This document shows positions 1-64,000 of a stretch of 64,000 nt of DNA, piece after piece (the stretch's first letter is position 1; each line of letters begins with the position of its first letter). Both the position numbers and the translations under genes were made by a program. Under the pieces are notes generated by a model. That model worked only from the letters and a program-made list of their open reading frames with translations, had not been told where the DNA came from and did no database searches. Source of the DNA: Gammaproteobacteria bacterium. Its GTDB lineage: Bacteria; Pseudomonadota; Gammaproteobacteria; Pseudomonadales; Pseudohongiellaceae. The DNA is taken from the NCBI GenBank assembly GCA_030744915.1, contig JASLPO010000019.1:28410-92409 (forward strand). The letters run 5' to 3'.

Positions 1-29
1 ATCAGTATAGCTCTGTGACTGACCGGTGC

Positions 30-1649
30 CTAGAAGCAATCTGCACTTGCCCGTAACCAATCGTCACGGTAAGATTCGGGGATAGCGCCACTGAGAAGTT
101 GCCGTTCATCCAAGGGGCAATAAATCTGGTCGAAATTCTTCGTACCGCCTTCACAACGGCTGTACAAGTCGGCGGGTGTAAGCTTGGAAGGGTTGTCGAA
201 TCCCATTGCTCCGCAGAGTTCCAGGAAGGCATGCACCGTGGCGTGGTGAAAGTTTCTCACGCGATCGGACTTCTCAAAGACATCGATAGCCCGGGCCCGG
301 GATGGGTTCTGTGTGGCGATGCCGGTGGGGCAATGATTGGTATTGCAATTTTTAGCTTGCACGCAACCCAATGCCATCATCATCGAGCGGGCGGCATTGA
401 CAGCATCAGCGCCGACGATGATCTTCTCCAACATGTCGAAACCCGTAGCAGTCTGACCCGCAGCGATGAGTTTGATGTGCTGGCGCAGGCCGGTGCCAAT
501 CAAAGCCTGATTCACGTAATAGGTCGCTTCGAGGCAGGGTATCCCCAGCCGATTGGAGAATTCAACCGGAGCCGCGCCGGTACCGCCCTCGGCGCCATCG
601 ATAGTAATAAAATCCGGCAGAATATTGCTTTCCAGCATGGCTTTTACGATGGCCAGAAATTCAGTTTTCCTGCCGAGGCAAAGCTTGAATCCGATGGGCT
701 TGCCATCGCTGAGTTTGCGCAGGCGAGCGACAAATTGAAGTAATCCACCGGGCGAATCGAACTCCGGATGAGTCGCGGGTGAGAGGACAGTCTTGCCAGC
801 CTCGACCAGGCGAATGGCGGCGATTTCTTCGGTGACTTTGGCGCCGGGCAGCATACCGCCATGGGAGGGTTTTGCTCCCTGGGAAATTTTAATTTCAATC
901 ATCTTCACGACACCGAGACTGGCACGCTCGGAAAAGGCCACATCGTTGAACGAGCCATCGGCGTTGCGGCAACCGAAGTAACCGGTACCTAACTGCCAGA
1001 TAATATCGCCTCCATGTGCCAGATGATGCTCGCTGATGCTCCCTTCCCCGGTGTTGTGTGCAAAATCGCCTTTTGCCGCTCCCAGGTTAAGCGCCTCGAT
1101 TGCCTTGGCACTCAGGGCACCGAAACTCATCGCTGAAATATTCAGACGGGAGGCACTGTAGGGTTGCTTGCAATCCGGCCCACCAACGGTAATCCGTTCA
1201 TGTTCATCGGCGACCACTACTGACTTAATCGAGTGAGCCAGACTGCGATAACCTTCTGAAAGAATTTCCTGTTCGGTACCGAAAGGCAGTGTATCGTTGG
1301 CACCCTTGGCTCTCCGATAGACAAGGTTGCGCCGTTCTCGGCTGAAAGGCTTCTCTTCAACATTATTGGCGATAAAGTATTGGTGAATTTCAGGACGAAT
1401 ATACTCCAACATGTAACGCATGTTAGCCAGCACGGGATAGTTTCGGCGCAAATTACTGGCTGAGAACATTAGTTCATATGCGCCCACGCCAGTCCATGCC
1501 AACAGAATCAAAAAGATTGTGAGTTGTAGGGGAGCATCAGAAAGAGCCGTTGGCGACAGATTGAATTCAGTGGTTAACAGTAGCCACAACAGACTCAGTG
1601 GCATGAAGATCAGGGCAATTGCCCAATACATTCGAACGACCGGAGTCAT
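30..1649 (-). CDS. FMN-binding glutamate synthase family protein (GltB FMN-domain-like, membrane anchored)
   Basis: 539-aa ORF. Two N-terminal hydrophobic helices precede a core with motifs ISQGAKPSHGGMLPG and DGAEGGTGAAP, typical of the glutamate synthase FMN domain family. Confidence 0.8.
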   Translation of the reverse strand: MTPVVRMYWAIALIFMPLSLLWLLLTTEFNLSPTALSDAPLQLTIFLILLAWTGVGAYELMFSASNLRRNYPVLANMRYMLEYIRPEIHQYFIANNVEEKPFSRERRNLVYRRAKGANDTLPFGTEQEILSEGYRSLAHSIKSVVVADEHERITVGGPDCKQPYSASRLNISAMSFGALSAKAIEALNLGAAKGDFAHNTGEGSISEHHLAHGGDIIWQLGTGYFGCRNADGSFNDVAFSERASLGVVKMIEIKISQGAKPSHGGMLPGAKVTEEIAAIRLVEAGKTVLSPATHPEFDSPGGLLQFVARLRKLSDGKPIGFKLCLGRKTEFLAIVKAMLESNILPDFITIDGAEGGTGAAPVEFSNRLGIPCLEATYYVNQALIGTGLRQHIKLIAAGQTATGFDMLEKIIVGADAVNAARSMMMALGCVQAKNCNTNHCPTGIATQNPSRARAIDVFEKSDRVRNFHHATVHAFLELCGAMGFDNPSKLTPADLYSRCEGGTKNFDQIYCPLDERQLLSGAIPESYRDDWLRASADCF

Positions 1650-1692
1650 TAGCTCACCTCGGCTCTCGCTGCTTCGAGAGCAGATCGGTTCC

Positions 1693-2406
1693 TCAAAAAT
1701 TCATTACAAACGTTACAGCGGTTTCAGTATCTGTTTCTTCGCGACCCGGTGGAACATCCGTCTGGTGTTTAATCTTCAGTGAAAGACGCAGGGATAGATT
1801 CTCAAGAATCTGGGTTTCGATGCTGCTTTCCGATCGATAGATGGTGGCATCAGATCCGAATTCCGTGCTGAGCTCCTGGCTAAAAACCGCTGAATTGGAA
1901 ACAGCCCAGTTATAGTCTCCGGCCAGACGCAGTATCGGCTCTTCGAAATCGGAATCATCCAGCCGTGACCAGCGAATACCGAGACCGGCATTCAGTGTTA
2001 GCCCCATGTCGGCTCTGTTCTGTAGAAATAGAGTACCGTAGCTGAAAGTGAGGTCAGACTGGCTGTCGAAACCGCTGAAGCGGTCATCTTCATGAGAAAA
2101 ACGACTCTGGAAGAAACTGTCGTCAGATATCTCGTAATCGGCGCTGGCGATACCATACCAGCGCTGACCTTTTATCTCGTTTTCGCTGGAAGAGTACAGG
2201 GCGTCGAGTGAAAAATCGTAATTCCAACGACCTCTGTCAAGATTGATTGAGCCAGCGAAATTGAGGGATTGTTCCTCAGTATTACCGGATGTGAACAGGC
2301 CACCGAGTTCAATTTCCCGGGTAATTCCATTTTCCTCTTGAGCTATTACCGATGTGCTCATCACGGCGATAAAGGAAGATAGCAATAATCTGTTCGGTGA
2401 TTTCAT
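1693..2406 (-). CDS. DUF481 (YdiY-like) outer-membrane beta-barrel protein
   Basis: The ORF was trimmed to the ATG at 2404-2406 (MKSPNRLLLSSFIAVMSTSVIAQE signal peptide). It has alternating beta-strand-like composition and a C-terminal aromatic residue (F), resembling DUF481 proteins. Confidence 0.6.
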   Translation of the reverse strand: MKSPNRLLLSSFIAVMSTSVIAQEENGITREIELGGLFTSGNTEEQSLNFAGSINLDRGRWNYDFSLDALYSSSENEIKGQRWYGIASADYEISDDSFFQSRFSHEDDRFSGFDSQSDLTFSYGTLFLQNRADMGLTLNAGLGIRWSRLDDSDFEEPILRLAGDYNWAVSNSAVFSQELSTEFGSDATIYRSESSIETQILENLSLRLSLKIKHQTDVPPGREETDTETAVTFVMNF

Positions 2407-2662
2407 GTCCTGACTTTCCTGGTTGCTACTGGTCGTACTACAGTTTTTCGGCACACTTCGCTGATGGCTTAGCGCTGGAAATACCCGGTGAATCACAGAG
2501 TTAGGGCTTCTCAGCCGCTATTGCCCTATTGACTGGGTCGCAGCGCTACTATCGTACGAGTTTTCTGGAGTTAGCGATTCTTTTGGAGTATAAGGCAGCA
2601 ATACCCGTTGAGGCGGTCGAAATTGCAGATTTATTTGCCTGGAGCCTTGTTTTCCCCCTCTG

Positions 2663-3157
2663 ATGAAAACCCTCTTCCTTCTGCGCCACGCCAAATCCAG
2701 TTGGGACGATCCAGAGCTGAAAGATTTTGAACGGCCCCTTGCCAGCCGGGGTACCGCCGATGTACCGGTGATGGCAGCACGTTTTCAGGACCGGGGCGGG
2801 CAGGTGGCGTGCATCATTTGCAGCCCGGCGAATCGTGCCAAGTCTACGGCCAGGCTATTTGCTAAAAATATTGAGTTTGATGTAGATGACATTATCAGCA
2901 ACCCGGAGTTGTACTTCGCCGGTACACAAATGTTCCTGAAGGCAGCCAGTCATGTGGACGAAACCTGTGATTCGGCCATGCTGGTGGGTCATAATCCCGC
3001 CATCACCGAGTTTGCAAATGTAATGGCGAATTGCGATATTGATTACATTCCCACCTGTGGCTTGGTTGAGATGAGGCTGCCCATTGAGTATTGGAACGAT
3101 ATAGATACCGGCATGGCGGATCTGCTGGAATTTGACTATCCAAAGAAATCAAAATGA
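2663..3157 (+). CDS. histidine phosphatase family protein (SixA-type)
   Basis: 164 aa. Contains the N-terminal LLRHAKS catalytic-His motif and a later GHNP motif, at SixA-like size. Confidence 0.7.
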   Translation: MKTLFLLRHAKSSWDDPELKDFERPLASRGTADVPVMAARFQDRGGQVACIICSPANRAKSTARLFAKNIEFDVDDIISNPELYFAGTQMFLKAASHVDETCDSAMLVGHNPAITEFANVMANCDIDYIPTCGLVEMRLPIEYWNDIDTGMADLLEFDYPKKSK

Positions 3158-3636
3158 AAACTACACTCATTAGAATTTTTTCCTTCCTGGTTACCCTGGC
3201 ACTGCCTGTGTTGTTGTTGACTGCCTGTTCTGATTCGGAATCGGTCTCAGTTCCGCAGACTGAGCAAACTGGAACTGCTTCCACATCGAGATGGTATAGC
3301 AATGAACAGGCGGTTACCGGCGCCGAGGTATTTGCCCGTAACTGTGCGGTGTGCCATGGTGAAAATGCCGAAGGCTTAGTAAGCGATTGGCGGCAGCGCC
3401 TGGATGATGGCTCCCTGCCACCACCACCGCTGAATGGGACCGCACACGCCTGGCACCATCCAAATGCAGTATTGTTGCAGGTAATCAATAATGGAGGTGC
3501 GGCGTTCGGTGGCAAGATGCCGGCATTTGCCGAAGTCCTGGATGAATCCGAGAAGCTGGCAGCAATCGCCTATTTTCAGAATTTCTGGAGTGATAAAATC
3601 TATGCACAATGGACCCAGATCGGTGGCTCCAATTAG
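3154..3636 (+). CDS. c-type cytochrome (lipoprotein)
   Basis: The ATGA start overlaps the stop of the preceding gene. It has a lipobox-like LLLTAC, a single CAVCH haem-binding motif and a distal Met region (GGKMPAF). Confidence 0.75.
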   Translation: MKTTLIRIFSFLVTLALPVLLLTACSDSESVSVPQTEQTGTASTSRWYSNEQAVTGAEVFARNCAVCHGENAEGLVSDWRQRLDDGSLPPPPLNGTAHAWHHPNAVLLQVINNGGAAFGGKMPAFAEVLDESEKLAAIAYFQNFWSDKIYAQWTQIGGSN

Positions 3637-4567
3637 AGCTTCGTTCTCGCTTCTTTATATACTACTGCTCTGTTCGAGCCTTCCTGCTGTCGCACAGCTT
3701 GAACCAATCCGGGAGTGGGAATCTGCGCTCTATGCCGATAATCCACTGGTGGGCCGGATATGGAGTAGCGCATCGGCTGACTTTATAGATAGCCAACAGC
3801 TGATTCAGTCCATTGAAGGTGCCAGCTACCTTTTATTGGGCGAGAAACATGACAACCCCGATCACCATGCTCTACAGCTGCTACTGCTGGAGCACGTAAT
3901 TAGCCAGGGACGTGCCAACAGTATCGCCTTCGAAATGATGGATAGCGATGCGCAGGAATTGTTGGACGACATCGGCCAGCAAGAACTGGCGACGCTGAGC
4001 GACCTCAAGACTTATCTGGGATGGGATGAAGAAGCCTGGGATTGGGAATTTTATGGCCCACTGCTCCAGGCGGTTTATGCGGCGGATCTGCCACTGACTG
4101 CTGCCAATATCACCAGTGCCACAATGGGCCGTGTCTACAGTGAGGAAACACCACCAGCGATAGCACGCGTTCTCGATGAGGAAACCATGCAGCAGCTGAA
4201 CCGGGATATCGATGAGAGTCACTGTGGGTTGCTGCCGGAATCCCAGTTTCCCGCCATGGTCAGAGTGCAGCAGACCAGGGATTACACGATGGCCCACAGC
4301 ATGGCTATTCCCGAGACTGGCAAAACAACCCTGTTGATCGCTGGCAACTACCACGCGCGTCACGACCTGGGAGTGCCAAATTATTTGTTGGCCAGAGATG
4401 AGCAACTTAAGCGCAGCGACATTCTGGCGCTTTCGTTCATGGAAGTGGAGCCAGGGGAGGAAGACCCTTCAGCCTATCTCCAGCAATTCATGTCCCAGCC
4501 GGCCTTTGACTATATCTGGTTTACTCCAGTTATCTCCGACGAGGATTACTGCGCGTCACTTCAATAG
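3602..4567 (+). CDS. ChaN family lipoprotein / haem-binding uptake-like protein
   Basis: Trimmed to the ATG at 3602, which is followed by a signal peptide (LLYILLLCSSLPAVAQ). The GEKHDNPDHH motif is characteristic of ChaN/DUF399. The start overlaps the cytochrome c 3' end. Confidence 0.65.
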   Translation: MHNGPRSVAPIRASFSLLYILLLCSSLPAVAQLEPIREWESALYADNPLVGRIWSSASADFIDSQQLIQSIEGASYLLLGEKHDNPDHHALQLLLLEHVISQGRANSIAFEMMDSDAQELLDDIGQQELATLSDLKTYLGWDEEAWDWEFYGPLLQAVYAADLPLTAANITSATMGRVYSEETPPAIARVLDEETMQQLNRDIDESHCGLLPESQFPAMVRVQQTRDYTMAHSMAIPETGKTTLLIAGNYHARHDLGVPNYLLARDEQLKRSDILALSFMEVEPGEEDPSAYLQQFMSQPAFDYIWFTPVISDEDYCASLQ

Positions 4568-4650
4568 TTAGCAGTAGCCGGCATTATCCAATGCTTGAAT
4601 AAAGCCTGGAATCTAGAGAAACTTGCAGCACACGAGTGATTTGCACCCCG

Positions 4651-5445
4651 ATGAGACTGAATCTACTAAACAAGCTGGCCAGCGGCCTGCTGATACTACT
4701 GCTGACCGCTCCTGCTCTGGCGCAGGTTTATCCCCGGATATCTGGCAACCAGGACCCGATCTATGACCTCGGTTATGACGAAGCCGGTGAGTTCAATTTC
4801 GTGCGAGTCCAGTTTGATACTTATTACGGCCGAGGCTTTGGATACGGCCCCTGGTCGATAGACTTTCCCGATGCTGATATGAATTTTCTGCGCGGTGTAT
4901 CCCGTCTCACAAACATACGCGTGATGAGCGATCCTATCGTGCTGCGCTTCGATGATGATGCGATCTTCGACTACCCTTTCCTCTACATGCTCGAAGTAGG
5001 TCAGGGAGGTGGTCTTATTCTGAGCCCGGGAGAAATCGAAAACTTGCGAGAGTACCTTCTAAGGGGTGGTTTTCTATTGATCGATGATTTCTGGGGACAA
5101 CAGCAATACAATAATTTTTTGGCGGCCTTCAGCCAGGTTTTTCCGGACCGGGAAATCATCGAGCTGAAACCGGATCATGAAATCTTTCATGTGTATTACG
5201 ATATCGATGGGCCGCAGCTCATTCCCGCACTGTTTCGCAGCGATGAATATGGCGAACAGGGAATCGACTACGCCAGCAACCATGCCATACTGGATGACTC
5301 TGGCCGGGTGATGGTGCTGATTAACTGGAATTCAGACATGGGCGATGGCTGGGAGCATACCTACCATCCTGCCTACCCGACTCGTTATGCGAATTCAGCC
5401 TACCGTCTTGGAATTAACTACTTGATGTATTCTATGACGCACTAA
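4651..5445 (+). CDS. DUF4159-like secreted protein
   Basis: Signal peptide LLILLLTAPALAQ. The motifs FNFVRVQF and WSIDFPDADMNFLRGV resemble DUF4159 as I remember it. The ATG at 4651 is preferred over the GTG at 4636. Confidence 0.5.
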   Translation: MRLNLLNKLASGLLILLLTAPALAQVYPRISGNQDPIYDLGYDEAGEFNFVRVQFDTYYGRGFGYGPWSIDFPDADMNFLRGVSRLTNIRVMSDPIVLRFDDDAIFDYPFLYMLEVGQGGGLILSPGEIENLREYLLRGGFLLIDDFWGQQQYNNFLAAFSQVFPDREIIELKPDHEIFHVYYDIDGPQLIPALFRSDEYGEQGIDYASNHAILDDSGRVMVLINWNSDMGDGWEHTYHPAYPTRYANSAYRLGINYLMYSMTH

Positions 5446-5450
5446 CGTTC

Positions 5451-5487
5451 AAGAGACAAGAAACAAGAGACAAGAGACAAGAAAAAG
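5451..5487. repeat. purine-rich heptamer tandem repeat (AGACAAG-like, about 5 copies)
   Basis: The sequence aagagacaag aaacaag agacaag agacaag aaaaag is read directly. It lies 18 nt upstream of the VOC gene ATG. Confidence 0.7.
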
Positions 5488-5504
5488 CACAATAGGGATC
5501 ATCT

Positions 5505-6284
5505 ATGAAAAAGCTTAGCTTGGTAGTTTTATTCACAGTTCTGTTTACATCTAAAAGTATTGCCACTCCTTATGATCATATTCACTTGACTGCTACTAAT
5601 GCACTCGAGGCGGTGAACTGGTATGTCAAGCATTTTGGGGGTGAGGCTGGTCGTTTTAATCGTGGGGGTGGGGATGAGGTTTACCCTATCGATAGAGTTT
5701 TCTATGACGATATAGCGGTGATTTTTTTCGAGCGTGAACCCACCGGTGGTTCTGTGGGTACCGGTGTGGATCATTTTGGTTTCTCGATGAGCAACGTCGA
5801 GGAGGTTGTTGCCGACGTCGTGGCAGATGGAGGCACGCAGCTCGGAGATTTTGTCGAATTCAGTGGCAAGCAAATCGCCTTCGTTGAAGATCCCTGGGGT
5901 ACCAAGATCGAGCTCATCAACGATCCGGATCTCAGAGGCATGCACCATTTGCATCTGTCATCGCCAGATCCGGAAGGGACGCTGGCGTGGTATTCGGAAA
6001 ACTTCGGCGGGGAGAGTGACTCCTTTGCTGGTGTGCTTCCGGGCCTGGACTATGGAGACATCTGGTTGCTGGTGGCCAGGACCGCTGAAACTCCTGCTCC
6101 CACCCTGGGTCGTAGTATGGATCATCTGGGTTGGAGATTTCCGGACCTGACTGCCGCCGCAGAACAGCTGAAGTCCAATGGCGTGGTGTTTTCGATGGAT
6201 CCCAGACCATTTCGGGGGATTCGAATTTCCTTCGTCGAAGGGCCGGATGGTGTACGCATCGAAGTGGTGGAAGTGGCTGACTAA
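5505..6284 (+). CDS. secreted VOC (glyoxalase/bleomycin resistance/dioxygenase) family protein, two tandem domains
   Basis: An SD (aggga) and a signal peptide are present. There are two repeats of the HIHLT.../HHLHLS... and DHFGF/DHLGW metal-ligand-like motifs. Confidence 0.75.
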   Translation: MKKLSLVVLFTVLFTSKSIATPYDHIHLTATNALEAVNWYVKHFGGEAGRFNRGGGDEVYPIDRVFYDDIAVIFFEREPTGGSVGTGVDHFGFSMSNVEEVVADVVADGGTQLGDFVEFSGKQIAFVEDPWGTKIELINDPDLRGMHHLHLSSPDPEGTLAWYSENFGGESDSFAGVLPGLDYGDIWLLVARTAETPAPTLGRSMDHLGWRFPDLTAAAEQLKSNGVVFSMDPRPFRGIRISFVEGPDGVRIEVVEVAD

Positions 6285-6288
6285 ACAA

Positions 6289-6388
6289 AAAATGGGGTCA
6301 GAGTAAAAATACAGTAGTTTTTTTGAAAATGCAGTAGTTTCAGTAGTTCTTTACCTAAACTACTGTATTTTTACTCTGACCCCATTTT
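6289..6388. repeat. perfect 32-bp inverted repeat (arms 6289-6320 and 6357-6388) with 36-nt loop; probable bidirectional terminator or REP/MITE-like element
   Basis: The arm aaaatggggtcagagtaaaaatacagtagttt has an exact reverse complement. It fills the convergent gap between the VOC gene and aceE, and the right arm overlaps the aceE stop codon. The loop and arm carry cagtagtt(t/c) three times in direct orientation. Confidence 0.85.
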
Positions 6389-9059
6389 AACGACTTGACG
6401 GGTCCACTTTGTCCACATCGACATCGAGATTCTTCAGCTGTTGCTTCAGAGTCGTGTTATCGATTGACTCGTTGCGAAACAAAGCTACCAATGCAGCATG
6501 GCAGATGTAGTCGGGGCTGATCTCGAAATAGTCGCGCAAATCCGCTCGTGACTCACTCAAGCCATAGCCATCGGTTCCAAGTGGCGTGAAGTTTTCCGGC
6601 ATCCAGCTGGAGATGCTGTTGGGCAATGCCTTCATGTAATCTGACACTGCCACATACACACCACTGGTTTTGAAGAACAGCTGCTTAATGAAGGGAGCGC
6701 GGGCTTTCTTGAACGGATGCAGCCGATTGTCCCGTTCGCATTGTTCCGCTTCACGATACAATTCGTTATAGCTGGTGACACTCCAGATGGACACGCCGTA
6801 TCCCAGGGCCTCCAGCTTTTCCCTGGCACATAGAACCTGCTGCATGATGGAGCCGCTGCCCAGTAGGTGGATCTGGGATTTCTGTTCGGACTCAGTGGAA
6901 TAGAAAAGATAAGCCCCGGCGAGTATGCCTTCCGGAACAGACCTCGTCTTCGGCAGCGATGGCATTACATAGTTTTCATTGTAGGCCGTGATGTAGTAGA
7001 AAATGTTTTCCTGTTCCTCGTACATGCGGCGAATTCCTTCCCGGACTATCACCACCAATTCGTAGCCAAAGGCAGGGTCATAACTCTTCAGGTTGGGGTA
7101 GGTATTGGCAACTACCTGCGAGTGTCCATCCTGGTGTTGAATGCCTTCGCCGTTCAGCGTGGTTCTACCGGCGGTACCTCCAATCAGGAATCCGCGGCAC
7201 AGGCTATCTCCGCAGGTCCAGATCATGTCACCAACCCGTTGGAAGCCGAACATGGAATAGAAGAAGTAGAACGGAATCATCGGCAGGCCGTGAATGGAAT
7301 AGGCAGTACCGGCGGCCAGGAAGGAAGCCAGGGCGCCAGTCTCGCAGATGCCTTCCTGCAGAATCTGGCCATCTTCGGCTTCCCGATAAGCCACCAATGT
7401 GTCGGCATCCACCGGCGTATAGCGCTGCCCCTGTAAGGAAAATATCCCGGCAATCTTGAACAAGGCTTCCAGCCCGAAAGTGCGCGCCTCATCCGGCACG
7501 ATGGGAACGATGTACTTGTTCAATGATTTGTCCCGCAGCAGGATCGAAAGGATGCGTACCAGCGACATGGTACTGGACTGAGGGCGTGTACTGGATGGAT
7601 AGATTAAGGAGTCGAAGCTGCTAAGCGGCGGAGGTGAAAGTTTGGCGCATTTACTCTGCCGGATTGGAATCTGTCCACCAAGCGACTCACGTCTGGTTTT
7701 GAGATACTGGATTTCCTCACTGGCTTCGATCGGTTTGTAAAATTCGGCATTGATGATGGCCTCGTCAGACAGTGGAATGCCAAAATTCCTGGCGATGGCG
7801 AGGCGCTGTTTGCCATCCAGGATCTTCTTCGAGTGTACGGTGTTGCTGCCTTCGGCGCCGATAATGCCATCACCCTTCACAGTCTTGACCAGGATTACTG
7901 TTGGCTTGCCATTAGCGGTAATAGCCTTCTGGTAGGCCGCATAGATTTTAGCCACATCCTGCCCGCCACGCTTGATCTGCTTGACCTCATCGTCGCTCAG
8001 GGCGTTCATCATTTGTTCCAGTTCGGCGTTGCCATCGACCCAGTGCTCGCGCTGCCTGTCTCCGGGTAATACCGAGTAGCGTTGGTAGTCACCATCGACA
8101 CATTCTTCCATGCGCCTGCGCAAGGTATGGTTGACGTCTTGCGCCAACAGCTTGTCCCAGCCGCCCCCCCAGATCACCTTGATGATGTTCCAGCCAGAGC
8201 CTGTGAAGGAGGCTTCCAGTTCCTGGATAATCTTGCTATTGCCCCGCACCGGACCGTCCAGCCGTTGCAGGTTGCAATTCACCACCAGAATCAAGTTATC
8301 GAGTTTCTCTCGTGCCGCGATGTTGATGCTTCCCAGCACCTCCGGCTCATCGGTTTCGCCATCGCCGATGTAGCACCACACCTTGCCACCCAGTTTGGGT
8401 TTTAAGCCGCGGTTCTCCAGGTACTTGGCGAAGCGTGCCTGGTAGATCGCGGTTGGGGTCGACAGGCCCATCGATGCATTGGCGAGTTGCCAGTATTCGG
8501 GCATGGAGCGTGGGTGAGGGTAGGAGGTGAGACCGCCTGCCGGGTGTAATTCGCGGCGGTAATTATCCAGCAGTTGCTTCTCCAATACACCCTCGAGCCA
8601 GGATCGAGCGTACACACCGGGGGAGGTATGGGGCTGCAGGATTACCAGGTCCCCGCCGTAGTCGTCGGAACGCTTGCGAAAGAAATGATTAAAGCCCACT
8701 TCCATCATGGTAGCCGCCGAGGCATAGGTGGCAATGTGTCCACCGACACCGGAGCCCGAATCCTGTCCCTGTAATACCATGGCCATGGCATTCCAGCGCA
8801 GAATATTCTCGATGCGTTGTTCGACTTCCGAGTCGCCGGGATAGGCAGGTTGGTCTGCTAATGAGATGGTATTCAGATAGGGAGTATTAACCGCAACATC
8901 GCTGCCACCGATGCTGTTCTCGCTGCGCCAGTGCGAGAGACTACGGAGAATCTGCTGCACGCCTTCGGCGCCGTAATTCTCGTAGATGTCTGCGATGGCT
9001 TCGAGCCATTCTTGCTTGTCTTCACTAATCCCAGCGTCTGTGGGCGGCGTGCTGTTCAT
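6387..9059 (-). CDS. aceE: pyruvate dehydrogenase E1 component, homodimeric type
   Basis: 890 aa. Length and sequence throughout are typical of AceE (TPP-binding GDGE..NCNLQRLDGPVRGN region). Confidence 0.95.
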   Translation of the reverse strand: MNSTPPTDAGISEDKQEWLEAIADIYENYGAEGVQQILRSLSHWRSENSIGGSDVAVNTPYLNTISLADQPAYPGDSEVEQRIENILRWNAMAMVLQGQDSGSGVGGHIATYASAATMMEVGFNHFFRKRSDDYGGDLVILQPHTSPGVYARSWLEGVLEKQLLDNYRRELHPAGGLTSYPHPRSMPEYWQLANASMGLSTPTAIYQARFAKYLENRGLKPKLGGKVWCYIGDGETDEPEVLGSINIAAREKLDNLILVVNCNLQRLDGPVRGNSKIIQELEASFTGSGWNIIKVIWGGGWDKLLAQDVNHTLRRRMEECVDGDYQRYSVLPGDRQREHWVDGNAELEQMMNALSDDEVKQIKRGGQDVAKIYAAYQKAITANGKPTVILVKTVKGDGIIGAEGSNTVHSKKILDGKQRLAIARNFGIPLSDEAIINAEFYKPIEASEEIQYLKTRRESLGGQIPIRQSKCAKLSPPPLSSFDSLIYPSSTRPQSSTMSLVRILSILLRDKSLNKYIVPIVPDEARTFGLEALFKIAGIFSLQGQRYTPVDADTLVAYREAEDGQILQEGICETGALASFLAAGTAYSIHGLPMIPFYFFYSMFGFQRVGDMIWTCGDSLCRGFLIGGTAGRTTLNGEGIQHQDGHSQVVANTYPNLKSYDPAFGYELVVIVREGIRRMYEEQENIFYYITAYNENYVMPSLPKTRSVPEGILAGAYLFYSTESEQKSQIHLLGSGSIMQQVLCAREKLEALGYGVSIWSVTSYNELYREAEQCERDNRLHPFKKARAPFIKQLFFKTSGVYVAVSDYMKALPNSISSWMPENFTPLGTDGYGLSESRADLRDYFEISPDYICHAALVALFRNESIDNTTLKQQLKNLDVDVDKVDPSSR

Positions 9060-9278
9060 GCTACCGAGTCTAAAGCGGTCCAGCCATCGAAGCTAGCCTG
9101 TGGACTCACTAAAAGGTAGTAGTATTCTTCCTCTTCGGTTCAGAGGATTCCCTGGTAGTGAACCGTGTAATCTGGCCAATCGTTACTCAGCTATTGCTGG
9201 CCAGCAGCGTGCAGGCATTGGCTCTGGAAGATCATGAGTGTGGTACTGCAACCGGGAAGCCCATCCCATTGTCCCCAC

Positions 9279-9839
9279 TTACTCGGAGTTGGACGGCTTT
9301 TCGCTGGATTCTTCCCTGGTGGCCAGATAATCCAGAATCAGCGCAGCATCGTGTTCCACGCAGCTCGCGCTATTTTGGTACATGTACTCGGCAGTCAGCT
9401 GCTGGATATGCTCTGCCATAGCAATCGTGTCCTTGAACGTCTGTATCTCCATCGGTGGCAGACCGCGATTGAGATAGAAATCCGTTAGCAGGCGTAGCTG
9501 TTTCTGGCTCAGGTTGTCGGCGAGGATCCTGGCGATTCCGGGCTGGAATTTTTCCCAGGCATACACATCGACGTAGCAGGCTGCAATAGAGTTCTTGATT
9601 TGCTCGGGCAGGGTGATTTCGGCCGACATGCTGACGATGCTGGCATAGGTTCGCAGAATGCCGCGAGTCTGTCGCAGGGCCAGGGAATCGAAGTGTTTGC
9701 CCATGTTGGTTACCCGCAGCAATCGGTTCGCATCGCGAATAGCATCAGCGTTTGCGTAGCCGGAAACGAGTAACAGACTCGCGATCAGGCAGAAGCTGGC
9801 GGATCTAAGAGGATTGCTAATCTTCACAGGTGATTTCAC
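9279..9839 (-). CDS. hypothetical secreted/periplasmic protein
   Basis: 186 aa with a GTG start and signal peptide FCLIASLLLVSGYANA. No family was recognised with confidence. Confidence 0.5.
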   Translation of the reverse strand: MKSPVKISNPLRSASFCLIASLLLVSGYANADAIRDANRLLRVTNMGKHFDSLALRQTRGILRTYASIVSMSAEITLPEQIKNSIAACYVDVYAWEKFQPGIARILADNLSQKQLRLLTDFYLNRGLPPMEIQTFKDTIAMAEHIQQLTAEYMYQNSASCVEHDAALILDYLATREESSEKPSNSE

Positions 9840-10048
9840 AGTCCATGGAAACTGATGCCGCTATTCTACTCTAAGAATAGGGACAGACCCCATTTTTCTG
9901 GCAAGGCAGTGAATAAAGCAATGTCAGAAGGAGAAAAATGGGGACAAAAAACGGGATCTGTCCTATCAATAGCTGCGGCAGATCAGTTGACTGCCGAAAT
10001 AGACAATGACAACATGCTGGCACAAATCAAACGAGGAGTGAATGGAGA

Positions 10049-10489
10049 GTGCGTTCTCCCAAACGAATCCTGTTTCTGGATCTGGTGCTTTCGATCTTTC
10101 GTCTCAACGGTCTGTTGATTGCCGAGGGCGACGACATGACGGAGAAGCTCGGACTAACCCATGCCCGCTGGAAAGTAATAGGTGCCATTGCCCTGTCAAA
10201 TGCGGGTCTAACCGTGCCTGGTGTTGCCAGAGTGCTAGGTCAGTCGCGCCAGGCAGTACAACGCATAACTGATGTTATGGTGGAAGATGGTCTTCTGATT
10301 TATGAACCTAATCCTAAACACAAGCGCTCGGTGCTGGTTACCCTCACCGAGGAAGGTAACCACGTCTATAACAAGCTGCGGGAAGTGCAGGATCCCTGGG
10401 CGATTGAAAACACCGAGGATATTCCCATCGAAGAACTGGATCAGGCTTTACGCCTGATCCGCCGGCTCATCAATAAATTTGATAAGTGA
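10049..10489 (+). CDS. MarR family transcriptional regulator
   Basis: 146 aa with a GTG start. The N-terminus (FRLNGLLIAEGDDMTEKLGLTHARWKVIGAI) and winged-helix region are typical of MarR. Confidence 0.8.
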   Translation: MRSPKRILFLDLVLSIFRLNGLLIAEGDDMTEKLGLTHARWKVIGAIALSNAGLTVPGVARVLGQSRQAVQRITDVMVEDGLLIYEPNPKHKRSVLVTLTEEGNHVYNKLREVQDPWAIENTEDIPIEELDQALRLIRRLINKFDK

Positions 10490-12064
10490 TTGAATGTCGT
10501 GACTGATTTCACTTCAAGACTGCCACGCAATTTATATCGAGCTGCCGATGTACAGCGCCTGGACCGTATTGCCATCGACGAGCTCGGCATAGCCGGATTC
10601 AAATTGATGCAGACAGCCGGCGCCGTTGCCTTCAACGCGTTGTTGGAACAGTGGCCTCAGGCGAGATTCATCCAGGTGTATGCAGGCAGCGGCAACAATG
10701 GGGGCGATGGCTACATCCTGGCAGGACTCGCCAGAGAGTTTGGCCTGAGCGTGGAAGTAATCCAGGTAGGTGATAGCGCAAAGTTGCACGGTGATGCAAA
10801 GCAAGCCATGGATTGGGCGCAACAGCAGCAGGTGGAGCTGCTAGCCCTGGCAGATTTTCAGCAGCGGGAAGAGCTGGACCATGCCCACACTGTCATAGTC
10901 GATGCACTGTTAGGCACAGGCTTGGATCGAGATGTGACAGGTGACTACCAGCAGGCTATCGACGGAATTAACGCCGCGGATTGTCCAGTGCTGGCAATCG
11001 ACATCCCTTCGGGATTGAATGCCGACACGGGTAACGCCATGGGCAGCACAATCGTGGCCGATGTCACAGTGACCTTCATCGGTATGAAAAGGGGCTTACT
11101 GTCAGGTCAGGGCAGGGATTTTGCAGGGACCATTGTATTCAACGACCTGGATGTTCCCGATGGGGTGTATAGCAGTGACGCTTCACCACCGCCAACGGTG
11201 CGGCGCATCGATATCAACACTGTTTCTGAGTGCCTGATACCCCGTGCTCAGTCTTCTCACAAAGGCAATCATGGCCATGTGCTGATAATAGGTGGCGACC
11301 ATGGCTATGGCGGAGCTGTTCTGCTGGCGGCAGAAGCTGCCCTGCGCAGTGGTGCCGGCCTGGTCAGCGTACTTACCCGTTCGGTGCATCGACCGGCATT
11401 GCTGGCGCGCCGACCAGAGATCATGGTGTCGGGCACGGAAGACGAGCATGCAGGTGCTGATGACTTGGTGGCCAAGGCGGACGTGATCGTAATTGGTCCC
11501 GGACTGGGTCGCAATCAGTGGTCTCGTGACTTATTGCAACTCGCCCTGAGCGCTCAAGTCGCGGCAAATAAGCCATTGGTAGTGGACGCCGACGGATTGA
11601 ATCTATTGTCTAAACGGGTTGATAGCGGTGCGCCGCTCAGGAGAGACAACTGGATATTGACTCCCCACCCCGGCGAAGCTGCCAGTCTGCTGGCCATGTC
11701 GGTGGCCGATATCCAGCAGGATAGATTTGCTGCGGTGGTAGAGCTTCATAATCGTTGGGGAGGATGTTGCCTGCTTAAGGGAAGTGGCAGTCTGATCTGT
11801 GCCGGCAGCGAAGACAGTGCCGAACCAATCTATTTGTGCACCGAAGGCAATGCTGGCATGGCAACTGGCGGTATGGGGGACGTGCTATCCGGAATTACAG
11901 CCGCCCTGGTCGCCCAGGGTTTGACGCTTGAGCAGAGTCTGACCTGTGCCATTTGTATTCACGGCGAGGCAGCCGATCTCGCCATGGAATCCGGTGGGCA
12001 ACGAGGCATGGTGGCTACCGACCTGTTTCCTTTTATTCGCCAATTGGTCAATCCATCTCTCTAA
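10490..12064 (+). CDS. nnr: bifunctional NAD(P)H-hydrate repair enzyme (epimerase / ADP-dependent dehydratase)
   Basis: 524 aa, YjeF_N plus YjeF_C architecture with GSGNNGGDG and HKGNHGHVLIIGG motifs. The apparent TTG start is at 10490, with an in-frame GTG at 10499 as an alternative. Confidence 0.9.
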   Translation: MNVVTDFTSRLPRNLYRAADVQRLDRIAIDELGIAGFKLMQTAGAVAFNALLEQWPQARFIQVYAGSGNNGGDGYILAGLAREFGLSVEVIQVGDSAKLHGDAKQAMDWAQQQQVELLALADFQQREELDHAHTVIVDALLGTGLDRDVTGDYQQAIDGINAADCPVLAIDIPSGLNADTGNAMGSTIVADVTVTFIGMKRGLLSGQGRDFAGTIVFNDLDVPDGVYSSDASPPPTVRRIDINTVSECLIPRAQSSHKGNHGHVLIIGGDHGYGGAVLLAAEAALRSGAGLVSVLTRSVHRPALLARRPEIMVSGTEDEHAGADDLVAKADVIVIGPGLGRNQWSRDLLQLALSAQVAANKPLVVDADGLNLLSKRVDSGAPLRRDNWILTPHPGEAASLLAMSVADIQQDRFAAVVELHNRWGGCCLLKGSGSLICAGSEDSAEPIYLCTEGNAGMATGGMGDVLSGITAALVAQGLTLEQSLTCAICIHGEAADLAMESGGQRGMVATDLFPFIRQLVNPSL

Positions 12065-12079
12065 CTCCGTGTATTTGAC

Positions 12080-12595
12080 ATGTCTGAATTTCACACACTG
12101 CTCACCGACGAGGAAGCCACTATCGATTTCGGCAAACGGCTCGCCGCGGCGACTTTTTGCCCCGAGAACAATTGCAAGTTGGTGCCTGAATCTGGTGTGG
12201 GCGTACCCTCCACCGGCGGTGTGTTACATCTCCTGGGTGACCTGGGTGCAGGCAAGACCACACTCACCCGGGGAATCATGCGCGGTTATGGCTATTCAGG
12301 GGCCGTAAAAAGCCCTACCTATACGCTCGTTGAGCCCTATGAGTTTGCCCAATGTCGCATCTACCATTTCGACCTCTATCGACTGTCAGATCCGCAAGAA
12401 GTCAATTATCTGGGTATCGAAGATTATTTCGATGATTCGAATCTCTGCATTATCGAGTGGGCAGATAAGGGTGCGCAGCTGATTCCAGCGGCTGATTTGG
12501 TTCTGGAACTCGAGACCGAAGGCACGGGACGCCGCTTGAGGTGTCAAACATTCTCCGACAAAGGCCTGCAGATAGCCAAAAGATTGTGGCGTTAA
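12080..12595 (+). CDS. tsaE: tRNA threonylcarbamoyladenosine biosynthesis ATPase TsaE
   Basis: 171 aa with P-loop GDLGAGKTTLTRG. Conserved position between nnr and amiB. Confidence 0.9.
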   Translation: MSEFHTLLTDEEATIDFGKRLAAATFCPENNCKLVPESGVGVPSTGGVLHLLGDLGAGKTTLTRGIMRGYGYSGAVKSPTYTLVEPYEFAQCRIYHFDLYRLSDPQEVNYLGIEDYFDDSNLCIIEWADKGAQLIPAADLVLELETEGTGRRLRCQTFSDKGLQIAKRLWR

Positions 12596-12680
12596 GGCCG
12601 AAATCTATAGACAACGTGGACAATGGGCGCCGCAAGCTCAGCCCGGCAGAAGTAATCGAAAAGGGAATGCTGCAAGATTC

Positions 12681-14189
12681 ATGAATTTAGGTCATCACAA
12701 ATCCGCATTTATTGCAGTCCTCATGCTGAGCATGATGGCCACGCCTGCTCTGTTTGCGGCGAGCATCGACGAAATCAGAATGTGGCGGGCACCGGACCAT
12801 ACCCGGCTCGTGTTCGATCTAAGCGATGGCGTCCAATACAGCCTGTTCACACTGGATAATCCACATCGGGTGGTTATCGATATCGCAGATTCGGAAATGA
12901 ACGATGATTTTTCCGGGTTAGATTTTGGCGATAGCCCAATTAGCGAGCTGCGCAGTGGTGTTCGAGAAGGCGACGATCTGCGCATTGTGCTGGACCTTAG
13001 CGCCGAGGTGAATCCATCCAGTTTTATACTGGAGCCTAACAGTGAGTTGGGCGATCGCCTCGTGGTTGATCTTTACGATCTGGGCACTACGAATTCCAGC
13101 ACACCCATTACCCTTACTCCGGTCCCGGATCGCAGTCAGGACAGGCGCGAGATTGTGGTCGCAATCTCTGCCGGCCATGGAGGGGAGGACCCGGGTAGTA
13201 TCGGTTACGATAGACGTATTAAAGAGAAGAATGTCACGCTGGCAATTTCCAGGGCCTTGTTCAATCGGCTGGAGAACATGCCCGGCTATCGCCCCATCAT
13301 GATTCGGGAGGGTGACTACTATGTCGAACTGCAGCGTCGCCCTCAAATTGCCCGCGAACATCGTGCCGATTTACTGGTGGCCATACACGCAGACTGGTAT
13401 AGCAGTAGCAGAGCGAGCGGCGTAACCATCTATGCCCTGTCCGGTGACCGGGCAGACCGGGAAAACTCGCGGCGAGTCTCTGAGAAAGAGAACAGTTCCG
13501 ACCTGCTCGGGGGTGTTGGAGGCGATCTGACGTTAGGTGGTCTGGATGACGATGTGGCACTCACGCTGGTGTCGCTACAGATGGCCTGGAGCATGGAACA
13601 GAGCCTGGTAGCTGGAACCAGTATCCTGGCAACACTCGACGGGGTGACACGACTGCGGCGCGACAAGGTACAGCAGGCTTCATTGCAGGTGCTTAACTCA
13701 CCGGACATTCCTTCGATTCTCATTGAAACGGGTTACCTGACCAACCCGGCCGAAGCCCGCAAGCTAAACTCGTCGAGTTTCCAGAGGCAGATGGCGGCCG
13801 CCCTGGCCCAGGGAATCATGAACTACTTCTATGATGCGCCTCCGGTGGGATCGCTGGTGGCATGGCAGAAAGCCAACGGCGTCAATCCCGGCTCCTACAC
13901 TGTCAAGAAGAACGATAACCTGTCTGAGATTGCTGAGCGCTTCGGTATTTCTCTGGCAGATTTAAAGTCGCTTAACAAGCTACGCTCAAATACTATTCAA
14001 GTCGGTCAGGTTCTCGTGCTGCCCGGTGGAAATGCCTCGGCAGTGGAGGAGCACACGATTCGACGCGGCGAGACACTCTCCGAAATAGCCGCACAGTATC
14101 GGGTCAGCCTGTCCAGGCTGAAAGAAGCCAACAATATTGCGGGCGATCGCATCATGGTTGGACAGAAATTGAAAATCCCGGTTATCTGA
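12681..14189 (+). CDS. amiB: N-acetylmuramoyl-L-alanine amidase with AMIN domain and two C-terminal LysM domains
   Basis: Signal peptide, AMIN-like N-terminus, Amidase_3 core (ISAGHGGEDPG ... AIHAD) and two LysM repeats (YTVKKNDNLSEIAERFG..., HTIRRGETLSEIAAQYR...). Syntenic with tsaE/mutL. Confidence 0.9.
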   Translation: MNLGHHKSAFIAVLMLSMMATPALFAASIDEIRMWRAPDHTRLVFDLSDGVQYSLFTLDNPHRVVIDIADSEMNDDFSGLDFGDSPISELRSGVREGDDLRIVLDLSAEVNPSSFILEPNSELGDRLVVDLYDLGTTNSSTPITLTPVPDRSQDRREIVVAISAGHGGEDPGSIGYDRRIKEKNVTLAISRALFNRLENMPGYRPIMIREGDYYVELQRRPQIAREHRADLLVAIHADWYSSSRASGVTIYALSGDRADRENSRRVSEKENSSDLLGGVGGDLTLGGLDDDVALTLVSLQMAWSMEQSLVAGTSILATLDGVTRLRRDKVQQASLQVLNSPDIPSILIETGYLTNPAEARKLNSSSFQRQMAAALAQGIMNYFYDAPPVGSLVAWQKANGVNPGSYTVKKNDNLSEIAERFGISLADLKSLNKLRSNTIQVGQVLVLPGGNASAVEEHTIRRGETLSEIAAQYRVSLSRLKEANNIAGDRIMVGQKLKIPVI

Positions 14190-14288
14190 ACCAAGCCCAC
14201 GCTCCACCATCTACCTGAACCGCATCATGGGAATTCATTTCCAGGGTGCTACAATGTTGGATCAGTTTGTTGTCCTGCATCTCGCCAC

Positions 14289-16088
14289 ATGAACCGAATT
14301 AATCGTCTCAGTCAGAGACTAGCCAACCAGATCGCCGCCGGTGAAGTCGTCGAGCGGCCGGCTTCGGTGATCAAGGAACTACTGGAAAACAGCCTCGATG
14401 CCGATGCCACCCGCCTGGACATCGATATCGAGCAGGGCGGCGTGAAACTGATGCGCGTTAAGGACGACGGTGCCGGAATCCACAAGGATGACCTCGCGCT
14501 GGCTCTTAGCCGTCATGCCACATCCAAGATCGCCGAGTTGGATGACCTGGAGAATATAAGTAGTCTTGGATTCCGCGGCGAGGCGCTGGCCAGTATCAGT
14601 TCCGTGTCACGACTGGCCATGCTATCCAAAGCCGGGTCGGATTCCTCCGCCGAAGGCTGGAAAGTAGAGTCCGAGGGCCAGGATATGCAAGCGAGCCTGT
14701 CTCCCGTAGCCCACCCCCGGGGCACCAGTGTGGAAGTGCGTGATCTTTTTTTTAACACACCGGCCCGCAAGAAATTTTTGAAAACCCAGAAGACTGAATT
14801 TTCTCGTATCGATGAAGTGGTAAAACGCATCGCGCTGAGTCGTTTCGATGTTCAATTTACCCTGCAACATAATCAACGCACCATCCACAAATTATTGCCC
14901 GCCAAGACAAATCAGCAACGACAGCGCCGGGTTGCGCTGGTGTGTGGCCCGGCCTTCATGGAAAATTCCGTGTACATAGATGTCGAGGCATCCGATCTAC
15001 GACTATGGGGTTGGGTAAGTCTGCCCACGTTTTCCCGCAGTCAGGCAGATCTGCAATATTTCTATGTCAATGGCCGCATCATCCGCGACAAACTGGTGAC
15101 CCACGCGGTTAAGCAGGCCTATCGTGATGTGCTGTTTCATGGCCGCCACCCGGCCTATGTATTGTACCTGGAGCTGGCTCCAGCTGGAGTCGATGTCAAC
15201 GTGCACCCCACGAAGCACGAAGTTCGTTTCCGTGACAGCAGATTGGTACACGATTTTTTATTCAGCGCACTGCACAAAGCGCTTGCCGACATGAACCCGG
15301 GGGACCAATTGGAAACTCCCCAGCATGCCGCAACACAAGCTGGCTATGAGCAGAACAGTTCGGCCACTCTTTCCGGCCAAGCAGGTCTTGGTCTGGCTGA
15401 ACCATCAGGATCTTCCTATGGTGATCGTAGTCGATTTGTTGCCGCCAATCCGGTGCAGGACCAGGTCCTTGCCCTTGCCAAGCTACATGGCGATGCAAGC
15501 GAAGTGCCGCCGCTGGGCTATGCCATCGCACAGCTGCATGGAATTTATATACTGGCGCAGAATGCCGAAGGACTCATTGTTGTGGATATGCATGCCGCTC
15601 ATGAAAGAATTACCTATGAGCGTCTGAAGCTCGCCTGCCGGAAAGAAGAGCTGAAGATGCAGCCGCTGCTGGTGCCACTGTCCATCGCCGTCAGTCAATC
15701 AGAAGCTGACTGCGCCGAAGCACAGCAGCAAGCACTGCGGGGATTGGGTATCGAACTGGAAAGGGTGGCAGAAGACTCCGTGGTAGTTCGACAGATACCT
15801 GCCATGCTTAAAGACTCCGACGTGGAGCAAATGCTGCGTGATGTATTGTCCGATGTGCTGGAATACGGCAGCAGCGAGCGGATTCAGGCACAGCAGGGCG
15901 AATTGCTGGCGACGATGGCCTGCCATGGTTCGGTGCGTGCCAACCGGCACCTCACTATTCCGGAGATGAATGCACTGCTCAGAGACATGGAGGAGACGGA
16001 ACGAAGTGGTCAGTGTAACCATGGGCGGCCCACCTGGGTTTACCAGTCTCTCGATGAACTGGACAAATTGTTCCTCCGCGGCCAGTAA
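14289..16088 (+). CDS. mutL: DNA mismatch repair protein MutL
   Basis: 599 aa. The N-terminal GHKL ATPase motifs ([28 protein letters not shown]) are canonical. Confidence 0.95.
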
Positions 16089-16120
16089 TCCCCGGCTGTG
16101 CTTGCTATCCTTTTATCACC

Positions 16121-17083
16121 GTGACCCATACTAAGGAAAAGCCCAATGTGATCTGTCTGATGGGCCCGACAGCATCGGGTAAGACGGCACTGGCGGTCGA
16201 ATTGGTAAAGCGCCATCCCTTTCAGATAATCAGTGTCGATTCGGCACAGGTATACCGCGGCATGGATATTGGTACGGGAAAACCCGATCAGGCAACACTG
16301 GATGTTGCGCCACACTGGTTGATCGATATCAAAGATCCTGCTGAGCCCTACTCAGCCTCGGATTTCCGGTCAGATGCACTTCAGGAAATTGATGCGGTGA
16401 TACAAACCGGCGATATTCCGCTTCTCGTCGGTGGCACGATGCTGTATTTCAAGGTGCTGCGGGATGGACTGGCGGCCATGCCCAATGCCGACCCCCAGGT
16501 GCGGCGGGAAATCGAACAACTGGCCGCCGAACAGGGCTGGGAAGCCGTGCAGCAGCAACTATCCAGCGTCGATCCTGAATCGGCTGCTCGCATTCACCCG
16601 AATGATCCACAGCGCCTGCAGCGTGCACTGGAAGTCTATAGGGTTGCGGGTAGATCCATGACTGAGTTACACGCCGAAGAACAGCGGGTGGGCAGGTCAA
16701 CAGAGGAATCCCTGCCAGTAAATCTGCATTTTTTGGCGATCCAGCCCGAGGATCGCAAACTATTGCATGGTCGGATCGAACAGCGATTCATGGGAATGCT
16801 GGAAGCTGGGCTGGTGGATGAAGTTCGGTCCTTATTTCACAGAGATGACTTACACCCCCTGCTTCCCTCAATAAAATCAGTGGGATACAGACAAGTATGG
16901 CAGCATCTGTCGGATGAAATAAGCTATGATGCCATGATAGAAAAGAGTATTATTGCCACGAGGCAGCTCGCCAAGCGTCAGCTAACCTGGCTTCGTAGTT
17001 GGGAAAACCTGCGAAGGGTAAGCGAACCATCAGCTAAATCCATAGACAGTATCTTGAATTTCGTGGATTCCATCTCCATATAG
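16121..17083 (+). CDS. miaA: tRNA dimethylallyltransferase
   Basis: 320 aa with a GTG start and P-loop GPTASGKT. Conserved mutL-miaA-hfq order. Confidence 0.95.
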   Translation: MTHTKEKPNVICLMGPTASGKTALAVELVKRHPFQIISVDSAQVYRGMDIGTGKPDQATLDVAPHWLIDIKDPAEPYSASDFRSDALQEIDAVIQTGDIPLLVGGTMLYFKVLRDGLAAMPNADPQVRREIEQLAAEQGWEAVQQQLSSVDPESAARIHPNDPQRLQRALEVYRVAGRSMTELHAEEQRVGRSTEESLPVNLHFLAIQPEDRKLLHGRIEQRFMGMLEAGLVDEVRSLFHRDDLHPLLPSIKSVGYRQVWQHLSDEISYDAMIEKSIIATRQLAKRQLTWLRSWENLRRVSEPSAKSIDSILNFVDSISI

Positions 17084-17190
17084 GAAAATATGGCGAAGGT
17101 ACCAGTCACAATAGAATCCGGTGTAGATCCAGCTTCCTGGTTTTGTCGCCTTAACGACAGCATTGTAGATAGATAGCAAGGAGAATAACA

Positions 17191-17460
17191 ATGTCCAAAG
17201 GACACACGCTGCAAGACCCTTTTCTGAATGTGCTCAGGAAAGAGCGCATTCCAGTGTCCATATACCTGGTAAGTGGAATCAAGCTGCAGGGACAAGTCGA
17301 GTCATTCGATCAATTTGTCATCCTGTTGAAAAACGCAGTAAGCCAAATGGTTTACAAGCATGCTATTTCCACGGTTGTACCCGCACGCATGGTGAAGATT
17401 CCCATTCAGGGTCAAGGCGACGCACAGGATGAAGATGTCGGCGAACCAGGAAACGCTTAA
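17191..17460 (+). CDS. hfq: RNA chaperone Hfq
   Basis: [48 protein letters not shown] is a near-canonical Sm1/Sm2 sequence. Confidence 0.97.
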
Positions 17461-17471
17461 CTGAGGTAAAT

Positions 17472-18809
17472 TTGTTTTTTGACAGGCCAGATTCTGGCGA
17501 GGTATCCATTCTAGTTCACATTTCGATCGATTCGGAGCGCGAACAGGAAGATCCATCTGAATTCGAAGAACTAGCTCTGTCTGCGGGAGCGATGCCGGTG
17601 GCGTATATCACTGGTGCTCGCAAGCAGCCGTCTCCCAGTCATTTTGTCGGTTCCGGTAAATTGGAAGAAATTGCCGCGGCAGTGCATGCAAATAAAGCTG
17701 AATTGGTGTTGTTTAATCATGCGCTATCCCCCAGTCAGGAGCGTAACCTGGAGCATGAGCTGAAATGTCGTGTGTTGGACCGCACCGGGCTGATTCTCGA
17801 TATATTCGCCCAACGCGCTCGCAGCCATGAAGGCAAGCTACAAGTCGAACTCGCACAGCTGCAACATCTAAGTACACGATTGAAACGTGGCTGGACTCAC
17901 CTGGATAGACAGAAAGGGGGTATCGGCTTGCGTGGTGCCGGCGAAACCCAGTTGGAACTGGACCAGCGAATGATCAGGCAACGCATCAAGTCAATCAACA
18001 AGAGCCTCGGCAAAGTCAGAGGGCAGCGTGAGCAGGGCCGCCGCTCCAGACGGCGGGCGGAGATCACTACTATTTCATTGGTCGGTTACACCAATGCCGG
18101 GAAGTCATCACTTTTCAATGGTCTAACCGATAGCGACGCCTACGCCGCGGATCAGTTGTTTGCCACATTGGATTCAACACTGCGCCGCATAAACCTGCCG
18201 AATTTTGGACCGGCAGTGCTGGCAGATACAGTTGGGTTTATCAGCCACTTGCCTCATGGCCTGGTAGAAGCCTTCAGGGCAACGCTGGAAGAGACGGCTG
18301 CAGCAAACCTGTTGTTACATGTAGTGGATGCTGCCACCGAATCACATAGGCTTCTGATTGAGCAAGTCAATAATGTGCTCACAGAGATAGAGGCAGACTC
18401 TGTTATCCAATTGGAAGTGTTTAATAAGATTGATTTATTAGACGATTGTGAGCCTCGTATTCAACGGGATACCAATGGCACACCCAGGCGAGTCTGGGTT
18501 TCTGCCGGAACCGGAGCCGGCTTGGATCTTTTGCAACAGGCGATCACTGAATTGTTGGCAGGTGTGCTGGTAGCTGAAACAGTGCAGATCGGTCCACAAC
18601 AGGCGCGCCTGCGTAGCCAACTCCACGAGAAGGGATTCATCGAAGATGAAACTATCGATGAAACCGGCACCTGGCATTTGCAAGTTCGACTGCCAAAGGC
18701 CAATTTACAGCGCCTCCTTAAGCAGGGAGCGACACTGGTAATGACACCTGAACCCGTGGTAAATACTGAGCCGGACTGGTTTGAAGAAGAGCGGGCGAGC
18801 ACCGCTTAA
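17472..18809 (+). CDS. hflX: ribosome-associated GTPase HflX
   Basis: 445 aa with a TTG start and G1 motif GYTNAGKSSLFN. Located downstream of hfq. Confidence 0.95.
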   Translation: MFFDRPDSGEVSILVHISIDSEREQEDPSEFEELALSAGAMPVAYITGARKQPSPSHFVGSGKLEEIAAAVHANKAELVLFNHALSPSQERNLEHELKCRVLDRTGLILDIFAQRARSHEGKLQVELAQLQHLSTRLKRGWTHLDRQKGGIGLRGAGETQLELDQRMIRQRIKSINKSLGKVRGQREQGRRSRRRAEITTISLVGYTNAGKSSLFNGLTDSDAYAADQLFATLDSTLRRINLPNFGPAVLADTVGFISHLPHGLVEAFRATLEETAAANLLLHVVDAATESHRLLIEQVNNVLTEIEADSVIQLEVFNKIDLLDDCEPRIQRDTNGTPRRVWVSAGTGAGLDLLQQAITELLAGVLVAETVQIGPQQARLRSQLHEKGFIEDETIDETGTWHLQVRLPKANLQRLLKQGATLVMTPEPVVNTEPDWFEEERASTA

Positions 18810-18911
18810 AATGGGAATTTAGTCTGCTGGCTGCGGCTCAAAATGCTGTGTAAATGCGTAATTATTAGCTAAAATCAACCTTCTGCTTCTTAGAAAGCGA
18901 TGGAGAAACCA

Positions 18912-20114
18912 ATGGCTTGGAATGAACCTGGAAATAACGGCAACGACAACGACCCTTGGGGTGGTGGTCGCAAAGGTGGTGACCAGGGACCACCCGATAT
19001 CGACGAAGTCATCAAGAACCTTACCAAGAAATTCAACAGTCTGTTTGACCGTTCCGGTGGTGGCGGATCCGGTTCGGGTGGATCGCCCTCAATGCCAGGC
19101 AAACTGTCCGGTGGACTGATTGCCGCTCTGGCCGTGGTGGTGGTGGTAATTTGGGGATTCATGGGATTTTATATCGTCGACGCAGCGGAACGCGGTGTGG
19201 TGCTTCGGTTCGGTCGAATCCTGGATGACACGACGGGACCGGGATTACGTTGGAACCCACCCATCATCGATGACGTATCCCTGATTAACATCTCAGAGGT
19301 CAATGCCAAGACTTATGAAAACCGGGCAATGCTGACTACCGATGAGAACATAATCGATATTGTCGTCACCGTGCAGTATCTCATTCAGGATCCGGTTAAT
19401 TATGTGATAGCTGTGCAAGACCCTGAGCTTAGCCTGGACAACGCATCAGAATCGGCAATCCGCCATGTGGTGGGTGGCAATTTCATGGACCAGATTTTAA
19501 CTACGGGTCGAGATCAGGTTGCTGCCGATGTGCATGAGCGTTTGCAGAGCTACATGAATATTTATAACACCGGTATGTTCATCCAACAGGTAAACGTCGT
19601 TGATGCTCAGCCACCCGATGCCGTGCGGCCAGCGTTCGATGATGTGATTCGTGCTCGAGAAGATGAAGAAAGGGCACAAAATGAAGCATCGCAATATGCA
19701 AACCAGATAATTCCTGTAGCTCGCGGTAACGCCCAACGCCAGATCGAACAGGCAAATGCCTATAGGCAGGAAGTAATCGCCAAGGCAGAAGGTGATGCAT
19801 CTCGATTCGACCAATTGCTGACTGAATACACCAAGGCACCGGAAGTCACGCGCCAGCGTCTCTATATAGACTCGTTACAGGCTGTCATGACGGCGAGCAG
19901 CAAGATCATGATCGATGTAGAAGGGGGCAACAATTTGCTATACCTGCCGCTGGACAAGATTATGGAGCAGAATGCATTATCAACCGGCGCCACCATACCA
20001 ACAACTACTCGGGAGTTGCAGGACCTCGCTAATGAACTGGCGCCCTATCTACCGGGACCAACCAATAACACAAGCATAGATCGCGCTCGAATCAGCAGAG
20101 GAGGACGACCATGA
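18912..20114 (+). CDS. hflK: FtsH protease modulator HflK
   Basis: The MAWNEPGNNGNDNDPWGG N-terminus is preceded by a ggag SD (ORF-track start 18900 trimmed). It has a TM segment and an SPFH domain. Confidence 0.93.
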   Translation: MAWNEPGNNGNDNDPWGGGRKGGDQGPPDIDEVIKNLTKKFNSLFDRSGGGGSGSGGSPSMPGKLSGGLIAALAVVVVVIWGFMGFYIVDAAERGVVLRFGRILDDTTGPGLRWNPPIIDDVSLINISEVNAKTYENRAMLTTDENIIDIVVTVQYLIQDPVNYVIAVQDPELSLDNASESAIRHVVGGNFMDQILTTGRDQVAADVHERLQSYMNIYNTGMFIQQVNVVDAQPPDAVRPAFDDVIRAREDEERAQNEASQYANQIIPVARGNAQRQIEQANAYRQEVIAKAEGDASRFDQLLTEYTKAPEVTRQRLYIDSLQAVMTASSKIMIDVEGGNNLLYLPLDKIMEQNALSTGATIPTTTRELQDLANELAPYLPGPTNNTSIDRARISRGGRP

Positions 20115-20983
20115 AAAACTTTATCGTTGTTGGATTGCTGTTCCTTACCGTAATAATTACCACCAATACTCTGTTTGTTATTAAACAAACGGAGCGGGCG
20201 GTTATGCTGCAGTTTGGCGATATGGTGAATGCAGACATTGAACCGGGCTTGCATGTGAAGCTCCCCTGGGTGAATACCGTTCGAAAATTCGATGCGCGTA
20301 TTCAGACTGAAGATTCCCAGCCAGCTCGTTTCCTGACTCTTGAACAGAAGGCGCTGGAAGTGGATTCCTTCGCCAAATGGCGGATTATAGATGTAGGGCA
20401 ATTCTATATATCAACTCGCGGCAATACCGCTACTGCCGGTAACCTGCTGGCACAGAGAATAAATGATGGTCTAAGAGACCAGATTGGCACGAGAACTCTG
20501 ATTGAGGTGGTAGCCGGAGAACGCGATGAACTCATGCAAAACCTTACCGCCGATTTGAATGAAACCACGGCAGCGGATATCGGTATCGAAGTTGTCGATG
20601 TGCGGGTCAAGCGAATCGATCTGCCTGACGATGTACGTTCATCTGTCTATGAACGAATGATTACTGAACGAAATCGCGAGGCCCAGGAATTACGATCCCG
20701 CGGTGAAGAGCTGGCGATTGGAATCCGTGCCGATGCCGATCGACAGGCGGTAATTTTCGAAGCTGAAGCCTATCGCGATGCCGAACAAATTCGCGGTGAA
20801 GGGGATGCTTCAGCCACTGCGATTTATGCCGAAGCCTATACCAAAGATCCGGAGTTCTTCGCGTTAACTCGCAGCCTGAATGCTTACCGGGAAACGTTTA
20901 GCTCGAAAGGGGACGTGTTGCTGCTTGATCCTGACAGCGACTATTTCAAATACTTTAAGGACGGATTACCTCAACAACAGTAA
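20111..20983 (+). CDS. hflC: FtsH protease modulator HflC
   Basis: 290 aa SPFH protein. Its ATGA overlaps the hflK stop. Confidence 0.93.
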   Translation: MKNFIVVGLLFLTVIITTNTLFVIKQTERAVMLQFGDMVNADIEPGLHVKLPWVNTVRKFDARIQTEDSQPARFLTLEQKALEVDSFAKWRIIDVGQFYISTRGNTATAGNLLAQRINDGLRDQIGTRTLIEVVAGERDELMQNLTADLNETTAADIGIEVVDVRVKRIDLPDDVRSSVYERMITERNREAQELRSRGEELAIGIRADADRQAVIFEAEAYRDAEQIRGEGDASATAIYAEAYTKDPEFFALTRSLNAYRETFSSKGDVLLLDPDSDYFKYFKDGLPQQQ

Positions 20984-21065
20984 GCTTTCGGGCGGAGCAA
21001 TGGAGCATACTTGTTGGCGGGAAGAGAGCCAGCAAGCCAAATCGAAGAAATTAATTTCCTGTGAG

Positions 21066-21105
21066 AACCTGAATTGCTGAGAGAGTGCAATTCAGGTTTG
21101 CTTTT
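21066..21105 (+). terminator. rho-independent terminator after hflC
   Basis: Perfect 12-bp stem aacctgaattgc / gcaattcaggtt with a 9-nt loop, followed by tgctttt. Confidence 0.6.
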
Positions 21106-21193
21106 GGCAGCGATTCGGCAATTCGGTTATTGGTTCAGGAAGGATTGCTTACCGTGAATCCAGTAAGCTTAACGAACTCGAAGAAACTGACAT

Positions 21194-21379
21194 ATGTGGC
21201 ATGATCTGGCGGTGGCGTTTTGTTTGATGCTGGTTATAGAGGGCATCTTACCGTTCATCGACCCGAAACGCTGGCGCAGAATGCTACTGATGCTGGATGA
21301 GATTGACGATACAACCATGCGGCTGATTGGTCTGAGCAGCATGCTGGCTGGAACGATCCTGCTCATGATTATTAATTGA
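21194..21379 (+). CDS. DUF2065 (YjeT-like) small membrane protein
   Basis: 61 aa with two hydrophobic helices. It occupies the conserved position between hflC and hisZ/purA. Confidence 0.7.
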   Translation: MWHDLAVAFCLMLVIEGILPFIDPKRWRRMLLMLDEIDDTTMRLIGLSSMLAGTILLMIIN

Positions 21380-21410
21380 TGGCATACTATTTCTTTTTGA
21401 AGCAACCAAA

Positions 21411-22601
21411 ATGACTTCTGCAAAGCGCTGGCTATTACCCGATGGTGTCGAAGAAATTCTGCCAGCCGAAGCCCACAAGCTGGAATCCCTGCGTCGCCAG
21501 TTACTGGATCTGTACGAATCCTGGGGATATCAGTTGGTAATTACGCCACTGATCGAATACCTCGATTCCCTGTTGGTGGGATCTTCTCACGACCTGGAAC
21601 TGCACACCTTCAAAATCACCGATCAGCTCAGCGGTCGCATGATGGGAATACGGGCCGACATTACACCCCAGGCGGCACGTATCGATGCCCATTGTCTTAA
21701 CCGAGAAGGACCGGTGCGACTCTGCTATGCAGACAATGTTCTGCACACCAAGCCCCGCGGCATCATGACCTCCAGAGTACCGATTCGCATCGGTGCAGAA
21801 CTGTATGGTCATTCCGGCGTGGAGTGCGATATCGAGTTGGTATGCCTCATGTACGAAACACTTAAGGCGGTGGGGATAAGCGATATCCATATCGTGCTGG
21901 GACATGTGGGAATATTTCGTTCTCTCTTACAGGAAGCAAAGCTGGATGAGGACACCGAACAAACGCTATTCGAAGCAGTGCAGCGAAAGGCCTATGACGA
22001 GATAGATGAAATTCTGAAGAGCTCAGTAAGCGAGAAAGAGCTATGTCAGATGTTGCAGAGATTATCGCGGCTCAGCGGGGATGAAACAGTCCTGGCAGAG
22101 GCCAACGAAGTATTCGCTAATGCTCCTGCCAGCGTTCAGGCTGAGCTCCAGGAACTGGTGGAAATTGTCGAGGGTGTCAAGCGACGTATTTCCGATATCG
22201 TGCTGTGTTTCGATTTATGCGAATTGAGAGGATATGAGTATCACACGGGAATCGTATTTGCTGCTTATACTCCCAGCTATGGCCGTGCAGTTTCCAAGGG
22301 TGGTCGTTATGATCACATCGGAGAGGTGTTTGGTCGGGCCAGGCCGGCCTCGGGATTTGATAGTGATCTGAAGGTACTGGCCAAGTTGAGTAACAGGGCA
22401 TTCGAAAGGCGTGCGGCAATTATTGCGCCTGGAGATAGCGATGTGGACTTGTTTGCACTGGTAAACAGTTTGCGCGAAAAGGGTGAGATCGTGATTACCT
22501 GGCTGGGCGATGACGAGTTGAGCGAGCAGCAACTCCAGGAACTGAATTGTGACCGCAAACTAATCAAGCAAGATGGCGAATGGATCGTGGGTAGTTTGTG
22601 A
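21411..22601 (+). CDS. hisZ: ATP phosphoribosyltransferase regulatory subunit
   Basis: 396 aa HisRS-like paralogue (WLLPDGVEEILP N-terminus), located immediately upstream of purA as in pseudomonads. Confidence 0.9.
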   Translation: MTSAKRWLLPDGVEEILPAEAHKLESLRRQLLDLYESWGYQLVITPLIEYLDSLLVGSSHDLELHTFKITDQLSGRMMGIRADITPQAARIDAHCLNREGPVRLCYADNVLHTKPRGIMTSRVPIRIGAELYGHSGVECDIELVCLMYETLKAVGISDIHIVLGHVGIFRSLLQEAKLDEDTEQTLFEAVQRKAYDEIDEILKSSVSEKELCQMLQRLSRLSGDETVLAEANEVFANAPASVQAELQELVEIVEGVKRRISDIVLCFDLCELRGYEYHTGIVFAAYTPSYGRAVSKGGRYDHIGEVFGRARPASGFDSDLKVLAKLSNRAFERRAAIIAPGDSDVDLFALVNSLREKGEIVITWLGDDELSEQQLQELNCDRKLIKQDGEWIVGSL

Positions 22602-22618
22602 TTTATCGAATGATGTAA

Positions 22619-24858
<2,240 letters not shown>

Positions 24859-25018
24859 GCAAATTCCTTAGAATTCTTCCAGATGCATTCCTTGTGTCAG
24901 TGTCACTTGGGGCGCACACCAACATTGCCTTGCATAGTACTACAAACACTCTAAAATCGTCGGTCCGCCTGCATTTTGCAGTGCGGAAATACCAAGATTA
25001 CAACGACAAGATACTCAA

Positions 25019-26113
25019 GTGACTCGAGCGCGCTACCAGCAAATATCTCTGCAAGATACGCCTTACTATCATTGCATTTCACGGTGTGTTCGGCGTACCT
25101 ATCTGTGTGGTGATGATCCATTCACCGGTAAAAACTTCGATCACCGTAAGCAGTGGCTGGTGACTCGAATAAAACAACTGGCGGCGCAATTTTCTGTAGA
25201 GATCTGCGCCTACGCCATCATGAGCAATCACTATCACCTGGTACTTCATGTCGATAGCGAGAAGGCACTCGCATTCAGTGATGAGGAAGTCATTAAGCGC
25301 TGGACGGCACTTTTTCCCCGTAATGCAATTCTCATCGAGACCTTAAGGAAAAACCTGAAGACTAAGACAGCTAAGAATCAGCTGAATCGACAAATAAAAT
25401 TGTGGCGTGAACGGCTGATGGACATCAGCTGGTTTATGCGCTGCCTCAATGAGTCGGTGGCCAGACAGGCGAATCGGGAAGATGATTGCACGGGTCGATT
25501 CTGGGAAGGGCGCTTCAAGAGTCAAGCTTTGCTCGACGAAAAAGCACTGATAACCTGCATGGCTTATGTGGATCTTAATCCGGTGCGTGCAGGAATGTGT
25601 GAGTCACTGGACAGCAGTGACTTCACTTCAATCCAGGAACGGCTGATTATTCATGCGAAGAAGGTAAAGAAGCGTAGTTATCGTCAGCACCGATTGTTGA
25701 CTCGTCGCTCGGTCAAACATCTGATCGGTCGGCAGCCATCGGTCAAGCAGTCCAATTTGAAGTCGATGGGTGAATTGCAGGATTTCAGTGGATCGACGCT
25801 TCCAGTGACACAACACAGCTACTTTGATTTGCTGGAGTCTACCTGTAAGGCGCTGAGTCTGGCTGGAATTGATCGGAGCAAGGCTGTGCACGTACTGCGG
25901 GAAAAACAGACAGTTCTGCAGGGTATTGGAATTTCGCCTCAGGCCTGGCTCGACGGTGTCACCACATTTCACCGGCATTATGCTATTGCTGCTGGTACTC
26001 AAAGATCACTGCTGCAGTTTCACAAGAGCCGAATAAGAGCCGGTGTGGATTTCAAACATCCCCATAAGTGGATAAGGGGAATACATTCCGCTCGGCTACT
26101 ATACGGAACCTGA
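25019..26113 (+). CDS. Y1/HUH transposase-like protein (IS200/IS605 TnpA / REP-associated tyrosine transposase-like, long form)
   Basis: 364 aa with a GTG start. It has the HUH motif in AIMSNHYHLVLHV and a downstream AYVDLNPVRAGM catalytic-Tyr region, plus a C-terminal extension of about 170 aa. No terminal inverted repeats or tnpB are adjacent. Confidence 0.7.
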   Translation: MTRARYQQISLQDTPYYHCISRCVRRTYLCGDDPFTGKNFDHRKQWLVTRIKQLAAQFSVEICAYAIMSNHYHLVLHVDSEKALAFSDEEVIKRWTALFPRNAILIETLRKNLKTKTAKNQLNRQIKLWRERLMDISWFMRCLNESVARQANREDDCTGRFWEGRFKSQALLDEKALITCMAYVDLNPVRAGMCESLDSSDFTSIQERLIIHAKKVKKRSYRQHRLLTRRSVKHLIGRQPSVKQSNLKSMGELQDFSGSTLPVTQHSYFDLLESTCKALSLAGIDRSKAVHVLREKQTVLQGIGISPQAWLDGVTTFHRHYAIAAGTQRSLLQFHKSRIRAGVDFKHPHKWIRGIHSARLLYGT

Positions 26114-26727
26114 GCAAGCCACCCTAACACTCATTCTCTTTCATCGAACCTCGGTGAAACTCCTGTTGCCACAAGCCTCGCGTATATCACTATTTACATC
26201 GAAAGATGCTTTTTGAAAGGCAATTTCAACCTAAAAGCTCACCCCTGCTCAAAAATCCAACAACAAAATTATTCAATTTCTAATATAGGACACCCAATTA
26301 ATATATACATGGATGTCCCTATATAGTTTGTCTATGAAATGAACAGATTTTGCTAAGTATCAGAATTCCCAATAGATATTCCATGCTGGAATTGACCCGT
26401 TGCCAGGAGGGGGCTGGTAGAACATTTTATATTGGGTATTGGAAAAGGCCGGAAATATGGGAAAAATCACTATATATTGTTTGACTTTAACCGATTAACA
26501 CTATATGTTGCGCTGCATAGTGTGGTCTAACTTATTGAATTTTCAGGGTTAGAATCCCTTTTTACAGTAACAACAGTAAAAAATTCTGTGCAAAAAGGCA
26601 GCAATTTAAGAACAAGAAGTACTATTAAGCTCTAAGCCAAAAATATTAATCAGAACACCAAGGCAAACTAAAAACATCACAAAATAAAGGTTAGCATTTC
26701 ATTTGGCAGAAGCTGGAGTTATAACGA

Positions 26728-26904
26728 ATGATTAAACTCGCGCAAGTAGTAGTCGAAGACCCAGCTAGCGATAAGGTGCAAGAAGTGGAACTCGACAGCG
26801 ACCAACTTGACCTGAAAAAGAAGGTGGAAGACGAGATCAGGATGAAACTTGATCAGTTTGCCAAGGAGTTAGCTCAGGTTAGAAAGCAGCGAGAAGAACA
26901 CTAG
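26728..26904 (+). CDS. hypothetical 58-aa charged, coiled-coil-like protein (below ORF-track cutoff)
   Basis: Translated by hand as MIKLAQVVVEDPASDKVQEVELDSDQLDLKKKVEDEIRMKLDQFAKELAQVRKQREEH. The ggag SD lies 9 nt upstream. GC content is higher than in the surrounding AT-rich tract. Confidence 0.3.
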   Translation: MIKLAQVVVEDPASDKVQEVELDSDQLDLKKKVEDEIRMKLDQFAKELAQVRKQREEH

Positions 26905-27096
26905 CATTTTGTCTCGCTCAGAAAACCACTTTGAATAGTCCGCTATTCACTGCCGCTGGACCTCCCCCCAAAAAGCCGTAGCAAACATCGAGCAGGCGCG
27001 ACGCCATAGCGTGAATTGTGTCGCTATCTCTGATCCTGACTGTGAATCGACACTGTGCTCGCGCTACTATTAGCAATGCTTGCAGGACTCCTGAAA

Positions 27097-27468
27097 ATGA
27101 AAAAGACAATCTCCAAATTGGCGATCTTATTGGCCTGTTTGCAGTTTTATGCTTGCGCCAGCTCTACCGTGTATACACCACTGCGAAGAGCGGAGCCTGC
27201 CATAGGCGCCGAACTCACCCGTGCCCCCAGAATTATCCGGCTTTACTTTAACGCGCTACCGGATGTGGCTCAGAGTAGTCTGATATTGATCGGACCCAGC
27301 GGCGAGCATCAGCTGCGCGGGATGCACACCATGGCCTCCGATGACCTGATGATAGAGATCATGGATCCAGTAACTACCGGGCAATACACGGTCGAATGGG
27401 TAACGGTAGTCGGTGAGGATCCTACTACCTACGCAGGTTCATTCAATTTTTCGGTGGCTGCCCAGTAA
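27097..27468 (+). CDS. CopC-domain periplasmic lipoprotein (copper resistance protein C-like)
   Basis: Trimmed to MKKTISKLAILLAC (lipobox). About 100 aa of beta-rich domain ends in ...GQYTVEWVTVVGEDPTTYAGSFNFSV, resembling CopC/YobA. No copD is adjacent. Confidence 0.6.
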   Translation: MKKTISKLAILLACLQFYACASSTVYTPLRRAEPAIGAELTRAPRIIRLYFNALPDVAQSSLILIGPSGEHQLRGMHTMASDDLMIEIMDPVTTGQYTVEWVTVVGEDPTTYAGSFNFSVAAQ

Positions 27469-27669
27469 ACGCTTAGCTTGACGGTTAATAGGAAGCGGTA
27501 TTCCTTTTCCTGTATTTCGGCAACCCATTTCTTGTCACGATCATGAGCCCCCATGCCATGTGCCAGATACAGAAGATTTCTGATTTTGGATTTGATCCCA
27601 GGATGTCAGTCGAGATGGAATCCCTTGAAATGACTCTTCAGGCGGGTTGAGTTGCAGCCTATCGCGGCT

Positions 27670-28440
27670 TCAATCAATCCGTTGTTCGAATAACCAATCG
27701 ATCAATTCTTCATTGGAATAGGCCGCATCCCAGGCATTGTGTCCCACACCGGGAAGTTCCGTGTAGTGCACTTCTGCGCCTGCGCCTGTCAGCGCCTCCA
27801 CAATCTTACGGGATTCATCGACTGGTACCACGCGATCCGCATCACCATGGACGATCCACACCGATTTTGCAGCAAGATCCGCGGCCAGATCCCGATACGG
27901 CCCTGAACTCGTTTCCGGTAGGAAGGCAGGGAAGCGATCACCGAGCCCGACAAAACCACACACTGCGACCAAGGCTGCGAATCGCTCGGTATGCTGGTAA
28001 CCGAGATACCAGGTACCGTTACCGCCCAGTGACAGCCCGGTAAGGTATTGCCGGGAACTATCTACTGTGAATTCCTGCATTGTGGCATCAAGCGCCATTA
28101 TCGCGGCTCGCCCGGCGTCTCCCTGCCAGCTTTCAGATGTAGGCACCTGGGGGAATATGCCAATGGCAGGCCATCGTTGAGGATTTAACCGTATGGCTCT
28201 GCCCAATCCCACCTGGGTCTGTTTCAGGCCATCATCCCCTCGCTCGCCTGCGCCATGTAAAAAGAGAATTACCGGCCACTGTTGTGAGCCATCATAGCCA
28301 CGCGGTATGTAGACCTGATACGGATGGTTTACACCATTCACGGTTACTGATCTATCCAGGAAGCCGGTTTCCTGTGCCAGCAGGACTTGCGGCAATCCGA
28401 AGGCGAATGCAAACACGAAAACGCGGAGTGACTTGAACAT
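27670..28440 (-). CDS. secreted alpha/beta hydrolase (esterase, carboxylesterase / PHB depolymerase-like)
   Basis: Trimmed to the ATG at 28438-28440, which has an aggagg SD. It has a signal peptide, an HGAGERGDDG oxyanion-region motif, nucleophile elbow GLSLGG, and a late HGDAD / GVGHNAW. Confidence 0.8.
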   Translation of the reverse strand: MFKSLRVFVFAFAFGLPQVLLAQETGFLDRSVTVNGVNHPYQVYIPRGYDGSQQWPVILFLHGAGERGDDGLKQTQVGLGRAIRLNPQRWPAIGIFPQVPTSESWQGDAGRAAIMALDATMQEFTVDSSRQYLTGLSLGGNGTWYLGYQHTERFAALVAVCGFVGLGDRFPAFLPETSSGPYRDLAADLAAKSVWIVHGDADRVVPVDESRKIVEALTGAGAEVHYTELPGVGHNAWDAAYSNEELIDWLFEQRID

Positions 28441-29042
28441 GGGGTGGATCCTCCTATTGGTGTGGGAACGAGTGTAGCAGCAAACAGGCATCGGTTAACA
28501 AAATAGCCGATTTCCACAACAGACGATTTAGTCCCTTCCGAATGGAAGGCGCTAAATGTAAACGGAGTGATCCAGCGTAGAACCTCAGGCAGAGGATCCC
28601 TAGCTAAAGCAGCAAATACACACCCAACACTATGAATAGGAACAGTGTCTTCGGCAGGTTCTGAGCAGACCTCAATTTACTTTCTTGTATTTCTGAGATT
28701 TCCATGAATCGAACACTAGTGCATCGGAAGTCAAAAAAGTATGGGTCAGGCGCACCATATAAATTTATACAGTAGTTTGCTAAACAGCAGCTCACCATGC
28801 CTTAAGGGATAACAGCTGCGGCAATGTGACGCATTTACTGCTGAGAATCCGAGGAATAGAGTCCATTGAAGCTCTGCAGCAACCGCAACGCCAGGCCAGA
28901 CAATTCGTAGAGACCAGGAGTAGAACAGATCCTCTTTAGAAATTAATTTCGCTGGATCGGGGTCATTTAGATGACGCCGCATAGCACTGGCACTAGATCG
29001 GTGCAGGCAGATTCTTAACGAACCCACAAAATGGGGAGAAGA

Positions 29043-30125
29043 ATGAATAACAACCTCAAAATCCTCCTGGCTACAGGCACTTTGATTGCAGGAGTTCCAC
29101 AGGCAGCCGCGGATTTCCATCTGTGGAGCATCAATGAAGTCTTTACCACTGCCGATGGTACGATCCAGTTCATTGAGCTGACCACATCGGCAACGGGCCA
29201 AAACAATCTGAACGGACACACACTGGTAAGCTCGGGAACCGGGGTCGACCCCGTCACCTATAATTTCGATAGTAACTTAAGTGGTGAGACCGCTGACTCA
29301 ACCGTACTCCTGGCAACCCAGGAATTCGCGACACAGACCGGACTACAACCCGACTATATTATCCCCGACAACTTCATTGCCGTCACTGGCGGCACACTCA
29401 ATTTCGGCGAAGGAACCGACACGCTGGCCTACAATAAGGAGCAGTTGCCACTCAATGGCAGTCAGTCCATAGATGGAGGTGGCGCCGCTCAATCCGCGAG
29501 CCCGCTTAACTTCTCAAATCTTCCGGCGACTGTCGCCGTCGATTCTTACTCAAGTTTTGATGCAGCGACAGGAATCATGAACGTCCCCATGCTGGATGTG
29601 CCCGGAGTAGGTATTGCCAATGTCTCCTTCAGCGTGAACCTGGCGGCTGTAGAATTTACTCTGCTAGATGGCTTCTACCTCTATGGTGCAGGTATTTCAG
29701 CCGGCGCTACTTCTGCACAATTTCAGAATGGCAGCACGCTCTATATCCCCGGTCTAACGGTGGGCGATGAGCGCTACGAATTCAATCTCTCCATCGTGAA
29801 CAGTGATCCGATTGTTTTCGGTAATCCGCAAGTGCTCGGTGTAACCAATGTGATGGCGGAACCCGAGCCAGAGCCCGAACCGGATCCGCAGGTAAGTATT
29901 GACCAGGGACAATCTGAATATGCCTTGCACTGTGAGGTTTGTCATAGCGCGGGTGGTTCAGGTGGTATCGGACCCAACTTGCAGAATCGGTCATATACAT
30001 TTGCTTCTTTGCGCGACAGGATCGACCTTACTATGCCCCGGGGAACTGCAATCAATTGCGAAGATAGTGGCGGCTCAACCTGCGCCACAGACATTGCCAA
30101 CTACATGATTGCTACATTTCAGTAG
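29043..30125 (+). CDS. secreted lamin-tail-domain (LTD)-like protein with C-terminal c-type cytochrome domain
   Basis: Signal peptide, then INEVFTTADGTIQFIELTT (LTD-like), a middle domain, a PEPEPEPEPDP linker, and a CEVCH haem motif with a downstream MPRG. Confidence 0.7.
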   Translation: MNNNLKILLATGTLIAGVPQAAADFHLWSINEVFTTADGTIQFIELTTSATGQNNLNGHTLVSSGTGVDPVTYNFDSNLSGETADSTVLLATQEFATQTGLQPDYIIPDNFIAVTGGTLNFGEGTDTLAYNKEQLPLNGSQSIDGGGAAQSASPLNFSNLPATVAVDSYSSFDAATGIMNVPMLDVPGVGIANVSFSVNLAAVEFTLLDGFYLYGAGISAGATSAQFQNGSTLYIPGLTVGDERYEFNLSIVNSDPIVFGNPQVLGVTNVMAEPEPEPEPDPQVSIDQGQSEYALHCEVCHSAGGSGGIGPNLQNRSYTFASLRDRIDLTMPRGTAINCEDSGGSTCATDIANYMIATFQ

Positions 30126-30503
30126 CAGGTAAATTTGAGGATACACATAAGCTGAATGAATCTTGTAGGCACTAAGAGAATTGATCATAGATTCTATAGC
30201 TCAGAACCAGATCGTTTTTTTAACAGCTAGTGACAGCGAAGCTTATGTATTTTTGAATTCTGACTTCTGGATTGAGGAGGGCATAGCATTTTATGGTATC
30301 GACCTTGTTTCAAAATAGTTCAAATTACACGGTTAGATTAGCTTGGAATATAATGTAGAAGAAAAACTAGCTTGTATTACGTTCTCTGGTAAGATTCACA
30401 GGATCCAAAAAACCGCCTATAGTAGCTATTGATTATGTTTTGCTGATTTTTCAGTGTACTACCTGTAGGATGAAGATGAAGGTCTGGGAGATTAGGTGGC
30501 GAA

Positions 30504-30875
30504 GTGAAATACCTCTATCTGGTTATAAATAGTTTGTGGCTGCTAGCTGGCCTGTTTCTGTATATAGGCATGGCTGATCCTGAGGAATTGGGGGCCTATA
30601 TTTTTTCTCTGGGCTACGTCCTGCTACCCTTCATCCTTGCACTGTATGCCTCATTCAGGTATTTACGTGGAACCAGTGAAAAGCCAACGTGGGCGATAGG
30701 GGGTGTTGTTGCTGGATTCCTGGGCTGTCTGTTATATGCTGGCGCATATATCTATGCAGAGGGCAATGAGTATCTGGACTTGATATTAATCGTTGCACCT
30801 GCTTACCAGTTTGTGGGTTTGATAGGTGCTGGCGGAACTGCGCATTACATTGCTAGTACAAAAATGTTGGATTAG
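30504..30875 (+). CDS. hypothetical membrane protein (4 predicted TM helices)
   Basis: 123 aa with a GTG start and an aggtgg SD. Four hydrophobic stretches. No family was recognised. Confidence 0.45.
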   Translation: MKYLYLVINSLWLLAGLFLYIGMADPEELGAYIFSLGYVLLPFILALYASFRYLRGTSEKPTWAIGGVVAGFLGCLLYAGAYIYAEGNEYLDLILIVAPAYQFVGLIGAGGTAHYIASTKMLD

Positions 30876-30955
30876 TAGCAGAACGCAGGAAATTTGCACT
30901 GTGCCACAGGCCGGACGTCCGTATCGGCCAATAATCTCGGAATGACCAACACCTC

Positions 30956-31077
30956 CGCTTTGACCTAAGCGGAACGCGAGCGTTTTATCAGCGAGCTGGG
31001 TAGTCCTCTCTGGCTCGAGGTCAGTGATCTGACGAACTTCAACGGAGTAACTACGAAGCAGGATAGTATGGTGCCCA
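30956..31077 (-). repeat. distal copy of a ~122-nt structured element ending in a tRNA-Leu 3'-end mimic (tgggcacca)
   Basis: Aligns at about 85% identity with 31170-31292. It contains nested palindromes (ccgctt..aagcgg, gctc..gagc). Confidence 0.8.
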
Positions 31078-31169
31078 TGGCAGAGCAAAAGTACTTACAT
31101 CGGCAAAGCTTATATTGTTGATCGAAGCCGCGGCCCAGGAGAGGGTGGAGCTTAGCGCTTTCAAAGCGC

Positions 31170-31292
31170 AGCTTTGAGCTAAGCGGAACGCGAGCGCTTT
31201 ACCAGCGAGCTGGATTAGTACTCTCCGGCTCGAGGTCAGTGAGCTACCAACAGTCAACGGAGTTACTACGAAGCAGGATGAGATGGTGCCCA
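31170..31292 (-). repeat. proximal copy of the ~122-nt element, overlapping the last 9 nt of tRNA-Leu
   Basis: Hand alignment with 30956-31077. The adjacent sequence gcttagcgctttcaaagcgcagctttgagctaagc forms nested hairpins. Confidence 0.8.
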
Positions 31293-31370
31293 GAAGAGGA
31301 CTTGAACCTCCACGACCTTTCGATCACTAACACCTGAAGCTAGCGCGTCTACCAATTCCGCCACCTGGGC
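31284..31370 (-). tRNA. tRNA-Leu (anticodon CAG), type II with long variable arm
   Basis: The reverse complement GCCCAGGTGGCGGAATTGGTAGACGCGCTAGCTTCAGGTGTTAGTGATCGAAAGGTCGTGGAGGTTCAAGTCCTCTTCTGGGCACCA was folded by hand. It has a 7-bp acceptor stem, anticodon loop TTCAGGT, T-loop TTCAAGT and an encoded CCA. Confidence 0.93.
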
Positions 31371-31574
31371 ATATAAAGAAAATATGCAGTCCCGTGCTAC
31401 CTGTGCCACCAGATATATCAACGTCCTGTCGACGCTAGTGGACACTAGGAGCACGGGAGCGCAACTGTAGCGATGCTGCCCGTTTCTGTCAATATCCTTC
31501 TTCCACAGACAAGTCACATCAAGGGGTGTATACTCCGCCCATTCCTAATGCCCTCCCGTAAGTCTAAATCAAAA

Positions 31575-34202
31575 ATGTCTTCCAAATCTTCCACCAATCG
31601 TGGCTCGGATTCCTATACCCACCCCATTCCCAGCCGGGATGCAATCATCGAACAGCTGGAGAAGGTGGGTAAGCCGATTGCCCATGCAAAGCTCTGCAAA
31701 CAACTGGACATGCACGCCGAAGAACAGGTGGAAGGTATGCGGCGACGCCTCATTGCCATGAGCCGTGATGGCCAGATAATCAGCAACCGGCGTGGTGCGT
31801 ACGGCCTGGCGGCACACATGGACCTTATCAAGGGCCGCGTGCAGGGCACCAAGGATGGAGTCGGGTATTTCATGCCCGACGATGCTTCCGGTGACCTGTT
31901 TCTCGGACTGTGGGAAATGGACAAACTGTTCGATGGGGATAAGGTGCTGGCACGCTTTACCGGATTCGATAATCGGGGCCGCAAAGAAGGCACTGTGGTC
32001 GAAATTCTGCAACGGCGCTATGAACAGATCGTGGGGCGATTCTATCGGGAACATGGATTCGGGATTGTGGTTCCGGACAGCAAACGAATAGCCCATGAGA
32101 TCCTAATTCCGGAACAACAAACAGCCGGTGCCGTAGATGGCCAGTTCGTGGTCGCTGAGATTACCGAGTACCCCGCTCGACGCCACAAGGCAATTGCCCG
32201 CATCGTGGAGGTATTGGGAGACGTTGCAACACCGGGTCTGGAGATCGAAGTAGCGGTCCGTAGCCATGGTATTCCCCACCAGTGGCCTGCGGCGGTAAGC
32301 AAGGAATCCGCCCGGTTTGCCGAAGAAGTTGCCGAGAAAGAATTGGTTGGCCGATTCGATCTGCGTGACGTTCCCTTCGTAACCATCGATGGTGAAGACG
32401 CTAAAGATTTCGATGACGCGGTATTCGCCCATCGCCATCAGCGTGGCAACTGGACACTCTACGTTGCTATTGCCGATGTCTCCCACTACGTTTCCCTGAA
32501 CAGCGCTCTGGATGAAGAGGCGATCACGCGTGGAACCTCAGTCTATTTCCCCGGGCACGTAATCCCCATGTTGCCGGAAAAATTATCCAATGGGCTCTGC
32601 TCGCTCAAACCCAACGTCGATCGGCTGGCGATGGTTTGTGAAATGGAGATATCAGCGCGGGGTGAGATGGCAGGCTACTTATTCTACGAGGCGGTCATTC
32701 ATTCACACGCACGATTGACCTATACCGAGGTGGCGGACATCGTGCAGGAGCCTGGTACTGATACCCAGCAGAAGATACAACAGCGAATGCGCAGACGGCG
32801 CGGTGTGATCTCTGATCATCTGGACAATCTCCATTCGCTGTACAAGGCATTTCGCAGCCATCGCGAACGAAACGGAGCGCTGGATTTCGAGACAATAGAA
32901 ACGCGCATCATCTTCGGCGAAGACAAGAAAATTCGCGAGATAGTGCCTGTTGAGCGCAATGATGCACATCGCATGATTGAAGAGTGCATGCTCCGTGCAA
33001 ACATTGCCGCGGCTCAATTGCTGGAGAACTACCGGCTACCGGCTTTGTATCGTATTCACCAGGGTCCCAATCCGGACAAGCTGGAGAATTTGCGTGAGTT
33101 TCTTGGAGAATTGGGTCTGCATCTCGGCGGCGGTGAAGAACCTTCGCCAAGCGATTACCAGCAGACCATGCGGGTTATTGCAACACGCCCGGATCGACAC
33201 TTACTACAAACCATGTTGATCCGTTCCATGATGCAGGCGGTGTACCAGCCCGACAACATCGGGCACTTCGGTCTGGGATTCCCCACTTATACACACTTCA
33301 CCTCACCGATTCGCCGCTACCCGGACCTGTTGGTGCACCGCGCGATTCGTTTCCTGATTCGAAACCAGGCCGGGTCGCATCTGCAACGACATAAGGCAGC
33401 TCCGAAACTTCAACAGAACAAGATCTACCCCTACAGCAAAACCGACATGGATAGCTTCGGTGAAAGCTGTTCTGCCACCGAGCGTCGTGCCGATGCTGCC
33501 GGCTACAGTGTGCTCGACTGGCTGAAATGTGAATACATGCAGGATCATGTCGGCGATGAATTCGAAGGTACTGTATCCTCTGTTACCAGCTTTGGCCTGT
33601 TTGTCGAGTTGCGCGACATCTATATCGAGGGCCTAGTGCACATCACGGAACTGAGCAATGACTATTATCATTTTGACCCAGTGAGGCATTGCCTGGAAGG
33701 GGAACGCAGGCACACGGTTTATCGTCTTGGAGATACCGTTCGGGTAAGAGTCATGGGCGTCAATCTCGATGAGAAGAAGATCGACCTGCAAATGCTCAGC
33801 GATGGCTCGTCAGGCAAAGCATCCAAGGCTGGCAGGAAGGGCAAATCTCGTAAGGCCGACAAGCGTAGTGGGGACAAGTCAACAAAGCACCGAGCCAAGC
33901 GAAGTGACAAACAGAAGAAGGCATCGACAGCTTCAAAAAAATCAGCCAGTAATTCTCGCAATGCAGGTAAGAAGAAGACGAAGAAGGCGTCTACCCCTTC
34001 TAAGAAATCAACAGGGAGTTCTCGCAGTGGCACCAAAAGTAAGCCATCGGCTTCTTCCAAAAAATCATCGAAGAAGTCTCGAGGCGTTGTTAAGAAAAAG
34101 GCCCGGAATAAGCAGTCCGCAAATAAAAAAAGAGCAAAGAAACCCCCAACAAAAACTTCCAGACAACCCAAACGCGGCACTAAGAGCCGACGCACACGCT
34201 AA
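31575..34202 (+). CDS. rnr: ribonuclease R with long Lys-rich C-terminal tail
   Basis: RNB and S1 domains. The N-terminus MSSKSS...YTHPIPSRDAIIEQL parallels the E. coli RNase R N-terminus. An alternative ATG is at 31548, and the ORF-track start at 31473 would overlap the promoter region. Confidence 0.92.
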   Translation: MSSKSSTNRGSDSYTHPIPSRDAIIEQLEKVGKPIAHAKLCKQLDMHAEEQVEGMRRRLIAMSRDGQIISNRRGAYGLAAHMDLIKGRVQGTKDGVGYFMPDDASGDLFLGLWEMDKLFDGDKVLARFTGFDNRGRKEGTVVEILQRRYEQIVGRFYREHGFGIVVPDSKRIAHEILIPEQQTAGAVDGQFVVAEITEYPARRHKAIARIVEVLGDVATPGLEIEVAVRSHGIPHQWPAAVSKESARFAEEVAEKELVGRFDLRDVPFVTIDGEDAKDFDDAVFAHRHQRGNWTLYVAIADVSHYVSLNSALDEEAITRGTSVYFPGHVIPMLPEKLSNGLCSLKPNVDRLAMVCEMEISARGEMAGYLFYEAVIHSHARLTYTEVADIVQEPGTDTQQKIQQRMRRRRGVISDHLDNLHSLYKAFRSHRERNGALDFETIETRIIFGEDKKIREIVPVERNDAHRMIEECMLRANIAAAQLLENYRLPALYRIHQGPNPDKLENLREFLGELGLHLGGGEEPSPSDYQQTMRVIATRPDRHLLQTMLIRSMMQAVYQPDNIGHFGLGFPTYTHFTSPIRRYPDLLVHRAIRFLIRNQAGSHLQRHKAAPKLQQNKIYPYSKTDMDSFGESCSATERRADAAGYSVLDWLKCEYMQDHVGDEFEGTVSSVTSFGLFVELRDIYIEGLVHITELSNDYYHFDPVRHCLEGERRHTVYRLGDTVRVRVMGVNLDEKKIDLQMLSDGSSGKASKAGRKGKSRKADKRSGDKSTKHRAKRSDKQKKASTASKKSASNSRNAGKKKTKKASTPSKKSTGSSRSGTKSKPSASSKKSSKKSRGVVKKKARNKQSANKKRAKKPPTKTSRQPKRGTKSRRTR

Positions 34203-34951
34203 TGGCAACCGAGCAGAAACTCATTATTGGCATACATTCTGTTTCTGCGCTGTTATCGCAGAAACCTGAACAGATATCGGGATTACTTATCCAGGCCGGT
34301 CGCCGCGACAGACGCTTGCAGAAGCTGTTAGATAAGGCCAACAGCTCAGGCATCGCAATCGAAGAGTTGGATAAGAGTGAAATGGAGCGGCGAGTCGGTG
34401 GTGTTCACCAGGGTGTGGCCGCTCTCTATGAAGGCAGTGAGACCACTATGAACGAACCAGCACTTTTTCAGCTGCTGGATACGCTACAGACCGATCCGTT
34501 ACTGCTGGTTCTGGATGAAGTGACCGATCCCCATAATCTGGGTGCCTGCCTGCGCAGCGCCGATGCCGCCGGCGTACACGCGGTAATAATCCCCAAGGAT
34601 CGTGCTGCGCCCCTCACCGCCACCGTCAGCAAAGTGGCCAGCGGTGCGGCGGAAACGGTTAATCTGATTGTCGTGACAAACCTCGCCCGCTGCCTGCAGA
34701 AACTGAAACAACGGGGAATCTGGCTTGTGGGCACAGACGATCAGTCCGGGAAGCTGCTGTTCGAGCAGGATCTAACCGGGCCCTTAGCGCTGGTGCTTGG
34801 ATCAGAAGGCACGGGATTACGGCGTCTCACGCGGGAAACCTGCGATTTTCTGGTGGCCATCCCCATGGCAGGCGCTGTCAGTAGCCTGAACGTGTCTGTA
34901 GCCGCAGGTGTCGCCTTATTCGAGGCGGTCAGGCAGCGCCGCTCAGACTAG
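34202..34951 (+). CDS. rlmB: 23S rRNA (guanosine2251-2'-O)-methyltransferase
   Basis: 249 aa SpoU/TrmH family protein, immediately downstream of rnr as in E. coli and Pseudomonas. Confidence 0.93.
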   Translation: MATEQKLIIGIHSVSALLSQKPEQISGLLIQAGRRDRRLQKLLDKANSSGIAIEELDKSEMERRVGGVHQGVAALYEGSETTMNEPALFQLLDTLQTDPLLLVLDEVTDPHNLGACLRSADAAGVHAVIIPKDRAAPLTATVSKVASGAAETVNLIVVTNLARCLQKLKQRGIWLVGTDDQSGKLLFEQDLTGPLALVLGSEGTGLRRLTRETCDFLVAIPMAGAVSSLNVSVAAGVALFEAVRQRRSD

Positions 34952-34968
34952 AATTTGATAGTTTTTGG

Positions 34969-34997
34969 TTGCATAGCACCGGCAGTTTCTCTAGAAT
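34969..34997 (+). promoter_or_regulatory. candidate sigma-70 promoter of the rpsF operon
   Basis: TTGCAT (34969-34974), a 17-nt spacer, then TAGAAT (34992-34997). A ~100-nt leader follows, which could hold the S6:S18 autoregulatory structure (not verified). Confidence 0.45.
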
Positions 34998-35100
34998 TCC
35001 CGCTCTTTTGAACGGTGGAGCCCGGCTCTGCCCTACATAACTCCTTGCCTCACCGCGCACGCTAGTGTTTGTTGGGGGGCCGAAACCAAGAGGAGTCTCT

Positions 35101-35748
35101 ATGAGACACTATGAAGTAGTATTCCTGGTGCACCCCGACCAGTCCGAACAGGTCCCCGGGATGATCGAGCGCTACACCCAGGTGACGACCGAAGGCGGTG
35201 GCAAGATTCACCGCATGGAAGACTGGGGCAGGCGCCAGTTAGCCTATCCAATTAACAAGATTCACAAAGCCCATTACGTACTGATGAACATCGAATGTGG
35301 AGGTGAGACACTCGAAGAGCTGTCCACACTGTTCCGCTATAACGATGCCGTGCTGCGCAACCTGGTGATCAAATGCAAGGAACCCGTAACTGAGGAATCC
35401 TTGATTCTGAAGGGTGAGCGAGAAGGCAAGGAGCGGAAGGCTCGGGCCGAGGCCAAGCGTAAGCTGGAAGAAGAAGCGGCGGCAGCGCAAGCAGCAGCTA
35501 GAGCAAAAAGCGATGATGTGGAGCTCGATCCCGGATCGAGGTTGGAAGGCAGCGAAGAGGATTCGAATGCTGAGCCTGAAGTGGTTGAAACTGCAGCCGA
35601 AGAAGCCGCTGATGAAGCAGCCGATGAAGCAGCCGATGAAGCAGCCGATAAAGCAGCCGATGAAGCCGCCGATGAAGCCGCCGACGAGTTACCGGTGGAT
35701 GAGCAGGATTCCGCTGCACCAGATTCTGAAGAAGAGCAACCTTCTTAA
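35101..35748 (+). CDS. rpsF: 30S ribosomal protein S6 with ~100-aa acidic C-terminal extension
   Basis: Strong SD (aagaggag) before the ATG at 35101. [18 protein letters not shown] is canonical. The tail contains (AADE)n. Confidence 0.93.
35593..35688 (+). repeat. 8 tandem copies of a 12-bp unit (gcagccgatgaa) encoding (AADE/AAEE/AADK)
   Basis: Read directly within the rpsF 3' region. Confidence 0.9.
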
Positions 35749-35773
35749 CATTACTTAAAACAGGAAAGCGATT

Positions 35774-36004
35774 ATGGCTCGTTATTTTCGTCGGCGTAAA
35801 TTCTGCAAATTTACTGCAGAAGGCACCAAGGAAATAGATTACAAGGATCTGGAAACCCTGAAGGCCTATGTATCTGAGACCGGGAAGATCGTCCCGAGTC
35901 GTATCACCGGTACCAAGGCGCGCTATCAACGGCAGCTGGCAACAGCAATCAAGAGAGCAAGATACCTGGCGTTGATTCCGTATACGGACAGTCACCAGGT
36001 ATAA
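35774..36004 (+). CDS. rpsR: 30S ribosomal protein S18
   Basis: [17 protein letters not shown] is canonical. 76 aa. No priB lies between rpsF and rpsR. Confidence 0.97.
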
Positions 36005-36015
36005 CTGGTAACCCA

Positions 36016-36852
36016 ATGCGCGGCCTTGCTGAATTCGTGATGAGCGGGCGGAAGCAGGCCATTCTGGCAGTAGTACTGCTTGGCCTGATTCCAATGGTTA
36101 ACTTGCTTAGCCCGGTTGTGGTTGGGCTGGTGTTGTTGCGCAAGGGTGCGCAGGAAGCCGGCATCATTCTCGCCTGGGCAGTTTTACCCATTGGTGCCTG
36201 GGCGATGGCGGGAAATGTCCCTCCGCTCATCCTGTTAATTGGTATTAGCGGCCTGGCAGGGATACTGCGAAAAACGGAGTCCTGGGAATTTACGCTGTTG
36301 GCTGCCATAGTAATCGGAGTGGCTGTAGAGACCTATCTACGATTGCAGCCCGCAGTATTGGATGTGGTGTTTCAACAGCTGGAACTGTATTTGGAAACAA
36401 ACAACTTGCAGGGTCTGCAAGTCGGTGGAGAAGGTGCTCAGCTTGAAGTTTTGCGGGAAACCTTTACCAGCTTTCTCGGTGCGATCTACATGTTTCTGGC
36501 AATCCTATTGCTGATGTTGGCGCGCTGGATGCAGGCCAGCTTGTTCAATCCAGGAGGTTTTCAGCAGGAATTTCATGCCCTGCGAATAGAACAGAAAGTC
36601 GCGTTGGTCCTGCTGGGATTAATGTTGTTGGCTAGCTTTCAGGTGTTGATACCACAAACCTGGATGCTTTATCTGATTTTGCCGCTGGTGTTTTCCGGGA
36701 TGGCCCTAGTACACGCATTTGCAGCGAAGAATAAGCTGTCTTCCCTGTGGTTGGCAGCCCTGTATGCTGTGCTGATGTTGCCGGTAGTAGTCAATCTGAT
36801 AGTGCTGCTGGCGCTGGTAGACAGTTGGTATAACTTTAGAAAACGGTTTTAG
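36016..36852 (+). CDS. conserved hypothetical polytopic membrane protein between rpsR and rplI
   Basis: 278 aa with at least 6 hydrophobic helices. From memory, pseudomonads have an uncharacterised membrane protein in the same position. Confidence 0.6.
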   Translation: MRGLAEFVMSGRKQAILAVVLLGLIPMVNLLSPVVVGLVLLRKGAQEAGIILAWAVLPIGAWAMAGNVPPLILLIGISGLAGILRKTESWEFTLLAAIVIGVAVETYLRLQPAVLDVVFQQLELYLETNNLQGLQVGGEGAQLEVLRETFTSFLGAIYMFLAILLLMLARWMQASLFNPGGFQQEFHALRIEQKVALVLLGLMLLASFQVLIPQTWMLYLILPLVFSGMALVHAFAAKNKLSSLWLAALYAVLMLPVVVNLIVLLALVDSWYNFRKRF

Positions 36853-36939
36853 GAGACAGATCACGTTTTTCTAACCTGATAGTAGATCGAGAGTTGTTAG
36901 AAAAACGCAGCCTGTCCTCATTTTTACGAGGAACGAATC

Positions 36940-37551
36940 ATGAACGTAATCTTGCTGGAAAGGATTGGCAAGCTTGGTGAAATTGGCGATACGGCTAATG
37001 TGAAATCAGGCTATGCCAGGAACTTTTTGTTTCCACAGGGTAAGGCTATTCCAGCCACCAAAGATAACCTGGTGGAATTCGAGCAGCGTAAAGCTGAACT
37101 GCTTGCTGCTCACGATGAGAAAGTGGGTGTAGCACAAGGCAGAGCGACCAAAGTTGACGGCGCTACCCTCAGCATCGAAGTTAACGCCAGCGATGAAGGC
37201 AAGCTGTTTGGTTCGGTTGGCACCCGTGACATCGCCGATGCGCTGAACGCCAAGCAGTCGTCGGATATCGTCAAGAGCGAAGTGCTGATGCCCCATGGTA
37301 TTATTCGCGAAGTGGGCGACTACGAGATTGTGCTGGACCTGGGCCAGGATGTGCACGCCAACATTTCGGTAGCCGTGGTTGGTCAGCAATCGGCCGCCGA
37401 CGTGACCGATGACGGCAGTATCATCGAGGAAATCGACGAAGCCGAAGCGGCTGAAGCAGAAGCTGCCGCCGAAGCCGAAGAGAGCGCTGTTGCAGAAGAA
37501 TCTGCCGAAACGCAAGCTGAAGAAGTCGATGGCTCGAATTCCGCCGAGTAA
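36940..37551 (+). CDS. rplI: 50S ribosomal protein L9 with ~55-aa acidic C-terminal extension
   Basis: MNVILLERIGKLGEIGDTANVKSGYARNFLFPQGKA is canonical. 203 aa versus about 149 aa in E. coli. Confidence 0.95.
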   Translation: MNVILLERIGKLGEIGDTANVKSGYARNFLFPQGKAIPATKDNLVEFEQRKAELLAAHDEKVGVAQGRATKVDGATLSIEVNASDEGKLFGSVGTRDIADALNAKQSSDIVKSEVLMPHGIIREVGDYEIVLDLGQDVHANISVAVVGQQSAADVTDDGSIIEEIDEAEAAEAEAAAEAEESAVAEESAETQAEEVDGSNSAE

Positions 37552-37595
37552 AGAGTTTGAAAGTGGCGGGTCTGCTTGACCTGCTTACGTGCATG

Positions 37596-37631
37596 AAGCA
37601 CCATCTGTAGCACAGCATGGTGCTTTTTTTT
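37596..37631 (+). terminator. rho-independent terminator after rplI
   Basis: Stem aagcaccat / atggtgctt with a 12-nt loop, followed by a T8 run. Confidence 0.7.
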
Positions 37632-37647
37632 GTCTCCCACATGATCA

Positions 37648-39075
37648 ATGACTGAATCATTCGAAGCCAGTGGCCAGCCTACCCAGGATAAGAAGACCTC
37701 TAATCTGGCGGCATTGAAGGTCCCCCCACATTCCGTTGAAGCCGAGCAGGCTGTGCTCGGAGGCCTGATGATCGACAATACCGAGTGGCACAATGTCGCT
37801 GACCGGTTGTTGCCGGAAGATTTCTATCGTCCCGAACACCAGCTCATCTTCAACGTGATGATGCAGCGCGGCGAAGTCAGCAGCCCTATCGACGTGGTGA
37901 CGCTGACGGAATCTCTTGACAGCCTCAATCAGTTGGAGAGTGCCGGAGGAACCGACTATCTGACTGAGTTGGTGGGTAATGCTCGTGGCACAGCGAATAT
38001 GGCTGCCTATACCGAGATCATCCGGGGAAGAGCAATACTGCGGCGATTGATTTCAGTGGCACACGGCATCGCCGACAGCGGCTACAACCCGGCGGGTAAG
38101 AAGACTGATGCCATACTGGACGAGGCCGAAGAGCAGGTCTTCAAGGTCAACGATGAGCGCGCCTTGGGGGCGGGGCCGATGCATATAACGCCCCTGGTCA
38201 CCGCCGCCGTCGATAGAATCGATGAACTGGCCGGACTGGATGGCGAATTAACCGGGCTCACCAGCGGTTTCAAGGATTTGGATAAATTGACATTGGGTTG
38301 GCAGAGATCCGACCTGATCATCGTCGCAGGCCGGCCCTCCATGGGCAAGACGGCATTCGCCATGAATCTGGTTGAAAATTCGATAATGCACAGCGACGAT
38401 GCCGTCGTGGTCTTCAGTCTGGAGATGCCGGCAGAAAGCCTGATCTTCAGGATGCTCTCCTCCATCGGCAAGATCGACCAGACCCGATTGCGTACCGGTA
38501 ACCTTACCGAAGCAGACTGGCCCGGCTTTAATTCTGCCGTGAAGAAGCTGAAAGACCGTCCACTCTATATCGATGAAAGTGCCGGTATCACACCGATGGA
38601 GATGCGTGCACGGCTGCGCCGTATCGAGAGCAAACTAAAACACGAAAAAACGAAACTGGGCCTGGTGGTGGTCGACTATCTGCAGTTGATGCAGCTCAAA
38701 AACACTAAAGAGAATCGGGTAGGGGAGATTTCCGAAATATCCCGTTCGCTTAAACTGCTGGCGCGGGATTTTAAGTGTCCGGTCGTGGCATTGTCACAGT
38801 TGAATCGCGGCCTGGAACAGCGACCCAACAAACGACCGGTCATGTCTGACCTGCGGGAGTCGGGCGCCATAGAACAGGATGCCGATGTCATTACCTTTAT
38901 CTACCGGGATGAAGTTTACAACGAGGACTCGCCGGACAAGGGTGTGGCCGAGATCATAATAGGCAAGCAGAGAAATGGTCCGATCGGCACCGTTCGGTTA
39001 AGCTTCTTAGGACAATTCACCCGCTTCGAAAGTCACGCTCAGCCCAGGTATGACGACAGTTATACACATGGATAG
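37648..39075 (+). CDS. dnaB: replicative DNA helicase
   Basis: 475 aa with PPHSVEAEQAVLGGLM and Walker A GRPSMGKTAF. Confidence 0.97.
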   Translation: MTESFEASGQPTQDKKTSNLAALKVPPHSVEAEQAVLGGLMIDNTEWHNVADRLLPEDFYRPEHQLIFNVMMQRGEVSSPIDVVTLTESLDSLNQLESAGGTDYLTELVGNARGTANMAAYTEIIRGRAILRRLISVAHGIADSGYNPAGKKTDAILDEAEEQVFKVNDERALGAGPMHITPLVTAAVDRIDELAGLDGELTGLTSGFKDLDKLTLGWQRSDLIIVAGRPSMGKTAFAMNLVENSIMHSDDAVVVFSLEMPAESLIFRMLSSIGKIDQTRLRTGNLTEADWPGFNSAVKKLKDRPLYIDESAGITPMEMRARLRRIESKLKHEKTKLGLVVVDYLQLMQLKNTKENRVGEISEISRSLKLLARDFKCPVVALSQLNRGLEQRPNKRPVMSDLRESGAIEQDADVITFIYRDEVYNEDSPDKGVAEIIIGKQRNGPIGTVRLSFLGQFTRFESHAQPRYDDSYTHG

Positions 39076-39178
39076 CAGGTAATCACGGGCATACAGCAGT
39101 ACCGTCCGCAGGGAATAGAAATGCCCCTCTTAATTAGTCACATGAAACCTGGCTGGCAGAACCAATCTGGGACAGGGA

Positions 39179-40324
39179 ATGACTGAACCCACCAAACGGG
39201 CATGGGCCACCATCGATCTCAACGCGCTTAGAAAGAACCTGGCACGGGTACGTGCGCTCTGTCCCGAATCGAAGATTATCCCGGTCATAAAGTCCAATGC
39301 CTATGGTCATGGAATGGAACAGGCGGCCAGGGCGTTGAAAGATTCCCATACCCGGATAACTGCATTCGCAGTAGCAACCCTGACAGAAGCGCTCGAACTT
39401 AAACAGCTCAATCTGGAGAGTCCGATCCTGCTGTTAAATGGATTCGTGAACGCTGAAGAACTGGCTCTATGTTTGGAAGCCGTTATCGAACCGCTCATAC
39501 ATTCTCCCTACCAGGTTGAGCTGTTGGAAGCACAATTCTCAGCCGAGATTCTCGGCGACAAACGCAAGCTCTGGCTGAAGCACAATTCAGGCATGAATCG
39601 CCTGGGCATGACCGCCGAGTCCTGTGTCCAGGCGTATACCAGGCTGCACAAGTTTCCTGGTACCGAGTTTGTTCTGATGACCCATCTCGGCTACGCCGAC
39701 GATATGAACAATCCCGACTCTCGTGAATTCACTGCCAGTCAGATGGACAAATTCAAAGCCGTTCATAAAGAAGTGGAGGCTGCCAGGCAGGAACCAGTCC
39801 CCTGCAGCGTAGCGGCTTCGGCAGGCATACTCACACTACCGGACACCCATCTTGATTTCGTCAGGCCCGGTGTAATGCTCTATGGCAGCTCACCCCTGGC
39901 GAATGAAACAGGTGAAGAAATTGGCCTGCAACCGGTAATGACGCTGTCGTCCCGGTTAATCGCAATTCACGACTTAAATGCTGGAGACGCGGTTGGCTAT
40001 AACGCCGGTTATGTGTGCGACCGGGATACTCGAGTCGGTATAGTCTCCATCGGCTATGGCGATGGCTATCCCCGCTCCGCTGGGAATGGGACTCCGGTTC
40101 TAATCAAGACCCAGACGGGTTCAACCCGAACCCGTCTCATTGGTAGAGTCTCCATGGACATGATCGCCGTCGATCTTTCCGGAATCGAGGCTGCCAGTGT
40201 CAACGATGAGGTCGTGCTGTGGGGAGCTGGCCTCTGTGCTGACGAAGTGGCCCGCGCAGCCCAGACTATTGCGTACGAGCTATTTTGCAAAGTGACTCGG
40301 CGTGTAGATTATGTCTACCTGTAG
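39179..40324 (+). CDS. alr: alanine racemase
   Basis: 381 aa with PLP-Lys motif VIKSNAYGHG. Downstream of dnaB as in pseudomonads. Confidence 0.93.
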   Translation: MTEPTKRAWATIDLNALRKNLARVRALCPESKIIPVIKSNAYGHGMEQAARALKDSHTRITAFAVATLTEALELKQLNLESPILLLNGFVNAEELALCLEAVIEPLIHSPYQVELLEAQFSAEILGDKRKLWLKHNSGMNRLGMTAESCVQAYTRLHKFPGTEFVLMTHLGYADDMNNPDSREFTASQMDKFKAVHKEVEAARQEPVPCSVAASAGILTLPDTHLDFVRPGVMLYGSSPLANETGEEIGLQPVMTLSSRLIAIHDLNAGDAVGYNAGYVCDRDTRVGIVSIGYGDGYPRSAGNGTPVLIKTQTGSTRTRLIGRVSMDMIAVDLSGIEAASVNDEVVLWGAGLCADEVARAAQTIAYELFCKVTRRVDYVYL

Positions 40325-40439
40325 CTCGGTTCGGATGGCTCTGGCTAACGCTTTATTCTGAGGTGATTGAGAAGGGCTAAAACTTGTCAGGAAATAGAAT
40401 TCGGGACTACAAATAGAAGGAAGCAGGATCAGTTCAGCT

Positions 40440-41813
40440 ATGGCAAAAACCAAGACAGCATTTGTTTGTACGGACTGCGGCGCTGAACATGGCCAGTGGC
40501 AGGGGCAGTGTGTCGCCTGTAAAGCCTGGAATACACTCTCCCAGCTCAATTTGGGCGCCAGCAGTTCACCGGCGACCAAGGCGGATTTTCGCAAGCCCGG
40601 TTATTCCGGCGAGCAATCTAATGTACAGAATCTGTCGGACATCGATCTGCAAGCCCTGCCCCGCTATCCCAGCAGTATCGGTGAATTGGACAGGGTGCTG
40701 GGTGGAGGGCTGGTGCCTGGGTCGGTGGTACTCATTGGCGGCAATCCGGGTGCCGGTAAGAGTACTCTGCTACTGCAGGTCATGTGTCAGCTCGCTCACA
40801 CGGGTAAACCCGCACTGTATGTCACCGGCGAGGAATCCCTGCAACAGGTTGGCATGCGGGCCAGGCGCTTGGGTCTTCCCGAAGCCAAGTTGCAGATGTT
40901 GGCGGAAACCAATGTCGAACAGATTGTTCAGGCCGCCCAACAGCATGCACCGGAACTGCTTGTAGTCGATTCCATACAGGTCATGCACAGTGCCGACGTG
41001 GCTTCGGCGCCAGGCAGCGTGTCCCAGGTGCGCGAATGCGCCGCTTACCTGATCCAATATGCCAAGCAGACCAACACCGTATTGTTCCTGGTAGGGCACG
41101 TGACCAAGGAAGGCAACCTGGCCGGGCCCAAGGTGCTGGAACACATGATCGATTGTTTCATCATGCTGGAGGGTGGCGACGATAATAAGTACCGCATCCT
41201 GCGCGGCTTGAAGAATCGCTTCGGCGCTGTTAATGAGCTGGGTGTCTTCGCCATGACCGAACAGGGGCTGAAGGAAGTCAAAAATCCCTCGGCGATATTT
41301 CTCGCCCGGTCAGAAGAAGACGCGCCCGGCTCGCTGGTCATGGTGCTCTGGGAAGGAACGCGCCCGCTACTGGTGGAGATTCAGGCACTGGTGGATAACA
41401 GCCCGCTGGGTAATCCTCGCCGTGTGGCCGTGGGTCTGGAACAGAATCGGCTGGCCATGCTGCTGGCGGTGTTGCATCGACACGGTGGGCTCTACATGGC
41501 TGACCAGGACGTGTTCGTCAATGTGGTCGGTGGCGTGAAAGTCAGCGAGACCAGCGCCGATCTGGCACTGCTGTTAGCCATCGTGTCGAGTTTTCGCGAT
41601 CGGCCGTTGCCAAGAGACCTGGTGGTCTTCGGTGAAGTAGGACTGGCCGGCGAGATTCGACCGGTACCGGGAGGACAGGAGCGCTTGCAGGAGGCAGTCA
41701 AACATGGGTTCACAAGGGCAATCGTTCCAAAAGCCAACGCGCCAAAGAAAGCAATTAAGGGTATTGAGGTTGTTGCCGTTAGCAAAATCGTCCAGGCGCT
41801 TGAAGCGATCTAA
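40440..41813 (+). CDS. radA: DNA repair protein RadA/Sms
   Basis: Zinc finger CTDCGAEHGQWQGQCVACKAWNT, Walker A GNPGAGKST, KNRFG motif and a Lon-like C-terminal domain. Confidence 0.97.
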   Translation: MAKTKTAFVCTDCGAEHGQWQGQCVACKAWNTLSQLNLGASSSPATKADFRKPGYSGEQSNVQNLSDIDLQALPRYPSSIGELDRVLGGGLVPGSVVLIGGNPGAGKSTLLLQVMCQLAHTGKPALYVTGEESLQQVGMRARRLGLPEAKLQMLAETNVEQIVQAAQQHAPELLVVDSIQVMHSADVASAPGSVSQVRECAAYLIQYAKQTNTVLFLVGHVTKEGNLAGPKVLEHMIDCFIMLEGGDDNKYRILRGLKNRFGAVNELGVFAMTEQGLKEVKNPSAIFLARSEEDAPGSLVMVLWEGTRPLLVEIQALVDNSPLGNPRRVAVGLEQNRLAMLLAVLHRHGGLYMADQDVFVNVVGGVKVSETSADLALLLAIVSSFRDRPLPRDLVVFGEVGLAGEIRPVPGGQERLQEAVKHGFTRAIVPKANAPKKAIKGIEVVAVSKIVQALEAI

Positions 41814-41854
41814 CAAAGGGGTATTACGGTAAAGAATTGCTCCAGGGATTAACA

Positions 41855-41936
41855 GGGTCAGGTCCTTCATGTTAGCAGATGGTCGTGTTGAAGCGTGATG
41901 ACGTGATAACAAGAAAGACTTGGCTCCCCCAGTGCC
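41855..41936 (+). repeat. left copy of ~82-bp direct repeat flanking the repeat-protein cassette
   Basis: gggtcaggtccttcatgttagcagatggtcgtgttgaagcgtgatgacgtgataacaagaaagacttggctcccccagtgcc aligns at about 80% identity with 45315-45397. It contains an internal hairpin gttagc...g(c/a)taac. Confidence 0.8.
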
Positions 41937-42317
41937 GTGTCCCCTACTTAGACCCCATTTTTTAATCACCGCAGTACTATTGTGAACTTCTTATCAACAT
42001 TGAATATTGATTCTGGATATTTACAATATGATAGATTATAGATATTACAGACCTTGGATGGTCTGAATATGTCGAGCGTTGCACTTTGCGCGCTGTTTGT
42101 ACGACTGGAAGAATTCTTATGCTCTTCAAAACAACGATCAATTAAACAACAATTCTGTTTGGTGAAAATACAAACTGTAGTTTTAGACACTAGCTCCAAT
42201 AAAGGCTGCATCCCATGGAACATTCAAATCTCCACCGATTACTTAGCTCACTGGTATTCATCTTCGTAGTTTTAGCGGCCTATGCGCCTGCACCATCATA
42301 CGCACAAACTCCTCCTC

Positions 42318-42590
42318 CCGGCGGGGATCCCTGTGCCACCGATCCCTTGAGTCAGGCATGCATTGATTCTATGAGTGGTGGCGGTGATCCAGATCCTGGT
42401 AGTGGTGACCCCGGTGGCGCTGATCCCTGTGCCACCGATCCCATGAGTCAGGCATGCATTGATTCCATGAGTGGTGGCGGTGATCCAGATCCTGGTAGTG
42501 GTGACCCCGGGGCCATGATCCCTGTGCCGCCGATCCCATGAGTCAGGAATGCCTTGATTCCAGTGGTGGAAGTGGCGATCCCAACACTCT
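42318..42590 (+). repeat. 96-bp tandem repeat (2 full units plus a diverged third) encoding DPCATDP(L/M)SQACIDSMSGGGDPDPGSGDPGG
   Basis: The gatccctgtgcc motif occurs at 42326, 42422 and 42517, giving periods of 96 then 95 nt. Confidence 0.9.
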
Positions 42591-42692
42591 CTGCGATGCT
42601 GGTAATCCTGATCCAATCTGCCAGGGTGTGGGATTCGACAATCCCTGCGAAGATGATCCGGCTTCGTGTGCGGCACCTCCTGATGTCGGTGA

Positions 42693-44075
42693 TTTGGATG
42701 GTCTCGGAGCCGATGACATTCAGAATCTGGATCCTACTGCCGTCTACGGTTTTACCGACGATCACGTGAGCGGTCTGGATCCCAGCCAGTTGGGTGATTT
42801 CACCCCTGATCAGCTCGGTAATCTGCCACCGGATGCGCTGGACAGCTTGAGCCCGGATCAACCTCAAAATATTGATCCTGCGGGATTCGGTCAGTTCTCA
42901 GACGATCAGGTTGGCGCATTGGACCCGACTGCTGTTGGCGCTTTCAGTGCCGACCAGTTAGGCGGCCTGCCAGCAGGTGCGTTTGGCGGCTTCGATGCCA
43001 CCCAGATGGATGCGCTTGATCCCACGGCCCTGGGCGGCTTATCCAGTGATCAGGTCGGTGGTTTAGATCCCACAGCAGTCGGCTCTCTGGATGCAGATCA
43101 GCTCGGCGCATTGCCAACTGATGCTATTGGCGGCTTCAGCGCTTCCCAGGCAGGTGCTCTTGACCCAACAGCCCTGGGCGGCCTGTCCAGTGATCAGCTC
43201 GGCGGCCTTGATCCCACGGCAGTTGGTGCGTTGGATGCCGACCAGTTAGGTGCATTGCCAACCGATGCATTTGGCGGCTTCAGCGCCGACCAGGCGGGCG
43301 CACTCGATCCAGCAGCTCTGGGTGGATTGGGCAGCGATCAAGTTGATAATCTTGATCCAACAGCGGTAGGCGCATTCGATGCGAACCAACTCGGTGCATT
43401 GCCGGATGATGCATTTGGAAGCCTTGATCCCTTGCAAGTTGACGCATTGGGTAGCGCTGCCCTGGGAGGCGTTAGTGCCGATCAGATCGGCAGCCTTGAT
43501 TCCACAGCCGTGGCAGCATTCGATGCCGATCAGTTGGGGGCTTAGCGGCCGATGCATTGGGCGGTTTCAATTCCAATCAGATCGATGCACTCGATCCAAC
43601 CGCCCTGGGTGGTCTATCCGATGATCAAGTTGGTGGCATTGATCCCAACGCAGTGGGTGCCCTTGACGCGCAACAACTAGGCAGCGTGCCCGCGGATGCC
43701 TTTGATGGTTTCGACAGTACTCAGGTCAGCAACCTGAATCCGACGGCACTCGGAGGGATATCGGGTGACCAACTTGGCAATATGGATCCGACAGCCATGC
43801 CGGGCTTCGATGACCAGCAGGTTGGTGCATTGCCATTGGATGCAGTAGATGATTGAAGCGCTGCTCAAATACAACAACTGCCTGCAGATGCTGTAGGTGG
43901 TTTTACTCCTGAACAGTTTGATTGGCTACCGACCGATACTGTGGGTGCTTTGGTTGGAGACCAAATTGGCGGACTTGATAGCCAGGTGCTCGGTGCCCTC
44001 GATCCAACCGACATTGGAAAACTTGACACCGAAGAAATTCAGAACATGGACGGCGACGACTTCGGTCGCTTTGTG
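42693..44075 (+). repeat. array of ~28 degenerate 48-bp (16-aa) coding repeats, partly organised as 144-bp super-repeats
   Basis: Consensus [DP]-P-T-A-[LV]-G-[GA]-[LF]-[SD]-x-D-Q-[LV]-G-[GA]-L. For example, 43013-43156 and 43157-43300 are about 80% identical at the DNA level. Confidence 0.9.
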
Positions 44076-45314
44076 ACTAATCTGGATCCCAGCACGGTAG
44101 ACCCGTCAGATGTTGATGGCTTGCTACCCCAGGGCTGGGAGATTGATGCAGGCACCGGTGATCTGACACCGCCTGAGGGTCCGATTGCACTCAAGGCTGT
44201 TGCACCGGCAGAAGAAGAGGGTGTGACTTTACCGGAAATACCAGACCTCAGTGCCAGTTTTGGACTGGGCGGAACGGGTAGCGGTGGTTCCGTACTCAAT
44301 GATATGGAAGAAGCCCTCGATGACAGTGTGCCCGGCTTCGACATGACCCAGCAGTCTAATGGCTTCATTACTCTCGCCGCTGAAGGTTCAGACCCCAATC
44401 AGCCTGCGGCTGCCCTGCTTCCAGATGCAGGCAGCGTCACTCAAGCCCCCGAGGGCGCGCCGGCTGGAATTAGCTTCGATGAAGGTGGCACGCCAATCCT
44501 CACTACAGATGACGGTAAACAGGTGACCTTGCAAGCTACACTCGCCAATCCCGAAGAAGTGAAAGAAGTGCTGCCAGGGGCTGAAGTCGAGGTTAACGAC
44601 GACGGTGGTGTAAAGCTGGAACTTCCTGATACGGCCAGCGGCAATGGCCTGACCGGCGGTCAGACACTGGTAGGCACACCGAGTCCTTTTGTTGAGGAAT
44701 CGGATAAGGCTCCGGGTGTTTACCGCGAAGAGGATGCAAACGGTGACGAGACAGTAACCGTTGTCAATCAGGACGGTACCGCCCAGACATTGACGCCGAC
44801 TATTAATAACGCCGACGAGTTCATCAATACAGCCCAGCAGATTGATGGCGTGGATTCTGTGACTAAAAATTTCGATGGCAGCCTGACTGTGGAGACGGGC
44901 GGTACAACATTAACGGTTAAGCCCAGTTTGGAGCTAGTCGATACTTCATCGAATACTGACAAGCCTGAATCAGGTATCAGCGTGGATCAAGACAGCGGCA
45001 GTCTTACCTGGACCGATGACAATGGTCTGACCCAAACTTTTAAAGTGGTCGACTCAGACAATAACGTCGTGGCAGGCAATGATCTGGACACCTCTAGTGT
45101 CCATGGCTCAGAAGCTGATTGCGCAGCGGGTTTTAGCTTAGATTCAACAACGCTGGAGTGTGTGGCAGATAGTAGTCCCCAGTAGTCAAGCTCTGACAAT
45201 GCGAGTGATTCATTTGCCGCATCGATGGAGACGGAATACCCAATCAAGACGCCATGGATGGTGATGGAGTAGGGGATGAGTGCCGCAAAAAAAATGGGAT
45301 CAAAAATCCCTGGG

Positions 45315-45397
45315 GGGTCAAATCTTTTATGTTAGCGAATGGTCGAGCTGAAGCGTGATGAGATGCTAACAAGAAAGACCTGGCCCCTTCAGTGGCC
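45315..45397 (+). repeat. right copy of ~82-bp direct repeat
   Basis: ggggtcaaatcttttatgttagcgaatggtcgagctgaagcgtgatgagatgctaacaagaaagacctggccccttcagtggcc lies between the repeat-protein stop and the stop of the convergent monooxygenase gene. Confidence 0.8.
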
Positions 45398-45404
45398 CCA
45401 AGAT

Positions 45405-46613
45405 TTAACGCTGCAACAAAGTCGGCAATATTAAATTAAGCTGATTTTTTGTCATCAGCTTCTGGGTAATTGCCCATTTGACCGGCGGCAGATTGTTGCT
45501 CAGGCGTAACGCGGCCTTGCGCAACAACGTGGCAGGCAGGCTGTCGTTGGTAAACAGTGACACGATGGAATTGGTGCCGTGGTAAAGCGGGCGCGTGGAC
45601 AGCATATGTTTTCGTTGATAGCGGGACAGGGCGTCCGGATGCCAGAAATCCCGACCCTGAGATAGCGAGTTCAAAATTTCGCCGGCAAGTAAATCCTGGC
45701 CGCTTAAGCCGAGATTAAATCCATGGGCAGTAACAGGGTGCATGCCAACAGCTGCATCACCGACCAAAGCAAACCGTCGTGCAAAAAACCGATTGGCGTG
45801 CACACCGACCAGTGGATAGGGATACCGCTTGCCTTTTTGTTGCATCGCACCGAGTCGTCCATTCAGGCGTTCCTCGATATCCTGGTTATAGGCAGCGCGT
45901 TTCATATCGAGAATCGCCTCAGCCTGGTCGGTGGCGGCGGTGACGACGATGGAGGACATGTCGCCGGGCATGGGCAAGACGGCGAGGGTACGCCCGTAGT
46001 GAAAACATTCGAAAGCGGTCTGCTGGTGGCTCAGTGCATGTTTCATCCAGCAGACAATCGCGGTTCGGCCAAAGTCGTATAAGTCCGATGAAATACCCAT
46101 CTGTCGGCGTGACGCGGAAAAGCGTGTATCGGCAGCCACGATCATCGAGCTTCGTATGCTGTCACCCGAGGCCAGGGATACTGTAGCACCGCTGTCGTCG
46201 CTGGAAACCTGGCTAACCTCGGTAGCATCGATCAGCGTCGCATTTTCGAGTGTATCGAATTCTTTGAAAATTGCTTTGCGGATTCGGAAGTTGGATATCA
46301 GGAAGCCGAGTGCATCGGTATCGTCTGAGGGAGTGTTGAAATCGAGCGTGTAGGGTGAATCACCATCAATCACCTCGGCCCTTTGAATCGGAGATATCTG
46401 GCGTGAATCGATGTGCTGCCAGCTGCCCTGTTGCTGCATCAGCTTGCGTGACAAATGGGTGAGGGCAATGTCGCGGCCATCCGTCGGCGGGTCGGCCAGT
46501 AATTCACGGCTCTGTTTCTCGATAACTGCTATGTTCAGCCCGCTGTCACGCAAAGAACAGGCAAAGCTTAAACCGCTGGGTCCCGCGCCGATGATGGCAA
46601 GATCGTAATCCAT
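45405..46613 (-). CDS. FAD-dependent monooxygenase, UbiH/UbiF/VisC/COQ6 family
   Basis: MDYDLAIIGAGPSGLSFA dinucleotide-binding N-terminus and a late GDAAVGMHPVTAHGFNLG motif. 402 aa. Confidence 0.85.
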   Translation of the reverse strand: MDYDLAIIGAGPSGLSFACSLRDSGLNIAVIEKQSRELLADPPTDGRDIALTHLSRKLMQQQGSWQHIDSRQISPIQRAEVIDGDSPYTLDFNTPSDDTDALGFLISNFRIRKAIFKEFDTLENATLIDATEVSQVSSDDSGATVSLASGDSIRSSMIVAADTRFSASRRQMGISSDLYDFGRTAIVCWMKHALSHQQTAFECFHYGRTLAVLPMPGDMSSIVVTAATDQAEAILDMKRAAYNQDIEERLNGRLGAMQQKGKRYPYPLVGVHANRFFARRFALVGDAAVGMHPVTAHGFNLGLSGQDLLAGEILNSLSQGRDFWHPDALSRYQRKHMLSTRPLYHGTNSIVSLFTNDSLPATLLRKAALRLSNNLPPVKWAITQKLMTKNQLNLILPTLLQR

Positions 46614-46889
46614 TAATACTCAGTAATGCTTGAGGAAAAGCACAGCTTGGCCACAGTTTTGATTGACCATAATGATCTGGGTCAAACCGGGTGAAGATAA
46701 AATGCCCGCTGCATCGCGGTCCTGGCGATGATGAATCAATTCTTTTCCTCCCAGTATAAGCGGGGCGTTAGTCCAATAACCGCTGTACAGCTTCATTTAA
46801 GAGATCGTAGCCTATTTGCTTGAGAGATCTTGCCTGCTTGTCGTACTGCATCTGTCGCCGCCGCAGACCGAGTCTTTCGAGTGGATAGA

Positions 46890-48254
46890 CTAATCCGGCG
46901 CTCTGGCGAAATCTTCCCGAATGGTTTGGGTAGCCAGATAATAATGTACTGCGCACCAGATATTCACCAACACGGTTATCGACATGGCATAGCGTAGCGC
47001 ATCATCACCGTAGGACGGTGTGAGGAAGTCACTGACAAATCCCGTCATCATTGGTCCCAGGCCCAGGCCAATTAGATTCAGTACGAATAACAGAATCGCC
47101 GAGGCCATGGCCCGCATGCGAATGCCCACCAGAAAATGTGTCGAAGCGATGCAGGGGGCGAGATACCAGCCGCCGAAGAACACCGGGAGAAAATAGGAAT
47201 ACACTGCCAGATACGCATCGGGCATGATTAGAAAGGTGTTTAAAGCCAAGGGTATTGCCAGTACTGTTGAGATAAGGGGTATCCACACGTACCAGGCCTT
47301 GTCACCGGTTTTCCTGGTCATCCGGTCTGACGCCCAGCCACCAAAGAAGGTACCCGCCAGGCCGCCAATTCCTGCGATCATGCCATAGTACCAGCCGATA
47401 TCCAGGATCGGCATGCCATGTACGCGCCCCAGAAACAATGGCATGAAGTTGCCCATGCCATAGGTAACGAAGGCGTGCAGAGCGCAGGCGAAGGAGAGAT
47501 GTCGAAAGGATTTTCGTTCCCAGAGAAATCCCATTACGCGGAAGAAACCCGGTGGCGCGACATCTTTGCGTGCTTCCGCCATCCCCCTGGGTGGTTCCTT
47601 GATAACAAACCGCACCAGCAGCGCTAGGAATATTCCGGGTAGACCAACCACGATGAAGGCGGTTCGCCAGTTAAAAAACTGCACCAGATAGGCACCGCCC
47701 ACCGTGCCCACCAGGATTCCGCCATACACGCCCAAGGAATAGATGGAGAGCGCTGTAGCACGCTGTTCGGCGGGAAAGATATCGGAAACGATGGAATGGG
47801 ACGGTGGTGAACCCCCGGCTTCACCCACCCCAACCCCGAAGCGTGCCAGGAATAGCTGGGTAAAGTTCTGGGCCGCTCCGCAGAGGGCGGTCATCAGGCT
47901 CCAGATGGTAACGGAGATAGCGATGATATTGCGTCGATTACTAATATCAGCCCAACGGGCAATAGGTATTCCCAGGGTCGTGTAGATGCAGGCGAAGGCC
48001 AGTCCGGACAGCATGCCGAATTGTCCATCGGTGATATTCAGGTCTTCAATGATGTACTGGGCCAGCACATTGATGACCTGACGATCGACGAAATTTGAAA
48101 TGTAAACTGTGGTGAGAATCCCCAATACCAGGTATCGGTAGTACGGTCTCTTGTACGCCTGCAAGTTAGCGGAGTCCTGATTTGGCCCAGCGGTGTCAGA
48201 GTCGCTGGAAACCGGTAGACCGTCTTCCGTAGTGCTTTCGCTATCCGTGACCAT
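46890..48254 (-). CDS. MFS transporter (Spinster-like subfamily)
   Basis: Trimmed to the ATG at 48252-48254, which has a gaagg SD. 12 predicted TM helices and an MFS motif around GIPIARWADISNRRN. Confidence 0.85.
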   Translation of the reverse strand: MVTDSESTTEDGLPVSSDSDTAGPNQDSANLQAYKRPYYRYLVLGILTTVYISNFVDRQVINVLAQYIIEDLNITDGQFGMLSGLAFACIYTTLGIPIARWADISNRRNIIAISVTIWSLMTALCGAAQNFTQLFLARFGVGVGEAGGSPPSHSIVSDIFPAEQRATALSIYSLGVYGGILVGTVGGAYLVQFFNWRTAFIVVGLPGIFLALLVRFVIKEPPRGMAEARKDVAPPGFFRVMGFLWERKSFRHLSFACALHAFVTYGMGNFMPLFLGRVHGMPILDIGWYYGMIAGIGGLAGTFFGGWASDRMTRKTGDKAWYVWIPLISTVLAIPLALNTFLIMPDAYLAVYSYFLPVFFGGWYLAPCIASTHFLVGIRMRAMASAILLFVLNLIGLGLGPMMTGFVSDFLTPSYGDDALRYAMSITVLVNIWCAVHYYLATQTIREDFARAPD

Positions 48255-48477
48255 ACTGCCGGCCTTCTTGTTATTTGTTTTGTAGTGGAGACTGACGCAT
48301 GAAAACATGTATTCGCTGGCCAGTCTACGAATCTACACAGTACTCAGTTTGGTTCATTCCTGTGCAGAGTTCGTGGGGGCTTCCTCACACGGAGCTAGCG
48401 CCAGTACCTTCTCCAGCAGGCGGCCAATGGCTCGGCTATTTGTAATTCACTGCGCGTGACTCCATAATCCCGTGCCC

Positions 48478-49416
48478 ATGGATGCCACTGCTGAACCCAT
48501 TCTTACCGTAACGGATCTTAACAAGACTTATTCTGACGGTTTTCAAGCGTTGAAAAACATCAACCTGGAAATCCAAAAGGGCGAGATCATCGCGCTATTG
48601 GGGCCGAATGGTGCAGGTAAAACAACACTGATATCCACGATTTGTGGCATCGTACGACCCAGTTCGGGGGCAGTGACTGTAGCCGGTTACGACATCATCA
48701 GAGATTTCCGCAAGACCCGTTCATTGATTGGCCTGGTTCCCCAGGAGCTGACCACTGACTCTTTCGAGTCCGTGTTGAATACACTGACATTCAGCCGTGG
48801 CCTGTTTGGTAAGGCACCCGATGCTGGGCATCTGGAGAGAGTGCTCAAGGCGTTGTCTCTGTGGGAAAAGAAAGACAATATGATTCTCACGCTATCTGGC
48901 GGCATGAAGCGTCGGGTACTTATCGCCAAGGCGCTGGCTCACGAACCCTCCATTCTGTTCCTCGATGAACCGACGGCCGGGGTTGACGTCACCCTGCGCA
49001 AAGACATGTGGAAGATCGTCAATGAGCTTAGGGATGAAGAGGTAACGATTATTCTCACCACACACTATATCGAAGAGGCAGAAGAAATTGCCGATCGGAT
49101 CGGAGTGATCAATAAGGGCGAGCTGATTCTGGTTGAAGAAAAAACCAAGTTGATGCGCAAGCTTGGCAAGAAGCAGCTGCACCTGGACTTGAGTGAGACT
49201 GTAGAGCACATCCCGGCGAGTTTGTCAGCATACGACCTGGAGCTATCGGCGGAGGGGGATCAGTTGATTTACACGTTTGATACCCGGGGTGAGCATACCG
49301 GCATAACGGCTTTGTTGGATGACCTGAAGCTGGCGAACATTCGATTTCGCGATCTCAATACGACTCAGAGCTCACTGGAAGAGATATTCGTCAACCTGGT
49401 TAAGGAATCAAACTGA
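48478..49416 (+). CDS. ABC transporter ATP-binding protein (ABC-2/YadG-like)
   Basis: Walker [10 protein letters not shown], signature LSGGMKRR and Walker [13 protein letters not shown] at 48472 is an alternative start. Confidence 0.9.
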
Positions 49417-49438
49417 GGAAAATGGCGAGAGGACTTTA

Positions 49439-50200
49439 ATGAATATCTACGGTGTGCTGGCAATTTACAAGTTTGAGATGGCGCGCACTCGGCGCACCCT
49501 GGTACAGAGTATCGTGGCGCCGGTAATCAGCACGTCGCTATATTTTGTCGTTTTCGGTGCCGCGATTGGTTCGCGAATTCAACAGGTGGAGGGAGTGAGC
49601 TACGGTGCGTTCATCGTGCCTGGGTTGATTATGCTGAACTTACTGATGAACAGCATCTCAAATGCATCTTTCGGAATTTACTTTCCCAAGTTTGCAGGAA
49701 CCGTATATGAAGTGCTCTCCGCTCCGGTCTCCACCATGGAAGTTGTGTTAGGGTATGTTGGCGCCGCGGCAACCAAATCGATTATATTGGGATTGATCAT
49801 ACTCGCGACGGCTGCGTTTTTCATCGATCTGAACATAGCCCACCCTATCGTCATGATGCTATTTATCCTGCTGACAGCCGCGTCGTTCAGTCTGCTGGGT
49901 TTTATCCTGGGTATTTGGGCAGACAACTTTGAGAAGCTCTCTGTCGTACCGGCGCTGATAATAACACCGCTTGTGTTTCTGGGCGGCAGTTTCTATTCAA
50001 CCGATATGTTACCGCCACTATGGCAATCGATCTCATTATTTAATCCGGTACTCTACCTGGTGAGCGGATTACGATGGAGTTTCTATGAAATTGCCGAGGT
50101 GAATGTGATAGTGAGCCTGGCGAGTATCCTGGCGTTTATGTTTGCCTGTCTGGGTGTGGTGTATTACATGTTTCGAACGGGTTACAAGCTACGATCCTGA
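49439..50200 (+). CDS. ABC-2 type transporter permease (YadH-like)
   Basis: 253 aa with 6 TM helices, immediately downstream of the ATPase. Confidence 0.85.
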
Positions 50201-50213
50201 TGAACAGGGTCGC

Positions 50214-51197
50214 TCACTGGCGTCTCTCACCACCGTATAGCATTTCCATACTCGCGCCCGCCGCATTGTAGTACATGCCCGGACCATCTCGCTCACCCCT
50301 TACCCAAGGACCGACATAGCGATCTCCATTATTGAAGAAATAGGTTCCGTAGCCGTGTATACGGTCATTACTGAAGCCACCTTCGAAACGATTGCCATTG
50401 GCATAGAAAAATGTACCCTGGCCGTTCATTTGATCGGATTGCCACTGTCCTTCGTAACGGTCGCCGTTGGCCCAGTACTTGGTGCCATTGCCATGTTGTT
50501 CGCCGTTTCGCCACATGCTGGTGTAGCGGTTCTCGTTGGCCCAGGTGTAGGTGCCCTGGCCGTTGCGTTCGTTATTTTGAAATTCTCCCTCGTAACGATT
50601 GCCATTTGCCCAGTTAAAGGTGCCCTGACCATTCTGTAAGCCATCGCGCCACTGGCCCTCGTAACGATCGCCATTACTGAAAGAGTAAACCCCATGACCA
50701 TTGTGCTGATCGGCTTCCCAGTTGCCTTCGTAGACATCACCGTTTAGAAAGGTATAGCTACCTTGCCTGTATCTCCGGTCGTTTCGAAATTGCCCGACAA
50801 AGCGGTCACCATTGAAACGAGTCAGTACTCCCTGCCCGTTACGTTGACCATTGCGAAATTGCCCTTCGAATCGGTCTCCATTTGCAAAGCTGTAGATGCC
50901 GCGGCCGTTCTTCTGATCATTGCTGAATGAGCCGTCATAACGATCGCCGTTGCTGAGAATGAGCGTACCCCGACCCTGGAAGACATTATTCTGGCATTGG
51001 TCTTCATAGCGATTACCGTCAGACCACCGATAAACACCTGAACCACTGACACAACTACCACGTAACCAGCCATTGTCGGCGGCTTCTGAAGGAATAGAAA
51101 TTATCAGCACGAGGAAAGTCAGCAGGGATGTGCCAATCAGCAGCAATCGATCATTCATTTTGGATTCATCGTTGTTGGCATGGTTTGTTCGATCCAT
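50214..51197 (-). CDS. secreted/membrane-anchored MORN repeat protein (about 12 repeats)
   Basis: Repeated Y-x-G-x-W/F-x-x-G-x-x-x-G-x-G (for example GDRYEGQWRDGLQNGQGTF) throughout, with an N-terminal hydrophobic segment. The start is either 51197 or 51158. Confidence 0.8.
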   Translation of the reverse strand: MDRTNHANNDESKMNDRLLLIGTSLLTFLVLIISIPSEAADNGWLRGSCVSGSGVYRWSDGNRYEDQCQNNVFQGRGTLILSNGDRYDGSFSNDQKNGRGIYSFANGDRFEGQFRNGQRNGQGVLTRFNGDRFVGQFRNDRRYRQGSYTFLNGDVYEGNWEADQHNGHGVYSFSNGDRYEGQWRDGLQNGQGTFNWANGNRYEGEFQNNERNGQGTYTWANENRYTSMWRNGEQHGNGTKYWANGDRYEGQWQSDQMNGQGTFFYANGNRFEGGFSNDRIHGYGTYFFNNGDRYVGPWVRGERDGPGMYYNAAGASMEMLYGGERRQ

Positions 51198-51314
51198 TAT
51201 AGCGATTCAAGGGTTGAAAAATTGGTACTACTTGGCATTTTTAACGATTTGATCTAAGCAATTTATCGCTCTTTTTCTAAATTCAGTCCTTGTGGTCGGT
51301 AAACAACCAGCTCT

Positions 51315-51854
51315 TCAGCGTAATGTACCTGCACCGCTGAAACTGTCGGCAAATAGCACCCGCTTACTGATTCGCCAGCCATCCTGGGTCTTGCGCCAGG
51401 TGTTTCGGTATATGCCAGAACTGGCGATAGTGGCAGTTCGGTCGTTGGCGGTCTGGTGAGTTATCAGCGCCATATTCTCTGTGACTGCGGTTTGTCCAGT
51501 CAGTTCCAGAAACACCAGACCCGAGAAGTGATGGCGGGTCTGGCGGTCCGCCAGTCTGCCTTCATGAGACTGCCGAGCGTATTGGTAGATCGCTGGTTTT
51601 CCGACGACGCGGGAATTTTCTACCGGGGCGCCCTCTCGCCAGCGCTCCATGATGCCATCCTCAGTAAACAGCTCCGCAAACCCAGTGGCATCTTTCGAAT
51701 CCCAGCGGTAGGAATACTCGGCGAGCATTTCGGCGATAGCAATTCGGTCGCTGAATGTGGATAGATCATCCGCTGTCACAGAAATTGGATGGCTTAAAAG
51801 CAATGCCATCAGCAAGGTATAATGAGCACGCTGAAGTAGTGGAGTGTTCGCCAT
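51315..51854 (-). CDS. secreted NTF2-fold (SnoaL-like) protein, paralogue 1
   Basis: 179 aa with a signal peptide. It is about 80% identical at the protein level to the product of 53036-53563 (shared HEGRLADRQTRHHFSGLVFLEL). Confidence 0.7.
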   Translation of the reverse strand: MANTPLLQRAHYTLLMALLLSHPISVTADDLSTFSDRIAIAEMLAEYSYRWDSKDATGFAELFTEDGIMERWREGAPVENSRVVGKPAIYQYARQSHEGRLADRQTRHHFSGLVFLELTGQTAVTENMALITHQTANDRTATIASSGIYRNTWRKTQDGWRISKRVLFADSFSGAGTLR

Positions 51855-52193
51855 GATTTAATCCCCTGAGTCGAGACGCTCAAGCATAACAAGCTAACCG
51901 GAGATTTTCAGAGGATCCTCATGATCTGCAGGAGAAAAAGCCCCTTTGCACAGCCACCCCGGAGTTGAAGAAATCTATGTCATTCGAGGAGAATTTGCCG
52001 ACGAACAGGGCAATATCGAGCCGGAACCTGGCTGTGCTGTCCTCGCGGCAGTGCGCATACGCCGCACGAAGTAGTAGACTCTCTGTTGTGGGTGAGAGCG
52101 GGTCATTTGTGCGCAGGCCACTGACCGACACCACAATAATTTCTTGTAACTGAAATACCTGATAGGCACTGTTTTCGTGCCAAGGAGAATGCC

Positions 52194-52658
52194 GTGATCC
52201 ATCGACTTCGAAGCCTGATTTTCCTGTTTAGCTGCCTCGCCATCTCTGCCGCATCGGTGGCGCAGGATAGTGATGAAACTGAATCGGCGATCGCCGGGGC
52301 GATGGCGGCTATGGATGATTTCATGTTGGCCTTCAATGCCAGAGATCCCCAGGCCTGGGCAGCCTCGCTGAATTACCCCCATGTCAGGTTTGCCAGTGGC
52401 ACCGTGACCGTCTGGGAATCCCTCGAGGAATTTGCGCAGACGCGTGCCTTCGAGACGCTGCCCCGTAGTGGCTGGGATCATTCCCATTGGTTGACACGGG
52501 ATGTCGCGCTGGCCTCACCGGGCAAGGTGCACATCTCGACTGTGTTTCAGCGCTTTAATAGTGCTAACGAAATCATAGGCACCTACCAGTCGCTGTATAT
52601 CGTTACCAGGGTCGATGGGCACTGGGGTACGCAAGCCCGGTCCAGCCTGGCGCCCTGA
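52194..52658 (+). CDS. secreted NTF2-like/DUF4440-like protein
   Basis: 154 aa with a GTG start and signal peptide LIFLFSCLAISAASVAQ. Size and pattern (AFNARDPQAW...) resemble SnoaL/DUF4440. The assignment is weak. Confidence 0.5.
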   Translation: MIHRLRSLIFLFSCLAISAASVAQDSDETESAIAGAMAAMDDFMLAFNARDPQAWAASLNYPHVRFASGTVTVWESLEEFAQTRAFETLPRSGWDHSHWLTRDVALASPGKVHISTVFQRFNSANEIIGTYQSLYIVTRVDGHWGTQARSSLAP

Positions 52659-52749
52659 GTCACGCCTGCAAGCTCCTGAAATTTGAGGCAATTATCCTGG
52701 TGATTTACTATGGGTAGCTCAAAACTACGGAGCTGAAGACACAGAATCC

Positions 52750-52983
52750 ATGTTGAATCATCGCCTCCTTGTACATAGGGCGTTAAACCGCCTGCTGATC
52801 GGCACTGTTGCGGGTTTTCTCCTGCTCGCAGCCGAGGCTGCCTATCCCCAGGATGGGGCTTCTGCTCAGAAAATACTGGTCATTCATGATGGATCAGAAC
52901 TGGATTTCTGGCGCCAGTCCTTCGATACGTCGTTGCTCTCATTTTTGAAGGTTGACACTTTTATCAGGATCAAGTACCCCTGA
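52750..52983 (+). pseudogene. probable N-terminal remnant of a larger periplasmic-domain protein
   Basis: 77 aa: a signal/TM segment and then KILVIHDGSELDFWRQSF, like the start of a periplasmic binding or sensor domain. It ends abruptly about 50 bp before the second NTF2 paralogue. Confidence 0.3.
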
Positions 52984-53035
52984 TTTTCGTGAAAGCAGTT
53001 GCTAAACAATCCCAGACAAATCCAGCGTTTGTGGC

Positions 53036-53563
53036 TCAATTACCACTGAAGCTGTCAGAAAACAGCACCCGTTTGCTGATGCGCCAACCATCAGCCGTCT
53101 TCTGCCTGCTGTTCCGATAAATCCCCGAACTGGCGATAAAAGCGGCTCGATCGTTTACAGTTTGATGTGTGATGAGGGCCATATTCTCAGTAACCGCCGT
53201 CTGATCTGTGAGCTCCAGAAACACCAACCCAGAGAAGTGATGACGAGTCTGGCGGTCTGCCAATCGGCCTTCGTGAGATTGTTTGGCATACCGATGGATG
53301 GCCTCTTTCCCGGCCACCCGGGAGTTCTGTACCAAGTTTCCTTCGCGCCAGCGCTCCATCACAGCTTCTTCAGTAAACAAATCAGCAAATCCTGCCGAAT
53401 CTTTAGAATCCCACCGGTAAGAATACCGTGTGAGCATTTCAGCAATGGCCAGCCGCTCGTTTACCTTGTTAAGCTCAGTAGCTAACGTAAATGACTGGAA
53501 AGAGAGTGCTGTAAGTAGTAATAGACCTTGAATAGAAACTCTATAGATAATTTTCTTCACCAT
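53036..53563 (-). CDS. secreted NTF2-fold (SnoaL-like) protein, paralogue 2
   Basis: Trimmed to the ATG at 53561-53563, which has a gagggg SD. See 51315-51854. Confidence 0.7.
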   Translation of the reverse strand: MVKKIIYRVSIQGLLLLTALSFQSFTLATELNKVNERLAIAEMLTRYSYRWDSKDSAGFADLFTEEAVMERWREGNLVQNSRVAGKEAIHRYAKQSHEGRLADRQTRHHFSGLVFLELTDQTAVTENMALITHQTVNDRAAFIASSGIYRNSRQKTADGWRISKRVLFSDSFSGN

Positions 53564-53729
53564 GCTAACCCCCCTCTTGGCAAGGAGTTCAAGCATAGCA
53601 AGCATGTTGAATTATCTAAACCGACAGAGTTGCGATCGCCGGCTCGGTTTTGGCTGCTCCGGATGAGGGGCCAAGCATGGAGATCTGCCCGATTAACGCC
53701 AAAGCCATCATCCCCAGTGGTGTTAAATA

Positions 53730-53963
53730 CTAGGCCATGACGGGCTTATTGAAACTGGTAGTAAGGACTAGGCTGAAGCCAATGGTGAGAAATGCACCGA
53801 ACATGATTCCAACACCGTTAAGAAAGAAATTTTCTACCATAAAGTAACGCAGAATCTCGAACCGGGTGGTGCAAAGCGCGCACCTGGAACCAATCTGTTT
53901 GCGGCAACGGTTGATGCCGAAAACTGCGAGGCCGACGCTGTCCATACAGGTAACGAATAGCAC
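53730..53963 (-). pseudogene. C-terminal remnant of an FtsX/MacB-type ABC permease
   Basis: ...KQIGSRCALCTTRFEILRYFMVENFFLNGVGIMFGAFLTIGFSLVL matches the last loop and TM4 of FtsX-like permeases (consensus ..EIG.RRALGAT..DI...F..E). No upstream remainder of the gene is present. Confidence 0.5.
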
Positions 53964-54300
53964 ATTGCAATTTTGAGTGACGAGTTTTCACGCAGTAAAG
54001 CGGCCATCAAACTCTGGAAGATTTTGTATTAATTGGGGATAATATTCGTTGAGATACGTAGAATTGCAGTGCTCTCTATGATGCTACTAAGAATCCTCCA
54101 GAATAGGCTAAATCGGTGCTTTTGACTAATACCTGAGCGGCTCCTGTCCAAATCATGGGCATGGCTGGGGAAAGCGTGTTTATTGACATTACGCAAGGAT
54201 AAGCAGTATTTTTGTCACGCAAACCGAAAGCTGGAAATGGAAGTCTAGCGACTTGTTTCAGCTTCATCGGATAGACGATGTATCGCTTGGAGAAAGATGT

Positions 54301-55878
54301 ATGGCTGGTTTTGTTACACGGCGCGAGTTTCTGAATTTACTGGGTGCTACCGGTGGTACTGCTGCAGCATTGAAAGCTGGTACCGCGCTGGGGCTTTTAC
54401 CTAACGGGGCTGCTGCCTCGTTGGACCTGTTAAACCCAGGTTCCAATGGACGTAAGGTCGCTATCCTGGGTAGTGGTATCTCGGGCCTTACCGCAGCCTA
54501 TGAGCTTGGCAAGGTCGGATATGATTGCACCGTACTGGAGGCCTCACACCGTGCCGGTGGCAGGATATTCACGGTAAGACACGGCGACCTGATCGATGAG
54601 ATTGGAAATCGCCAGTACTGTGAGTTTGATGATGAACCTCACATGTATTTCAACGCCGGTGCCGCGCGGATTCCCAGCACCCACCGTAACTTGCTGGGCT
54701 ACTGTAAGAAGTTGGGTGTCGAACTCGAGGTATTCGTTAGTGAAAATAACAATGCCTATCTGCAGGACGATGCGCTGATGGGTGGCAAACCGATCCGCAG
54801 CAACGACTACAAGACCAATGTACGGGGGTTCCTCTCAGAGATGCTGGCTAAGTCCATGTCCATGGAAGAGATGAACCAACCCTTCACCGAGTCTGAAGCC
54901 GAACACATTCTGGGGATGTTGAGATCATTTGGGGATTTGAGTGAAGATGATCTTTACCGTGGTAGTTTTCGAAACGGCTATGCTTCAGGCGGATTCCTTA
55001 GACACAGGGTTCAGAAAGACATGATTGCATTCCGCGACCTCTTGAAGGGGAGCGTGGGTCGGGAAGCCCTGGCTGGATTTGAAGGTGATTATGGTCCGAT
55101 GCTGATGCAACCCCTGGGTGGCATGGATAAAATTATTGCGGGCTACACTCGGGAGCTCGGAAATAAAGTGAAATACCGCACCATAGTAACCGGCGTACAA
55201 GTCAAAGATGACGGTGTCGATGTCGCCTATGATCAGGACGGTGTGCGACACAGCTTGAATGCTGACTATTGCTTCAATTGCATCCCTACTCACCTGATGG
55301 TGGGCATGGAGCACAATTTTCCGAATGACTATGTCAAGGCAATGAAATATGTCCGGCGGGGGGAGGCTTACAAGGCCGCGTTTCAGGCCAAGCAGCGATT
55401 CTGGGAAAAAGACGATATCTACGGTGGTATTTCTTGGATGAATAATCGGAGTCAGCAAGTCTGGTACCCATTCCACGGCATACATAAGGCCAAGGGCGTA
55501 GTCCTGGGCGCCTATGACTACGGTGGTGGGATGTACCACACACTGATGCCGCAGAAGGATAGAATCGAAGCCCACTTAAGAGACGGTGAGAAGGTTCACC
55601 CGAACTACCGTAGCCTGGTTGAAAAACCAATTACCATCGCCTGGCATCGAATGAACCACATGTTAGGGTGTTCGGCGAGCTGGTCGCGAAACTTCAGGCA
55701 GGGTTGGACCCAAGAGGAAGAAACCATGTATGACACCTTGCGGGCACCTGTGAACGGTCGGCACTATTTTATCGGTGATCAGATAAGCATGCATTCGGCC
55801 TGGCAGGAGAGTGCAATCATGTCGGCACAATGGGCATTGGCCAACTTTGATAAACGAGTGCGTTCCGAAGCACTCTGA
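54301..55878 (+). CDS. Tat-signal flavin-containing amine oxidase family protein
   Basis: The ATG at 54301 has a ggaga SD. A twin-arginine signal MAGFVTRREFLNLLGATGGTAAALKAGTALG is followed by the FAD fold VAILGSGISGLTAAYELGKVGYDCTVLEASHRAGGR. Confidence 0.85.
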   Translation: MAGFVTRREFLNLLGATGGTAAALKAGTALGLLPNGAAASLDLLNPGSNGRKVAILGSGISGLTAAYELGKVGYDCTVLEASHRAGGRIFTVRHGDLIDEIGNRQYCEFDDEPHMYFNAGAARIPSTHRNLLGYCKKLGVELEVFVSENNNAYLQDDALMGGKPIRSNDYKTNVRGFLSEMLAKSMSMEEMNQPFTESEAEHILGMLRSFGDLSEDDLYRGSFRNGYASGGFLRHRVQKDMIAFRDLLKGSVGREALAGFEGDYGPMLMQPLGGMDKIIAGYTRELGNKVKYRTIVTGVQVKDDGVDVAYDQDGVRHSLNADYCFNCIPTHLMVGMEHNFPNDYVKAMKYVRRGEAYKAAFQAKQRFWEKDDIYGGISWMNNRSQQVWYPFHGIHKAKGVVLGAYDYGGGMYHTLMPQKDRIEAHLRDGEKVHPNYRSLVEKPITIAWHRMNHMLGCSASWSRNFRQGWTQEEETMYDTLRAPVNGRHYFIGDQISMHSAWQESAIMSAQWALANFDKRVRSEAL

Positions 55879-55940
55879 CCGCTTTACTCGATACCTCCTT
55901 AACTAATGAGACACCTGACTCTTCCTGGAGAAGTTGTGGA

Positions 55941-56579
55941 ATGAATGACGGATTGAAACGAAGCAAGCTAGTGCTTATCGGCATTGGAATGCTGTTCAGT
56001 GGGCTGCTTTTTGCGGCAGAGAATGCGCGCGAACCCTTCGACGACAGATACTGCAATACCTGCCATGGCACAGATGGTAAGGGCAACGAAGGAGTACAGG
56101 CGCCAAGGCTTGCCGGCATGGAAGATTGGTACCTGCAGAGGCAACTGGAAAATTTTAGATCCGAAATACGCGGTGTACATCCCCAAGACATAGAAGGGCT
56201 AGCCATGCAACCGATGGCGGCGAAACTGAGCGATGCAAGCATCGTCGATATCTTACAGTGGGTGGGTAGCTGGGACTATGTTCCGGCAGAAGTGACCATT
56301 GAAGGCGATGCATCGGCGGGTCGTCAGCTGTATGACGCCTGCGCAAGCTGTCACGGTGCTGATGGTGAAGGCAATGAGGCTTTGGGTGCGCCAGCCCTGG
56401 CGGGGCAGAACGATTGGTACCTGGTGACCCAGTTAAAAAACTTCCTTGCGGGTTATCGAGGTAAGCTGTCACAGGATACTTTCGGGCAACAGATGGCCAC
56501 CATGGTGCGTACTCTGGGAGATGAACAGGGTATTATCAACGTGGTCAGCTATATCAACAACCTTTCTGGCGGCAAGTAG
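55941..56579 (+). CDS. di-haem c-type cytochrome (c4-like)
   Basis: Signal peptide plus two CxxCH motifs (CNTCH, CASCH), each followed by a Met-containing segment. Located 62 nt downstream of the amine oxidase gene. Confidence 0.85.
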   Translation: MNDGLKRSKLVLIGIGMLFSGLLFAAENAREPFDDRYCNTCHGTDGKGNEGVQAPRLAGMEDWYLQRQLENFRSEIRGVHPQDIEGLAMQPMAAKLSDASIVDILQWVGSWDYVPAEVTIEGDASAGRQLYDACASCHGADGEGNEALGAPALAGQNDWYLVTQLKNFLAGYRGKLSQDTFGQQMATMVRTLGDEQGIINVVSYINNLSGGK

Positions 56580-56764
56580 GTTTTTATCGGCCACCGCTAT
56601 CGAATAGTTCCTCGCCAAGCTTGGTCTTCCTCTGGGCAGGTTATATACTCCATTGGAGTCGCCCAACGTCAACAATATAATAAATTTCAGGCCACTAGCG
56701 CGGAAAGTCAGTTCAACGTGGCCTTCTTACAGGCTCTAGCCTGCACTGAGTGAGGAACGAGACC

Positions 56765-58162
56765 ATGTCTGCATTTGCAATCGTAAACTTGATTCTATTT
56801 GCAGCTTTGCTGAGTTTACTGTATCAACTGACCAAGCTGGATAACGGGCTATCTCGACGGGTTCTGGTGGGGCTGGTCGCTGGCTCAATCTTTGGATTCT
56901 ACCTGCAAGCTGTTTATGGATACGGCGATGTAGTGACGCAGCAGACATTGGAGTGGACCAATGTCATAGCGAACTCCTATGTGAACCTTTTGCGCATGAT
57001 TATCATGCCGTTGGTTCTAATCACCATGATCGCCGCCGTGCTTCGGGTCGAGGAAATCAAGTCGCTGGGTAAGATTGGCAGCTCGGTTGTTGGAATTCTG
57101 ATCGGCACTACGATGATAGCGGCACTGATCGGCATCATGATGGCGCTGCTCTTCGGGCTGAACGCCGGTGACCTCGCAGCGGGTGCTCAGGAAATAGCTC
57201 GGGCAGAATCCCTGGAAGCACGGCAGGGCTCTGTTGCCGGTCTAGCTTCGCCACAGGGTTTGCCGGCACTTTTGGTGAGTTTCGTTTCCAGTAATATTTT
57301 CAGAGATCTTACCGATGCCCGTGAAACGTCTATCATTGCCGTGGTGATTTTTGGATTGCTATTCGGTATTGCGGCCCTGTTGGTTTGTGAAGAGGACAAG
57401 ACCCACGGTGAGCACATTCGGTCCTTCGTCGACACCACTCAGGCTGTCGTGATGAAGCTAGTCAAGCTGGTGATAAACCTGACTCCTTACGGCGTGCTGG
57501 CGCTGATGACAAGGGTGATTGCGAACTCCGACGGCAATGCCATTATTACCCTCATCAGTTTCGTTATCGCGTCTTATATCGCTATCGTCATTATGTTTGG
57601 CGTGCACGCCTTGCTCATTGGACTGTTGGGCAAAAGCATCAAGACATATTTTCAAAAAGTATGGCCGGTGCTGACATTCGCCTTTGTCACACGTAGCTCT
57701 GCTGCGACGATTCCACTGACGATTCGTGCCCAGATCGAAGAACTGAAAGTGCCTGCTCCCATCGCCAATATTTCGACATCATTCGGAGCGACGATTGGAC
57801 AGAACGGCTGTGCCGGCATCTATCCAGCGATGCTGGCGGTCATGGTGGCGCCTACGATGGGTGTGGCTGTCGACCTCAGTTTCATCGCCAGCCTGATCGT
57901 GATTATCGCCATTGGCTCATTTGGAATTGCCGGTGTTGGAGGGGGGGCCACTGCCGCGGCACTGGTGGTATTGCCCGCCATGGGATTCCCCGTTACCGTG
58001 GTAGCACTATTGATTTCCATCGAGCCACTCATCGACATGGCGCGTACTGCCCTGAACGTAAACGGGGCAATTACTACCGGTATGATCACCAGCCGCTTCC
58101 TGGGGGATACGGTTGCCGACCACTCGCCGGATGTCACCACCCAACCAGTACAGGAAAACTAG
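56765..58162 (+). CDS. dicarboxylate/amino acid:cation symporter family transporter (possibly TcyP/YdjN-like)
   Basis: About 465 aa with DAACS-type topology and conserved FGATIGQNGCAGIYPAM and VGGGATAAALVVL segments. The subfamily guess is from memory only. Confidence 0.8.
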   Translation: MSAFAIVNLILFAALLSLLYQLTKLDNGLSRRVLVGLVAGSIFGFYLQAVYGYGDVVTQQTLEWTNVIANSYVNLLRMIIMPLVLITMIAAVLRVEEIKSLGKIGSSVVGILIGTTMIAALIGIMMALLFGLNAGDLAAGAQEIARAESLEARQGSVAGLASPQGLPALLVSFVSSNIFRDLTDARETSIIAVVIFGLLFGIAALLVCEEDKTHGEHIRSFVDTTQAVVMKLVKLVINLTPYGVLALMTRVIANSDGNAIITLISFVIASYIAIVIMFGVHALLIGLLGKSIKTYFQKVWPVLTFAFVTRSSAATIPLTIRAQIEELKVPAPIANISTSFGATIGQNGCAGIYPAMLAVMVAPTMGVAVDLSFIASLIVIIAIGSFGIAGVGGGATAAALVVLPAMGFPVTVVALLISIEPLIDMARTALNVNGAITTGMITSRFLGDTVADHSPDVTTQPVQEN

Positions 58163-58275
58163 CGCGTTTGACTTTTCTAGGGACCACTATTGAGAAGTGC
58201 AATTGAAGATGGCTTCACCTTTGCGTTGTAGCTGGTTCTTTTTTGGCGCAACATAAACAGAATGTAAAAATAGAT

Positions 58276-58954
58276 ATGTTTGTGCGCATCCAAAGATTGT
58301 TAAGTAATGACAATCTACGGCAGTTGGATAATTTGGTCGCGTGAAGAGAATTTGTTGACGGTAAAGCAACGGCAGAAGCACCAACCAAGAGACTAAAGAA
58401 TAATCTGCAACTGGATCTTGATTCTCATCCGGAGAAGGAAAAATTTCTACGATTGATTAATAAAGTGATGAATAGTCCATCCTTCGGTTCGATCTGCGGC
58501 AGTCCCGCGACACATGACCGCACCTATTGTAAGCAAATACGAGAAGGGGATGTTCTGCAGTTGGCATATCGATAATCCCATCATACCGGGAGTTGGCAGG
58601 CCGGTCAGATCCGATGTGTTATGCACTATATTTCTGAGCGAAAGCGCTGACTATGATGGCGGCGAACTGGTGGTTCTCTCACTGACCGGCGATGTCAAAA
58701 TTAAACTGGACAGAGGTGATGCGGTACTCTATCCGTTTTCCTATTGGCATCAGGTGGCAGAAGTCACATGTGGCGAGCGCCTAGCAATACTTTTCTGGAC
58801 TCAGAGCATGATTGCGGATATAGGCAAGCAGTAATTACTACATGACCTAGAGCTGGCATATAACCAGATCCTCAGGGACAATCCGAATTCGGATGCAATA
58901 AGAATGATCCAACGGGCCCAGTCCAACCTCGTCCGACGCTGGAGCGAAGTATAA
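58276..58954 (+). pseudogene. PKHD-type Fe(II)/2-oxoglutarate hydroxylase (PiuC-like) pseudogene
   Basis: A PiuC-like sequence can be followed from MFVRIQRLLSNDNLRQLDNLVA through an in-frame TGA (58342-58344). It continues as REFVDGKATAE..LKNNLQL, crosses a frameshift near 58495-58513 into the 58514-58834 ORF (YDGGELV..LYPFSYWHQV), then crosses an in-frame TAA (58832-58834) into LLHDLELAYNQ...LVRRWSEV. Confidence 0.7.
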
Positions 58955-58987
58955 GCAGAGCCAAGAAGACGCTGCAGCGTTCTGTGT

Positions 58988-59755
58988 TTAGAGGCCCAAT
59001 GCGGCGCGCATCTCTGAAGCGGTCATGCCTTTTACATAAACATCGGTGCCCTGATCGAAATCCCGGGCACGATCCAGGCCCCCAACGACTACCGGATCGA
59101 AGCCTGAATCGATAACCAGCTGAGCAGCAACGGCGACCGCATCTGCATCGTCTCCGGCGACAGGTATGGCGATCAATTCACCATCGCGATGGGCCTGTTC
59201 GTTTACCTCTATCCAACTCACAGCATTGAACGCACGCACTAGTCTCACCCCCGGCAAGAATTCCGCCGAAGCCACTCCCGTGCCCTTCTCCAATGCAAGC
59301 GCCGCCATCTCGCCATCACGTTGCACATAGGGATTGCCACAATCGATGACAATCTTTCCTTGTAGGAGAGGTCCATAGTCCTGGCCTATCTGTGGCATCG
59401 CCGCATAGGGCACGGCAATAAAGACGATATCACCGAATTCCGCTGCCTCGCGTGGATAGCCTGCGCGTGCACGTGGACCGGCCTGCTCTACCAGTTCACT
59501 CAATTGGTCCGGGTTGCGCGAGGAGAATAAAATCTCATGCCCGGCCTGCGCCCAGCGCAAACCCACCGAACCCCCTATGCGACCCGAGCCGATGATACCA
59601 ATTCGCATTGGTGAGGAAGATTGGGCCCGAACTGATCGAGCCAGCCATGAGGGTAACAGGCCCATGGTGGTGACCGACAGCAGGAGAATTTTGCTGAACT
59701 CTCTTCTGGGATTACGCTGCTTTCGTGACTCAGAAACGGATCGACTATGCTTCAT
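58988..59755 (-). CDS. NADPH-dependent F420 reductase-like NAD(P)-binding oxidoreductase with Tat-like N-terminal extension
   Basis: Rossmann motif MRIGIIGSGRIGG at residue 50. It is preceded by SRKQRNPRREFSKILLLSVTTMGLLPSWLARSVRAQS. A G-rich SD precedes the upstream ATG (59755), and none precedes the internal ATG (59608). Confidence 0.7.
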   Translation of the reverse strand: MKHSRSVSESRKQRNPRREFSKILLLSVTTMGLLPSWLARSVRAQSSSPMRIGIIGSGRIGGSVGLRWAQAGHEILFSSRNPDQLSELVEQAGPRARAGYPREAAEFGDIVFIAVPYAAMPQIGQDYGPLLQGKIVIDCGNPYVQRDGEMAALALEKGTGVASAEFLPGVRLVRAFNAVSWIEVNEQAHRDGELIAIPVAGDDADAVAVAAQLVIDSGFDPVVVGGLDRARDFDQGTDVYVKGMTASEMRAALGL

Positions 59756-59978
59756 TATTTACCCCCCACGGTGGCTATCTGCTAGTAAGTTAGGGACTTA
59801 CTGAACAATTAGTTGTCTACTCTGCGGGAGTCTGTCGTGCCCTGCCGCCGGGCTCAATCGCAGCTAATGGCTGAAAGCCAGAGTAGTCATATACTTGCTC
59901 AGAGGATTCCTGGGCAATATAACAAAATCCGTGTACAAGTTACCAAGGGTATTCGCAGGCGCGGAAGTATCTCAAAGC

Positions 59979-60206
59979 ATGAAATCTGCCAGTTCCAGGA
60001 AAAAAAGTCGGCTCCGGGCGAGGCTCAAGGCTTTGCGGTCACTGGGTATGATGGCGCTGAATACACCATTGCCGGCATTGGTATTACTTATACTGTTAAA
60101 ACTAATCGCCGACCTCAAACCCCATCTGACTGAGCACTCCGCCAAAAAAATCAAAGGCATTTCATCGTACGGCTGGCCGCTGGTCTGCTTCTTCGCCTTA
60201 GGGTAA
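59979..60206 (+). CDS. possible small membrane protein (75 aa)
   Basis: An internal ATG of the 59895-60206 ORF. Basic N-terminus (KKSRLRARLK), one clear TM (LPALVLLILLKLIA) and a hydrophobic C-terminus. It ends 35 nt before the co-oriented TonB_C gene. SD is weak. Confidence 0.25.
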   Translation: MKSASSRKKSRLRARLKALRSLGMMALNTPLPALVLLILLKLIADLKPHLTEHSAKKIKGISSYGWPLVCFFALG

Positions 60207-60240
60207 GGTGGCAGCTTCGGGGTGTCAGCAGGAGAAGTGG

Positions 60241-61311
60241 ATGTTCAAGTCGAAATTGCTTCTAGTGCTGCTTGCCCTATGCTTGCTGCCGCAAATTCTT
60301 GCCCAGACAACTGCCGATGTGCAGGATTTCAATGCCGCCTATATTGAGTACGCCAATACCAGGGAATCGAATCCAGAGCTGGCACGGGAGGCGGCTCGAA
60401 GAGCCTATGACATCGGTCAGCGAGTGTTCGGCGAGAGCAATGAGCGAACTGCTATGCTGGCAATCAACTATGCACTGCTGATCGAGGATGAGGCACAGGC
60501 ACACACGTTTCTCGATGAGGCGGTAAGCATCTACCAGTCGCTGTTCGGTTTCGGCAGCGAAGCCATGATCGAACCCTTGATGCGTTTAGGCAGGTCATTG
60601 AGCGATAGCCAACAACTGCGCTCGGCCGCTGAATACTATGAGCGCGCATTGCGCCTGGCACACACACACGCGCAAGAGTCGGCAGGCAGGATTGGAGCGA
60701 TCGAGTTGGAGTTGGGTGCAATAGCGCTGCGTAGCGATCAACTCGAAGTGGCCTATTCCAGGCTGGGCAATGCCGTGGAACGGCTGCAATCGCTCTCCGA
60801 TGCTGCATCACAGAGTAACCACGCGAGGGCAAACCTGTTATTGGGAGATTACTTCCTCAAGACCGAACAATACCGGCAGGCAGTACAGCCATTGCTTGTC
60901 GCGCTGGAATCGCTGGCGAAGTACCCTAACGCGGATGTCACTCTGCGCAATCGGATTGCCCTGATTGTGGCCTATGAAAATCTCGGCATGCGGGAAGCAG
61001 CCACCGTGCACTGCCTTGCAATCGGTGCCACTAGAAGAGTTCCGGCAGGACAGAATATGCGACCGTTGTATTCGGTAATCCCCACTGCAGAACTGCCCGA
61101 TGGAACGAGCTCTCATTCAATTGCAGTACGGGTGGCATTCACGGTGGATGAAAATGGCTTTGTCAGGGATGCAGAACTGGTGAGTGGTGGCACCAGCGAA
61201 ACCTTGTCCACGGTGTTTTTGAATGCCATCGGAAAATTTCGGTTTGCCCCGCAATTTGTCGACGGCAAAGCAGTAGCCACTCCCAATCAACAATTTGTAT
61301 TCAGGTACTAG
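60241..61311 (+). CDS. secreted TPR-like protein with C-terminal TonB_C domain
   Basis: aggag SD and signal peptide LLLVLLALCLLPQILAQ. Helical repeat region, then a C-terminal VRVAFTVDENGFVRDAELVSGG...FRFAPQFVDGKAV typical of TonB C-terminal domains. Confidence 0.7.
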   Translation: MFKSKLLLVLLALCLLPQILAQTTADVQDFNAAYIEYANTRESNPELAREAARRAYDIGQRVFGESNERTAMLAINYALLIEDEAQAHTFLDEAVSIYQSLFGFGSEAMIEPLMRLGRSLSDSQQLRSAAEYYERALRLAHTHAQESAGRIGAIELELGAIALRSDQLEVAYSRLGNAVERLQSLSDAASQSNHARANLLLGDYFLKTEQYRQAVQPLLVALESLAKYPNADVTLRNRIALIVAYENLGMREAATVHCLAIGATRRVPAGQNMRPLYSVIPTAELPDGTSSHSIAVRVAFTVDENGFVRDAELVSGGTSETLSTVFLNAIGKFRFAPQFVDGKAVATPNQQFVFRY

Positions 61312-61313
61312 AG

Positions 61314-63167
61314 ATGAAAAAATTACTAACACTCTTTCTTTGTGCGTGTGCTCTCAGTGCGAGTGCCCAGAACCGTATCGAAGTTTTAGAAGCCAGCATA
61401 GCAGAATTGCAGGCTGCTCTCGACGCGGGAACAACCAGCTCGGTCCAGCTGGTGGATCAATACCTGGCACGCATTGCCGCCTATGATAAACAGGGGCCGG
61501 TATTGAACAGCATCGTTCGCACTAATCCCGCTGCCCGTGAAACAGCTGCCGCTCTGGATGCGGAAAGGGCACGCAGCGGACCCCGCAGTAGCTTGCATGG
61601 CATACCGATCCTCGTCAAAGACAATTACAACACCACCATGTTGCCTACCACTGGCGGCTCTGTCGCACTTGCCAATTTTGTTCCCAATACCAATGCCACC
61701 CAGGTCAATAAGCTCATCGATGCCGGCGCCATCATTGTTGCTAAAACGACCCTGCATGAATATGCTTATGGCATAACCACCATCGCCTCTCTGAGTGGCC
61801 AGACGCGTAATCCCTATGATTATCGCCGTGTGCCCGGTGGTTCCAGCGGTGGGACCGGGGCCGCAGTAGCGGCAAGTTTCGGGGCAATAGGGCTGGGATC
61901 TGATACCTGCGGATCGATTCGAATTCCGTCGGCATTCAACAATCTTTTCGGACTCCGCCCCAGCAAGGGGCTGTCCAGCATCCACGGTGTCATGCCCTTG
62001 TCTCACACTCAGGACGTCGCCGGTCCGCTGGCGCGCAGCCTCGATGATCTGGCGATCCTGCTGGACATCGTCGTCGGCTACGATGCCAATGATGCCGCCA
62101 CCGCCCCCATGCAGAACACCCCCCATCCCCAGTTTCGACAGAATCTGGATTCCTTAACGCCAGAGGGCTTGCGCATCGGTAGACTGAGTGTCGCCTTCGA
62201 CAATGCCAACGGTGCAGTGCGCGGGCCAATCAATGATGCGCTGGAGTGGTATGAGGAACAGGGAGTCGAGTTGGTGGATATTGAAATTCCGGAAATGACT
62301 GAGCTGCTTTCAGCCAGTGGTTTGATTGGGCACGAATTTCGGGTAGATCTGGATCAGTATCTGCAGCAGTTTGGCAGCGAAGCAATCGCCAATCTGGGCG
62401 ACATAGTCGATCGCGGACTCTATCACCAGGCCGTCAACGGACCGCTGGCGCGCAGCCGCAACGCTGAACGTGATGAGGCGGCGTATACTACCGCCATGGC
62501 TGCCCGCTCGGCCTTGCGTGATGCAGTGGAGAAAGTATTCTTGGACAATCGGCTCGACGCGATTGTGTATCCCACTGTTATCGAGAATCAGGTATTTATC
62601 GGTGATCCACAACCGGGGAGTCAATGCCAACTTGCCGCCCACTCAGGACTGCCTGCACTGTCAATGCCGGTGGGCTTAAACGGGAGGGGGCTCCCGGTTG
62701 GCATGGAACTGTTAGGCCAATATTTTCAGGATGTTCGCTTACTGGCGATGGCGTATCCCTATGAGCAGGCGATGGATCCGAGACAGCCGCCGTCAGTGAC
62801 GCCGCAGTTGGTCAACGGTGCCGCTCCTGAACCCCTGACAATTGAGATGGAATTTGACCGCCAGCAAACTGTGCTGCAGGCGAGATTCGAAGTCGATATT
62901 GCGCGCAACTCCTTTCGCTATGAACTCATGCTGGATGCGGCAAATCGAGCCGAGGTGTATGCGGTAACCCTCAGTATCGATGCAGACCAGGACCAGCAGT
63001 TGAATGATCCGATAGTCTTGAATCTGTTGGGTCCCGATATGCGTCAGTCCAGTGGCGAACAATTCATGAGCGGGGCATTCCGGGCTGCCCTGAGTGAAGG
63101 GCGTCTCTATGTTAAGGTTTTCGCCGATTTGCTGCCGATTACCGGCGCTACCCAGCGTATTCAGTGA
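61314..63167 (+). CDS. secreted amidase (amidase-signature family) with ~130-aa C-terminal extension
   Basis: Signal peptide and the AS motifs KDN.., GGSSGG and GSDTCGSIRIPSAFN. It starts 3 nt after the preceding stop. Confidence 0.88.
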   Translation: MKKLLTLFLCACALSASAQNRIEVLEASIAELQAALDAGTTSSVQLVDQYLARIAAYDKQGPVLNSIVRTNPAARETAAALDAERARSGPRSSLHGIPILVKDNYNTTMLPTTGGSVALANFVPNTNATQVNKLIDAGAIIVAKTTLHEYAYGITTIASLSGQTRNPYDYRRVPGGSSGGTGAAVAASFGAIGLGSDTCGSIRIPSAFNNLFGLRPSKGLSSIHGVMPLSHTQDVAGPLARSLDDLAILLDIVVGYDANDAATAPMQNTPHPQFRQNLDSLTPEGLRIGRLSVAFDNANGAVRGPINDALEWYEEQGVELVDIEIPEMTELLSASGLIGHEFRVDLDQYLQQFGSEAIANLGDIVDRGLYHQAVNGPLARSRNAERDEAAYTTAMAARSALRDAVEKVFLDNRLDAIVYPTVIENQVFIGDPQPGSQCQLAAHSGLPALSMPVGLNGRGLPVGMELLGQYFQDVRLLAMAYPYEQAMDPRQPPSVTPQLVNGAAPEPLTIEMEFDRQQTVLQARFEVDIARNSFRYELMLDAANRAEVYAVTLSIDADQDQQLNDPIVLNLLGPDMRQSSGEQFMSGAFRAALSEGRLYVKVFADLLPITGATQRIQ

Positions 63168-63321
63168 ACCCCTCCCAATTGCTAAGCGATTCCATGTTGC
63201 ACACCAGCAATTCGATTCTGTCTGACTTGTTGTATTTATACATATATCGATAGATATACTAAAGCCTATTGGAAAAAACGGCTGAAATAGAATATTAGCC
63301 AGAGAATACTTTAGAGAGCCT

Positions 63322-63993
63322 TTAGTCTTCCAGCAATTCCATTATGCTGGTCTTGAATTCATCGACAAGGAGTGCGCGATCTATCATGGCGGCATTGGAT
63401 TCAGTAATCACTCCCGCTGCAGCACTATTGTTGCCTTCGAGAATGAGCTGAGGTTTCCTTATAAGCGCTGGTATGTCTGCGACTGATTCAATCTTCGAGA
63501 CGGGCTGTCTTTCGCTCGTGCTTATGCGGGGCTCTCCATCGTCTTCGAGGACGATGAAATGACCTTGAGACCAACCCAACAGAGGATTGATTAAATCGCG
63601 GCTTAGAGATTCGACAAAATAAATGCCTCGCTCGCCTATTTCAGGAATGGTCAATCCACTTACTTGCACGACCTCGCCATTGAGCTCGCCGCCCATGAAT
63701 TTTAGCTCTAGATCATTAGCGTCGTAGTTGCCCTTTATGATGTCGATAATCTGAAAAGTTACGTAGGTACTGATGATTCCCGAATTTGTGTCCTTGCGGA
63801 TTTCGCTTACTAATACAGTTCCTTCGAAAATTAATTCAGCATCTCTGGCAATATCATCGATGTCCATTTCAAGCACAGTTGTGGCAGTGGCGCTGAGACA
63901 CAAGCAGGTGAGTATCAGCGATGCGAGCAGTTGCTTCCAGCACACTATTGTCGCTGGAAATCTAAGAAGTACTGCGCGGTAGTAAAGATTCAA
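63322..63993 (-). CDS. hypothetical secreted protein
   Basis: 223 aa with a hydrophobic N-terminus (LLASLILTCLCLSATA). No recognised family. The start is uncertain. Confidence 0.45.
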   Translation of the reverse strand: MNLYYRAVLLRFPATIVCWKQLLASLILTCLCLSATATTVLEMDIDDIARDAELIFEGTVLVSEIRKDTNSGIISTYVTFQIIDIIKGNYDANDLELKFMGGELNGEVVQVSGLTIPEIGERGIYFVESLSRDLINPLLGWSQGHFIVLEDDGEPRISTSERQPVSKIESVADIPALIRKPQLILEGNNSAAAGVITESNAAMIDRALLVDEFKTSIMELLED

Positions 63994-64000
63994 ACTTACA

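What the first reader, a model, noticed from the sequence alone, without database searches (positions are those of the whole stretch)
42215..45185. Large secreted protein built from an unrecognised 16-residue acidic repeat (about 28 copies) plus Cys-paired N-terminal repeats
Conceptual repair gives about 990 aa in four parts. First is a signal peptide. Second are three 32-aa repeats, each with two Cys (DPCATDPMSQACIDSMSGGGDPDPGSGDPGG). Third are about 450 aa of the period-16 unit DPTA(L/V)GG(L/F)SxDQ(L/V)GGL, often in 48-aa triplets ending ..LPTDAFGGFSADQAGAL. Fourth is a ~400-aa Thr/Asp/Gly-rich domain ending with a Cys pair. The regular Leu/Gly/Asp spacing suggests a solenoid. It is shorter than LRRs (20-29 aa) and unlike RTX, pentapeptide or VCBS repeats as I know them. 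Units differ mostly at synonymous sites, implying past selection on the protein.
Basis: partly seen in the sequence, partly recalled or inferred. Interest (0 to 1): 0.75.

Follow-up and report, generated by a model that had tools for sequence, protein, structure and literature searches.

The report
Broken gene for ALTTAQ-repeat secreted protein
This is a dead copy (two frameshifts and one stop codon) of a gene for a secreted, very acidic rod-shaped repeat protein; its repeat is already catalogued as Pfam's ALTTAQ repeat, so it is a decayed member of a known but functionally unstudied family.

Summary
Window 42215-45185 (+) encodes, after conceptual repair, a 990-aa protein with a Sec signal peptide, Cys-pair repeats, a long acidic repeat array and a C-terminal domain.

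The "unrecognised 16-mer" is a recognised repeat: Pfam PF20080 ALTTAQ_rpt scores 117 bits against a cut-off of 26.4, in 13 stretches.
- The true period is 8 residues, with 59 units in perfect register; 16 and 48 are super-periods.
- AlphaFold2 predicts one 4-6-residue helix per unit, an alpha-solenoid. The Asp/Ser residues sit at helix N-caps, which explains them without a Ca ladder.

The gene is a real pseudogene, not a sequencing error.
- Two 1-nt deletions and one TGA are identical in five independent metagenome assemblies.
- All three ORF1 variants on record carry the first frameshift.

The closest genome (about 91% nt identity) lacks the whole 3.56-kb segment, which is bounded by two copies of an 80-nt hairpin. 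Intact relatives of 550-990 aa exist at other loci, one probably in the same genome.

The C-terminal 309-aa beta-rich domain is conserved in at least 250 protein clusters. It has no Pfam, NCBIfam, PDB or BFVD match.

The ancestral function, a surface or secreted binding stalk, is inferred only.

The parts
41841..45409 (.). About 3.56-kb segment present here but absent from the closest related genome (L010, MAG NP21). Its two ends (41841-41853 and 45397-45409) both resemble the single L010 sequence CCCAGGGTCTAAC, so they may be a 13-bp target duplication.
   Evidence: blastn: window 41836 maps to L010 9402 and window 45397 maps to L010 9407. Junctions were read. None of the 80 related radA loci holds a homologue.
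41855..41934 (+). Left copy of an 80-nt hairpin-forming repeat that bounds the insert.
   Evidence: Direct-repeat family D5, 81% identity, spacing 3460. It folds into the same long hairpin as the right copy (-28.6 kcal/mol, z -1.2). No Rfam family matches.
42000..42027 (+). Sigma-70-like promoter match (TTGAAT-16-TACAAT), about 190 nt upstream of the ATG.
   Evidence: Consensus scan only, 9 of 12 matches. Function not shown.
42215..45185 (+). Pseudogene of a 990-aa secreted ALTTAQ-repeat protein. It is called as four ORFs of 108, 335, 99 and 414 aa.
42215..42304 (+). Sec-type signal peptide (aa 1-30, probable cleavage SYA|QT).
   Evidence: Read from the sequence. Intact relatives have the same ...A-Q-T N-termini.
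42305..42693 (+). Acidic Pro/Gly/Asp linker with 10 Cys (aa 31-160). It includes three 32-aa two-Cys repeats (DNA copies at 42320-42605).
   Evidence: TRF period 96; family D4. The same DPCxxDPMSxxC motif occurs in P0007 and Cys-pair repeats occur in P0170.
42509..42512 (+). Lesion 1: 1-nt deletion in or next to a G-run (GACCCCGGGGCC; the sister repeat reads GACCCCGGTGGC).
   Evidence: copy spacing 96 then 95. The frameshift tail GAMIPVPPIP is present in all three ORF1 variants on record.
42694..44108 (+). Array of 59 units of 8 aa (aa 161-632). Consensus is [LVIF]-G-[GA]-[LF]-[DSP]-[PA]-[DT]-[QA], alternating hGxLDPTA and hGGfSxDQ. The last few units are a degenerate cap that is conserved in relatives.
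   Evidence: Pfam PF20080, 117 bits; register and logo; autocorrelation; AF2 helices every 8 residues.
43536..43545 (+). Lesion 2: 1-nt deletion (in the G5 run or in TT), which creates a TAG at 43543-43545.
   Evidence: The repaired frame aligns without gaps to P0170.
43854..43856 (+). Lesion 3: in-frame TGA at a hydrophobic core position of the 8-mer. It aligns with Met in P0170.
   Evidence: TGA is an ordinary stop in this genome, ending 11 of 35 long ORFs.
44127..45053 (+). Conserved C-terminal domain (aa 639-947, 309 aa). It is beta-rich with three helices and matches no family model or known fold.
   Evidence: Exhaustive phmmer: 250 clusters at E<=1e-3 and 175 at <=1e-10. Alignments A1 and A4. 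AF2 pLDDT 79, pTM 0.76. No PDB or BFVD fold match. No Pfam or NCBIfam match.
45054..45185 (+). 43-aa acidic tail with a Cys pair, plus the stop codon. It is predicted disordered and is not conserved in relatives.
45296..45310 (-). Terminator-like hairpin plus T-run on the minus strand, positioned to serve the convergent ubiH-like gene.
   Evidence: Consensus scan.
45315..45394 (+). Right copy of the 80-nt hairpin repeat.
   Evidence: Family D5. Fold -40 kcal/mol, z -4.5, 0 of 200 shuffles as stable. No Rfam family matches.

Best explanation
The locus is a pseudogene: a decayed copy of a gene from a family of Sec-exported, strongly acidic proteins of marine Gammaproteobacteria. The source here is a Pseudohongiellaceae/OM182-type organism.

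The ancestral protein had four parts:
- a signal peptide;
- a Pro/Asp-rich linker stapled by short Cys-Cys loops;
- a long alpha-solenoid built from 59 eight-residue ALTTAQ-type units (Pfam PF20080);
- a conserved beta-rich C-terminal domain of about 300 aa.

In each 8-mer the two hydrophobic positions would pack the core. Asp, Ser or Thr caps the N-terminus of a helix of about 1.5 turns, often with Pro as its first residue. Gly-Gly or Gly-Ala makes the tight turn to the next unit. Together the units form a rod or superhelix.

By inference, such a protein serves as a non-enzymatic extracellular binding or spacer module, with the solenoid presenting or extending the C-terminal domain.

In this genome the gene arrived as, or survives as, a 3.56-kb lineage-specific segment between radA and a ubiH-like gene, bounded by two hairpin repeats. 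Two 1-nt deletions and one nonsense mutation have since inactivated it. Translation from the only start that carries a signal peptide stops after 108 aa, so no full-length product can be made. A probably intact paralogue (P0003 type) elsewhere in the same genome would make the loss tolerable.
For: Shown:
- Pfam ALTTAQ_rpt, 117.1 bits against a 26.4 cut-off, 13 stretches.
- An 8-aa period in perfect register over 59 units. The same 8/16-aa pattern occurs in canonical ALTTAQ arrays of unrelated proteins.
- AF2 predicts a 4-6-residue helix every 8 residues, starting at the Pro that follows Asp, with pLDDT about 90.
- Three lesions.
- 100.000% identical DNA over 6174 bp, with the same four ORFs, in five independent assemblies.
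- The first frameshift is kept in all three ORF1 variants.
- TGA is a normal stop in this genome.
- Intact relatives of 548-1631 aa at 30-41% identity. A 987-aa relative has the same four-part order and aligns without gaps across lesions 2 and 3.
- The C-terminal domain occurs in 250 clusters and is nearly always terminal: 51 of 64 full-length hits have 30 or fewer residues after it.
- The window copy keeps every invariant residue of the C-terminal domain.
- dN/dS is about 0.1 between array units.
- The segment is absent from the closest genome and from 80 related radA loci.
- P0003 accession numbers lie about 900-1150 away from those of the window's ORF1 in two MAG submissions.

Inferred:
- The binding or stalk function. 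It rests on the lack of invariant catalytic-type residues in the C-terminal domain; the invariant residues are Gly, Pro, Gln and Trp.
- It also rests on the partner domains found in other proteins that carry the C-terminal domain: LRR, fn3, BNR, Calx-beta, PA14, FG-GAP and InlB B-repeat.
Against: - No experiment or conserved gene neighbourhood supports any specific function. The contexts of five relatives all differ.
- The solenoid model comes from a single sequence, and its superhelical geometry could not be inspected.
- Foldseek gives only loose matches (mesothelin, designed armadillo; TM about 0.27).
- The C-terminal domain shows no decay, so inactivation may be recent. Residual function of fragments cannot be formally excluded.
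- Whether the segment was inserted here or deleted in the sister lineage is not settled.
- Assigning P0003 to the same genome rests only on the closeness of accession numbers and on shared samples.
Confidence: 0.8

Rival explanations
1. The gene is intact in the organism, and the three interruptions are sequencing or assembly errors, for example homopolymer miscalls.
For: Both frameshifts lie in or next to short G-runs. The rest of the sequence, including all conserved C-terminal-domain residues, looks undamaged.
Against: - Five assemblies from different projects and samples (JGI x2, ENA x3 including Tara) are 100% identical over 6174 bp and give the same four ORFs.
- NCBI MAG annotations also call separate ORFs.
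- ORF1 variants that differ elsewhere still carry the first frameshift.
- The third lesion is a substitution, not an indel.
Confidence: 0.03
2. The gene is expressed through programmed recoding (two -1 frameshifts plus TGA read-through), or it is a phase-variable contingency gene switched by G-run slippage.
For: The indels are at G4/G5 runs, a substrate for slipped-strand mispairing.
Against: - Neither site has an X_XXY_YYZ slippery heptamer (read).
- Three independent events would all have to be bypassed.
- TGA is a standard stop in this genome.
- The runs are shorter than typical phase-variable tracts.
- No in-frame length variant was found among the alleles on record.
Confidence: 0.03
3. 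The array is a new kind of repeat: a short LRR-like or Ca-binding Asp-ladder solenoid, distinct from described families.
For: - phmmer aligns the array to LGR4 LRRs at a 24-aa period (E about 1e-6), and DQLGALPxDAFGGF resembles NxLxxLPxxxFxxL.
- The protein is extremely acidic, with 170 Asp+Glu against 13 Lys+Arg.
- There is a faint lanmodulin similarity.
- Three of 80 proteins that carry the C-terminal domain also carry true LRR domains; their position in the protein was not checked.
Against: - The Pfam ALTTAQ_rpt hit is far above its cut-off.
- LRR_8 scores 11.3 bits against 27.
- No beta-strand is predicted in the array, and the LxxLxL strand motif is missing.
- Lanmodulin scores 12.6 bits against 135.
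- The Asp/Ser positions are explained as helix N-caps.
Confidence: 0.07
4. The fragments are still useful. For example, the 108-aa secreted Cys-loop peptide (ORF1) or the 414-aa ORF4 (C-terminal domain) may work as stand-alone products.
For: - ORF1 keeps its start, a promoter-like site and its signal peptide.
- ORF4 keeps all conserved residues of the C-terminal domain.
- The lesions are fixed across oceans.
Against: - ORF2, ORF3 and ORF4 lack signal peptides, although the family is exported.
- ORF4 starts at a GTG inside the array; no ribosome-binding site was looked for.
- The short gene calls that carry the C-terminal domain all begin inside repeat arrays, so they look like truncated calls rather than stand-alone proteins.
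- The ORF1 tail after the frameshift is out-of-frame sequence.
Confidence: 0.07

Closest known systems
Pfam PF20080 ALTTAQ_rpt proteins (ALTTAQ repeat; no described function found in the paper library)
   Same: - Scores far above the family cut-off.
- Has the same 8-residue unit (hydrophobic, S/T/D, x, x, Q/A, hydrophobic, x, x). The 16-aa A/Q alternation seen here also occurs in P0004.
- Occurs in secreted multidomain proteins.
   Different: - This array is a Gly-rich, Asp-rich variant (hGG/hGA turns, DP starts).
- It is unusually long, with 59 units.
- The gene is inactivated.
Unnamed family: signal peptide, Cys/Pro linker, ALTTAQ array and about 300-aa C-terminal domain (e.g. P0170 at 987 aa; P0003 = HAJ76185.1 at 661 aa)
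   Same: - The same order of four parts.
- A conserved array-to-domain junction (...NLGGL..V...L....L..LN..E.Q.M...DF...LTNLD...I.P..V..LLPxGW).
- 30-42% identity.
   Different: - The relatives are intact and lie at other genomic sites.
- The window copy has about 18 more 8-mers than P0170, an extra Cys-pair tail and three disabling mutations.
HeliScrew4 (PDB 9ZEM), a designed 8-mer alpha-helical screw (bioRxiv 10.64898/2025.12.04.691947)
   Same: - An 8-residue unit with one short helix.
- Pro at N1 and S/T/D as N-cap.
- Two core hydrophobic positions.
- phmmer E 5e-10 in the same register.
   Different: - It is a design, so the likeness is analogy rather than ancestry.
- The superhelical geometry of the natural array was not measurable here.
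- 9ZEM was not among the top 50 Foldseek hits.
Leucine-rich repeats (e.g. the LGR4 ectodomain)
   Same: - Solenoid logic.
- The 24-aa super-period aligns with the NxLxxLPxxxFxxL half of LRRs.
- True LRR domains occur in 3 of 80 proteins that carry the same C-terminal domain.
   Different: - No beta-strand and no LxxLxL motif.
- Pfam LRR models score below their cut-offs.
- The unit is 8 aa, not 20-29 aa.
Mesothelin and designed armadillo alpha-solenoids
   Same: Best Foldseek PDB matches: superhelices of short helices (E 3e-5 to 8e-4).
   Different: TM-scores of only 0.24-0.27 with rmsd 11 A, much longer repeat units and no sequence relation.

Membership tests
Pfam PF20080 ALTTAQ_rpt | Whole-protein score at or above Pfam's gathering cut-off (26.4 bits) | tested here: met
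   117.1 bits, E 2.5e-34, 13 stretches
Pfam PF20080 ALTTAQ_rpt | Tandem 8-residue units of the type hydrophobic-[S/T/D]-x-x-[Q/A]-hydrophobic-x-x, as in canonical arrays | tested here: met
   59 units in register, with autocorrelation peaks only at multiples of 8. The same pattern occurs in P0014, P0004 and P0013.
Unnamed exoprotein family: signal peptide, ALTTAQ array, C-terminal domain | Homologous C-terminal domain of about 300 aa placed after the array | tested here: met
   phmmer finds 250 clusters. Alignments A1 and A4 keep all invariant residues. The domain is terminal in 51 of 64 full-length hits.
Unnamed exoprotein family: signal peptide, ALTTAQ array, C-terminal domain | One uninterrupted open reading frame (a functional member) | tested here: not met
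   Two frameshifts and one TGA, fixed in all assemblies
Leucine-rich repeat | An LRR Pfam model above its cut-off, and a beta-strand LxxLxLxxN in each unit of 20-29 aa | tested here: not met
   LRR_8 scores 11.3 bits against 27. AF2 predicts no strands in the array. The motif is absent. The only similarity is a weak 24-aa-period match to LGR4.
RTX / EF-hand-like Ca-binding repeats (HemolysinCabind, lanmodulin) | A profile match to a Ca-binding repeat family | tested here: not met
   No HemolysinCabind hit. Lanmodulin scores 12.6 bits against 135. Ca binding itself cannot be tested with these tools.
8-mer alpha-helical screw fold (HeliScrew, 9ZEM); a works-like comparison, not ancestry | One short helix per 8 residues, with an S/T/D N-cap and Pro at N1 | tested here: met
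   DSSP helices every 8 residues, starting at the Pro after Asp. The logo is and the criteria come from the paper.
8-mer alpha-helical screw fold (HeliScrew, 9ZEM); a works-like comparison, not ancestry | A tight right-handed superhelix with 2.5-4 units per turn | not testable with these tools
Foldseek returned mesothelin and armadillo matches at TM about 0.27, and 9ZEM was not in the top 50.
Autotransporter (T5SS) C-terminal barrel, considered for the C-terminal domain | An autotransporter beta-barrel profile match, or about 12 long strands | tested here: not met
   No Pfam hit. The model has about 22 short strands plus 3 helices and no barrel-like PDB match.

The most novel reading that the evidence does not exclude
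The family of proteins with an ALTTAQ array plus this C-terminal domain, of which this locus is a dead member, may be an uncharacterised class of exoproteins of marine Gammaproteobacteria. Its array would be the widespread natural form of the 8-mer alpha-helical screw, a fold that a 2025 preprint reported as almost absent from the PDB. Its 300-aa C-terminal domain would be a new fold with a function of its own.
Probability: 0.3. Interest if true: 0.5.

Novelty: new member of a known kind. Interest (0 to 1): 0.25.

Why it matters
For this locus, little: it is a dead gene whose repeat is already in Pfam.

Three side results have some value.
- The ALTTAQ repeat, which has a Pfam entry but no literature in the library searched, is predicted with high confidence to be an 8-residue helix-cap-turn solenoid. 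That links a large natural family to the designed "helical screw" fold, which its authors described as structural dark matter.
- The 300-aa C-terminal domain is found in at least 250 clusters (50% identity) and has no family model or fold match. It is a candidate for a new domain family.
- The locus is a clean example of gain and decay of a surface-protein gene. It lies in a lineage-specific, hairpin-bounded insertion and is fixed with three lesions in a population whose sequence is identical across several metagenome projects.

Tried and rejected
- Word-indexed search with the 414-aa ORF4 found only itself. The exhaustive phmmer was needed to find relatives.
- The GTDB genome scan with ORF4 found nothing.
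- The JGI metagenome scan with ORF4 found nothing, and so did the scan with the hairpin core pattern. That collection evidently lacks this organism.
- The profile search with alignment A4 in the word-indexed database returned only 5 proteins and gave no taxonomy.
- tblastn of the C-terminal domain against plasmids and phages found no match.
- Rfam gave only sub-threshold noise on both hairpin regions.
- Foldseek of the C-terminal-domain model against PDB and BFVD gave no hit with TM above 0.14.
- The PDB profile search gave only a summed weak match to one blade of the designed Pizza6 propellers, which is not convincing.
- No operon partner is shared among five intact relatives.
- An integron attC reading of the hairpins was considered and rejected. 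The GTTAGC...GCTAAC arms are in the wrong order for R''/R', and there is no integron context.
- Alternative genetic codes were rejected because TGA is a common stop here.
- The identity of PDB 7QLR, the natural helical screw cited by the preprint, could not be established.
Full report
**What is there.** ORF listing and three-frame translation show one long coding region on the + strand from 42215 to 45185. It is broken into four ORFs of 108, 335, 99 and 414 aa. Reading the DNA locates three lesions.
- One base is missing at the G-run 42509-42512. The sister repeat reads GACCCCGGTGGC where this copy reads GACCCCGGGGCC, and the three 96-nt repeat copies are spaced 96 and then 95 nt apart (family D4).
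- One base is missing within 43536-43543, which creates a TAG at 43543-43545.
- A TGA at 43854-43856 falls at a hydrophobic core position of the repeat.

Restoring the two bases gives a 990-codon frame. The repair is validated by an intact 987-aa homologue, P0170. It aligns at 42% identity over 642 residues and without gaps across lesions 2 and 3.

- The N-terminus is a typical Sec signal peptide (…LAAYAPAPSYA|QT).
- Next come 130 residues rich in Asp, Pro and Gly with 10 Cys. They include three 32-aa two-Cys repeats (TRF period 96, 94% matches).
- Residues 161-632 form the repeat array.
- The last 352 residues are non-repetitive and end in a Cys pair.
- The protein is extremely acidic, with 170 Asp+Glu against 13 Lys+Arg.
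Between the central 48-aa super-units pS is 0.6-0.8 (saturated), pN is 0.11-0.25 and dN/dS is about 0.1. The array is therefore old and was long kept by purifying selection.
- The first two Cys repeats differ at only 4 of 96 nt, so that duplication is recent.

**The repeat is not unrecognised.** hmmscan against Pfam gives PF20080 ALTTAQ_rpt at E 2.5e-34, with 117.1 bits against a curated cut-off of 26.4, in 13 stretches. All 13 relatives found with the repaired protein carry the same precomputed Pfam family (rescanned).

The real period is 8 residues. Identity autocorrelation peaks only at 8, 16, 24, 32, 40 and 48. The array parses into 59 consecutive 8-mers with no insertion or deletion. The unit consensus is [LVIF]-G-[GA]-[LF]-[DSP]-[PA]-[DT]-[QA], alternating between hGxLDPTA and hGGfSxDQ; this alternation produces the 16-mer. 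Canonical ALTTAQ arrays in unrelated proteins show the same 8/16 pattern, for example P0014 (LTPAQIDG LTPKQLSN) and P0004 (MPPAAFAAMKPxQMGQ).

Other repeat families fail.
- LRR_8 scores 11.3 bits against 27, and nothing matched RTX, pentapeptide or VCBS models.
- Lanmodulin scores 12.6 bits against 135.

**Structure.** Single-sequence AlphaFold2 of the 335-aa ORF gives pLDDT 85-93 over the array. It predicts a 4-6-residue helix every 8 residues and no strands. Each helix starts at the Pro that follows Asp, or at the residue after Ser/Thr. The acidic and hydroxyl residues therefore sit at N-cap positions and Pro at N1.

The best PDB sequence match is HeliScrew4 (9ZEM; E 5e-10, same register). 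It is a designed 8-mer "alpha-helical screw". The paper that describes it reports the same N-cap, Pro and hydrophobic-core logic, and notes only one natural example in the PDB. Because HeliScrew4 is a design, this is analogy and not ancestry.

Foldseek finds only loose alpha-solenoid matches (mesothelin, designed armadillo; TM about 0.27). I could not inspect the coordinates, so the superhelical geometry is untested.

phmmer also aligns the array with LGR4 LRRs at a 24-aa period. That similarity covers only the NxLxxLPxxxFxxL half of an LRR, and the beta-strand motif is absent.

The "Asp ladder for Ca" idea is neither needed nor supported, although Ca binding cannot be excluded by computation.

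**It is a real, fixed pseudogene.**
- The exact RadA protein of the window is found on 14 contigs.
- Five independent assemblies (two JGI, three ENA, one of them Tara) carry the same four ORFs. They are 100.000% identical to the window over 6174 bp.
- Three ORF1 variants are on record: the reference, one with a 32-aa unit fewer, and one with a Leu-to-Met change. All end in the same out-of-frame tail, GAMIPVPPIP.
- NCBI MAG annotation also has separate ORFs (QGG02_02510 and QGG02_02525).
- TGA ends 11 of 35 long ORFs in the window, so the code is standard.
- Neither frameshift site has a slippery heptamer.
- Only ORF1 has a signal peptide, so no exported full-length product can be made.

**Where it sits.** A scan of GTDB species representatives with RadA places the source in the Pseudohongiellaceae/OM182 group. 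The best match is MAG NP21 (L010), with 97% amino-acid and about 91% nucleotide identity.

In L010, radA is followed at once by the convergent ubiH-like gene, and window positions 41837-45396 have no counterpart. None of the 80 related loci has a homologue of any part of the protein near radA. More distant relatives go straight from radA to the MFS transporter gene.

The extra 3.56 kb is bounded by two direct copies of an 80-nt element with 81% identity (41855-41934 and 45315-45394). Both copies fold into the same long hairpin; the right copy reaches -40 kcal/mol with z -4.5. Both outer junctions resemble the single L010 sequence CCCAGGGTCTAAC, which suggests a target duplication.

If recombination between the two hairpins had deleted the segment, one hairpin copy would remain. 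L010 has none, so insertion in this lineage is the simpler reading. This is not proven.

**The family.** Intact relatives include P0003 (661 aa), P0006, P0007, P0012 and P0170 (987 aa). They share a signal peptide, a Pro/Asp/Cys linker, an ALTTAQ array, a conserved array cap and the C-terminal domain. P0007 even shares the DPCxxDPMSxxC motif.

P0003 has NCBI accession numbers 900-1150 away from those of the window's ORF1 in two MAG submissions, and it occurs in the same samples. It is therefore probably an intact paralogue in the same genome.

The gene neighbourhoods of five relatives differ.

**The C-terminal domain.**
- Exhaustive phmmer with the 352 C-terminal residues finds 250 clusters (50% identity) at E<=1e-3 and 175 at <=1e-10.
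- The domain is nearly always at the very end of the protein. The median is 5 residues after it, and 51 of 64 full-length hits have 30 or fewer.
- Among 80 carriers, 29 score for ALTTAQ. Others carry LRR, fn3, InlB B-repeat, BNR/sortilin, Calx-beta, RCC1, FG-GAP or PA14 domains.
- The invariant residues are Gly, Pro and Gln, with Trp nearly invariant. None is of a typical catalytic type.
- AF2 with 10 homologues gives pLDDT 79 and pTM 0.76, a beta-rich fold with three helices.
- There is no fold match in PDB or BFVD (TM 0.14 or less) and no Pfam or NCBIfam model.
- The only PDB profile hit is a weak summed match to one blade of the designed Pizza6 propellers.
- The window copy keeps all invariant residues, so inactivation is recent relative to the age of the family.

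**Mechanism, with its status.**
- Shown: family membership, the 8-mer architecture, the predicted helix-per-unit solenoid, pseudogene status, and the lineage-specific location.
- Inferred: the ancestral protein was exported by Sec, the Cys pairs form short disulfide loops outside the cytoplasm, and the solenoid is an acidic rod that presents or spaces a non-enzymatic binding or anchoring C-terminal domain. This fits the adhesin-type partner domains seen elsewhere.
- Unknown: the ligand, the cellular location, and any role of metal ions.

**Verdict.** This is a decayed member of a known, uncharacterised repeat family, so the novelty rating is "new member of a known kind" and interest is low. 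The parts worth further work lie at family level: the natural helical-screw fold and the C-terminal domain that has no family model. The locus itself is not one of them.

Noticed in passing
window 41855-41934 and 45315-45394: Two direct copies (81% identical) of an 80-nt element that folds into a long hairpin bound the 3.56-kb insert. Some of the differences between the copies preserve the predicted stem. No Rfam match was found, and there are no other copies in the window, in 80 related loci or in the JGI metagenome scan. It may be a MITE/REP-like element or the ends of a cassette.
   Followed up: partly
window 40440-46613 compared with L001-L005: 6174 bp are 100.000% identical in five assemblies from different projects and samples, including Tara. 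This points to a very clonal, widely recovered Pseudohongiellaceae/OM182 population.
   Followed up: partly
window 45405-46613 (- strand): The ubiH-like FAD monooxygenase gene is present only in the window and its closest relative, L010. More distant Pseudohongiellaceae go directly from radA to the MFS transporter, so this gene is a second, older lineage-specific gain at the same spot.
   Followed up: partly
window 30957-31077 and 31171-31292, beside tRNA-Leu(CAG) at 31284-31370 (-): A stretch of about 120 nt that includes the 3' end of the tRNA-Leu gene is duplicated 214-215 nt away (83-93% identity). It may be a decayed second tRNA copy or a remnant att site. ARAGORN calls only one tRNA.
   Followed up: no
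window 50311-50910, inside the ORF at 50214-51197 (-): Six copies of a 69-nt (23-aa) repeat lie within a 327-aa ORF. The period and the reverse-strand reading (…YWANGDRYEG…) look like MORN-type repeats. This was not checked against a profile.
   Followed up: no
window 51333-51632 and 53042-53341: Two stretches of 300 nt are 73% identical. They lie in the neighbouring minus-strand ORFs 51315-51854 and 53036-53605, which are therefore paralogous genes 1.7 kb apart.
   Followed up: no
L087 (PALS01000048.1): A contig labelled "Methanobacteriota archaeon isolate SAT38" carries a gammaproteobacterial radA locus that is 83% identical in protein to the window's RadA. It is probably a mis-binned contig in that MAG.
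   Followed up: no
L008 8989-10248; L091 1971-3272 and 8373-9869: Intact family members sit next to secreted-type hydrolase genes. A beta-lactamase-family gene starts 3 nt after P0003, and PAF-AH/PETase-like hydrolase genes lie on both sides of P0006, though not immediately adjacent. This may be coincidence, because the other contexts differ.
   Followed up: no
P0002 and P0005 (JGI annotation): JGI names these ALTTAQ/C-terminal-domain proteins "outer membrane lipoprotein SlyB". Nothing found here supports that name; the Pfam scan of P0002 found only ALTTAQ_rpt above its cut-off.
   Followed up: partly

Follow-up and report, generated by a model that had tools for sequence, protein, structure and literature searches.

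Two adjacent genes in a 64-kb stretch of DNA from a marine bacterium (the window) raise a simple question: does an exported flavoprotein encoded beside a di-haem cytochrome c pass its electrons to that cytochrome or to O2, and from what substrate does it draw them? An earlier note had read the pair as a NicA2/CycN-type periplasmic dehydrogenase for some amine. The flavoprotein gene (54301..55878, + strand, 525 aa) starts at ATG 54301, with a GGAG sequence 8 nt upstream, and its stop codon ends at 55878. Farther upstream lies a weak candidate for a sigma-70-like promoter (TTGACA-18-TATTTT at 54183..54212, + strand; 10 of 12 matches), defined by consensus matching only, such sites being fewer here than in shuffled sequences. 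The genes for the flavoprotein, the cytochrome and the transporter that follows them are all intact and of full length compared with relatives up to 97% identical.

The flavoprotein carries a twin-arginine (Tat) signal peptide over approximately residues 1 to 39 (54301..54417, + strand), with TRREFL at residues 6 to 11, as judged from arginine conservation and the alignment with the L-amino-acid oxidase roLAAO. The arginine pair is present in 54 of the 55 aligned family members having an N terminus, and homologue alignments begin at residues 1 to 5, so the motif lies inside the protein and not upstream of its true start. In the crystallised, signal-free roLAAO chain, residue 3 aligns with residue 42 of the flavoprotein, so that the N terminus of that chain corresponds to about residue 40. 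From this alignment we infer the position of the Tat cleavage site, at the end of the signal.

Sequence and structural model both place the flavoprotein as a member of the Rhodococcus opacus-type L-amino-acid oxidase (LAAO) family, within the flavin amine oxidoreductase superfamily. The amine-oxidase FAD fold described earlier is borne out by a Pfam Amino_oxidase match (PF01593; E = 4e-35; residues 60 to 510). The best PDB sequence match is roLAAO (2jae; E = 3.8e-73; full length), with 32% identity across 477 aligned positions and a bit score of 250 versus 96 for the runner-up. The model, built on a 53-sequence alignment (an earlier one from 15 close sequences, with a pLDDT of 59, was discarded), has a pLDDT of 81 and TM scores of 0.84/0.92 to 2jae versus 0.65 for the next fold match. 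The supposed kinship with NicA2 did not survive: when the dinucleotide-binding motif was excluded, residues 110 to 525 matched only LAAO-type structures down to an E value of 10, and no structure of NicA2, of an MAO or of a polyamine oxidase appeared at that threshold. NicA2-type structures were also absent from the top 50 fold matches of the model.

The active site is well conserved. In the GxGxxG dinucleotide-binding motif, G57 to G62 (54469..54486, + strand), G57 and G59 are kept in 56/56 sequences and G62 in 54/56, with alanine in the other two; E80 is also conserved in the family alignment. Arg123 (54667..54669, + strand; 56/56) aligns with roLAAO Arg84, and Tyr405 (55513..55515, + strand; 53/58) aligns with roLAAO Tyr371. 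In the roLAAO structure, Arg84 clamps the substrate carboxylate and Tyr371 is its second ligand. Lys358 is conserved in 55/58 family sequences and Trp501 in 57/58. The earlier note had called the substrate unknown, which now seems too cautious: the conservation of the aligned arginine and tyrosine, together with the exported RidA that almost constantly accompanies the enzyme in relatives, points to L-alpha-amino acids as the substrate class and not to unspecified amines.

The second gene (55941..56579, + strand, 212 aa) begins exactly 62 nt downstream on the same strand and encodes a Sec-exported, c4-like di-haem cytochrome c, in agreement with what had been noted. Its haem-binding sites are CNTCH at residues 38 to 42 (56052..56066, + strand) and CASCH at residues 134 to 138 (56340..56354, + strand). 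The Pfam Cytochrom_C domain is found twice and the two halves are homologous, forming an internal repeat. In aligned homologues, C38, C41, H42, C134, C137, H138, M89, M92 and M185 are invariant, and the N-terminal hydrophobic signal ends in an AxA-like site in all 13 of them. The PDB matches include cytochrome c4 (1etp; E = 1.4e-14) and the di-haem domains of CcoP, with a weak match to FccA (3vrd; E = 1e-4). All features of the c4 type are present, namely two class I domains, each with a CxxCH motif and a methionine, behind a signal peptide.

The pairing is strongly conserved. In 78 of 80 related loci a cytochrome gene comes directly after the flavoprotein gene in the same orientation; the gap has an approximate median of 42 nt, and in several cases the two genes share a few nucleotides. 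The identities of the two proteins covary (r = 0.66), and where a genome has two paralogous flavoproteins, a separate cytochrome adjoins each. Usually the genes run from the flavoprotein through the cytochrome and a TcyP-like importer of the cystine type to an exported RidA. An adjacent cytochrome c is also found in distant relatives from Woeseiaceae, Caldilinea, Dinoroseobacter, Roseinatronobacter, Comamonas, Microvirga, Sulfitobacter, Ketogulonicigenium, Mesorhizobium, Rhizobium, Deinococcus, Thiodictyon and Paraburkholderia, and three of these adjoin cytochrome c oxidase genes. The Gram-positive relatives Metabacillus and Nonomuraea have RidA but no adjacent cytochrome. Among Gram-negative-type relatives, the adjacent cytochrome is missing from a Rhodospirillales MAG, a planctomycete-like contig, Sphingomonas and two further members (P0129 and P0149).

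The module is also encountered in nature. Its genes are found in many seawater metagenomes, and metatranscriptome contigs cover the flavoprotein, cytochrome and transporter genes; one such contig, from a relative 95 to 99% identical, spans the flavoprotein-cytochrome junction. The metatranscriptome data are assembled contigs, in which DNA may be present. Our literature search returned no paper that ties Pseudohongiella to such an enzyme.

The third gene of the cluster (56765..58162, + strand, 465 aa), with a likely start at ATG 56765, encodes a DAACS transporter (Pfam SDF; E = 1e-95). The earlier note was right about this family, but rather than a dicarboxylate carrier the protein is TcyP-like, with a cystine-type specificity (TcyP/YdjN) predicted from 54.6% identity over 91% of its length both to E. 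coli tcyP and to genes whose annotation reads L-cystine transporter. The transporter reached none of the NCBIfam equivalog cutoffs. A Glu/Asp type, considered on the basis of a conserved D-x-x-R-T motif compared with an aspartate transporter structure, was dropped given the 55% identity to E. coli TcyP. The transporter follows the cytochrome in 54/80 loci, with 70 to 95% identity.

Exported RidA is present in 62/80 related loci, following the transporter in 54, but tblastn found no RidA anywhere within the 64-kb window. Comparison with two related loci places the site of the missing gene at 58163..58275: locus L008 has the order transporter, exported RidA (at 9794-10261 of that locus) and PiuC-like gene, whereas in the window and in its closest relative, L001 (96% identical and likewise without RidA), the transporter is followed by a PiuC-like remnant. 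Because RidA occurs in 62/80 relatives and is absent from both the window and L001, its absence is a lineage-specific loss. Farther downstream lies an amidase-signature enzyme (61314..63167, + strand; Pfam Amidase; E = 2e-98), and about half of the 80 loci (38 by one count) carry a homologue downstream, in some of them directly after RidA. This gene is conserved as a neighbour only, any functional tie to the flavoprotein-cytochrome module being conjecture, and in the window four genes, one a pseudogene, separate it from the cluster.

With family membership, export signals, haem sites, aligned active-site residues, gene order and transcription in nature as the observed base, we consider it probable that the products of the two genes work together as a periplasmic L-amino-acid:cytochrome c oxidoreductase. 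What we infer from this base is the electron path, the poor reactivity with O2 and which amino acid is used. The flavoprotein would fold with FAD in the cytoplasm and be exported through Tat; the Arg123/Tyr405 clamp would bind an L-alpha-amino acid, and hydride removal would yield a 2-imino acid and FADH2. The Sec-exported di-haem cytochrome, and not O2, would then take the electrons from FADH2 one at a time, in two steps, and hand them on to a terminal oxidase. Hydrolysis of the imino acid would give a 2-oxo acid and ammonium, a step presumably sped by exported RidA in most relatives but spontaneous in the window organism, since the RidA gene has been lost. Since the cluster also holds a TcyP-like importer, cystine or related sulfur amino acids may be involved. 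We know of no enzyme of the LAAO-type clade that has been shown biochemically to reduce cytochrome c.

The alternative that survives best, though we think it unlikely, is a conventional periplasmic L-amino-acid oxidase that makes H2O2 and whose neighbouring cytochrome does another job, such as general respiration or peroxide handling. The nearest characterised relative, roLAAO, is an oxidase, some relatives lack an adjacent cytochrome, and Lys358, the lysine near flavin N5 that promotes the reaction with O2 in oxidases, is conserved; the same lysine, however, is also found in proven dehydrogenases (PMC12224317). An unrelated role for the cytochrome sits poorly with a gene that adjoins in 78/80 loci, often overlaps the flavoprotein gene, covaries with it and accompanies each paralogue separately. 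The cytochrome is moreover c4-like and not a di-haem peroxidase, and the Gram-positive members, which have no periplasm, lack it.

The reading of the earlier note, a NicA2/Pnao-type dehydrogenase for an amine other than an amino acid, now looks very improbable. The superfamily fold, the Tat signal and the adjacent Sec-exported cytochrome c are all as in the nicotine system, but similarity to NicA2-type structures is undetectable outside the FAD motif, none of these structures is among the top 50 fold matches, the residues aligned with the carboxylate clamp are kept, and the commonest partner across the family is an exported RidA, which acts on 2-imino acids. The logic of that reading, an exported flavoprotein working as a dehydrogenase with a conserved cytochrome neighbour, was sound, while the family was wrong. 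Least credible of all is an amino-acid 2-monooxygenase, forming an amide by oxidative decarboxylation for the downstream amidase as in IaaM/IaaH: about half of the 80 loci do have an amidase-signature gene as a downstream neighbour and one source labels a Woeseiaceae homologue 'tryptophan 2-monooxygenase', but this label is automatic, the amidase often stands apart from the cluster (by four genes, one a pseudogene, in the window), and an enzyme needing O2 as its acceptor would leave the conserved cytochrome and RidA without explanation.

Against the L-amino-acid:cytochrome c reading, for its part, we counted the lack of RidA in the window, the relatives without an adjacent cytochrome, the oxidase activity of roLAAO, the possible DNA in the metatranscriptome contigs and, from Akram et al., the slow reaction of c4-type pairs in solution and the failure of sequence to predict O2 reactivity (PMC12224317).

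A bolder form of the L-amino-acid:cytochrome c reading can be entertained as a speculation that we hold to be possible but doubtful. The LAAO-type flavoprotein and its private di-haem cytochrome might form a stable flavocytochrome, like sulfide dehydrogenase, and not a transiently colliding pair, and might serve periplasmic amino-acid respiration in marine heterotrophs. Such a complex would provide a widespread, expressed route by which dissolved free amino acids could be respired to ammonium and energy without H2O2, and through the TcyP-like importer within the cluster it would be linked to the turnover of cystine or sulfur amino acids.

If the proposed electron path is correct, the textbook L-amino-acid 'oxidase' family in Gram-negative-type bacteria would consist largely of respiratory dehydrogenases, and the flavin amine oxidoreductase superfamily, as revised in 2025, would see that revision carried over to the branch acting on amino acids. 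For marine bacteria, deamination in the periplasm with electrons passing to respiration would be a means of harvesting both nitrogen and energy from dissolved amino acids. For the window, the main value lies in a corrected annotation, as a predicted L-amino-acid dehydrogenase module and not a nicotine-like amine system.

Several known systems resemble this module in part. FccAB, the flavocytochrome c sulfide dehydrogenase, likewise joins a Tat-exported flavoprotein of the periplasm to a cytochrome subunit that is di-haem and c4-like; it is a stable heterodimer that acts on sulfide, and we take its flavoprotein, FccB, to belong to a different family. roLAAO (PDB 2jae/2jb1) shares with the window flavoprotein the Tat-type N terminus, the active-site Arg, Tyr, Lys and Trp residues and the domain arrangement. 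It is, however, a secreted, O2-using oxidase of a Gram-positive bacterium, which we take to form H2O2, and the sampled Gram-positive relatives have no adjacent cytochrome c.

NicA2/Pnao-CycN of Pseudomonas putida S16 and the related dehydrogenases show the same combination of a Tat flavoprotein and an adjoining Sec-exported cytochrome c. In NicA2/CycN the electrons go to the cytochrome and not to O2, and the window pair is predicted to work alike. NicA2, however, stands in another branch of the superfamily, the window flavoprotein having no detectable similarity to it beyond the FAD motif; its substrates are nicotine-type amines, compared with a predicted alpha-amino acid here, and CycN is a mono-haem class I protein of ∼11 kDa, compared with 212 aa and two CxxCH motifs. 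Akram et al. (2025) found Tat-exported flavin amine oxidoreductases to be dehydrogenases where a cytochrome c gene adjoins theirs; the adjacent gene was the stronger predictor of this function, and O2 reactivity was not predictable from sequence (PMC12224317). The gene signature in the window matches this predictor of cytochrome c-using dehydrogenases, not oxidases. The di-haem partner, presented earlier as a departure, has precedents in clade 1 of that survey, which includes sequences of Burkholderia metallica, B. stagnalis and P. aeruginosa and has c4-type di-haem partners of ∼20 kDa, although the c4-type pairs reacted only slowly in solution (PMC12224317). The survey sampled the top 5,000 BLAST hits of NicA2 (PMC12224317), and because their similarity to NicA2 is too low for LAAO-type proteins to be expected among these hits, the clade probably lies outside the sequence space that was covered.

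The closest parallel is the lao-cccA-ridA cluster (GDI2456-2454) of Gluconacetobacter diazotrophicus PAL5, described genetically in 2016 (PMC5053998), so that clusters of an LAAO, a cytochrome c and RidA have been known since then. Tn5 insertions in lao, like earlier mutations in ccm (cytochrome c maturation), abolish or strongly reduce the formation of indole-3-acetic acid from tryptophan, so that on genetic grounds the tryptophan oxidation step requires both the flavoprotein and the maturation of c-type cytochromes (PMC5053998). Like the window, this cluster pairs a cytochrome c gene with the gene for a roLAAO-like flavoprotein that bears a Tat signal, the likeness being one of gene content and family. 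It includes RidA, as do most relatives of the window, whereas the window has none and carries a TcyP-like importer after the cytochrome. The window cytochrome is di-haem and c4-like, while the haem number of cccA is not stated (PMC5053998). G. diazotrophicus is a plant endophyte in which lao-cccA-ridA serves to make auxin; the window organism is marine. By its gene content, the window module is thus a cluster of the lao-cccA-ridA type, an arrangement already described, here with RidA missing.

The flavoprotein gene (plus strand, 54301 to 55878, from the ATG at 54301 through the stop ending at 55878) encodes 525 aa and has a GGAG sequence 8 nt 5′ of its start codon. After 62 nt it is followed by the cytochrome gene (plus strand, 55941 to 56579; 212 aa) and, after a further 185 nt, by an SDF/DAACS-family transporter gene (plus strand, 56765 to 58162, with the ATG at 56765 as the likely start). 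All three ORFs are intact, and the pair of a Tat-signal flavoprotein and a di-heme cytochrome c encoded 62 nt downstream, described in the earlier note, was confirmed in full. The flavoprotein begins with MAGFVTRREFL. As the twin arginine is kept in 54 of the 55 family members with the N terminus present and the alignments of homologues start at residues 1 to 5, the Tat motif lies inside the protein and not upstream of its true start, a concern raised in the same note. Residue 3 of the crystallized chain of the Rhodococcus opacus L-amino-acid oxidase (roLAAO) aligns at residue 42, which places the N terminus of that chain near residue 40; a predicted signal cleavage after AAA at residues 37 to 39 would fit this chain start. 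The N terminus of the cytochrome is basic and hydrophobic, and in all aligned homologues it ends in AxA-like sites; the protein consists of two homologous halves, each with a CxxCH motif and a conserved Met. It matches cytochrome c4 (PDB 1etp; E = 1.4e-14) and the di-heme domain of CcoP.

We scanned one genome per species and found at least 571 loci with flavoprotein homologues; the comparison used the best 80 of them (nearly all from Pseudohongiella or Pseudomonadales MAGs, 61 to 96% identity). In 78 of these 80, a cytochrome homologue (56 to 93% identical) is encoded directly downstream on the same strand, with an approximate median gap of 42 nt and several pairs overlapping by a few nucleotides. 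The pair is thus real and conserved, where the earlier note had allowed that it might not persist as neighbors. In the remaining two loci (L069 and L071; 1 to 5800), the di-heme cytochrome is encoded on the opposite strand, 5 kb upstream of the flavoprotein, with genes for a secreted TonB-receptor-like protein of ∼845 aa and a regulator-like protein of ∼700 aa (both read from the N terminus) in between. The identities of the flavoprotein and cytochrome covary (r = 0.66). Many MAGs carry two paralogous flavoproteins with a separate cytochrome for each, which fits the partner specificity reported previously (PMC12224317). Examples from Pseudohongiella-like MAGs include the locus pairs L043/L073, L025/L079, L052/L076, and L016/L060. 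One paralogue type has the flavoprotein and di-heme cytochrome with a TcyP-like gene and RidA; in the other, the two genes abut or overlap by a few nucleotides, without further partners.

The earlier note likened the flavoprotein to the nicotine oxidoreductase NicA2 and left its substrate as an unknown amine. Its best solved relative is instead roLAAO (PDB 2jae), which it matches along the full length with E = 3.8e-73 and 32% identity, and the next PDB matches are snake venom L-amino-acid oxidases (LAAOs; ≤96 bits). When the search was repeated with residues 110 to 525, the dinucleotide-binding N-terminal part being removed, nearly all PDB matches down to an E value of 10 were L-amino-acid, L-glutamate, or L-lysine oxidases, the sole exceptions being two at chance level (E ∼ 1); NicA2, monoamine oxidase, polyamine oxidase, and LSD1 were not among them. 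A structure model built from 53 sequences (pLDDT, 81; pTM, 0.79) superposes best on roLAAO (TM scores, 0.84/0.92; root mean square deviation, 2.6 to 2.8 Å), with venom LAAOs next (0.65), and NicA2 was absent from its top 50 fold matches. The likeness to NicA2 is therefore one of analogy and not of kinship. In our family sample, Arg123 (aligned with roLAAO Arg84) is conserved in 56 of 56 sequences and Tyr405 (aligned with roLAAO Tyr371) in 53 of 58, and Lys358 and Trp501 are also conserved. In the roLAAO structure, Arg84 and Tyr371 are ligands of the substrate carboxylate; Lys358 corresponds to the flavin-N5 lysine. The family matches, the fold match, and the conserved Arg123 and Tyr405 together predict that the flavoprotein acts on alpha-amino acids, and the unknown-amine reading fails. 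The transporter does belong to the DAACS family, as noted earlier, and its carrier type can be narrowed from amino acid/dicarboxylate to TcyP-like (54.6% identity over 91% of its length to Escherichia coli tcyP and other genes with an L-cystine transporter annotation). E. coli TcyP is a cystine/sulfocysteine symporter.

Among the best 80 loci, the commonest gene order is flavoprotein, cytochrome, transporter, and RidA (54 loci), followed by flavoprotein, cytochrome, and RidA (about 10 loci). Read directly from their sequences, the RidA proteins of the relatives (Pfam PF01042) carry a signal peptide and keep the Arg that is conserved in true imine deaminases. No RidA was found within the 64-kb window. 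In a relative retaining it (L008), RidA and then a PiuC-like gene lie between the transporter and reductase genes; in the window and in L001, its closest relative (96% identical), a PiuC-like remnant is all that lies there. At 58163 to 58987 of the window, RidA (equivalent to 9794 to 10261 of L008) is missing and the adjoining PiuC-like gene is decayed. RidA has been lost in the lineage of the window and L001, where the cluster is a trimmed version. Since imine hydrolysis is also spontaneous, the core reaction is independent of RidA. A small divergent cupin-like gene (∼106 aa) lies ∼270 nt 5′ of the flavoprotein gene in ∼40 loci, about half (e.g., L054, 5422 to 5742, minus strand), and was not found at the window's cluster. 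An amidase-signature gene lies further downstream in roughly half of the loci compared (38 of 80 by one count), directly after RidA in some (e.g., L005 and L054) and at 61314 to 63167 in the window; the enzyme could supply or process substrates. In the protein encoded at 60208 to 61311, TPR repeats alone were detected, and not the TonB C-terminal domain that had been proposed for it (Pfam; E = 0.001 or better).

Near-identical copies of the stretch occur in many seawater metagenomes, and metatranscriptome contigs cover the flavoprotein (≥99% identical, two runs), cytochrome, and transporter genes. One such contig, from a 95 to 99% identical relative, spans 55811 to 56046 and so crosses the flavoprotein stop into the cytochrome gene. 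This lends modest support to cotranscription, as assembled contigs may include DNA.

More distant relatives vary in their partners. A Woeseiaceae genome (flavoprotein 45% identical) encodes the flavoprotein, a di-heme cytochrome, and an exported RidA. On plasmids and chromids with existing annotation, a cytochrome c is encoded next to the flavoprotein in Mesorhizobium, Rhizobium, Deinococcus, Thiodictyon, and two Paraburkholderia, together with RidA in Comamonas, Microvirga, Sulfitobacter, and Ketogulonicigenium, and with ctaD alongside in Dinoroseobacter and Roseinatronobacter; at the nine loci of this set whose ORFs were scanned, the adjacent cytochrome has a single CxxCH. In Caldilinea (Chloroflexota; L086), a cytochrome oxidase operon is immediately followed by genes for the flavoprotein, the cytochrome, and another flavoprotein. 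In all, three distant lineages (L086, L088 on Dinoroseobacter pDSHI02, and L098 in Roseinatronobacter) have the pair directly next to genes for cytochrome c oxidase (ctaD, COX1/COX2). An adjacent cytochrome was absent in the Gram-positive relatives examined (Metabacillus and Nonomuraea) and also in some Gram-negative-type relatives. Nonomuraea has the flavoprotein with RidA. On Metabacillus plasmid pBY2G20 (L095, 3357 to 6620), the flavoprotein gene is followed consecutively by Rid, tatA, and tatC, which places a dedicated Tat system next to the oxidase. A tree of 58 sequences, made by a short "quick" search with SH-aLRT as its sole support measure, unites the di-heme-linked proteins (Woeseiaceae plus the Pseudohongiella type) in a clade with 99% support; roLAAO and the other Gram-positive enzymes fall in a second clade and the mono-heme-linked proteins in a third. 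By this grouping, the cytochrome link has been gained or lost several times, as found for other branches (PMC12224317).

With moderate confidence, we read the pair as most likely an L-amino-acid:cytochrome c oxidoreductase that works in the periplasm and feeds respiration. The logic of the earlier note, a dehydrogenase passing electrons to the adjacent cytochrome c, holds, though its family assignment does not. Akram et al. (2025; PMC12224317) showed that, among Tat flavin amine oxidoreductases, many of those encoded next to a cytochrome c are dehydrogenases, an adjacent cytochrome being the stronger predictor of this activity; one of their clades has di-heme c4-type cytochromes of roughly 20 kDa, with a slow reaction in solution. 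Their sample was the top 5,000 BLAST hits of NicA2 and, as residues 110 to 525 have no NicA2 match, probably did not include the LAAO-type family. A precedent is the lao-cccA-ridA cluster of Gluconacetobacter diazotrophicus, described in 2016, in which the Tat-signal lao protein is 34% identical to roLAAO; when lao is disrupted by Tn5, indole-3-acetic acid (IAA) is no longer made from Trp (Rodrigues et al., PMC5053998). Earlier ccm (cytochrome c maturation) mutants made IAA at ∼5% of the wild-type level, and electron carriage by the cytochrome was proposed by those authors (PMC5053998). The module type is already known, and the window's pair adds a member to it.
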